A stretch of 4,104 nucleotides of DNA from a virus (taxonomy: Duplodnaviria; Heunggongvirae; Uroviricota; Caudoviricetes): IMG/VR virus record IMGVR_UViG_2671180620_000027; one strand, written 5' to 3'. A program made the position numbers and the translations under genes. The notes under the pieces are model-generated. The model saw only the letters and a program-made list of their open reading frames with translations, made no database searches and had not been told where the DNA came from. This document shows positions 1 through 4,104 of this stretch, one piece after another. Within the stretch, counting starts at the first letter, position 1. The number at the start of each line of letters is the position of its first letter.

Positions 1-246
1 CCGTGCCCTGGCGTTGCTGGTGGGCACGTTATGCGGCGCGGTCTGTACCAGAGAAAAATCACGCCGGAACTGATAAACAGGCATCACGCAATCATATTCG
101 TAACCTTCACGGCGGTAGGTTACGCGCCGTTCTTCCACGCCCTTAATCATTACCGTGCCGCCGTACTGGTCGCGGTAAATATCACCGCGCGTAAATTTAG
201 GGTGAGTGTTGCCACTGGCAGTTAAGCCAGAATATTTAAGTTTCAT
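1..246 (-). CDS. Hypothetical small protein, 3' end beyond window (82 codons visible, no stop reached); possibly DUF4222-like prophage protein
   Basis: Own reverse-complement translation from ATG at 244-246: MKLKYSGLTASGNTHPKFTRGDIYRDQYGGTVMIKGVEERRVTYRREGYEYDCVMPVYQFRRDFSLVQTAPHNVPTSNARAR, open to position 1. Starts 5 nt after the stop of the upstream ORF (252-254), same strand. Not in the ORF track because no stop lies in the window. Family resemblance is from memory only. Confidence 0.5.
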   Translation of the reverse strand, partial: MKLKYSGLTASGNTHPKFTRGDIYRDQYGGTVMIKGVEERRVTYRREGYEYDCVMPVYQFRRDFSLVQTAPHNVPTSNARAR

Positions 247-251
247 TATTT

Positions 252-485
252 TTATTCTCCGGTGTGCTGTTCGTTATATCTGTCGTGCAATGTCTCTATT
301 TCCTGCAACTCATTTATTACAGACTCAAGAAGCGTTATTAATGATGTAATAATCCGCGTTTTTTTTGCATTACGTTCATTATCGCCAAAGGATTCAAGGC
401 ACATCCGCAATATTTCCATCATGTTTTCACTGTGAGAAAGTGCAAGTGATGCGCGGTCTATTGTTTCAAGATAAATATCACGCAT
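252..485 (-). CDS. Hypothetical protein, 77 aa, AT-rich codon usage
   Basis: Track ORF MRDIYLETIDRASLALSHSENMMEILRMCLESFGDNERNAKKTRIITSLITLLESVINELQEIETLHDRYNEQHTGE. ATG at 483-485 overlaps the stop of the upstream ORF in an ATGCGTGA junction (translational coupling). GAGGA lies about 8 nt upstream of the ATG. No family recognised. Confidence 0.5.
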   Translation of the reverse strand: MRDIYLETIDRASLALSHSENMMEILRMCLESFGDNERNAKKTRIITSLITLLESVINELQEIETLHDRYNEQHTGE

Positions 486-711
486 GGCTTACATCCTCAG
501 GAAATTTTCTTCTGTAACGCGCCTCTGCCACATATTCCGCATAATCGGCGGCGATATTCAGTACATCAAGTCCCGTTGATTTATATTCTCTCGTGGAAAG
601 TAAGAAAAAAGCCGCTCTAATAAGTTCTGGCATTGACGAAAGCGCATCAGCCGCATCATCAGGAACGCCGGAAAATTCTTGTTTCAGGGAATTAAAACGA
701 TCATCACGCAT
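478..711 (-). CDS. Hypothetical acidic protein, 77 aa
   Basis: Track ORF MRDDRFNSLKQEFSGVPDDAADALSSMPELIRAAFFLLSTREYKSTGLDVLNIAADYAEYVAEARYRRKFPEDVSHA. ATG at 709-711 sits 2 nt downstream (minus sense) of a G9 run that may act as a G-rich ribosome-binding site. Its stop overlaps the next ATG. No family recognised. Confidence 0.5.
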   Translation of the reverse strand: MRDDRFNSLKQEFSGVPDDAADALSSMPELIRAAFFLLSTREYKSTGLDVLNIAADYAEYVAEARYRRKFPEDVSHA

Positions 712-926
712 AACCCCCCCCCATTTTCACAATCAGCAACAAGAATATTTTTAGCGTCATTCAGCGACCGCGTTGCGATGTATCGGATACATTCCAGGGC
801 GAACTGTGTCCGGTCTTTCTGTTCTTCTCCCTGCGCAAGCTCTGCAGTGCATTCAATATCGATAAGCGCGTGCATCAGCGTAGTGAGCGCGGCGGCTGCT
901 GCGTCCGGTGTGGTTTTATTGCACAT
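684..926 (-). CDS. Hypothetical protein, 80 aa; C-terminus depends on G9 tract length
   Basis: Internal start of the 94-aa track ORF: ATG at 924-926 preceded by AGGAGG (plus-strand CCTCCT at 933-938) with a 6-nt spacer. Sequence MCNKTTPDAAAAALTTLMHALIDIECTAELAQGEEQKDRTQFALECIRYIATRSLNDAKNILVADCENGGGLCVMIVLIP. The ATG overlaps the stop of the upstream ORF (TAA at 916-918) in ATGTGCAATAA. The 3' end overlaps the next ORF by 28 nt. Confidence 0.5.
   Translation of the reverse strand: MCNKTTPDAAAAALTTLMHALIDIECTAELAQGEEQKDRTQFALECIRYIATRSLNDAKNILVADCENGGGLCVMIVLIP
714..722. repeat. Homopolymeric tract C9 (G9 on the coding minus strand) at a gene junction
   Basis: Direct count: positions 714-722 are nine consecutive C. 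On the minus strand the run is read as GGG GGG GGG (codons 722-714) in the 684-926 ORF and lies immediately upstream of the ATG of the 478-711 ORF. Confidence 0.9.
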
Positions 927-1476
927 GGCACACCTCCTGACGAATACGGGCGGCGAATACAGCAACACAACCGGACGGGCAACGGCTACGCGCTTCGCGT
1001 TCCGTCCAGGCGGTTACGTGGATGATTTGATGTTCTGACGCGCCAAAGATGATAAAGCGCCAGAGAAAGGCGGTTTGAGAATGTACAAGGGTAGGGATAG
1101 TAGCCATGTTGGCAGCCTCCTCAGTGTGGTTAAGATAACCGCCACCGGAAACGCCAATTTCGCTGGTGGCGGACTGTACAGGGTTGGCGTAACCGGACAC
1201 TGAAGAAACCGGCGCGGATTGCTCCGCCCCCGTACAGCCCACCATTGATAAGGTGTGACTATGCGGCACAAAAAAACACGCGGGGCGCGTGTTATGCGCT
1301 TCAGTTTTGCCCAGGACGCCAATCCCGGCACCCGTTTTATGAGGTGCGCGGGAATCATAGCTATTTTCGACACTGGCGATCAACTGGTTTTTTTCTCCGA
1401 TATTCAGGGCCAGAAAACGCCACACAAAGGCCGTTTGTGTGTGTACAAGGTGTGGTATATGATTTACGGCAACCAT
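916..1476 (-). CDS. Hypothetical protein with internal paralogous repeat (186 aa from ATG 1474-1476; alternative 63-aa product from internal ATG 1105-1107)
   Basis: This is the C-terminal part of the 409-aa track ORF. ATG at 1474-1476 is preceded by AGGAG with a 5-nt spacer. An in-frame internal ATG at 1105-1107 is preceded by a strong AGGAGG (1116-1121) with an 8-nt spacer. The motif IPHLVHTQTAFVWRF (1414-1458) recurs as IPTLVHSQTAFLWRF (1054-1098), with synonymous third-position differences in this frame. The true start is uncertain. Confidence 0.45.
   Translation of the reverse strand: MVAVNHIPHLVHTQTAFVWRFLALNIGEKNQLIASVENSYDSRAPHKTGAGIGVLGKTEAHNTRPACFFVPHSHTLSMVGCTGAEQSAPVSSVSGYANPVQSATSEIGVSGGGYLNHTEEAANMATIPTLVHSQTAFLWRFIIFGASEHQIIHVTAWTEREARSRCPSGCVAVFAARIRQEVCHVQ
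1054..1098 (-). repeat. Paralogous repeat copy B (encodes IPTLVHSQTAFLWRF)
   Basis: Codon-by-codon comparison with 1414-1458 on the minus strand: cca/cct, cac/cat, acg/acc and cgt/cgc are synonymous; T/S, V/L and H/T are conservative replacements. Confidence 0.7.
1414..1458 (-). repeat. Paralogous repeat copy A (encodes IPHLVHTQTAFVWRF)
   Basis: See copy B. Similarity continues into the flanking codons and the upstream SD-like GGAG. Confidence 0.7.
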
Positions 1477-1538
1477 AACGGCTCCTAGTTTACGTTGTTG
1501 GTTAGACGCCCCGTATGTGTTCCCAGCACTGCGGGGCG

Positions 1539-1566
1539 TTGATTTTTGTGTAATGGCAAGTACAAT
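1539..1566 (+). promoter_or_regulatory. Candidate rightward promoter for the RHH gene (TTGATT, 16-nt spacer, TACAAT)
   Basis: Hexamers read at 1539-1544 and 1561-1566. The predicted start at about 1573 falls inside operator copy 1. The -35 is weak, so this is tentative. Confidence 0.3.
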
Positions 1567-1610
1567 GGTAATTACCATGTAGGTATAGTAATGAAGGGTA
1601 ATTACCATGT
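1567..1610. promoter_or_regulatory. Two direct copies of GGTAATTACCATGT, each containing the perfect palindrome GGTAATTACC; candidate operator for the RHH protein
   Basis: Copies at 1567-1580 and 1597-1610, 30 bp centre to centre (about three helical turns). Copy 1 extends to the 14-bp palindrome ATGGTAATTACCAT (1565-1578). Copy 2 contains the ATG of the RHH gene (1607-1609). Confidence 0.5.
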
Positions 1611-1613
1611 CAA
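1585..1613 (-). promoter_or_regulatory. Candidate leftward sigma70 promoter for the small-ORF operon (TTGACA, 17-nt spacer, TACTAT)
   Basis: Minus-strand -35 TTGACA is the reverse complement of 1608-1613; -10 TACTAT is the reverse complement of 1585-1590; the spacer is exactly 17 nt. The predicted start near 1578 lies in operator copy 1, and copy 2 covers the spacer and -35. Confidence 0.45.
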
Positions 1614-1780
1614 CACCATTAGAAAAACGTTCGCCTCCATACCAAATGCGATTACCGGAAGACTTCAGAGCGCAGCTAGAAGAAGCAGCTAAGGCCGATG
1701 GCGACACATCTTTAGCCACTTGGATTAAACGCGTTCTCCGCAAAGAATTACAGCAACGCGGCATAGAACCCAAAGGATAA
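1607..1780 (+). CDS. Arc/MetJ/CopG-like ribbon-helix-helix DNA-binding protein, 57 aa; putative repressor of the divergent operon
   Basis: Own translation: MSTPLEKRSPPYQMRLPEDFRAQLEEAAKADGDTSLATWIKRVLRKELQQRGIEPKG, stop TAA at 1778-1780. It shows the beta-strand (YQMRLP), helix, G-x-T/S turn, helix pattern typical of RHH repressors. AAGGG at 1594-1598 is a possible ribosome-binding site. The opposite strand here is Cys/Ser/Arg-rich antisense-looking sequence. Confidence 0.7.
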   Translation: MSTPLEKRSPPYQMRLPEDFRAQLEEAAKADGDTSLATWIKRVLRKELQQRGIEPKG

Positions 1781-1837
1781 AAACTATCAGCGCCGTGGTG
1801 TGAGGTATTACGGCGCATTGCTATGCAGGACAACACA

Positions 1838-2011
1838 ATGACCGATAAAGAATTGACCAAAACATTATCACCGGCACGGAAAAGACGGCGCAGAAAGATA
1901 GAGCATGAATCAGAAAGATTCGCACCATGTGCTTTTGCCCTTGAGCAATTCCTTAAAGAGTACAGGGAAAAGCGCTCATTGCAGGTATGGCAACGAACTG
2001 AACCAGACTGA
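1838..2011 (+). CDS. Possible small basic protein, 57 aa, downstream of the RHH gene
   Basis: Internal start of the 62-aa track ORF: MTDKELTKTLSPARKRRRRKIEHESERFAPCAFALEQFLKEYREKRSLQVWQRTEPD. AGGA lies about 8 nt upstream of the ATG at 1838. It is on the same strand as the RHH gene and upstream of the plus-strand terminator. No family recognised. Confidence 0.3.
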   Translation: MTDKELTKTLSPARKRRRRKIEHESERFAPCAFALEQFLKEYREKRSLQVWQRTEPD

Positions 2012-2106
2012 TTGCATTGCCCACCAGCCTGATAGCGGCTATCATCCCCGTGCTTATGTTTGGGATCACATACACATAAGGCGCAGCGGGTTAATTGTTC
2101 AGAAAG

Positions 2107-2133
2107 GCGGCTCCATATCGGGGCCGCTTTTTT
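2107..2133 (+). terminator. Rho-independent terminator (plus strand) ending the RHH transcription unit, convergent with alpA
   Basis: Stem GCGGCTCC (2107-2114) pairs with GGGGCCGC (2120-2127), 8 bp with one G-U wobble; loop ATATC; followed by TTTTTT (2128-2133). Confidence 0.6.
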
Positions 2134-2159
2134 CGTGTTTGTCATATCTGTGATACCCG

Positions 2160-2366
2160 TTAAGCAGCCGTTCCGCGTGCTTCCTCTTCGCGTTCTTTCT
2201 GCCAGGACAACACATCATCCTCATACCATCCGCGACGGCGTAAACCAACGCGAAAACCCTGCGGAAATTCTCCGGCGTTGATCATGCTTTGCAGCGTGCT
2301 GTCTGCCTTGATGTGGATAATTTTTTTTACTTCCTGGCGAAAGATAATTTTTCTGATTGCTTCCAT
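2160..2366 (-). CDS. alpA: AlpA/Vis-family phage transcriptional regulator, 68 aa
   Basis: Track ORF MEAIRKIIFRQEVKKIIHIKADSTLQSMINAGEFPQGFRVGLRRRGWYEDDVLSWQKEREEEARGTAA. The core ADSTLQSMINAGEFP...GWYEDDVLSW matches the AlpA helix-turn-helix pattern as I recall it. Position next to a P4-type integrase is typical. Confidence 0.8.
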   Translation of the reverse strand: MEAIRKIIFRQEVKKIIHIKADSTLQSMINAGEFPQGFRVGLRRRGWYEDDVLSWQKEREEEARGTAA

Positions 2367-2384
2367 CGTGATTTACCTTGTGAA

Positions 2385-2472
2385 TCCGGTGTATTCCGGT
2401 GACAAATACGGTAAATCATCGGATATGGGTAAAAACAGTTCCCACCGTTTTTAAACGGTATACACCGTTTTT
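2385..2472. promoter_or_regulatory. Cluster of short direct and inverted repeats upstream of alpA (TCCGGTG x2, CACCGTTTTT x2, inverted pair ACCGTTT/AAACGGT)
   Basis: TCCGGTG at 2385-2391 and 2395-2401; CACCGTTTTT at 2443-2452 and 2463-2472; ACCGTTTTTAAACGGT at 2444-2459. All lie in the 130-bp region between the alpA ATG and the upstream terminator. Confidence 0.3.
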
Positions 2473-2499
2473 TATATTGATGATTTGAAATGGAATTAT

Positions 2500-2522
2500 A
2501 AAAAAAGCGGCATTTCTGCCGC
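2500..2522 (-). terminator. Rho-independent terminator (minus strand) downstream of the 83-aa ORF and integrase
   Basis: On the minus strand: stem GCGGCA, GAAA tetraloop, stem TGCCGC (plus 2507-2522), followed by a run of seven T (plus A at 2500-2506). It lies 11 nt past the stop of the 2534-2785 ORF. Confidence 0.65.
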
Positions 2523-2533
2523 TTCCAGGATTG

Positions 2534-2785
2534 TTACCGCCATTTTTTGGGCCTGCCTCCGATCTTCATAGATGCCGGACGTACGACCTTATCAATACTT
2601 ACCGCCAGATTTCTGGAAGCGCCACGGGATACCAGAAAATCTACTACCTGTTTTTTTGATGGGGCCGTCGTTCTGTCCTCCGGATCGTAGGTTGACCAAA
2701 ATTCATGCTGAACCATCAGGGCCAGTTGCAGCCCGTCGCAATTGCATCTGATATTTTTTTGCATCTTAACGGTTTCATGTTTCAC
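2534..2785 (-). CDS. Hypothetical protein, 83 aa, with C-terminal AT-hook-like GGRPKKWR
   Basis: Track ORF MKHETVKMQKNIRCNCDGLQLALMVQHEFWSTYDPEDRTTAPSKKQVVDFLVSRGASRNLAVSIDKVVRPASMKIGGRPKKWR. A perfect minus-strand TATAAT (plus 2810-2815) lies about 22 nt upstream of the ATG and a terminator follows the stop. The ribosome-binding site is weak. No family recognised. Confidence 0.45.
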   Translation of the reverse strand: MKHETVKMQKNIRCNCDGLQLALMVQHEFWSTYDPEDRTTAPSKKQVVDFLVSRGASRNLAVSIDKVVRPASMKIGGRPKKWR

Positions 2786-2862
2786 GGCCTTGTCGTTAAA
2801 TTTGATGCAATTATACGACGGTTTTACATGGTTTTCGTAGTTTTTACTGGTTTTCTGTACAG

Positions 2863-4104
2863 CTACACGGCTCGGATACCCCTTTTACCACTGGCGAGGG
2901 TTACGCCCGTCGCCGCGGCCTCGACAAATTCGCCCCACCAGCGCATCAGCACGATGCGTTTTTCTATGTAGTTGCTCCGGTTGTATGCCCGTCTAACTTC
3001 GTTGGTGTCGACGTGGGCAAGTGCCGCCTCTATTACGTCCGGCTCGAATCCTTCCTCGTTCGCTGCTGTGCTGAATATGGCGCGTAATCCATGAGACACC
3101 AGCACGCCAGCGAATCCCATACGCCGCAATGCTGCGTTAGCTGTCTGGCTGTTCATCGGCTGCTGTGGGTCTTTCAGACTTGGGAAAACGTAATTGCGGT
3201 GGTGGCTGATTGGTTTCATGGCCTCCAGCACCGCCATAGCCTGACCGGAAAGCGGGATAACGTGATCCCTGCGCATCTTCATGCGTCCGGCAGGTATCGT
3301 CCATTGCTTCGCGTCCAGGTTGATTTCATCCCACCGCGTTGATGACGCTTCGGCGGGACGGGTTACGGTCAGTAACTGCCATTCAATCAGTAATCTGGTC
3401 TGCCGTTCTGTTGCCGATACTGATAAAGCCTGCATAAGCTCGGGCAGCTGTTCGGGGCGGATTGTTGGCATATGTTTTTTTACAGGTGAGGGAAACGCCT
3501 TACGCACATTCATAGCCGGATTGGCATCAATCAGCCCACTGTTGGCGGCGTAATCCATTACCTCATTAACGCGCTGTAAAACCCGCTTGAGTGTTTCCAG
3601 GTTGCCGCGCTCCTTGATGGGGGTAAGCACTTCAACGAACCTTCGGGCGGTGAGGGTATCTATTGGCGTGTTGCCGATGAACGGGAATACATATTTATCC
3701 AGCGAACGCCAGATGTCTTTAATCGTGTTGGGGGCCAGATTCTGGCTGATTTTCACCTGGTACCATGCCGCCGCCACATTTTCGAACGTGTTCCCTTGTC
3801 TTCGGGCCTCTGTCTCTCTTTTTTGCCTCTCGTGGTCCTGCGGGTCAGTTCCGGCACTGATTAACGTCCTGTACTCGCTACGGCGTTTTCTGGCATCAGC
3901 CAGGGAAACATCTTCAAGCGATCCAAAACTCAGCAATATTCTTTTTTTGTCCGATGGTCGGTAGTAGGAAAATCTCCAGAGTTTTGATCCAGACGGTTTG
4001 ACCAGGAGAAAAAGCCCTCCGCCGTCCTGCAGGGTGTACTCCTTTTGCGCTGGTCTGGCTGCTTTGATCTGCACTGTGGTTAATGGGTGTGTTTTTCTCG
4101 CCAT
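2863..4104 (-). CDS. int: P4-type tyrosine integrase (site-specific recombinase), 413 aa, complete
   Basis: ATG at 4102-4104, TAG at 2863-2865. The N-terminus MARKTHPLTTVQIKAARP...GGGLFLLVKPSGSKLWRFSYY matches the arm-binding domain of IntA/P4-like integrases. The C-terminal half carries recombinase motifs: TVTRPAE (Arg box), SHGLRA (His-x-x-Arg), AHV, and VRRAYNRSNY (catalytic Tyr). Confidence 0.95.
   Translation of the reverse strand: MARKTHPLTTVQIKAARPAQKEYTLQDGGGLFLLVKPSGSKLWRFSYYRPSDKKRILLSFGSLEDVSLADARKRRSEYRTLISAGTDPQDHERQKRETEARRQGNTFENVAAAWYQVKISQNLAPNTIKDIWRSLDKYVFPFIGNTPIDTLTARRFVEVLTPIKERGNLETLKRVLQRVNEVMDYAANSGLIDANPAMNVRKAFPSPVKKHMPTIRPEQLPELMQALSVSATERQTRLLIEWQLLTVTRPAEASSTRWDEINLDAKQWTIPAGRMKMRRDHVIPLSGQAMAVLEAMKPISHHRNYVFPSLKDPQQPMNSQTANAALRRMGFAGVLVSHGLRAIFSTAANEEGFEPDVIEAALAHVDTNEVRRAYNRSNYIEKRIVLMRWWGEFVEAAATGVTLASGKRGIRAV

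Follow-up and report, generated by a model that had tools for sequence, protein, structure and literature searches.

A probable regulatory and early operon of an Escherichia coli phage-inducible chromosomal island, with a P4/P1-type RNA immunity module inside a long open frame

The first part of a 4,104-nt viral sequence (IMGVR_UViG_2671180620_000027; the whole stretch is called the window here) carries a leftward chain of small reading frames beside an integrase, which raises the question of whether these frames are cargo or belong to the control circuit of the element itself. The sequence-only reading had described five minus-strand ORFs (1476-916, 926-684, 711-478, 485-252 and 246-<1) as an operon of unrecognised products in a P4-like satellite, driven from a promoter under a ribbon-helix-helix (RHH) protein. 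All five ORFs are present, and the junctions are as described, with ATGTGCAATAA joining ORF1 to ORF2, ATGCGTGA joining ORF3 to ORF4 and a 5-nt gap between ORF4 and ORF5. We consider it likely that the region is the regulatory and early (pre-replication) operon of an EcCICFT073-type phage-inducible chromosomal island (PICI), together with a P4/P1-type RNA immunity module.

The whole window is a 100% match to an island of E. coli O103 RM8385 and forms the integrase-proximal half of this ~8.3-kb Gram-negative PICI, which adjoins tRNA-Pro. The gene order in RM8385 is tRNA-Pro, int, an orf, the HTH gene (alpA), the window block, a RepA-family helicase, small ORFs, terS and the major capsid gene, and no tail or lysis genes are annotated by PGAP in the ~8.3 kb. 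The O103 island also carries a DUF4222/RgdR gene upstream of its replication gene, an arrangement reported in all E. coli PICIs analysed (PMC6092414); AlpA is the activator of PICIs (PMC6092414). Read leftward, the layout runs from alpA through a 409-codon ORF, a PLE-like promoter, an isrK/seqA-like leader with its terminator and a C4/CI-like RNA to an Icd/Kil-like gene, three small-protein genes, RgdR/DUF4222 and the RepA-type helicase.

2160..2366, minus strand: alpA, AlpA-family HTH regulator (PGAP HTH regulator; phrog_2790 and phrog_66, ~2.5e-6)

Against Pfam Phage_AlpA the alpA product reaches E 0.0028, under the gathering score. By its gene content, the element can be recognised as a PICI of the EcCI family (Fillol-Salom 2018), an established type of E. 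coli phage satellite, laid out like EcCICFT073, the model Gram-negative PICI. The P4-like assignment fails, since none of the P4 genes epsilon, orf151, alpha, sid, delta and psu is annotated in the island, which shares with P4 only the immunity module, the int type and alpA. EcCICFT073 has int, alpA, an antisense cassette of an RHH (YlcI/YnfO-type) and an orf62-like gene, an Icd-like gene, ORF2, ORF3, ORF4, DUF4222 and then a replication gene, in the gene order of the window; its ORF2, ORF3, ORF4 and DUF4222 are 100%, 90%, 78% and 93% identical to those of the window. It differs in having neither isrK nor C4, one extra small ORF, another RHH allele and operator, a primase in place of the RepA-type helicase, and another integration site.

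Four of the five ORFs lie downstream of the RNA module and can be placed in gene families.

684..926, minus strand: ORF2, 80 aa here (phrog_5146, 2.5e-12; N-terminal half of phrog_2512)
478..711, minus strand: ORF3, 77 aa, predicted helical (C-terminal half of phrog_2512, 1.8e-49)
252..485, minus strand: ORF4, 77 aa, predicted two-helix hairpin (phrog_2196, 1.1e-30)
1..246, minus strand: ORF5, the 5' 246 nt of a 300-nt DUF4222/RgdR-family gene (Pfam DUF4222, 9.8e-25)

ORF5 scores 86.3 bits against Pfam PF13973 (gathering 27), carries an RGD motif at residues 20-22 (...KFTRGDIY..., R being residue 20; motif from PMC3378721) and is 81% identical to the PGAP-named rgdR of O157 RIMD 0509939 (L004 among the relatives, to which we refer by label). 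RgdR (ECs1581, O-island 51 / CP-933C) has the same R20-G-D and the same position immediately upstream of a replication gene; its published phenotype is LEE1 activation and motility repression (PMC3378721). The ORF5 gene extends past the window, and its stop overlaps the start of the RepA-family helicase by 4 nt, so the operon runs on into the replication genes. ORF2 is a +1 G variant, with G9 (C-run 714-722) against G8 in the relatives (alignment with L003 and L005), whose form is 73 aa long and ends at the TGA of ATGCGTGA; the 28-nt ORF2/ORF3 overlap results from the G9 run, PGAP marks 478-926 as frameshifted, and the variant is shared with O111 (L013). ORF3 begins inside the ORF2 region, and ORF4 in turn begins over the ORF3 stop.

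Homologues of ORF3 number 122 (E. coli/Shigella where named) and those of ORF4 number 431 (E. coli where named among the 120 matches listed). The AlphaFold models of both proteins are helical (pLDDT 81 and 92.8, respectively), and fold searches returned no solved fold for ORF3 and no PDB match at E<=1e-3 for ORF4. Judging by the listed, named homologues, ORF2-4 appear to be E. coli-restricted, island-specific small proteins. They follow icd/kil, a place taken by ant in P1 and by epsilon in P4, which suggests that they are most likely helper-interaction or regulatory factors.

The earlier proposal was that five ordinary protein genes form accessory, defence or anti-defence cargo in an integrase-proximal hotspot, with the RHH protein as the sole switch. 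The ORFs and their coupled junctions do exist, the relatives conserve the RHH/operator architecture, ORF3 and ORF4 are orphans of small size and predicted helical build, and islands differ in which small ORFs they carry between icd and DUF4222 and in how many (one to five), the alleles being mosaic, a pattern common among accessory genes. However, PADLOC returned no family at E<=0.1 for any of the nine small proteins, and ORF2-4 match no defence family. ORF5 is RgdR, coupled to the helicase, and ORF1 consists largely of RNA genes plus an Icd-like gene. The block has the regulatory module on one side and the replication module on the other and is present in EcCICFT073 too, whereas the immunity hotspots published for PICIs, including the known immunity regions of the model PICI, are located at either end (5' or 3') of the element or downstream of pri (PMC11364771). 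We therefore regard cargo as a very improbable explanation.

A further departure from the earlier description concerns ORF1, which had been taken as a protein of unknown function. Nucleotides 1347-1162 within it are the genes of isrK and C4 RNAs, and the sole intact gene that PGAP recognises in it is the Icd-like gene at 1107-916.

1354..1383, minus strand: internal promoter, predicted, positional equivalent of P4 PLE (TTGATC, 18 nt, TATGAT)
1271..1347, minus strand: isrK/seqA-like leader RNA (Rfam RF01394, 66 bits vs gathering 50)
1322-1316, minus strand: isrK-leader target b1, in a hairpin loop
1305-1299, minus strand: isrK-leader target a1
1293-1275 plus U run, minus strand: predicted intrinsic terminator of the isrK-like leader (terminator scan)
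1162..1249, minus strand: C4/CI-type antisense (immunity) RNA (Rfam RF01695, 77.6 bits vs gathering 45)
1208-1197, minus strand: C4 specificity loop UUUCUUCAGUGU
1151..1157, minus strand: target b2, UUGGCGU, complementary to C4 ACGCCAA (1190-1184)
1116..1127, minus strand: target a2, ACACUGAGGAGG, which holds the Shine-Dalgarno of the Icd-like gene
916..1107, minus strand: Icd/Kil-like gene, 63 aa (NCBIfam NF033153, 57.1 bits, cutoff 25)

All promoters in the region are predicted by consensus match. The internal one ends 6 nt ahead of the first base of isrK, and a -35/-10-like pair stands at this fixed place in 8/8 elements shown, P4 among them; the isrK-like segment scores above its gathering threshold and has this predicted promoter of its own and a 3' intrinsic terminator. 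The C4 match spans the full model (positions 1-87 of 87), and P4 cI RNA scores 74.9 bits on it. The C4 loop is complementary to a2 at 12/12 positions (G-U counted) and to a1 over 7 nt, while the ACGCCAA segment pairs with both b2 and b1; the sequence would allow a CCGCCACC/GGUGGCGG hairpin with b2 in its loop. The RNA has one target pair upstream and another downstream along the same predicted transcript, the downstream one extending over the ribosome-binding site of the next gene. In P4, the counterpart of the b2 pairing is altered on both sides (GUGAGAA/UUCUCAC), and the C4 loop and the a1/a2 targets covary in 7 elements including P4. Pairing of each loop with its own targets is best or jointly best in these 7 (a2 9-12 nt, a1 7-9 nt), and non-cognate pairing is lower, the one exception being L007 and L008, whose loops are nearly identical.

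P4 matches the isrK and C4 models in the same order as the window, with an isrK-C4 spacer of 107 nt against 21 nt here, and the distance from the C4 3' end to the kil/icd ATG is 55 nt in both. P4 Kil scores 76.1 bits on NF033153; BLASTP finds no similarity between it and the Icd-like protein of the window, the two being related at the profile level only. Past the RNA module, the first true protein gene is the Icd/Kil-like one. C4 and isrK matches in Gram-negative PICIs, with the P4 eta/kil/CI logic, have been described (PMC10111431). The module is absent from EcCICFT073, L004, L005, L013 and L014, which keep the rest of the block; it is therefore optional, and the operon can run without it.

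The DNA of this module also matches a protein family, which brings in a second explanation: that Ash (the 186 aa of ORF1, or all 409 aa of the long ORF) functions as a true regulatory protein and the RNA matches are incidental. ORF1 matches Pfam Phage_ASH at 3.3e-17 (aa 40-133, nt 1359-1078) and phrog_29966 over its full length at 6.3e-110, PHROG labels such proteins 'transcriptional regulator/repressor', and the frame is maintained open in every relative. However, the stretch that matches Phage_ASH coincides exactly with isrK, C4 and the start of icd translation, and in P4 eta, too, the match falls on the RNA module. Variation in this stretch fits RNA pairing, the C4 loop changing along with a1 and a2. 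Elsewhere in the long ORF, the amino acids are Cys/Ser/Arg-rich and unconserved between alleles, the long ORF of EcCICFT073 has zero Pfam matches, and the passage of PMC10111431 on P4 immunity, citing Sabbattini 1995 and Forti 1999, gives RNA as its factor. A genuine Ash protein is thus hard to credit, and we favour the RNA reading, by which ORF1 is identifiable from its layout as a P4-eta/kil-type ORF overlying isrK and C4 RNA genes.

As for the switch itself, the analysis supports the earlier claim of a tightly coupled leftward operon whose promoter is operated by the RHH protein.

1607..1780, plus strand: 57-aa putative ribbon-helix-helix protein (phrog_228, Arc-like, 1.5e-6)
1823..2011, plus strand: orf62, basic partner gene of the RHH cassette (phrog_21027, 1.6e-15)
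2101..2133, plus strand: predicted intrinsic terminator of the RHH-orf62 unit (terminator scan)
1585..1613, minus strand: P_L promoter, predicted (TTGACA, 17 nt, TACTAT; 10/12)
1539..1566, plus strand: P_R, predicted RHH promoter (TTGATT, 16 nt, TACAAT; consensus match only)
1565..1610, no strand: operator-like palindrome in two copies, ATGGTAATTACCAT at 1565-1578 and GGTAATTACCATGT at 1597-1610
1506..1539, no strand: hairpin (ACGCCCCG/CGGGGCGU), conserved, within the 5' leader expected from P_L

The RHH product scores below threshold on Pfam Arc (14.3 bits, gathering 20.4) and on NCBIfam YlcI_YnfO (18.7 bits, cutoff 30), and homologues are annotated in L013 and L014. Its sense frame has pN/pS 0.23/0.65 against a 68%-identical homologue, and in 4/4 pairs purifying selection fits this frame equally well as or better than any antisense frame. 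The orf62 copies of EcCICFT073, L004 and L005 are 100% identical. In most relatives examined, P_L has the same layout (a -35 TTGAC(A/G), an operator copy in the spacer, the -10 and a second operator copy), and the operator sequence shifts with the RHH allele, four allele groups having different repeats at these two sites of the promoter. This covariation supports P_L as a putative RHH-operated promoter. P_R overlaps P_L, and therefore their occupancy should be mutually exclusive. The leader hairpin is trailed by a T-run on the plus strand and is kept, with differing stem sequences, in L005, L006, L010 and EcCICFT073. Read on the minus strand, the hairpin of the RHH-orf62 terminator lies inside the read-through ORF and its U tract is weak; at this place, the 5' end of the long ORF (2133-2101), it might halt alpA transcripts.

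The ORF1 described earlier, although present, is not the whole frame; it forms the 3' 186 codons of a much longer one.

916..2145, minus strand: 409-codon read-through ORF (frame open from 2214, first start codon, ATG, at 2145)
1486-1482, minus strand: Shine-Dalgarno AGGAG of ORF1 as first read (1476-916)

The ATG lies 14 nt past the alpA stop; from there the frame passes antisense to orf62, RHH and the promoter region, continues over isrK and C4, and ends as the Icd-like gene. As in P4 eta/kil, the small gene is the 3' end of an ORF that starts upstream of the internal promoter, beside alpA. The other two minus frames have 10 and 20 stops over the region, and the probability of the long frame being open by chance is ~0.03 x 0.0065. 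The open frame is also found in L006, L010, L013 (607 codons, spanning two tandem RHH cassettes) and EcCICFT073 (433 codons, from alpA through to the icd stop); L004, L005 and L014 have it as chained ORFs. The openness of the frame far exceeds what chance would give, both here and in diverged relatives, and recalls P4 eta.

The frame could instead be a by-product of RHH-cassette codon bias and of annotation, P_L and the internal promoter being the only drivers of the operon. The third codon positions of RHH and the long ORF coincide, favouring open shadow frames, synonymous resampling of the cassette genes only leaves the frame open in 3-10% of trials, and a terminator hairpin stands at its 5' end. 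Yet the intergenic parts (306-666 nt) are open as well (P 0.0065 to <0.0003), and the frame recurs with RHH alleles that are ~50% identical in DNA and over the two tandem cassettes of L013. In elements with a broken frame, its pieces either overlap or stop 26 nt short of the icd ATG, and its start always lies just after or overlaps the alpA stop. We consider a by-product unlikely, if less so than either of the previous alternatives. Beyond P_L, the operon would have two further drivers that the earlier description missed, namely the internal PLE-like promoter with the RNA immunity and the alpA-linked read-through ORF.

Known systems suggest how these parts may work together; the layout is read from the sequence and the mechanism is modelled on P4 and P1 precedents. 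The P4 immunity region (PLL-vis-eta/kil, PLE, seqA, cI RNA, seqC) likewise has an AlpA-family gene followed closely by a long ORF, which contains a promoter, a leader matching the isrK model and an RNA matching the C4 model and has an Icd/Kil-family gene as its 3' end, with two-site loop-target complementarity. In contrast to P4, the long ORF of the window has nested in it, on the antisense strand, a divergent RHH-orf62 cassette that brings operators and promoters of its own. The P1/P7 immI operon (c4 RNA - icd - ant) is represented by the C4-family match in the window and by the Rfam C4 and c4-a1b1 models. In it, the C4 antisense RNA and its targets lie on one transcript, one target being over an icd-type ribosome-binding site, and the downstream genes of P1 reportedly depend on icd translation. 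P1 is a plasmid prophage with an antirepressor downstream, whereas the window belongs to a satellite island with small orphan ORFs, RgdR and a helicase in that place. Gifsy-1 IsrK-orf45-anrP of Salmonella has an isrK-family RNA with an intrinsic terminator at the head of a prophage operon; there, IsrK controls downstream translation of its operon and acts in trans on the long isoform, activating antiterminator translation (PMC4825925). Unlike it, the isrK-like segment of the window looks like a seqA-type decoy or target of the C4 RNA.

In the quiescent island, the internal promoter would yield isrK and C4, whose two loops would pair with b2/a2 and hide the Shine-Dalgarno of the Icd-like gene; the untranslated transcript would then be terminated, leaving the downstream genes and the helicase off, while RHH on its two operators would hold P_L closed. 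Upon induction, transcripts from P_L and/or an AlpA-activated alpA promoter would be translated continuously through the long ORF, and ribosomes would override the isrK terminator, C4 pairing and Rho, so that the operon is expressed through the replication genes.

As the early operon of a known satellite, in which 'ORF1' is mostly two small regulatory RNAs, the region is largely ordinary and not new defence cargo. Beyond this, we tentatively propose, as one combined reading that we hold as somewhat less probable than its negation, that a selected frame of 400-600 codons and the RHH cassette form a bistable switch through transcriptional interference. The frame from the alpA stop to the Icd-like gene might be a 'translation conduit' whose product is irrelevant, antisense to one or two RHH cassettes even in EcCICFT073, with ribosome traffic guarding AlpA-driven transcripts against Rho and, where present, against C4 immunity. 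The RHH cassette, transcribed head-on, might then be the hitherto missing repressor or brake of Gram-negative PICIs.

Five minus-strand ORFs with coupled junctions (ORF1, 1476-916; ORF2, 926-684; ORF3, 711-478; ORF4, 485-252; ORF5, 246-<1) are present as the sequence-only reading had described them, and ORF2-5 stand as protein genes with family matches. Its reading of the first gene, however, is incorrect, as ORF1 comprises two RNAs, isrK and C4, followed by an Icd-like gene.

Features within ORF1
1360-1308, weak Rfam match to c4-a1b1
1347-1271, minus strand, isrK (Rfam, 66 bits, gathering cutoff 50)
1293-1275 plus U run, intrinsic terminator closing the isrK match
1249-1162, minus strand, C4 antisense RNA (Rfam, 77.6 bits, gathering cutoff 45)
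ATG at 1107, final 63 codons, the only part covered by the NCBIfam Icd-like model; an intact gene in PGAP
1359-1078 (ORF1 aa 40-133), Phage_ASH (Pfam) match coinciding with the RNA module

A promoter-like TTGATC-18-TATGAT ends 6 nt ahead of the first base of isrK. The small gene starting at ATG 1107 belongs to the Icd-like family; BLASTP gave no alignment between its protein and P4 Kil, and their relationship is drawn solely from the NCBIfam profile. The Phage_ASH match in P4 eta (aa 37-161, nt 8704-8330) likewise lies on the RNA module.

The island carrying this region is of the Gram-negative phage-inducible chromosomal island (PICI) type. All 4104 bases of the window are found at 100% identity in the E. 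coli O103 str. RM8385 chromosome; the window is ~97.6% identical to O26:H11 and other EHEC genomes, and parts of it recur in ~2200 of the 5426 E. coli genomes that are complete. In RM8385, it takes up the right-hand half of an ~8.3-kb island adjoining tRNA-Pro and yejM, whose order runs from the integrase through a small ORF, an HTH (AlpA-family) regulator and the studied region to a RepA-family helicase, three small ORFs, a small terminase subunit and a major capsid protein. Gram-negative PICIs have such a gene layout (PMC6092414), and the island belongs to the EcCI PICI family. The P4-like setting proposed earlier is not supported: compared with the P4 map, none of the core genes sid, delta, psu and alpha is annotated in the RM8385 island, which rules out a P4-like satellite. 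The model island EcCICFT073 has an identical gene order, with protein identities to the window of 100% for ORF2, 90% for ORF3, 78% for ORF4 and 93% for the DUF4222 gene. Between int and alpA lies a small ORF (2534-2785; 231 nt, 2534-2764, in PGAP) that is 65-100% conserved among islands sharing the integrase type; searches of Pfam, NCBIfam, PHROGs and PADLOC matched it to no family. Upstream of alpA, two tandem 20-nt repeats, AAACAGTTCCCACCGTTTTT and AAACGGTATACACCGTTTTT (2433-2472), are placed between the minus-strand terminator that ends the int-orf83 unit (2526-2503) and the alpA start, and are candidate AlpA autoregulation sites.

C4 and isrK matches in Gram-negative PICIs have been noted before (PMC10111431). 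We compared the module from seven distinct elements, namely the window, P4, two related islands, an e14-like prophage and two P4-like islands. In all seven, C4 carries a 12-nt loop complementary to two sites, one in isrK (a1) and the other over the Shine-Dalgarno of the gene that follows (a2); the loop differs in sequence among the elements, and both a1 and a2 vary along with it. Pairing to an element's own targets extends over 9-12 nt at a2 and 7-9 nt at a1, and non-cognate loop-target pairs are shorter, except between L007 and L008, whose loops are near-identical. In the window, UUUCUUCAGUGU pairs with ACACUGAGGAGG (1127-1116) at 12 of 12 positions. A second segment, ACGCCAA, is complementary to UUGGCGU, found in the isrK hairpin loop and again just 3' of C4, where P4 has the pair UUCUCAC/GUGAGAA. 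P4 also shares the order of the window (isrK match, then C4 match, which is the cI RNA, then kil), with all three inside the eta frame, which overlaps the end of vis, and the distance from the C4 3' end to kil in P4 or to the Icd-like ATG in the window is 55 nt in both. Pairing of the C4 loop with a1 and with an a2 covering the ribosome-binding site is the logic that defines both P1 c4-icd-ant and P4 seqA-cI-seqC. On its sequence, the module belongs to the C4 and isrK families, and by all sequence criteria it would work like the P4 immunity region.

Several variants of the module were seen. The related island L010 has two tandem C4-family RNA genes (2769-2856 and 3247-3334), each followed by an Icd-like ORF, and a single isrK. 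In L007 (2787-3474) and in L008 and L009 (both 2617-3860), a short DUF4222 gene lies directly upstream of isrK-C4; these elements are an e14-like prophage and P4-like islands with AntA/AntB antirepressors, so the link between DUF4222 and the C4 module spans several unrelated types of element. On the plus strand of the window, a promoter-like TTGGCA-16-TAAGAT (1109-1136) lies opposite the icd-like start, and a conserved hairpin (1506-1539) followed by a plus-strand T-run would stop rightward transcripts antisense to the operon; together, they could define a ~400-nt antisense RNA over C4 and isrK.

The RNA module is unevenly distributed, being present in the window, L003, L006, L010 and one E. 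albertii island and absent from EcCICFT073, L004 (O157 RIMD 0509939), L005, L011, L013 (O111) and L014. The initial 24 residues of ORF1, with their ribosome-binding site, correspond to the 5' end of the Icd-like gene in the RNA-less islands L004 and L005 (MVAVNHIPHLVHTQTAFVWRF...). Part of this 5' coding sequence forms an imperfect direct repeat of ~50 nt, 1457-1408 recurring at 1098-1048, and the two copies flank the promoter-isrK-C4 cassette. The difference looks like either a deletion between the repeats in L005 or an insertion in the window; since L005 resembles a deletion product, gain or loss of the RNA immunity module by recombination is possible.

The frame of ORF1 does not start at 1476, as had been proposed: it opens at 2214, and the first start codon in it, at 2145, lies 14 nt beyond the alpA stop. 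From this ATG, the frame has 409 codons and runs to the Icd-like stop, antisense to the ribbon-helix-helix (RHH) gene (plus strand, 1607-1780), its partner orf62 (plus strand, 1823-2011) and the promoter region. Over the same stretch, the other two minus frames contain 10 and 20 stops, and the frame stayed open in 3% of trials when RHH and orf62 were resampled with synonymous codons and in 0.65% when the 306 intergenic bases were shuffled. A corresponding frame occurs in related islands.

Long frame in related islands
L006, 428 codons; RHH region just ~50% identical in DNA
L010, 521 codons; RHH region just ~50% identical in DNA
EcCICFT073, 433 codons
L013, 607 codons, spanning two tandem RHH cassettes
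L014, two overlapping ORFs
L004 and L005, ORF from the alpA stop, ending 26 nt ahead of the icd ATG

The amino-acid sequence differs among alleles, and outside the RNA part the product has no Pfam match; the conserved property of the frame is its translatability. PMC10111431, citing Forti 1999, describes P4 eta as coupled to the alpA homologue and its translation, from the upstream late promoter, as preventing termination. By analogy, we infer that translation of the long frame may prevent termination in the same way.

PGAP names this antisense frame a 247-aa hypothetical protein or 'Icd-like'/'ash' pseudogenes (L004, O157:H7 RIMD 0509939, 7042-7785; window, 1630-2145 and 1138-1608), and in genomes with such calls the RHH and orf62 genes are left unannotated, which looks like a systematic annotation artefact across the island family. 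The Phage_ASH family and the PGAP 'ash' and 'Icd-like pseudogene' calls at this locus are the translated RNA immunity module and read-through frame.

The RHH gene itself could be taken for a shadow of the long ORF. Its 57-aa product matches phrog_228 at 1.5e-6, and its Arc and YlcI/YnfO matches are sub-threshold. Against a 68%-identical homologue, the sense frame gives pN 0.23 and pS 0.65, and in four of four comparisons purifying selection fits the sense frame at least as well as the antisense frames; this fit, together with operators that covary with the allele, rules out the shadow explanation. One copy of the palindrome ATGGTAATTACCAT lies in the spacer of the predicted leftward promoter, TTGACA-17-TACTAT (1613-1585), and another just past its -10. 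Other RHH alleles have the identical promoter layout, each with its own repeat: GTGGCTGACACC in L005, GTGTTNAACAC in L006, L010 and L014, and GTGGGCCACACC in EcCICFT073. The operator layout supports the RHH-controlled promoter of the sequence-only reading, which is, however, one of three inputs to the operon. In L013 (1799-3043) and L014 (1925-3050), two tandem RHH-plus-partner cassettes, one of the YlcI/YnfO type and one of the type in the window, lie between alpA and icd. A literature search found no paper discussing the RHH cassette of EcCICFT073.

Downstream, ORF2-5 are real genes, with strong PHROG or Pfam family matches (E-values 2.5e-12 to 1.8e-49). ORF5, cut at the window edge, is a DUF4222 protein with the R20-G-D motif; DUF4222 is the RgdR family (PMC3378721), and ORF5 is an RgdR-family gene. 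It shares 4 nt with the start of the helicase gene, and the operon therefore continues into the replication module. A scan of genome contigs with DUF4222 returned two loci only, in Shigella flexneri and in E. albertii, since a query with one protein picks up close relatives only. ORF2 has an extra G in a homopolymer (G9; C9 on the plus strand, 714-722) relative to G8 in L003 and L005, where ORF2 has 73 aa and its stop, within ATGCGTGA, overlaps the start of ORF3; the 28-nt ORF2/ORF3 overlap and the tail LCVMIVLIP of this strain result from this slip. The G9 variant, seen in at least three assemblies, is shared with an O111 genome and is therefore inherited rather than a read error. PGAP treats ORF2 and ORF3 as a single broken 154-aa gene; a run of G7 or G10 would join them into one, accounting for the 154-aa phrog_2512 and the PGAP 'frameshifted' flag. 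This alternative is ruled out by the G8 of L003 and L005 and by the two coupled 73-aa genes in each of L003, L005 and EcCICFT073, and the G9 of the window only lengthens ORF2. The run at this junction is slippage-prone and alters the coupling of the two genes.

ORF2-4 encode small orphan proteins whose named matches are all from E. coli or Shigella, and among the matches listed, homologues of ORF3 and ORF4 are called only 'hypothetical protein'. The number of such genes differs by island, from one (E. albertii) to five (L005). AlphaFold models a two-helix hairpin for ORF4 (pLDDT 92.8) and a small helical protein for ORF3 (pLDDT 81), and Foldseek against the PDB returned generic helical hairpins or bundles, none at E<=1e-3, so the structure-prediction check proposed earlier gave no informative fold match. 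The proposed profile check found families for ORF2-5 but no defence match, PADLOC matching none of nine small proteins including ORF2-4. After icd or kil, P1 has ant and P4 has epsilon, and the position of ORF2-4 may correspond to these, though this is no more than a lead. There is no sign that the block is the defence or anti-defence cargo that had been suggested, and it is a poor lead for defence discovery. Where PICI immunity regions have been reported, they map to the ends of the element or downstream of pri (PMC11364771).

The one feature that we could not find discussed in the literature is the conserved read-through frame opposite the RHH cassette, which EcCICFT073 has as well. Since EcCICFT073-type elements have no known repressor according to PICI work (PMC6092414), this frame may merit a direct test. 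Our analysis also carries an annotation lesson, a database protein family (Phage_ASH) being here the translation of an RNA module. According to PMC6092414, islands of the EcCICFT073 lineage have nothing but Int, AlpA and Pri in common with P4; P4-type RNA immunity is now tied to a PICI of this lineage. The C4-type RNA and the RHH cassette are two candidates for the missing negative control of PICIs, and the read-through frame suggests a possible route for AlpA-driven transcription to reach the replication genes.

What the first reader, a model, noticed from the sequence alone, without database searches (positions are those of the whole stretch)
684..726. G9 homopolymer at a gene junction where a one-base length change restores the junction form used by the neighbouring genes
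With nine G the 80-aa ORF runs 28 nt into the next gene and ends ...GGGLCVMIVLIP. With eight G it would stop at TGA 704-706, giving an ATGCGTGA start/stop overlap identical in form to the next junction at 478-485. With ten G the two ORFs fuse in frame into one protein of about 160 aa. The tract also lies in the ribosome-binding position of the downstream gene. This could be slipped-strand phase variation, a recent frameshift, or a homopolymer sequencing error.
Basis: seen in the sequence. Interest (0 to 1): 0.6.

Follow-up and report, generated by a model that had tools for sequence, protein, structure and literature searches.

The report
Length-variable poly-G tract joining two satellite genes
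A run of nine G's sits exactly between two small genes of an E. coli phage-satellite island; in nature its length varies from 5 to 13, so the genes are separate, overlapping or fused, and this window carries one common, real variant rather than an error or a dead gene.

Summary
On the coding (-) strand, G9 (window 714-722) lies between ORF A (926..684) and ORF B (711..478). G8 gives the ATGCGTGA stop/start overlap. G7 or G10 fuse A and B.

The window matches E. coli O103 RM8385 at 100% identity. It is a PICI-type phage satellite next to tRNA-Pro. A and B lie downstream of a C4/IsrK immunity-RNA region and an Icd-like ORF.

All predicted alleles exist. For this exact A sequence:
- G8 and G9 are each on at least 1000 contigs.
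- G7 and G10 fusions are on 21 and 10 contigs.
- G5, G6 and G11-G13 are rarer.

Across 136 isolate-derived and metagenome loci, the lengths form one smooth peak (G7 21, G8 46, G9 24, G10 5) with no triplet periodicity. They show no phylogenetic signal: 50 parsimony changes against 51.7 when tips are shuffled.

A and B are autonomous modules. They are often separate genes elsewhere, B keeps its own ATG, and the G run itself pairs like a Shine-Dalgarno sequence.

Best reading: this is a replication-slippage hot spot at a frame-tolerant junction. G9 is a genuine, common allele, which PGAP mislabels "frameshifted". Fast ON/OFF phase variation is not shown, because large clones are monomorphic. The function of A and B is unknown.

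The parts
714..722 (-). G9 homopolymer (C9 on + strand). It is a slippage-prone tract that encodes the Gly-Gly-Gly end of module A and serves as the Shine-Dalgarno-like element of B.
   Evidence: 0.03 expected by chance. Anti-SD duplex is -11.1 kcal/mol. Lengths of 5-13 occur in relatives.
684..926 (-). ORF A in its G9 form (80 aa): helical module A (residues 1-71) plus a 9-aa out-of-frame tail, LCVMIVLIP.
   Evidence: This exact 80-aa protein is on at least 1000 contigs. It matches phrog_5146 and the first half of phrog_2512.
478..711 (-). ORF B (77 aa): helical module B with its own ATG.
   Evidence: It matches phrog_24341 and positions 78-154 of phrog_2512. It is on at least 1000 contigs as a stand-alone 77-aa protein. 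It is a stand-alone gene behind a different upstream gene in CI5 and L199. About 15 stand-alone B clusters start exactly at this Met.
704..711 (-). ATGCGTGA octamer: the B start codon plus the TGA that would end A if the tract were G8 or G11.
   Evidence: The G8 junction is realised in CFT073.
684..711 (-). 28-nt A/B overlap, specific to the G9/G12 frame.
   Evidence: The same overlap is annotated in O26:H11 11368.
682..737 (-). Nucleotide-invariant junction island: 15 nt upstream of the tract through the first 30 nt of B. It is a probable mosaic or recombination boundary and the translation-initiation region of B.
   Evidence: In 57 distinct relatives, diversity is about 0 here, including at third codon positions, against 0.3-0.58 elsewhere in A and B. 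A and B sequence types occur in different combinations.
478..485 (-). Second ATGCGTGA octamer: the B stop / C start overlap.
252..485 (-). ORF C (77 aa, phrog_2196), the next gene in the operon.
   Evidence: It contains an A8 run (359-366) that is nearly invariant in relatives and serves as an internal control.
916..1107 (-). Icd-like ORF (63 aa). Its stop overlaps the A start by 11 nt (ATGTGCAATAA).
   Evidence: NCBIfam NF033153, 57.1 bits. PGAP annotation. Sequence.
1162..1347 (-). C4 antisense RNA (1162-1249) and IsrK (1271-1347): the immunity/leader RNA region upstream of the operon that contains A and B.
   Evidence: Rfam RF01695 scores 77.6 bits (gathering 45). RF01394 scores 66 bits (gathering 50).
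1..246 (-). DUF4222 gene (N-terminal part within the window). It is the last small gene before the RepA helicase.
   Evidence: Pfam PF13973, 86.3 bits. Annotation.

Best explanation
The G9 run is a genuine, naturally length-polymorphic homopolymer at the boundary between two autonomous small helical modules, A and B. They lie in the early operon of an E. coli PICI-type phage satellite.

Replication slippage changes the run, mostly by +/-1. This moves the junction among three states:
1. G7/G10: one fused A-B protein (144-155 aa).
2. G8/G11: two genes with the operon's usual 8-nt ATGCGTGA stop/start overlap. This is the commonest state and the one in EcCICFT073.
3. G9/G12 (this window): two genes with a 28-nt overlap and a 9-aa out-of-frame tail on A.

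B keeps its own ATG, and the G run itself acts as its Shine-Dalgarno sequence, so both modules can be made in every frame. Selection therefore does not hold the tract to one frame, and its length drifts around G8.

Shown:
- the tract and its coding consequences;
- the existence and abundance of all the alleles;
- the lack of phylogenetic signal;
- the autonomy of A and B in relatives.

Inferred:
- slippage as the mutational mechanism;
- independent translation of B;
- near-neutrality of the three frames.

The biochemical role of A and B is unknown. From their position, downstream of a C4-type immunity RNA and translationally linked to an Icd-like ORF, they are probably early helper- or host-directed satellite proteins.
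For: **Tract and consequences.**

**Allele census for the exact A sequence.**
- G5: 11 contigs
- G6: 5
- G7 fusion: 21
- G8: >=1000
- G9: >=1000
- G10 fusion: 10
- G11: 47
- G12: 8
- G13: 1
- B alone: >=1000

**Independent DNA scans.**
- IMG/VR isolate prophage regions: G7 23, G8 34, G9 18, G10 4, G11 2.
- Metagenome assemblies: G7 10, G8 27, G9 12, G10 1.
- After de-duplication, 110 haplotype/tract combinations remain: fused frame 26, G8 frame 55, G9 frame 29. The distribution is one smooth peak with no 3-nt periodicity.

**Rate and phylogeny.**
- Parsimony gives 50 changes on 110 tips, against 51.7 +/- 2.3 for shuffled tips.
- 25 of 66 pairs with identical 455-nt flanks differ in tract length.
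- With 1200-nt flanks, 1 of 16 identical pairs and 5 of 11 pairs with 1-2 substitutions differ.

**Internal control.** An A8 run inside gene C is A8 in 11 of 12 loci, while the G tract in those same loci ranges from 7 to 12.

**Autonomy of the modules.**
- B is a stand-alone gene behind an unrelated 121/127-aa gene, with the same ATGCGTGA junction.
- In L199, A and B are separated by a whole gene.
- Among 50%-identity representatives, about 25 clusters are A-only and about 15 are B-only starting exactly at the Met. Only 2 cover the full fusion, and a few partial or odd-length hits are ambiguous.

**Fused forms also exist.**
- Fused forms are common in other lineages, including O157:H7.
- A full-length match to phrog_2512 has E = 3e-66.

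**SD-like pairing.** -11.1 kcal/mol.

**Structure.** The AF2 model, of low confidence, shows two helical hairpins joined by a linker (residues 68-93) with pLDDT <50.

**G8 in a functional element.** EcCICFT073 is experimentally mobilisable (PMC6092414) and carries the split G8 allele.
Against: - Neutrality of the three frames is inferred only from allele frequencies. Heavily sequenced clones (O157, O26) inflate some counts.
- Recombination at the invariant junction can mimic tract changes relative to the flanks.
- The run stays uninterrupted in about 90% of A-B junctions. Synonymous diversity is zero around it. This could mean the tract itself is under selection, which favours the contingency-locus rival.
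- Divergent relatives with a stable G4 fusion (..CEYGVMRDD..) show that the fused protein is a working form.
- No expression data exist for B in the G9 state, where A-translating ribosomes run 28 nt past the B start.
- Some within-clone differences in complete genomes may be long-read homopolymer errors. The O111:H8 pair also differs by one other indel.
Confidence: 0.68

Rival explanations
1. Adaptive contingency locus. The poly-G tract is maintained by selection as a stochastic three-state switch (fused / coupled / overlapped). The switch changes A-B stoichiometry or activity, and thereby satellite-helper interaction such as induction, interference or helper range. The satellite population would be hedging its bets.
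For: - The tract is pure in about 90% of junctions although GGN codons could break it synonymously.
- It persists across A variants down to about 57% identity.
- About 50 inferred independent length changes.
- Zero synonymous diversity around the tract.
- G/C runs this long are otherwise absent from the window.
Against: - Large clones are monomorphic: about 36 O26 genomes all give the same subject length, and the sampled O157:H7 genomes are all G7.
- Loci with identical 1.2-kb flanks rarely differ in tract length, 1 of 16 pairs. The rate looks like ordinary homopolymer instability, not 1e-5 to 1e-2 switching.
- No frame abolishes either module, so there is no obvious OFF state.
- Interrupted, locked alleles exist, mostly in the G8 frame and some in the G9/G12 frame.
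- No phenotype is known.
Confidence: 0.13
2. Inactivating frameshift, which is PGAP's reading. The true gene is the fused A-B protein of about 149 aa. The G9 allele would be a pseudogene on its way to decay.
For: - PGAP labels 478..926 'frameshifted' in RM8385, JNEC-KY176 and O111:H8 7-16 37A.
- The G10 construct matches phrog_2512 end to end.
- Fused homologues of 144-155 aa are on hundreds of contigs.
- Stable G4 fusions occur in divergent relatives.
Against: - Split alleles far outnumber fused ones for this exact sequence: >=1000 and >=1000 contigs against 21 and 10.
- The functional island EcCICFT073 is split (PMC6092414).
- A-only and B-only clusters predominate among distant relatives.
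- B keeps an invariant ATG and SD-like run.
- A and B show no further decay, meaning no extra stops, in G8 and G9 alleles.
Confidence: 0.09
3. Programmed recoding. RNA-polymerase slippage or ribosomal frameshifting on the G run makes some fused A-B protein from G8 or G9 templates. This would resemble IS3 orfAB or dnaX, so the DNA length matters little.
For: - The architecture resembles orfA / orfB / orfAB: two overlapping ORFs, a slippery run, and an internal SD-like element.
- All three DNA frames are tolerated.
Against: - Known recoding sites conserve one length and one frame, and this tract does not.
- The held papers document E. coli RNA-polymerase slippage for A/T runs (PMC6260861, PMC1088944), not G runs.
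- No stimulatory structure was sought or found.
- There is no transcript or protein evidence.
Confidence: 0.06
4. Homopolymer sequencing or assembly error in this particular assembly. The true length here would be G8 or G10.
For: - Homopolymers are error-prone in long-read assemblies.
- The O111:H8 pair differs only by two indels over 6 kb, which suggests such errors do occur in this collection.
Against: - An identical G9 is present in a second O103 genome.
- G9 is also found in O26:H11 11368 and in about 36 other O26 genomes.
- It is on at least 1000 contigs and in 12 of 53 metagenome contigs.
- The control A8 run is stable in the same loci.
Confidence: 0.04

Closest known systems
Homopolymeric-tract (poly-G/C) contingency loci of Neisseria, Campylobacter, Bordetella and Helicobacter, including genes that are split or fused by tract length (e.g. 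PMC5084427, PMC1891110; the split/fused examples are from my own knowledge)
   Same: An intragenic G/C run of 7 or more. Slipped-strand length changes shift the reading frame. Alleles of different length occur among close relatives. Tract length decides whether two ORFs are read as one.
   Different: The host is mismatch-repair-proficient E. coli. The inferred rate is modest, since clones are monomorphic. No frame switches a module off, because B has its own start. The length distribution shows no frame preference. No phenotype is known.
EcCICFT073, the prototype Gram-negative phage-inducible chromosomal island (PMC6092414)
   Same: Same gene order: int, alpA-type HTH, YlcI/YnfO-like, Icd-like, small ORFs, A, B, C, DUF4222, then a replication gene. 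It has an identical A module, a closely related B and the same tract.
   Different: - EcCICFT073 has G8 (73-aa A, ATGCGTGA overlap), a primase instead of the RepA helicase, and a different attachment site.
- The window's island sits at tRNA-Pro/yejM. To the left, PGAP annotates only a small terminase subunit, one short hypothetical ORF and a capsid gene before the yejO pseudogene.
- The paper does not mention the tract or these ORFs.
Programmed frameshift or transcriptional-slippage sites (IS3 orfAB, dnaX; PMC5009743, PMC1088944)
   Same: Two overlapping ORFs separated by a slippery homopolymer, which can yield the upstream product, the downstream product and a fusion.
   Different: Here the three outcomes are encoded by different DNA alleles, and the tract length is not conserved. 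There is no evidence of recoding at the RNA or ribosome level.
P1 c4-icd-ant and P4 CI-RNA immunity regions (Rfam C4 RF01695, IsrK RF01394)
   Same: A C4-type antisense RNA is followed by an Icd-like ORF. That ORF overlaps the start of the next gene, which is the position occupied by ant in P1. Here A occupies that position.
   Different: A and B have no detectable similarity to Ant, to P4 epsilon or to any Pfam, NCBIfam, PADLOC or PDB entry. The parallel is positional only.

Membership tests
Simple-sequence-repeat phase-variable (contingency) locus | Homopolymer of about 7 or more inside or just upstream of a coding region | tested here: met
   G9 at 714-722, inside ORF A and 2 nt upstream of the B ATG.
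Simple-sequence-repeat phase-variable (contingency) locus | Tract length differs among closely related strains or elements | tested here: met
   G5-G13 occur for the identical A sequence. 25 of 66 pairs with identical 455-nt flanks differ. RM8385 has G9 and JNEC-KY176 has G12, with identical 1.2-kb flanks.
Simple-sequence-repeat phase-variable (contingency) locus | Length change alters expression through a frame shift | tested here: inconclusive
   The frame changes and gives fused, split or tailed products. However, both modules remain encodable in every frame, and expression was not measured.
Simple-sequence-repeat phase-variable (contingency) locus | High-frequency reversible switching within a clonal population (about 1e-5 or more per generation) | not testable with these tools
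   The indirect evidence points against it. The O26 and O157:H7 clones are monomorphic, and only 1 of 16 pairs with identical 1.2-kb flanks differ.
Gram-negative PICI (EcCICFT073 type) | Integrase, an AlpA-type regulator and a replication module in the conserved order, at a tRNA or other specific attachment site | tested here: met
   - Integrase domains are present.
- The HTH protein gives a weak AlpA hit, 17.9 bits against a cutoff of 21.
- A RepA helicase lies downstream and tRNA-Pro is adjacent.
- The gene order is colinear with EcCICFT073.
Gram-negative PICI (EcCICFT073 type) | Induction and packaging by a helper phage | not testable with these tools
   This requires experiment. It has been shown only for EcCICFT073 (PMC6092414).
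Programmed recoding site (frameshift or transcriptional slippage) | Slippery sequence of conserved length and frame across homologues | tested here: not met
   Lengths from 5 to 13 occur and all three frames are common.
phrog_2512 (fused A-B protein, 154 positions) | A single polypeptide covering both halves of the profile | tested here: not met
   In the window allele, A matches positions 1-77 and B matches 78-154 as separate ORFs. Only the in-silico G10 or G7 product matches 1-154, with E = 3e-66.
C4 antisense-RNA immunity region (Rfam RF01695 / RF01394), as context | Covariance-model score above the gathering threshold | tested here: met
   C4 scores 77.6 bits (gathering 45). isrK scores 66 bits (gathering 50).

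The most novel reading that the evidence does not exclude
The poly-G run is a bona fide contingency locus carried by an E. coli phage satellite. It would be a selected, reversible three-state switch that toggles two early satellite proteins between fused, translationally coupled and overlapped/tailed forms. That would diversify how individual cells' satellites respond to or interfere with helper phages. It would be a rare case of repeat-based phase variation in E. coli, and the first in a PICI.
Probability: 0.12. Interest if true: 0.7.

Novelty: new member of a known kind. Interest (0 to 1): 0.4.

Why it matters
- **Annotation.** The same locus is annotated in three inconsistent ways in RefSeq: as a 'frameshifted' pseudogene, as two genes, or as one gene. 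The only difference is a 1-nt change in tract length. Pipelines and variant callers should treat it as a polymorphic junction, not as damage.
- **Biology.** It is a clean natural example of reversible gene fusion and fission driven by a homopolymer. A retained start codon and a tract that doubles as a ribosome-binding site make the junction tolerant of all three frames.
- **Experimental access.** The locus sits in the early operon of PICI satellites, including the model element EcCICFT073. Whether A-B fusion state affects satellite-helper biology can therefore be tested directly with locked alleles.

Tried and rejected
- **Family and structure searches for A and B.** Pfam, NCBIfam, PADLOC and PDB-sequence searches found nothing beyond PHROGs of unknown function.
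- **Structure prediction.** AlphaFold2 on a shallow 25-sequence alignment gave pLDDT 58. That is too low for a meaningful fold search, so none was run.
- **Paralogy.** A, B and C are not detectably paralogous.
- **Phage collection.** The INPHARED phage collection has no match to the A-B region.
- **Genome contigs.** One genome per species gave only one hit, Shigella flexneri with G8. The tract family appears confined to Escherichia and Shigella at this stringency.
- **Exact counts in complete genomes.** I planned allele-specific 77-nt BLAST queries. I dropped this because the >=99% identity band also counts partial 100% matches. An evenly spaced 60-row sample was used instead.
- **Alignment attempt.** A first 1400-nt MAFFT run timed out and was repeated with shorter flanks.
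- **Within-clone pairs.** O111:H8 (G9 vs G10) and O145 (G6 vs G7) were examined as evidence of recent switching. They cannot be separated from long-read indel errors, so I do not rely on them.
- **Literature.** Searches found no paper describing this tract.

Full report
**1. Observation**

- The + strand carries C9 at 714-722, which is G9 on the coding (-) strand. It is the only G/C run of 6 or more in the 4104-nt window. Shuffles give 0.03 such runs per window.
- ORF A (ATG 926) reads ...ADCENGGG through the tract. It continues out of frame as LCVMIVLIP to the TGA at 684-686, overlapping ORF B (ATG 711, 77 aa) by 28 nt.
G8 or G11 end A at ...GGGYA, with the TGA inside ATGCGTGA (704-711). G7 or G10 give one 148/149-aa A-B protein.
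- The octamer ATGCGTGA also forms the B/C junction at 478-485. That is 2 copies against 0.17 expected.
- The tract pairs with the 16S 3' end at -11.1 kcal/mol for any length of 7 or more. This is comparable to the AGGAGG sites of the two upstream genes.

**2. Context**

- Bases 1-1600 are 100% identical to E. coli O103 RM8385 and to 2013C-4225.
- The island lies between tRNA-Pro/yejM and a yejO pseudogene. Its gene order is: integrase, small ORF, AlpA-type HTH protein, two + strand small genes (one YlcI/YnfO-like), then a leftward operon.
- The leftward operon contains Icd-like/ash-like remnants, the Icd-like ORF, A, B, C, DUF4222 and a RepA helicase. These are followed by three small ORFs, a small terminase subunit, another small ORF and a capsid gene.
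- Rfam finds a C4 antisense RNA (1162-1249, 77.6 bits) and IsrK (1271-1347, 66 bits) upstream of the Icd-like ORF. The Icd-like stop overlaps the A start by 11 nt.
- The same gene order, with an identical A module, occurs in CFT073 next to phoQ. That island carries the capsid and head-decoration genes that PMC6092414 describes for EcCICFT073 (c1499/c1500). It is therefore the prototype, experimentally mobilisable Gram-negative PICI.
- In EcCICFT073 the tract is G8. A is 73 aa and overlaps B by the 8-nt ATGCGTGA.

**3. Are the predicted alleles real?**

They are. Exact-sequence look-ups for the window's A sequence found every allele tested:

| Tract | Product | Contigs |
|---|---|---|
| G5 | split | 11 |
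| G6 | split | 5 |
| G7 | fused, 148 aa | 21 |
| G10 | fused, 149 aa | 10 |
| G11 | split | 47 |
| G12 | split | 8 |
| G13 | fused, 150 aa | 1 |
| – | B alone, 77 aa | >=1000 |

- In other A/B sequence backgrounds, fused proteins of 144-155 aa are on hundreds of contigs each. One example is the 154-aa protein of O157:H7, which has G7.
- The G10 construct matches phrog_2512 over its whole length, with E = 3e-66. A alone and B alone match its two halves. They also match separate PHROGs, phrog_5146 and phrog_24341.

**4. Length distribution and dynamics**

Pattern scans that leave the tract free gave these counts for pure tracts:

| Source | G7 | G8 | G9 | G10 | G11 |
|---|---|---|---|---|---|
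| 90 IMG/VR prophage regions | 23 | 34 | 18 | 4 | 2 |
| 53 metagenome contigs | 10 | 27 | 12 | 1 | – |

- Both sets also contain a few interrupted tracts.
- An evenly spaced sample of 889 complete E. coli genomes gave, among 44 rows with the tract: G6 1, G7 18, G8 12, G9 12, G10 1.
- After de-duplication there are 110 haplotype/tract combinations. Pure tracts: G7 21, G8 46, G9 24, G10 5, G11 2, G12 1. Interrupted tracts account for the other 11.
- By frame, that is fused 26, G8 frame 55 and G9 frame 29. The distribution is one smooth peak with no 3-nt periodicity.
- On an NJ tree of the 455-nt A+B flanks, tract length needs 50 parsimony changes, against 51.7 +/- 2.3 for shuffled tips. There is essentially no phylogenetic signal (an earlier subset gave 35 against 40.9).
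- 25 of 66 pairs with identical 455-nt flanks differ in tract length. With 1200-nt flanks, 1 of 16 identical pairs and 5 of 11 pairs with 1-2 substitutions differ.
- My inference is that the tract changes about as often as one or two substitutions accumulate in about 1 kb. That is roughly 1000 times the per-site substitution rate. It is a clear hot spot, but not contingency-locus speed.
- Consistent with this, about 36 O26 genomes all give the same subject length. All sampled O157:H7 genomes are G7.
- As an internal control, an A8 run inside gene C is A8 in 11 of 12 loci, while the G tract in the same loci ranges from 7 to 12. The variation is therefore specific to this tract and is not generic homopolymer noise.

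**5. Why all frames are tolerated**

- A and B are autonomous modules. In strain CI5 and in IMG/VR locus L199, B is preceded by an unrelated 121/127-aa gene that ends ...CAGGGGGGTAAACATGCGTGA. The B start is the same.
- In L199, an A-type gene of 74 aa without a tract is separated from B by that whole gene.
- A profile search of 1.84 billion cluster representatives found only 54 relatives. About 25 are A-only and about 15 are B-only starting exactly at the Met of B. Only two cover the full fusion, and a few partial or odd-length hits are ambiguous.
- The Met is invariant in fused proteins.
- The AF2 model has low confidence (pLDDT 58). It shows two helical hairpins joined by a linker (residues 68-93) with pLDDT below 50, which begins at the Gly run.
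- Every tract length therefore leaves both modules encodable, and B has its own SD-like sequence and ATG.
- Divergent relatives with a short, stable G4 junction (..ADCEYGVMRDD..) show that the fusion is also a working form.

**6. The junction is unusually conserved**

- In 57 distinct relatives, selected by peptide rather than DNA pattern, nucleotide diversity is about 0 from 15 nt upstream of the tract through the first 30 nt of B. This includes third codon positions. Elsewhere in A and B it is 0.3-0.58.
- A-types and B-types occur in different combinations. The junction therefore looks like a mosaic or recombination boundary, and also like a translation-initiation region under constraint.
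- About 90% of A-B junctions keep an uninterrupted run of 7 or more. The interrupted alleles (GGGGGTGG, GGGGTGGG, GGGGTTGG, GGGGGGGGTGG, GGGGAGGGGGGG, GGGGGGGGGGAG) are mostly in the G8 frame, and the two 12-nt forms are in the G9/G12 frame.
- This persistence is the main argument for the rival view that the tract itself is selected.

**7. Verdict**

- The window's G9 is a real, common allele of a slippage-prone tract at a frame-tolerant gene junction in a PICI-type satellite.
- PGAP's 'frameshifted' label reflects comparison with fused relatives rather than gene decay.
- Fast ON/OFF phase variation, sequencing error and pseudogenisation are not supported. Recoding on the run cannot be excluded, but no evidence points to it. 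The E. coli RNA-polymerase slippage documented in the papers I held concerns A/T runs (PMC6260861, PMC1088944).
- The function of A and B remains unknown. By position, after a C4-type immunity RNA and coupled to an Icd-like ORF, they are probably early satellite proteins acting on helper or host. This is an inference only.
- I file the finding as a new member of a known kind, homopolymer-driven frame polymorphism. It has moderate interest, mainly for annotation practice and as a testable lead in PICI biology.

Noticed in passing
window 1162-1347 (-), and direct repeat 1054-1099 / 1414-1459: A C4 antisense RNA (RF01695, 77.6 bits) and IsrK (RF01394, 66 bits) lie in the operon leader. They are flanked by a 46-nt direct repeat (76% identity) that coincides with the starts of two Icd-like ORF modules. 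This looks like a P1/P4-type antisense-RNA immunity region with two target sites.
   Followed up: partly
window 916-2145 (-): One reading frame is free of stop codons for 1230 nt (409 aa). It runs across the C4/IsrK RNAs and the + strand genes. PGAP splits it into partial 'ash family' and 'Icd-like' pseudogenes. No explanation was sought.
   Followed up: no
window 1552-1613: Three copies of an operator-like repeat containing the palindrome GGTAATTACC (AATGGTAATTACCATGT) lie in the divergent region between the YlcI/YnfO-like gene (1607-1780, +) and the leftward operon. They overlap the best sigma-70-like promoter match, TTGACA-17-TACTAT at 1613-1585 (-).
   Followed up: no
window 682-737: Nucleotide diversity among 57 distinct relatives is essentially zero around the A/B junction, including at synonymous sites, although A and B themselves are mosaic and diverged. 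This is a probable recombination boundary.
   Followed up: partly
window 359-366 (A8 on the coding strand, inside ORF C): This second long homopolymer lies inside a gene. It is A8 in 11 of 12 related loci and A7 in one. This contrasts with the variable G tract in the same loci.
   Followed up: yes
L001 6478-6926, L002 3487-3923, L096 2299-2763, L230/L231 2799-3245: RefSeq/PGAP annotates the same A-B locus in three ways: as a 'frameshifted' pseudogene (G9 or G12), as two overlapping genes (G9 in O26, G6 in O145), or as one gene (G7 or G10). The annotation of identical G9 junctions is inconsistent.
   Followed up: yes
L095 2525-2532, L199 1510-1517; window 478-485 and 704-711: ATGCGTGAT recurs as the start of both B and C, so both proteins begin MRD. 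It also forms the junction when B follows an unrelated 121/127-aa gene. That gene ends in its own G6 run (CAGGGGGGTAAACATG).
   Followed up: partly
L001 1-3500 (left of the window in RM8385): To the left, PGAP annotates only a small terminase subunit, one short hypothetical ORF and a major capsid gene before the yejO pseudogene. The island may be a truncated capsid-encoding PICI.
   Followed up: no
L230 vs L231 (O111:H8 strains 8234 and 7-16 37A), position about 3423: Apart from the tract (G10 vs G9), these 6-kb regions differ only by one further single-base indel in a non-homopolymer context (..TTTGGTGGGCG..). There are no substitutions. This hints at assembly indel errors in one of the genomes.
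   Followed up: partly
P0003 / P0118, L199 715-945: Some relatives encode 220-221-aa proteins in which a further upstream module of about 72 aa (MSQEITLQQAAERAH...) is fused in frame to A-B. In L199 that module is a separate 76-aa ORF. Module fusion and fission therefore recur at other junctions of this operon.
   Followed up: no

Follow-up and report, generated by a model that had tools for sequence, protein, structure and literature searches.

A 360-nucleotide block with isrK- and C4-type RNA genes lies in frame within a small icd-like gene of a putative PICI-like satellite

Organization of the locus

The window, as we call the whole 4,104-nucleotide stretch of viral DNA analyzed here, contains on its minus strand a reading frame of 186 codons that runs without a stop from an ATG at position 1476 to a stop codon at 916-918 (Table 1). 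Read in the direction of translation, the frame consists of codons 1-28 of an icd-type gene, an RNA cassette that is read as codons, and a complete icd-like ORF that is nested at the 3' end of the long frame and annotated as a CDS by PGAP. The earlier note on this DNA did not recognize the repeated protein motif in the frame; a database search places the nested product in the Icd-like family NF033153, with a match that covers residues 14-57, and by family the product is a putative inhibitor of cell division. Hundreds of database proteins called "Ash-like/Icd-like" cover the 186-codon frame, and the window ORF is 96% identical to two clustered proteins, P0001 and P0002.

Upstream of this frame lie an AlpA-like gene, which matches PHROG excisionase/regulator families and is named an HTH regulator by PGAP, and a divergent unit whose RHH and ORF62 alleles recur in the related loci examined. 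The annotation of NZ_CP028112 lists int, an HTH/AlpA-like gene, a RepA helicase, TerS and a major capsid gene adjoining tRNA-Pro. Judged from annotation, this is the combination (int, AlpA, replication, packaging and a tRNA site) that defines Gram-negative PICI-type elements, and on its gene content we assign the window to a PICI-like phage satellite integrated at a tRNA-Pro gene in E. coli O103 (strain RM8385). An O26 strain has an element of 97.6% identity.

The first start, ATG 1476, is preceded by a Shine-Dalgarno (SD) sequence, a leader hairpin and a promoter-like site, the last overlapped by ATGGTAATTACCAT palindromes (1565-1576, 1597-1608). Both the SD and the leader are conserved in relatives that do not have the RNA cassette; the hairpin of locus L043 has a variant stem sequence in which pairing is still possible. 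The leader fold at the first start is unremarkable when compared with shuffled sequences (z = -1.3), the SD is unpaired in the centroid fold, and inspection found no complementarity between this SD and the a' and b' segments of the C4 RNA. A terminator-like hairpin inside the upstream copy (1441-1421) was dropped as a candidate, its stability being that of shuffled sequences (z = -0.06).

Table 1. Features of the locus, in order along the minus strand
Feature	Position	Strand	Evidence
AlpA-like regulator gene	2160-2366	-	Pfam Phage_AlpA, 17.9 bits, below the threshold of 21
Upstream continuation of the icd frame	1477-2145	-	open to an ATG 14 nt past the alpA stop
Divergent unit: RHH gene (Arc/YlcI-like) 1607-1780, ORF62 1823-2011, intrinsic terminator 2101-2133	1607-2133	+	
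Promoter-like site TTGACA-17-TACTAT, 5' of first start	1585-1613	-	consensus match only
Leader hairpin (ACGCCCCG...CGGGGCGT), 5' of first start	1506-1540	-	kept in relatives
SD of upstream start, AGGAG, 5 nt before ATG 1476	1482-1486	-	read directly
186-codon frame, eta-like long ORF	916-1476	-	full-length phrog_29966; also phrog_6928
Upstream repeat copy, icd-type codons 1-28 (MVAVNHIPHLVHTQTAFVWRFLALNIGE)	1393-1476	-	BLASTP against downstream copy
360-nt block, present or absent	1035-1394	-	DNA alignment with L040, L043, L046, L054, L061
Internal σ70-like predicted promoter TTGATC-18-TATGAT, PLE equivalent	1354-1383	-	consensus; conserved -35 and -10
isrK/seqA-type RNA	1271-1347	-	Rfam RF01394, 66 bits (gathering score 50)
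C4 target sites inside isrK	a1 1299-1305, b1 1316-1322	-	covariation with C4
Intrinsic terminator of isrK, hairpin and T-run	1275-1293	-	terminator scan
C4/CI-type antisense RNA	1162-1249	-	Rfam RF01695, 77.6 bits (gathering score 45), full length (model 1-87)
C4 pairing segments	a' loop 1197-1208, b' 1184-1190	-	three-way covariation with targets
Second target set: b2 1151-1157, a2 1116-1127	1116-1157	-	complementarity and covariation
Nested 63-aa Icd/Kil-like gene	916-1107	-	NCBIfam NF033153, 57.1 bits (cutoff 25)

Two icd starts and the block between them

The motif IPxLVHxQTAFxWRF had been reported to occur twice, 360 nt apart in one minus-strand frame, and comparison of the ORF, the DNA and the protein bears this out. 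It occupies residues 7-21 (IPHLVHTQTAFVWRF) and 127-141 (IPTLVHSQTAFLWRF), with 12 of the 15 residues identical; the DNA at 1054-1099 is 76% identical to that at 1414-1459, and the spacing from start to start is exactly 360 nt. The second copy, which makes up the first 25 codons of the 63-aa gene, does have an SD and an in-frame start of its own, as claimed (GAGGAGG at 1116-1122, 8 nt from ATG 1107). BLASTP of the upstream 123 residues against the downstream 63 residues gives 20 identities over 42 positions (E = 7e-10) in a comparison that includes no SD sequence. A repeat of 42 residues was nevertheless rejected, since the DNA alignment puts the start of the promoter at codon 28; the BLASTP extension to residue 45 enters promoter and isrK sequence, and the homology of the upstream copy therefore stops at codon 28. 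Independent proof that the copies are homologous comes from relatives with a single gene, whose N-terminus corresponds to the upstream copy and whose C-terminus corresponds to the downstream gene.

The differences between the copies point to coding constraint. Over the 15-codon core there are 11 nucleotide differences, distributed 3/1/7 by codon position, and the Nei-Gojobori dN/dS is 0.08 in the frame for which the earlier note had proposed purifying selection, while dN exceeds dS in the two remaining frames. Variation among loci shows a third-position excess in icd (variable columns 10/11/22), as opposed to 48/47/52, and hence no periodicity, in the RNA stretch. Coding-type constraint is therefore limited to the two repeat copies and icd, and the proposal does not extend to the ~270 nt between the copies. 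This intervening sequence, in which the earlier note missed two structured RNAs and an internal promoter, is composed of exactly those elements and is not a protein linker.

Related loci were collected by scanning viral contigs with an Icd alignment; a scan of genome contigs with the 186-aa protein yielded one locus only and carries no statistics. On the question of whether homologues are encoded as one gene or two, close and otherwise near-identical relatives that lack exactly 360 nt have one intact 66-codon icd, read from the first start. The block that they lack holds the internal promoter, isrK, C4, the targets, the second SD and ATG, and 25 icd codons, and its two junctions have AG^AA in common, a pattern that fits insertion and deletion of the block alike. 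Rfam found neither C4 nor isrK upstream of icd in the 10 cassette-less loci searched. The upstream copy is near-identical to icd codons 1-28 of four cassette-less loci (L040, L046, L054 and L061), apart from two codons that differ (NI versus SA), and there these codons belong to a 66-aa protein that scores 64.6 bits against NF033153. In cassette-less relatives, the sequence equivalent to the upstream copy is thus the putative functional start of icd.

Among cassette-bearing loci, polymorphism of the upstream copy is synonymous only, except for the one allelic NI/SA block, and its SD and ATG are intact in all loci of upstream context type A. The suggestion of a decaying upstream copy therefore holds in that only a 28-codon 5' fragment is present, but not in that the SD, the ATG and the frame are intact and the polymorphism is of this synonymous kind. 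Synonymous polymorphisms are common to the upstream copy and the cassette-less alleles, and the conservation could therefore reflect recent origin and recombination with those alleles instead of selection in the cassette context.

The predicted internal promoter is placed to start transcripts at the first base of isrK, and its -35 and -10 elements are conserved across 25 distinct cassettes with variable flanks. The a' and b' segments of C4 co-vary with both a1/b1 and a2/b2, defining at least five specificity classes among the 25 cassettes. The a2 site overlaps the downstream SD, which is also sequestered by a local hairpin (dG -26.1 kcal/mol, z = -3.5). By analogy with P4 and P1, C4 is predicted to be a stable RNA that is cut from a longer precursor and confers superinfection immunity.

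In homologues, a stop codon separating the copies would have told against a single coding frame, and the frame is open in 24 of the 25 distinct cassette variants. The exception is L018, which has a 1-nt deletion; one database protein, P0095, is also frameshifted. Neither the four different left junctions nor a 3-nt indel disrupts the frame, and the specificity classes have changed their loops and targets without an in-frame stop, stops being common in the other frames. The upstream contexts of these loci are mosaic, and we distinguish types A to E.

Comparison with P4, P1 and Gifsy-1

In outline, the arrangement is already known from phage P4. Its immunity region, as summarized in PMC10111431 (after Forti et al. 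1999, J Bacteriol 181:5225), comprises nested eta and kil, PLE, seqA, the CI RNA and seqC, and the eta/kil mechanism given there has the long ORF translated, with a function. The window and P4 share, in one order and on one strand, an alpA homologue, a long ORF with promoter and RNAs (isrK/seqA and C4/CI) inside it, a target, and a nested ORF of ~65 aa of the Icd family that lies at the 3' end of the long ORF and ends it; in P4 the isrK, C4 and Kil stretch lies in one frame that begins at the ORF88/alpA stop. Rfam scores for P4 are 74.9 bits for C4 and 60.8 bits for isrK, close to those of the window, and P4 eta matches phrog_6928 as does the long ORF. P4 Kil belongs to NF033153 (76.1 bits) and, together with the window Icd, to phrog_1743. 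BLASTP of the window Icd against P4 Kil gives no match, and common membership is shown by the NF033153 and PHROG profiles instead; this divergence counts against the model proposed below. Among the readings offered in the earlier note, the one that comes closest is that of a short isoform nested within a long protein, in that the layout is homologous to eta/kil.

There are also differences. P4 eta overlaps ORF88 by ATGA and has no Icd-like N-terminal piece, whereas the 186-codon ORF of the window has a duplicated icd 5' end and its own SD and starts 684 nt from alpA, a second point against the model, with the same frame open up to the alpA-proximal ATG. The spacer between isrK and C4 is 21 nt in the window and 107 nt in P4. 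Unlike P4, the window has a divergent RHH operon between alpA and the module, and its element is PICI-like (RepA helicase, TerS, capsid), with no Sid, Psu or delta annotated in the 22 kb examined. As judged from sequence, what sets this locus apart as a variant of the P4 arrangement is the duplication of the icd 5' end, together with a cassette that fits precisely in frame; a partial survey of the literature on Icd-like proteins or C4 in satellites did not find the duplication described.

Phages P1 and P7 reportedly have an immI operon of c4, icd and ant, and in having the antirepressor gene ant after icd they differ from the window. We examined this type in the P1-like phage D6. As in the window, a target element lies upstream of C4, and the gene immediately after C4 is of the Icd family (MATIPTPTHSEFIWRF...), with the downstream targets in its start region. 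Unlike the window, D6 has two stops in the icd frame, the first between isrK and C4 and the second immediately ahead of the SD, and consequently neither a long ORF nor an upstream icd fragment.

The isrK-orf45-anrP region of Salmonella Gifsy-1 likewise encodes an isrK sRNA, which has a terminator, and after it a translated ORF that overlaps a C4-like RNA. Translation across the C4-like region (orf45) was experimentally found to be needed for downstream expression, and orf45, which overlaps the processed C4-like RNA STnc1160, is conserved in nucleotides and not in amino acids (PMC4825925). It differs from the window in that orf45 starts 3' of isrK, whereas the window frame starts 5' of the promoter and spans isrK, and in that IsrK is an activator and the downstream gene encodes an antirepressor, not Icd.

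Explanations of the open frame

Given the anatomy, the two RNA families, the covariation of C4 with its targets and the precise in-frame presence or absence of the block, we consider it likely that the 186-codon frame represents an RNA immunity module of the P4 type, housed in a small gene of the icd/kil type. The module would have three parts: the native icd leader with its SD, ATG and first 28 codons; the 360-nt block, with a constitutive-looking promoter, the RNAs, the targets and 25 codons of another icd allele; and the last 38 icd codons, which are shared. In this arrangement the repeat would be due to the icd 5' end that the cassette brings with it.

We infer the mechanism from the homologous P4 and P1 systems. 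During quiescence, an untranslated RNA would be made from the internal promoter and would either end at the isrK terminator or be processed into C4. By pairing with a2/b2, C4 would close the second start site, turning Icd off and, by polarity, the downstream replication genes also. Upon induction, transcripts from the proximal promoter-like site (1613-1585) or from alpA read-through would carry the first start, which is unmatched by C4. Ribosomes would then cross isrK, C4 and a2/b2 in the open frame, preventing RNA folding and termination, and would open the hairpin over the second SD. The outcome would be a long product and a nested short product, like Eta and Kil of P4, and selection would hold the whole stretch in one frame. 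Use of the promoters, processing of C4, use of ATG 1476 and the 186-aa product itself are all predictions.

The frame does not end at ATG 1476. With the upstream continuation it totals 409 codons, the added part being antisense to the two plus-strand genes, and both in the window and in many relatives it passes over antisense regulator genes to the alpA stop. The continuation has no stops, compared with 10 and 20 in the other minus-strand frames (P of no stops under the null 0.00085), and its translation has no match in PHROG. A shadow of the opposite-strand genes was rejected as the full cause, since the lack of stops is unremarkable where the frame overlaps genes (P = 0.18) but not in the non-genic parts (P = 0.004). 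Also rejected was the converse, that the minus-strand ORF is real and the plus-strand ORFs spurious, because a promoter-like site, a strong terminator and RHH/PHROG matches all speak for the plus strand and the minus-strand translation matches nothing. In relatives the frame is up to 577 codons long from stop to stop. At many loci the long alpA-proximal frame differs from the icd frame and is not fused to icd, ending 11 or 28 nt short of the icd start, at coupling distance. We tentatively suggest, at somewhat less than even chances, that in this family of enterobacterial satellites one frame is kept open from the alpA stop, over the antisense strand of a divergent repressor operon and on through a promoter and two RNA genes, to the end of icd purely for ribosome transit, that the peptide is irrelevant, and that the cassette is a portable in-frame insert. 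If so, the act of translation would protect the induced transcript against both Rho and the C4 immunity RNA, and a portable cassette with its own icd 5' end would explain the repeat.

A competing account, which we regard as unlikely, is that the upstream copy is a functionless scar left by illegitimate insertion or replacement of the cassette in icd, with function confined to the RNAs and the 63-aa Icd; the frame would be open because the event is recent, or because cassette-less derivatives need it for a working icd. Residues 1-123 give no match to NF033153, and the 28-codon length of the copy, the mosaic contexts and the 4-nt junction microhomology, typical of illegitimate events, are as this account would have it. 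So are the polymorphisms common to the copy and the cassette-less alleles, the non-identity of the icd and alpA-proximal frames at many loci, and the frameshifts in L018 and P0095, which tell against our model as well. Against a scar stand the retention of the frame in nearly all cassettes, through four left junctions and an indel of 3 nt, and the switching of specificity class without in-frame stops where stops are common elsewhere. In addition, the homologous P1-type cassette does have in-frame stops, the upstream SD and ATG are intact in every type-A locus, and the P4 long ORF is reported in PMC10111431 to be translated and functional.

Much less probable still is a functional two-part regulatory protein with a folded "Ash domain" followed by an Icd domain. 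Residues 40-133 match Pfam PF10554 (Phage_ASH) at 63.3 bits against a threshold of 26, and this score makes the window ORF a typical member of the database family "Ash-like/host cell division inhibitor Icd-like protein". Several of the matching PHROGs are labelled "transcriptional regulator/repressor", many database entries span the frame, and lambdoid phages read the Ash stretch in frame with antirepressor ORFs. However, isrK, C4 and the targets occupy exactly the Ash stretch, which varies without codon periodicity and changes wholesale from class to class as RNA pairing demands, all of which indicates that this stretch is the conceptual translation of RNA genes and not a protein domain. The conservation of nucleotides with variable amino acids in Gifsy-1 orf45 (PMC4825925) and the interruption of the frame in P1-type phages argue in the same direction.

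The fusion of two complete tandem icd genes by loss of a stop codon, which the earlier note had raised, would account for two motif copies in one frame, each with an SD and ATG, and some relatives (for example P0009 and P0014) have two or three Icd-like units upstream, but we give it hardly any credence: homology stops at codon 28, at the start of the promoter, the window has no second C-terminal half of icd, RNA genes fill the intervening sequence, and relatives differ by one precise 360-nt block and not by a gene-sized unit, so that two complete genes never existed.

If the frame is read as an RNA immunity module within icd, thousands of "Ash family" and "Icd-like" annotations, together with NCBI pseudogene calls such as those at 1138-2145 of the window, appear to render RNA immunity genes as protein, or else to translate a frame whose product is perhaps irrelevant. 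Elements with and without the 360-nt cassette, with at least five C4/target classes, offer a natural comparison for the effect of the cassette on immunity and induction. Were the frame maintained for the sake of translation itself, the principle of P4 eta would extend to PICI-type satellites and to antisense gene overlaps, and the ORF would be one selected for the transit of ribosomes and not for its protein.

The repeat and the sequence between its copies

The window is identical (100%) to positions 866371-870474 of E. coli O103 RM8385 (NZ_CP028112), and many O26 and other STEC chromosomes match it at 97.6% identity. The island is small, adjoins tRNA-Pro and carries an integrase, an AlpA-like HTH gene, a RepA helicase, a small terminase and a major capsid gene, all on the minus strand; based on this gene content, it is a PICI-type phage satellite. 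At 714-722, a C9 run (G9 on the coding minus strand) splits an apparent single gene that PGAP marks as frameshifted, with ORFs 684-926(-) and 478-711(-) corresponding to positions 1-77 and 78-154, respectively, of the 154-aa phrog_2512 profile; the run could reflect slipped-strand phase variation or a sequencing error.

The minus-strand ORF that begins at ATG 1476 and stops at 916-918 is open throughout and encodes 186 aa. As the earlier note had described, a 15-residue motif occurs twice in this one frame: IPHLVHTQTAFVWRF (residues 7-21) and IPTLVHSQTAFLWRF (residues 127-141) are identical at 12 of 15 residues, and the DNA copies (1414-1459 and 1054-1099) share 76% identity at a spacing of exactly 360 nt. 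Alignment of the upstream and downstream halves gives E = 7e-10 (BLASTP), and the repeat is real and homologous. The 11 nucleotide differences within the 15-codon core are split 3/1/7 over codon positions, with a dN/dS of 0.08 in the ORF frame and dN exceeding dS in both other frames, in agreement with the claim that the differences are largely synonymous or conservative. Both copies come with a separate SD and ATG, as had been noted for the second.

The broader claim, that the minus-strand frame is coding and constrained, holds for the upstream copy and for icd, the cell-division-inhibitor-like gene, but not for the stretch between them, in which Rfam detects isrK and C4. Variable columns by codon position number 48/47/52 in this RNA stretch, with no codon periodicity, versus 10/11/22 in icd; this is the pattern of evolving RNA in the middle and of evolving protein at the ends. 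Only the downstream copy matches NF033153, the NCBIfam Icd-like model (57 bits). Pfam PF10554 "Phage_ASH" scores 63 bits over ORF residues 40-133 (window 1078-1359, minus strand), coinciding exactly with isrK, C4 and the C4 targets. Judged from sequence, the region between the copies is RNA and not a protein linker, and PF10554 is probably a conceptual translation of RNA genes.

C4 segments a' and b' have targets in isrK (a1, b1) and before the downstream icd start (a2, b2). Among 25 distinct cassettes, b', b1 and b2 vary in concert (ACGCCAA/TTGGCGT/TTGGCGT, AGGCTAA/TTAGCCT/TTAGCCT, GTGAGAA/TTCTCAC/TTCTCAC, GTCCTAA/TTAGGAC/TTAGGAC and GTGGTAA/TTACCAC/TTACCAC), and a1 and a2 likewise co-vary with the C4 a' loop. 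Target a2 lies against the downstream SD or overlaps it; no complementarity to C4 of the a2/b2 kind was found at the first start site.

Features of the window and of P4 (NC_001609)
Feature	Position	Strand	Details
Upstream SD and start	AGGAG 1482-1486, ATG 1476	-	own SD of upstream copy
Predicted σ70-like promoter	1383-1354	-	TTGATC-18-TATGAT; placed to start transcription at isrK base 1
isrK element	1271-1347	-	Rfam 66 bits, gathering score 50
Intrinsic terminator ending isrK	1293-1275	-	predicted from sequence
C4 antisense RNA	1162-1249	-	Rfam 77.6 bits, gathering score 45
Downstream SD and start	GAGGAGG 1116-1122, ATG 1107	-	own SD of downstream copy
RHH gene	1607-1780	+	
ORF62	1823-2011	+	
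Strong terminator of plus-strand unit	2101-2133	+	
P4 isrK	8615-8692	-	
P4 C4	8420-8507	-	CI immunity RNA
P4 nested ORF	8168-8365	-	65 aa, MATTLTPSHPEFVFVF...

Presence and absence of the cassette among relatives

An alignment of Icd-like proteins, used as the sole query against viral contigs, yielded 80 loci, and the sample is therefore blind to sequence upstream of icd. In approximately half, isrK and C4 precede icd at fixed distances, which Rfam bore out in all 10 loci tested, and in the remainder neither element is found upstream of icd, as Rfam confirmed in the 10 tested. The earlier note had raised the question of one gene or two in homologues, and both arrangements occur: cassette-bearing loci have an icd fragment plus a downstream icd, and cassette-less loci have a single gene, MVAVNHIPHLVHTQTAFVWRFLALSAGE joined to SQIIHVTAWTEREARS... 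The leader, SD, ATG and codons 1-28 of this single gene are those of the window's upstream copy except for two codons (NI versus SA), and its last 38 codons are those of the downstream gene except for one. When the two forms are aligned as DNA, their flanks are nearly identical and exactly 360 nt (window 1394 to 1035) are absent from the cassette-less one, with AG^AA common to both junctions. Therefore, the window can be written as icd codons 1-28, then promoter, isrK, C4, targets, SD, ATG and icd' codons 1-25, then icd codons 29-66, and the two forms differ precisely and in frame by the presence or absence (insertion or deletion) of the 360-nt block inside icd.

In other relatives, the cassette edge (...AAAAACCAG TTGATC...) is fused to differing upstream partners, namely a longer icd fragment ending in ...SEQEARQ, a very short one (M[RL]NHTTHPQ...NK), or up to three Icd-like units in one frame. 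Polymorphism of the upstream copy within cassette-bearing loci amounts to three synonymous sites and one allelic NI/SA block, with no indels and no stops. Its synonymous variants recur in cassette-less alleles, a sign of recombination between cassette-bearing and cassette-less forms. Additional C4 RNAs lie downstream of icd in L025, L026, L037 and L047 (about 1820-2024), preceded in L025 and L037 by a c4-a1b1 target element at gathering score, and L047 has none upstream; the cassette thus does not always occupy the same place relative to icd.

The open frame through the cassette and its counterpart in P4

The 186-codon frame could be a pure recombination scar, a reading that we favor less given how consistently it is kept open. 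Homologues with a stop between the copies would have spoken against a single coding frame, but in 24 of the 25 distinct cassettes it stays open over 143 codons or more before the second ATG, and the other two frames are closed within 4-91 codons. In the sole exception, L018, isrK has lost 1 nt. The frame is also preserved across four left junctions and one 3-nt indel. As a control, in the P1-like phage D6 (L084, 894-1374), isrK (59 bits) and C4 (76 bits) immediately precede icd, the same order as in the satellites and P4, but unlike there, two stops interrupt the icd frame ahead of the gene. Since the D6 RNAs are homologous and yet the frame is interrupted, the open frame is not a by-product of RNA sequence. 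Finally, the second SD lies in a stable hairpin (window 1100-1165, minus strand; dG -26.1 kcal/mol, z = -3.5, equalled in 2 of 200 shuffles) in which it pairs with b2. The hairpin may keep the short Icd start closed, barring C4 or ribosomes from upstream, and such ribosomes would open it. Although the evidence is indirect, we favor a role for the long frame like that of eta, the long ORF of P4, over a scar.

In P4, isrK, C4 and the nested ORF share one minus-strand frame, whose ATG overlaps the stop of ORF88 (AlpA homologue). In the summary that PMC10111431 gives of the experiments of Forti et al. (1999), the long ORF is eta and the nested short ORF kil, and the CI RNA arises from a constitutive promoter within eta and brings about early termination. 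Translation of eta over its full length, according to the same summary, occurs only from the upstream late promoter, is coupled to the alpA homologue and prevents termination. P4 Kil matches NF033153 (76 bits), phrog_1743 is common to Kil and the window's short protein, and phrog_6928 is matched by both eta and the window's long ORF. Direct BLASTP gave no match between Kil and the window's Icd, and the relationship is therefore at family level only. The locus belongs to the known P4/P1 C4-RNA immunity systems, and its nested long and short ORFs are like those of P4; C4 and isrK matches were noted previously in PICI "Bro zones" (PMC10111431).

By analogy, an untranslated RNA from the internal promoter would yield an isrK-type RNA and C4, and C4 would pair with a2/b2, blocking the second start and exerting polarity on downstream replication genes. 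Transcripts from upstream would carry the first start, where there is no C4 target, and translation through the cassette would override termination to give nested long and short products. We infer this mechanism from P4, P1 and Gifsy-1, the sole source of experimental support. For P1, that support reportedly comes from Citron and Schuster in 1990 and Biere et al. in 1992. In Gifsy-1, translation of orf45 across a C4-like RNA is needed for downstream expression (PMC4825925).

The frame from alpA to icd

The icd frame extends upstream to ATG 2145, 14 nt past the alpA stop, giving 409 codons antisense to a plus-strand unit that has a promoter-like site and a terminator, and whose RHH and ORF62 genes have PHROG matches. 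These two genes (1607-2011) are absent from the RefSeq/PGAP annotation, in which 1138-2145 on the minus strand appears as two pseudogenes, "ash family" and "Icd-like", both "incomplete". Two perfect palindromes, ATGGTAATTACCAT, at 1565-1576 and 1597-1608, and a partial third copy (within 1552-1613) overlap the -35 and -10 of a minus-strand promoter-like site (1613..1585) and the start of the RHH gene; the region looks like an RHH-repressor switch over the icd operon of a PICI-type element.

Between 1477 and 2159, the icd frame has 0 stops, whereas the two other minus-strand frames have 10 and 20. When both plus-strand proteins were kept and the rest shuffled, the probability of 0 stops was 0.00085, the signal coming from the non-genic parts (P = 0.004) and not the gene-overlapping parts (P = 0.18). 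In the window, the wobble positions of this frame coincide with those of the antisense genes, and translation of the upstream extension matches no PHROG family. Among L003-L083, in nearly every related locus with a located upstream alpA, one icd-strand frame is almost stop-free from the alpA stop to icd. Nearly all such loci have an open frame of 187-577 codons starting -70 to +92 nt from the alpA stop, most often continuing in frame to the icd stop or stopping 11 or 28 nt short of the icd ATG. Opposite-strand genes span only part of the interval (approximately one-third in the window).

A literature search of limited coverage found nothing on a duplicated icd 5' end, an in-frame 360-nt difference or an alpA-to-icd frame. 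What is new here is the duplicated icd 5' end, the precise in-frame presence or absence of 360 nt inside icd and the long frame from alpA to icd, the last of which suggests, short of establishing it, that passage of ribosomes from alpA through to icd is under selection, which would generalize the eta arrangement of P4.

Follow-up and report, generated by a model that had tools for sequence, protein, structure and literature searches.

A candidate autoregulated ribbon-helix-helix repressor with paired palindromic sites on the main promoter of a Gram-negative phage satellite

In P22, Arc, a small ribbon-helix-helix (RHH) repressor, acts on both Pant and Pmnt, divergent promoters that overlap (PMC2724298). 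In P4, the genes vis, eta and kil follow a described arrangement (PMC10111431), and its seqA and CI RNAs are equivalent to isrK and C4, respectively (PMC3632133). Gram-negative PICIs have been reported as AlpA-induced, with the presence of any global repressor called unclear (PMC6092414), and helper-phage induction and packaging of the prototype cf-PICI, EcCIEDL933, have been shown experimentally (bioRxiv 10.1101/2022.09.08.507074). Later descriptions of PICI and cf-PICI organisation leave a repressor unmentioned or treat such genes as accessory. The YlcI/YnfO proteins, for example, are listed only as accessory 'prophage-associated' proteins (PMC13612085). Our searches of the literature on PICI, cf-PICI and repressor returned no description of the RHH gene considered here, and a search for the palindrome string beside it returned only unrelated primers and genomes.

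The window, the whole 4,104-nucleotide stretch analysed (IMG/VR record IMGVR_UViG_2671180620_000027), is a Gram-negative PICI in E. coli O103. The corresponding RM8385 island adjoins tRNA-Pro and carries int, an HTH/AlpA gene, a RepA helicase, TerS and a major capsid gene, which is the Gram-negative PICI/cf-PICI layout of int, alpA, replication gene and capsid/terS within ~8–16 kb at a specific att site. Such a phage satellite is a setting that suits the 'immunity or induction switch' suspected from the letters. The RHH gene is also found on many IMG/VR contigs of 8–17 kb, and related islands are present in O157:H7 and EcCIEDL933. The features that we identify are collected in the table.

Table. 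Coordinates of the predicted features in the window
Feature	Position	Strand	Details
Candidate RHH (Arc/Mnt-like) repressor gene	1607..1780	+	57 aa; stop codon included
P_L, strong leftward promoter	1585..1613	-	TTGACA (1613-1608)/17 nt/TACTAT (1590-1585); 10/12
P_R, weaker rightward promoter for RHH gene	1539..1566	+	TTGATT (1539-1544)/16 nt/TACAAT (1561-1566); 9/12
O1, palindrome GGTAATTACC	1567..1576		between both -10 hexamers; at or beside predicted starts of P_L and P_R
O2, palindrome GGTAATTACC	1597..1606		in P_L -35/-10 spacer; abuts RHH ATG; overlaps RHH Shine-Dalgarno
Shine-Dalgarno-like GAAGGG for RHH gene	1593..1598	+	overlaps O2; read from sequence
Conserved stem-loop, 5' leader of P_L transcript	1506..1539	-	inverted repeat I8
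Kil/Icd-like ORF, first of P_L transcript	916..1476	-	186 aa; ATG 1476-1474, SD AGGAG upstream
isrK-type RNA (seqA in the P4 literature)	1271..1347	-	Rfam RF01394, 66 bits (gathering score 50)
C4 antisense RNA (P4: CI RNA)	1162..1249	-	Rfam RF01695, 77.6 bits (gathering score 45)
409-codon open frame	916..2145	-	starts 14 nt past alpA stop; ends in frame as Kil/Icd-like ORF
orf62, 3' of RHH gene	1823..2011	+	62 aa; phrog_21027, E=1.6e-15
Intrinsic terminator of RHH-orf62 transcript	2101..2133	+	14-bp stem and T-run
AlpA-like HTH regulator/excisionase	2160..2366	-	Pfam Phage_AlpA E=0.0028, below cutoff
Tyrosine integrase, island end	2863..4104	-	Pfam Phage_integrase 5.7e-29; adjoins tRNA-Pro

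Homologues of the 57-aa product number 93, are 55–60 aa long and are conserved across Gammaproteobacteria. Third codon positions hold 60% of their differences, and synonymous differences number 21455 versus 11972 non-synonymous ones. Identity at these loci is 68% for nucleotides, 76% for sense amino acids and 60% for antisense amino acids. These comparisons indicate purifying selection acting on the + frame, and the homologues together with the coding-type pattern establish the ORF as a genuine gene, as the sequence-only reading had it. That reading had put its absence from the ORF track down to its length. Length explains part of its absence from annotation; the annotation pipeline also favours a long antisense ORF. 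In the RefSeq entry for the identical E. coli O103 RM8385 sequence, the RHH gene lacks annotation and an 'Icd-like' pseudogene occupies the opposite strand.

The protein was modelled as a monomer and has the expected topology, a beta-strand followed by two helices over ~45 residues, in agreement with the RHH fold first proposed for it. Fold comparison was used in place of a PDB sequence search because the latter was uninformative: both the single protein and a 30-sequence profile returned only spurious designed helical repeat proteins, with AmrZ at E=0.5–1. The suggested HMM search against the RHH/Arc family gave a divided answer, in that PHROG 228 'Arc-like repressor' matches at 1.5e-6 but Pfam PF03869 Arc stays below threshold (14.3 bits versus a gathering score of 20.4; E=0.038; residues 9–32 only). 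The NCBIfam YlcI/YnfO family (NF041551) is likewise below cutoff (18.7 bits, cutoff 30; E=1.4e-3), and PADLOC returned no match. The C-terminal half of the protein is almost invariant across genera, and the gene is conserved far better than every neighbouring gene. Homologues are named 'HicB family antitoxin' in some sources.

Two copies of the 14-mer GGTAATTACCATGT (1567–1580 and 1597–1610) lie 30 bp apart, each containing a perfect 10-bp palindrome, where the sequence-only reading had placed them. The palindrome occurs exactly twice in the window. Chance alone would give ~4 perfect 10-bp palindromes of any kind in 4.1 kb and two are observed, both of this sequence; a lone palindrome is unremarkable, and what stands out is that two identical copies occur here. 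None of 200 dinucleotide-preserving shuffles held at least three matches at two or fewer mismatches. The copies are complementary to each other over 12 nt (1565–1576 with 1597–1608; inverted repeat I1, 12 perfect pairs, 20-nt loop).

P_L is the best promoter-like site of the window and the positional counterpart of P4 P_LE. Its -35 hexamer is the reverse complement of bases 2–7 of the RHH gene (ATG-TCA-A read backwards). The second copy fills the spacer of this promoter and the RHH ATG (1607–1609) overlaps the -35 by 2 nt, much as originally described. The P_R -10 ends one base before O1 (1566 versus 1567). Hexamer positions predict starts at ~1578 for the leftward and ~1573 for the rightward transcript, and O1 therefore lies at or next to both, as had been noted for the first copy. 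It also follows from these starts that the two promoters overlap and face each other, although the genes they serve diverge. The idea of opposing promoters that gate a divergent operon thus stands as to the overlap and the divergent genes, but the promoters are face-to-face and not back-to-back.

Our comparison set comprised 101 distinct variants of the locus, drawn from Enterobacterales, Pasteurellaceae, Orbales and Aeromonadales. A search of related elements for the same palindrome had been suggested; in ~100 distinct loci both sites stay in position, as do the leftward and the weaker rightward promoter. Relative to the start codon, O2 falls at -10 or -11 in nearly every locus. O1 lies 26–35 bp upstream of O2, a variation in spacing that makes cooperative reading of the two sites unlikely. 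Within a 39-locus set of genome contigs, P_L has TTGACA, a 17–18 nt spacer and a total of 9–11/12 in almost all loci. At P_R, the class of sites whose outer bases are GG..CC conserves a TAnAAT hexamer abutting O1. For the TG..CA class, our reading of the upstream sequences suggests that O1 itself supplies the P_R -10 with its initial six bases, TGTAAT, and an automated promoter scan of the 39-locus set did not call P_R of this class.

O1 and O2 change jointly across variants, and they do so along with the N-terminal arm and beta-strand of the protein. Of the 51 variants with arm residues RSP, 50 have GG..CC as outer bases, and of the 50 with other arms, 42 have TG..CA or TG..AC, while at residue 13 glutamine goes with an AATT centre (73/92), proline with ATAT (7/7) and arginine with GACC/GGTC (2/2); these counts are not phylogenetically independent and correspond to ~4–6 independent changes. 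Sites that are imperfect are found in both orientations (L075 versus L134), as would suit a symmetric dimer more than a hairpin in RNA. The two-fold symmetry of the 10-bp sites and the co-variation of residue 13 with their centres are consistent with, and indirectly support, an intertwined RHH homodimer whose paired beta-strands would read the major groove. Placement against both promoters that is kept across genera, and sequence that co-varies with the predicted DNA-reading residues, bear out the view of these palindromes as operator-like, and the case that the 57-aa protein binds O1 and O2 is strong but indirect.

The leftward transcript predicted from P_L has a conserved stem-loop in its leader, followed by a conserved UCUGACCA-like stretch, which reads UCUAACCA in the window. 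RNAalifold on 19 loci gives this stem-loop 10 pairs, 6 of them with compensatory changes, and single-sequence folding gives z = -2.2; Rfam had no match at the operators or the leader, including at a relaxed threshold. The genes downstream of P_L are the Kil/Icd-like ORF, DUF4222, the RepA helicase, TerS and the capsid gene. The Kil/Icd-like ORF, which is the counterpart of P4 kil, matches phrog_29966 over its full length (E=6e-110) and joins Ash and Icd-like segments (Pfam Phage_ASH, NCBIfam Icd-like). Both immunity-type RNAs are located inside it, the isrK-type RNA with an intrinsic terminator at 1293–1275. C4 and isrK are missing from many RHH loci, EcCIEDL933 among them, and the O157:H7 island lacks them with an RHH cassette 99% identical to that of the window. 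RNA immunity through C4 and isrK was considered as the whole story and rejected because of these loci.

The 409-codon frame crosses orf62, the RHH gene, the operators and P_L, all in antisense. Past the RHH gene, 9 of 39 non-redundant loci keep this minus frame open for 60 codons or more, compared with 2 and 1 for the other two frames. Its start lies at or overlaps the stop of an upstream ORF, which is alpA-like in some loci (L005, L054) and another small ORF in L047. The locus has open frames nested in the kil/eta manner that span the predicted early promoter, and similar frames occur in other genera. The 409-codon frame is probably the counterpart of P4 eta, an eta-like 'translated spacer'. 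As a true gene with a sequence-conserved protein it was ruled out by the substitution pattern.

On the rightward side, orf62 probably shares an operon with the RHH gene, and an identical orf62 follows a different RHH gene in EcCIEDL933. By our own reading of its sequence, this prototype cf-PICI carries an RHH cassette: it has the same arrangement, with an RHH of different specificity and repeats GGTGACCAC. The AlpA-like gene matches a PHROG excisionase/regulator family (2.5e-6) and is an HTH regulator in RefSeq.

We propose, as the probable explanation of this locus, an autoregulated Arc/Mnt-like RHH repressor of the PICI main operon that is encoded in an exchangeable specificity cassette. One dimer would bind each palindrome through its two-stranded beta-ribbon (residues ~10–16, PPYQMRL). 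Occupancy of either site would shut off P_L, since O2 lies in the -35/-10 spacer and O1 at the start site just downstream of the -10, and would thereby silence the Kil/Icd-like ORF, the P4-type immunity RNAs, and the replication and packaging genes. The repressor would also limit its own synthesis because O1 abuts the -10 and covers the start of P_R, and O2 covers the ribosome-binding site and start codon of the repressor gene. With facing starts ~5 bp apart, RNA polymerase could occupy only one of the two promoters at a time, which would make the region a bistable switch. Repressor gene, operators and promoters would together form the specificity cassette that is swapped between related satellites. 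Induction would probably occur by leftward transcription from the alpA promoter, antisense over the repressor gene and through P_L, like that from P4 P_LL. Among the points against this proposal is that P4 P_LE, the homologous promoter, must remain active for CI immunity RNA; a fully repressed P_L would therefore cut off the supply of C4 RNA in loci that have it. The protein repression and RNA immunity layers need reconciling.

A different function for the same parts, which we regard as unlikely although it is the foremost of the alternatives, is that the RHH gene and the leftward Kil/Icd-like gene are mainly an addiction module of toxin-antitoxin type and not chiefly a helper-responsive switch. 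The repressor would then keep a toxic cell-division inhibitor silent, so that loss of the island would kill or arrest the cell. P1 Icd blocks cell division and over-expressed P4 Kil kills. Yokenella and Erwinia aphidicola keep the RHH gene and a small leftward ORF without a recognisable satellite, and there the loci sit among toxin-antitoxin and defence genes (RelB/ParE, HipA, SIR2, AAA_13). The indexing of the RHH protein in 122 blocks of the collection, its much better conservation than its neighbours and the antitoxin label on some homologues also point this way. However, searches of Pfam, NCBIfam and PADLOC found no toxin family next to the RHH gene, orf62 as a co-transcribed partner has no toxin family match in Pfam, NCBIfam, PHROG or PADLOC, and the putative toxin is encoded in the opposite direction, outside a common operon and with no sign of protein-protein contact. 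Most loci, moreover, are elements of satellite size that carry integrase, alpA, primase and capsid genes. The addiction reading is partly compatible with a repressor switch, the DNA-level mechanism being the same.

It is improbable that the main targets of the protein lie elsewhere, on helper-phage promoters or host genes, with the local palindromes serving only autoregulation and P_L uncontrolled. Satellite regulators do act on helper genes, as with CapR of the Vibrio PLE (cited in PMC10111431), and the near-invariant C-terminal half could reflect a conserved partner; but O2 sits in the P_L spacer with a geometry kept in nearly every locus, the palindrome is absent from the rest of the window, and operators and protein change together within one cassette. 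We give still less credence to the repeats as a nucleic-acid structure, or as sites for AlpA, integrase or IHF and not for the RHH protein, a reading under which a hairpin could sequester the start codon in a read-through transcript. The 12 perfect pairs and 20-nt loop of I1 would suit such a hairpin, as would locus L014, whose sites are each non-palindromic yet exact reverse complements of one another. The predicted starts of both promoters, however, lie inside or beside O1, and neither primary transcript would therefore include the two arms together. Many loci, EcCIEDL933 among them, have an O1 and O2 that differ by 1–2 central bases or are direct and not inverted copies, each such site still being close to two-fold symmetric, and site sequence tracks RHH residues while AlpA and integrase are not conserved with the sites. 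An RNA hairpin between O1 and O2 was itself rejected, as the sites differ from each other and take either orientation across loci. Finally, RefSeq annotation (Icd-like and Ash pseudogenes) and a minus frame open for 409 codons would favour the long minus-strand ORF as the true coding sequence and the 57-aa ORF as spurious. This we consider hardly credible: substitutions follow the + frame, identity is lower for the antisense translation than for the DNA, family matches of the minus-strand ORF are confined to its last 150 codons, downstream of P_L, and the antisense frame is broken in about half of the related loci while the RHH frame is intact.

Our analysis offers a candidate for a repressor presumed absent from these Gram-negative satellites. 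Among vehicles of horizontal transfer, Gram-negative PICIs and cf-PICIs are widespread, and the exact RHH cassette is present in ~9% of complete E. coli genomes. A conserved, unannotated candidate repressor on the main promoter would be a testable answer to what keeps satellites silent and what prevents cross-talk between co-resident ones, with several specificity classes with matched operators, one of them in the prototype EcCIEDL933. The protein-operator pairs Q/AATT, P/ATAT and R/GACC may serve as a natural specificity series for beta-ribbon recognition of DNA. There is also a lesson for annotation, as RefSeq systematically swaps a well-conserved 57-aa gene for an antisense pseudogene. More speculatively, and with considerable doubt, RHH and YlcI/YnfO-type proteins could together be the missing master repressor and immunity determinant of Gram-negative PICIs and cf-PICIs. 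Several exchangeable cassettes, each of a protein, two operators and two promoters, would lie antisense inside an eta-like frame whose translation would depend wholly on the helper-activated alpA promoter. Leftward transcription induced by the helper would at once silence the repressor gene through convergent transcription and bypass the repressed promoter, coupling quiescence and induction through one sense/antisense pair.

Among described systems, P22 immI resembles the switch proposed here in placing small RHH repressors on overlapping strong and weak opposing promoters, with an operator within the core promoter and a region that decides expression of the lytic/antirepressor operon. The beta-strand motif aligns with Arc and Mnt (P-x-[FY]-x-[LMF]-R-[WLM]-P), whereas overall sequence similarity is marginal (hhalign probability 17–27%). 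P22 uses two proteins with different operators of 21 and 17 bp, and here one protein faces two identical 10-bp palindromes; its start codon, unlike that in P22, doubles as the -35 of the opposing promoter. In place of the P22 antirepressor, the satellite has a Kil/Icd-like protein, immunity RNAs and replication genes, and Ant, KilAC and Bro were not found among the window ORFs by Pfam and PHROG when an antirepressor was sought downstream of P_L. P1/P7 immI (c4 RNA, icd, ant) similarly combines C4 antisense RNA and an Icd-like protein in one transcript; it differs in having ant and in using the C1 repressor at Op51 where we find a candidate RHH protein and palindromic sites.

The P4 immunity region shares the leftward promoter followed by isrK/seqA-like and C4/CI RNAs, as well as a short Kil-like ORF that is the in-frame end of a long ORF starting upstream of the promoter, directly after an AlpA/Vis-type gene. 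In P4, P_LE is described as constitutive and immunity is RNA-based, whereas the equivalent promoter here carries two candidate operators for a protein repressor, whose gene is antisense inside the eta-like ORF. The P4/P1 pattern of a constitutive early promoter without a protein repressor is accordingly not what this locus has, with its two conserved operator-like palindromes beside an RHH gene. The element is also a PICI and not a P4-like satellite, with RepA helicase, TerS and capsid but without psu, delta, sid and alpha.

Stl (Rpr) of SaPIs and Gram-positive PICIs is likewise presumed to keep its satellite quiescent, and its gene lies with the integrase side on one flank and the replication/packaging operon, whose promoter it faces, on the other (PMC6092414). 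It is a larger HTH protein that a helper-phage protein inactivates, in contrast to a 57-aa RHH protein with no evident sensor domain. YlcI/YnfO genes (NF041551), known from PICIs and cf-PICIs, differ from the RHH gene in their repeat sequences and in a start codon that does not overlap the -35. They nevertheless hold the identical position in other E. coli PICIs, face the same Icd-like operon, adjoin their own inverted repeats and a TTGACG -35, and encode proteins with weak similarity to that of the window. The Arc/Mnt type of switch is already known; what is new is an RHH gene with its candidate operators on the main promoter of a satellite.

Two copies of GGTAATTACCATGT (1567-1580 and 1597-1610) sit ahead of and across the start of a 57-aa open reading frame for a ribbon-helix-helix (RHH) protein, and as many near-matches to this repeat arose in 0 of 200 dinucleotide-preserving shuffles. 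Although about four perfect 10-bp palindromes are expected per 4.1 kb, so that a single one would not be rare, the window holds exactly two, both GGTAATTACC and spaced 30 bp apart; we refer to these putative operators as O1 and O2. O2 fills the spacer of P_L, the leftward promoter that is the top-scoring promoter-like site across the window, and ends one base ahead of the RHH ATG, while bases 2-7 of the reading frame (TGTCAA) are the reverse complement of the P_L -35 hexamer. O1 lies between the -10 hexamers of P_L and of the weaker rightward promoter, P_R. Judged by the hexamers, leftward transcription should begin at about 1578 and rightward transcription at about 1573, so that the two promoters would face each other and overlap. 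The sequence-only reading had described twin palindromic repeats 30 bp apart, the second taking in the RHH ATG and overlapping the -35 and spacer of P_L and the first at the predicted start sites of both promoters; this observation is confirmed, and its interpretation as an autoregulated repressor that also gates the divergent operon is supported.

Features of the RHH control region and related modules (window positions unless a related locus is named)
Feature	Position	Strand or transcript	Remarks
RHH gene	1607-1780	plus	57 aa
O1	1567-1576		palindrome
O2	1597-1606		palindrome
P_L	TTGACA 1613-1608 / 17 nt / TACTAT 1590-1585	leftward	consensus scan, 10/12
P_R	TTGATT 1539-1544 / 16 nt / TACAAT 1561-1566	rightward	consensus scan, 9/12
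Leader hairpin	1506-1539	minus-strand RNA	first in P_L transcript; compensatory changes in 6/10 pairs, conserved across genera
Shine-Dalgarno and ATG	ATG 1476	P_L transcript	after leader hairpin
186-aa ORF	ATG 1476	P_L transcript	end-to-end phrog_29966 match; Pfam Phage_ASH, Icd-like C-terminus
isrK-type RNA and terminator	1271-1347		inside 186-aa ORF; 66 bits
C4 antisense RNA	1162-1249		inside 186-aa ORF; 77.6 bits
YlcI/YnfO-family modules	L074 6280-7290, L156 2540-2975		inverted repeats GTGTAAGACAC; GTGTGTTTCATG / CATGAAACACAC

Sequence comparison indicates that the 57-aa frame is a genuine gene whose product has an RHH fold. Searching with this protein returned 93 homologues, nearly all of 55-60 aa, from Enterobacterales, Pasteurellaceae, Gilliamella, Aeromonas and Oceanimonas. 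Across 52 distinct RHH gene segments, 27, 13 and 60% of differences fall at the first, second and third codon positions, codon differences are more often synonymous (21455) than non-synonymous (11972), and amino-acid identity (76%) exceeds both nucleotide identity (68%) and that of the antisense translation (60%). The expected RHH/Arc family match was obtained with PHROG 228, 'Arc-like repressor' (1.5e-6), but not with Pfam Arc, which stayed under threshold (E=0.038); NCBIfam YlcI/YnfO was likewise under its cutoff (1.4e-3). In a profile alignment against Arc and Mnt sequences, RSPPYQMRLPEDF pairs with Arc/Mnt KMPQFNLRWPREV and DDPHFNFRMPMEV at E ~1e-3.

We compared 66 reference-genome and 80 IMG/VR loci, plus E. 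coli variants, retaining 101 distinct protein/upstream combinations, all of which keep an ATG/GTG/TTG-TCAA start. The paired sites are kept in nearly all combinations, with O2 at position -10 or -11 relative to the start codon and O1 26-35 bp upstream (commonest 30-31). In nearly all of the 39 genome-contig loci and the window, P_L pairs an exact TTGACA with a good -10 across a spacer of 17-18 nt, totalling 9-11/12; the rightward -10 either adjoins O1, by the promoter scan, or, read by eye where the outer site bases are TG..CA, consists of the first six bases of O1. Site and protein vary together. Arm residues RSP accompany outer bases GG..CC (50/51) and other arms (KTD, KSx, GNP) TG..CA or TG..AC (42/50); residue 13, equivalent to Arc N11 at the dyad, accompanies centre AATT when Q (73/92), ATAT when P (7/7) and GACC/GGTC when R (2/2), these counts being related by descent and reflecting perhaps 4-6 independent changes. 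Despite this non-independence, the co-variation is the pattern that direct recognition predicts. O1 and O2 also vary jointly across loci; imperfect sites occur in both orientations (L075 versus L134, for example), which favours recognition by a symmetric dimer over an O1-O2 hairpin.

Downstream of the leader hairpin, which matches no Rfam family, the P_L transcript has a conserved stretch resembling UCUGACCA, read as UCUAACCA here and reaching ~1490. Within the 186-aa frame, the isrK-type and C4 RNAs correspond to seqA and CI in the P4 immunity system (PMC3632133), and in the E. coli O103 RM8385 island replication and packaging genes lie downstream of them. The isrK-C4 block is optional, being present in only 1 of 12 reference loci tested. 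EcCIEDL933, the experimentally studied prototype capsid-forming phage-inducible chromosomal island (cf-PICI), shares the promoter, leader and Icd-like gene but has neither isrK nor C4, and the same holds for an O157:H7 island carrying the window's RHH cassette (99% identity). The invariant core is the RHH gene, O1/O2, P_L/P_R, the leader hairpin and the Icd-like ORF. Compared with EcCIEDL933 (L075 7513-7810) and L073, the block (1162-1347) is an insertion/deletion polymorphism within the Icd-like gene; the Icd N-terminus occurs twice in the window (~1420-1476 and 1075-1107), and EcCIEDL933 and the O157:H7 island have one 65-aa Icd-like gene. On the other side, the Arg/Lys-rich orf62 (1823-2011, phrog_21027) probably shares a transcript with the RHH gene, and that transcript stops at a strong terminator (2101-2133). 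The int-alpA RNA (RF02996) occurs in Pasteurellaceae relatives (L031 8529-8594, L072 7939-8004); none was detected in the window.

We propose a model built on the sequence anatomy, conservation, co-variation, fold class and genomic context established here, in which an RHH dimer would sit on each palindrome. P_L would be blocked through O2 at its spacer and O1 at its start site. With P_R blocked through O1 and the gene's own ribosome-binding site covered by O2, the repressor would be autoregulated. P_L and P_R would be mutually exclusive, and on induction transcription from the alpA promoter would cross the repressor gene and P_L. In elements with C4, P_L must still be active enough to supply the immunity RNA; there the repressor probably acts incompletely, or the protein and RNA layers differ in timing.

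The window is 100% identical to RM8385, where it makes up the 4 kb at the integrase end of a small island adjoining tRNA-Pro, with genes for an integrase, HTH/AlpA, Icd-like and Ash-like ORFs, DUF4222, a RepA-family helicase, TerS and a major capsid protein, the organisation of Gram-negative PICIs (PMC10111431). RefSeq omits the 57-aa ORF there and places a partial 'Icd-like' pseudogene on the opposite strand (1630-2145), and it treats most other E. coli genomes likewise. Of 5426 complete E. coli genomes, ~472, O157:H7 and O26 strains included, carry at least 80% of 1500-1800. Elsewhere in the window, minus-strand ORFs 478-711 and 684-926 match two halves of phrog_2512 (154 aa) around a C9 homopolymer (714-722) where RefSeq flags a frameshift; the tract may be prone to slippage or reflect a sequencing error.

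Beyond the RHH gene, related loci share little with the window and island proteins by tblastn: a distantly related integrase in about half, and distant RepA, DUF4222 or Icd-like matches in three. The same slot of EcCIEDL933 (7790-8036) encodes an unannotated 63-aa RHH protein (strand SPQFRMRI), antisense inside an annotated 247-aa 'hypothetical protein', with repeats GGTGACCAC(C/T), a TTG-TCAA start that also makes the -35, and a downstream orf62 exactly matching the window's. Other E. coli PICIs carry YlcI/YnfO-family RHH-like proteins there, whose distinct inverted repeats adjoin a TTGACG -35; L074 has a tandem pair of these modules. What the cassettes have in common is their flanks, namely the leader hairpin to the left and 'RGIEPKG-stop ... 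atcagcgccgtgg' to the right, and many E. coli genomes match these flanks only. Such exchange resembles the immunity-region polymorphism of temperate phages. An uncultured Enterobacterales locus (L005 6178-6363) has a second small ORF directly 3' of the RHH gene, in the position of orf62, which by eye looks like an RHH paralogue (NIRFEDELLEQID...SSWVKEACREKLERQEIEPK). In Yokenella (L068/L069) and Erwinia aphidicola (L070/L071), at ~9500-10200, the RHH gene survives together with a small leftward ORF but no recognisable satellite, among toxin-antitoxin and defence genes (RelB/ParE, HipA, SIR2_2, AAA_13), and the pair may be a remnant or addiction-like module.

The minus strand is open for 409 codons (916-2145) from an ATG at 2145, 14 nt past the alpA stop; it crosses orf62, the RHH gene, the operators and P_L before joining the Icd-like ORF in frame, and RefSeq divides it into 'Icd-like' and 'ash' pseudogenes. 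Its family matches cover the last 150 codons only, and the antisense translation opposite the RHH gene shows no conservation. In 9 of 39 non-redundant loci this minus frame stays open at least 60 codons past the RHH gene, compared with 2 and 1 loci for the remaining minus frames. Its start coincides with or overlaps an alpA-like ORF's stop in Buttiauxella and in an uncultured Enterobacterales genome, and in Tatumella it lies at the stop of another small upstream ORF. In P4, kil forms the final part of a longer frame, eta, which starts ahead of P_LE and is coupled to the alpA homologue; eta translation occurs from the late promoter alone and serves to avert termination (PMC10111431). Because the window's nested minus frame parallels eta/kil, we read it as a predicted eta-like frame with the RHH gene nested antisense within it. 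Work by Forti et al. in 1999 reportedly agrees with the eta/kil account.

The cf-PICI literature (bioRxiv 10.1101/2022.09.08.507074) does not mention a repressor in cf-PICIs, YlcI/YnfO and 'HicB' genes are given as accessory (PMC13612085), and a non-exhaustive search found no description of the RHH gene as a regulator. Our analysis mainly offers a concrete, testable candidate for a Gram-negative PICI repressor and immunity determinant, and additionally a correction of annotation. Functionally the nearest analogue is P22 immI, in which Arc represses Pant and Pmnt, two divergent promoters that overlap (PMC2724298); by position it is the P4 immunity region. Unlike either, the arrangement described here, whose action we infer, combines one RHH protein, twin identical palindromes and a P_LE-type promoter inside a PICI.
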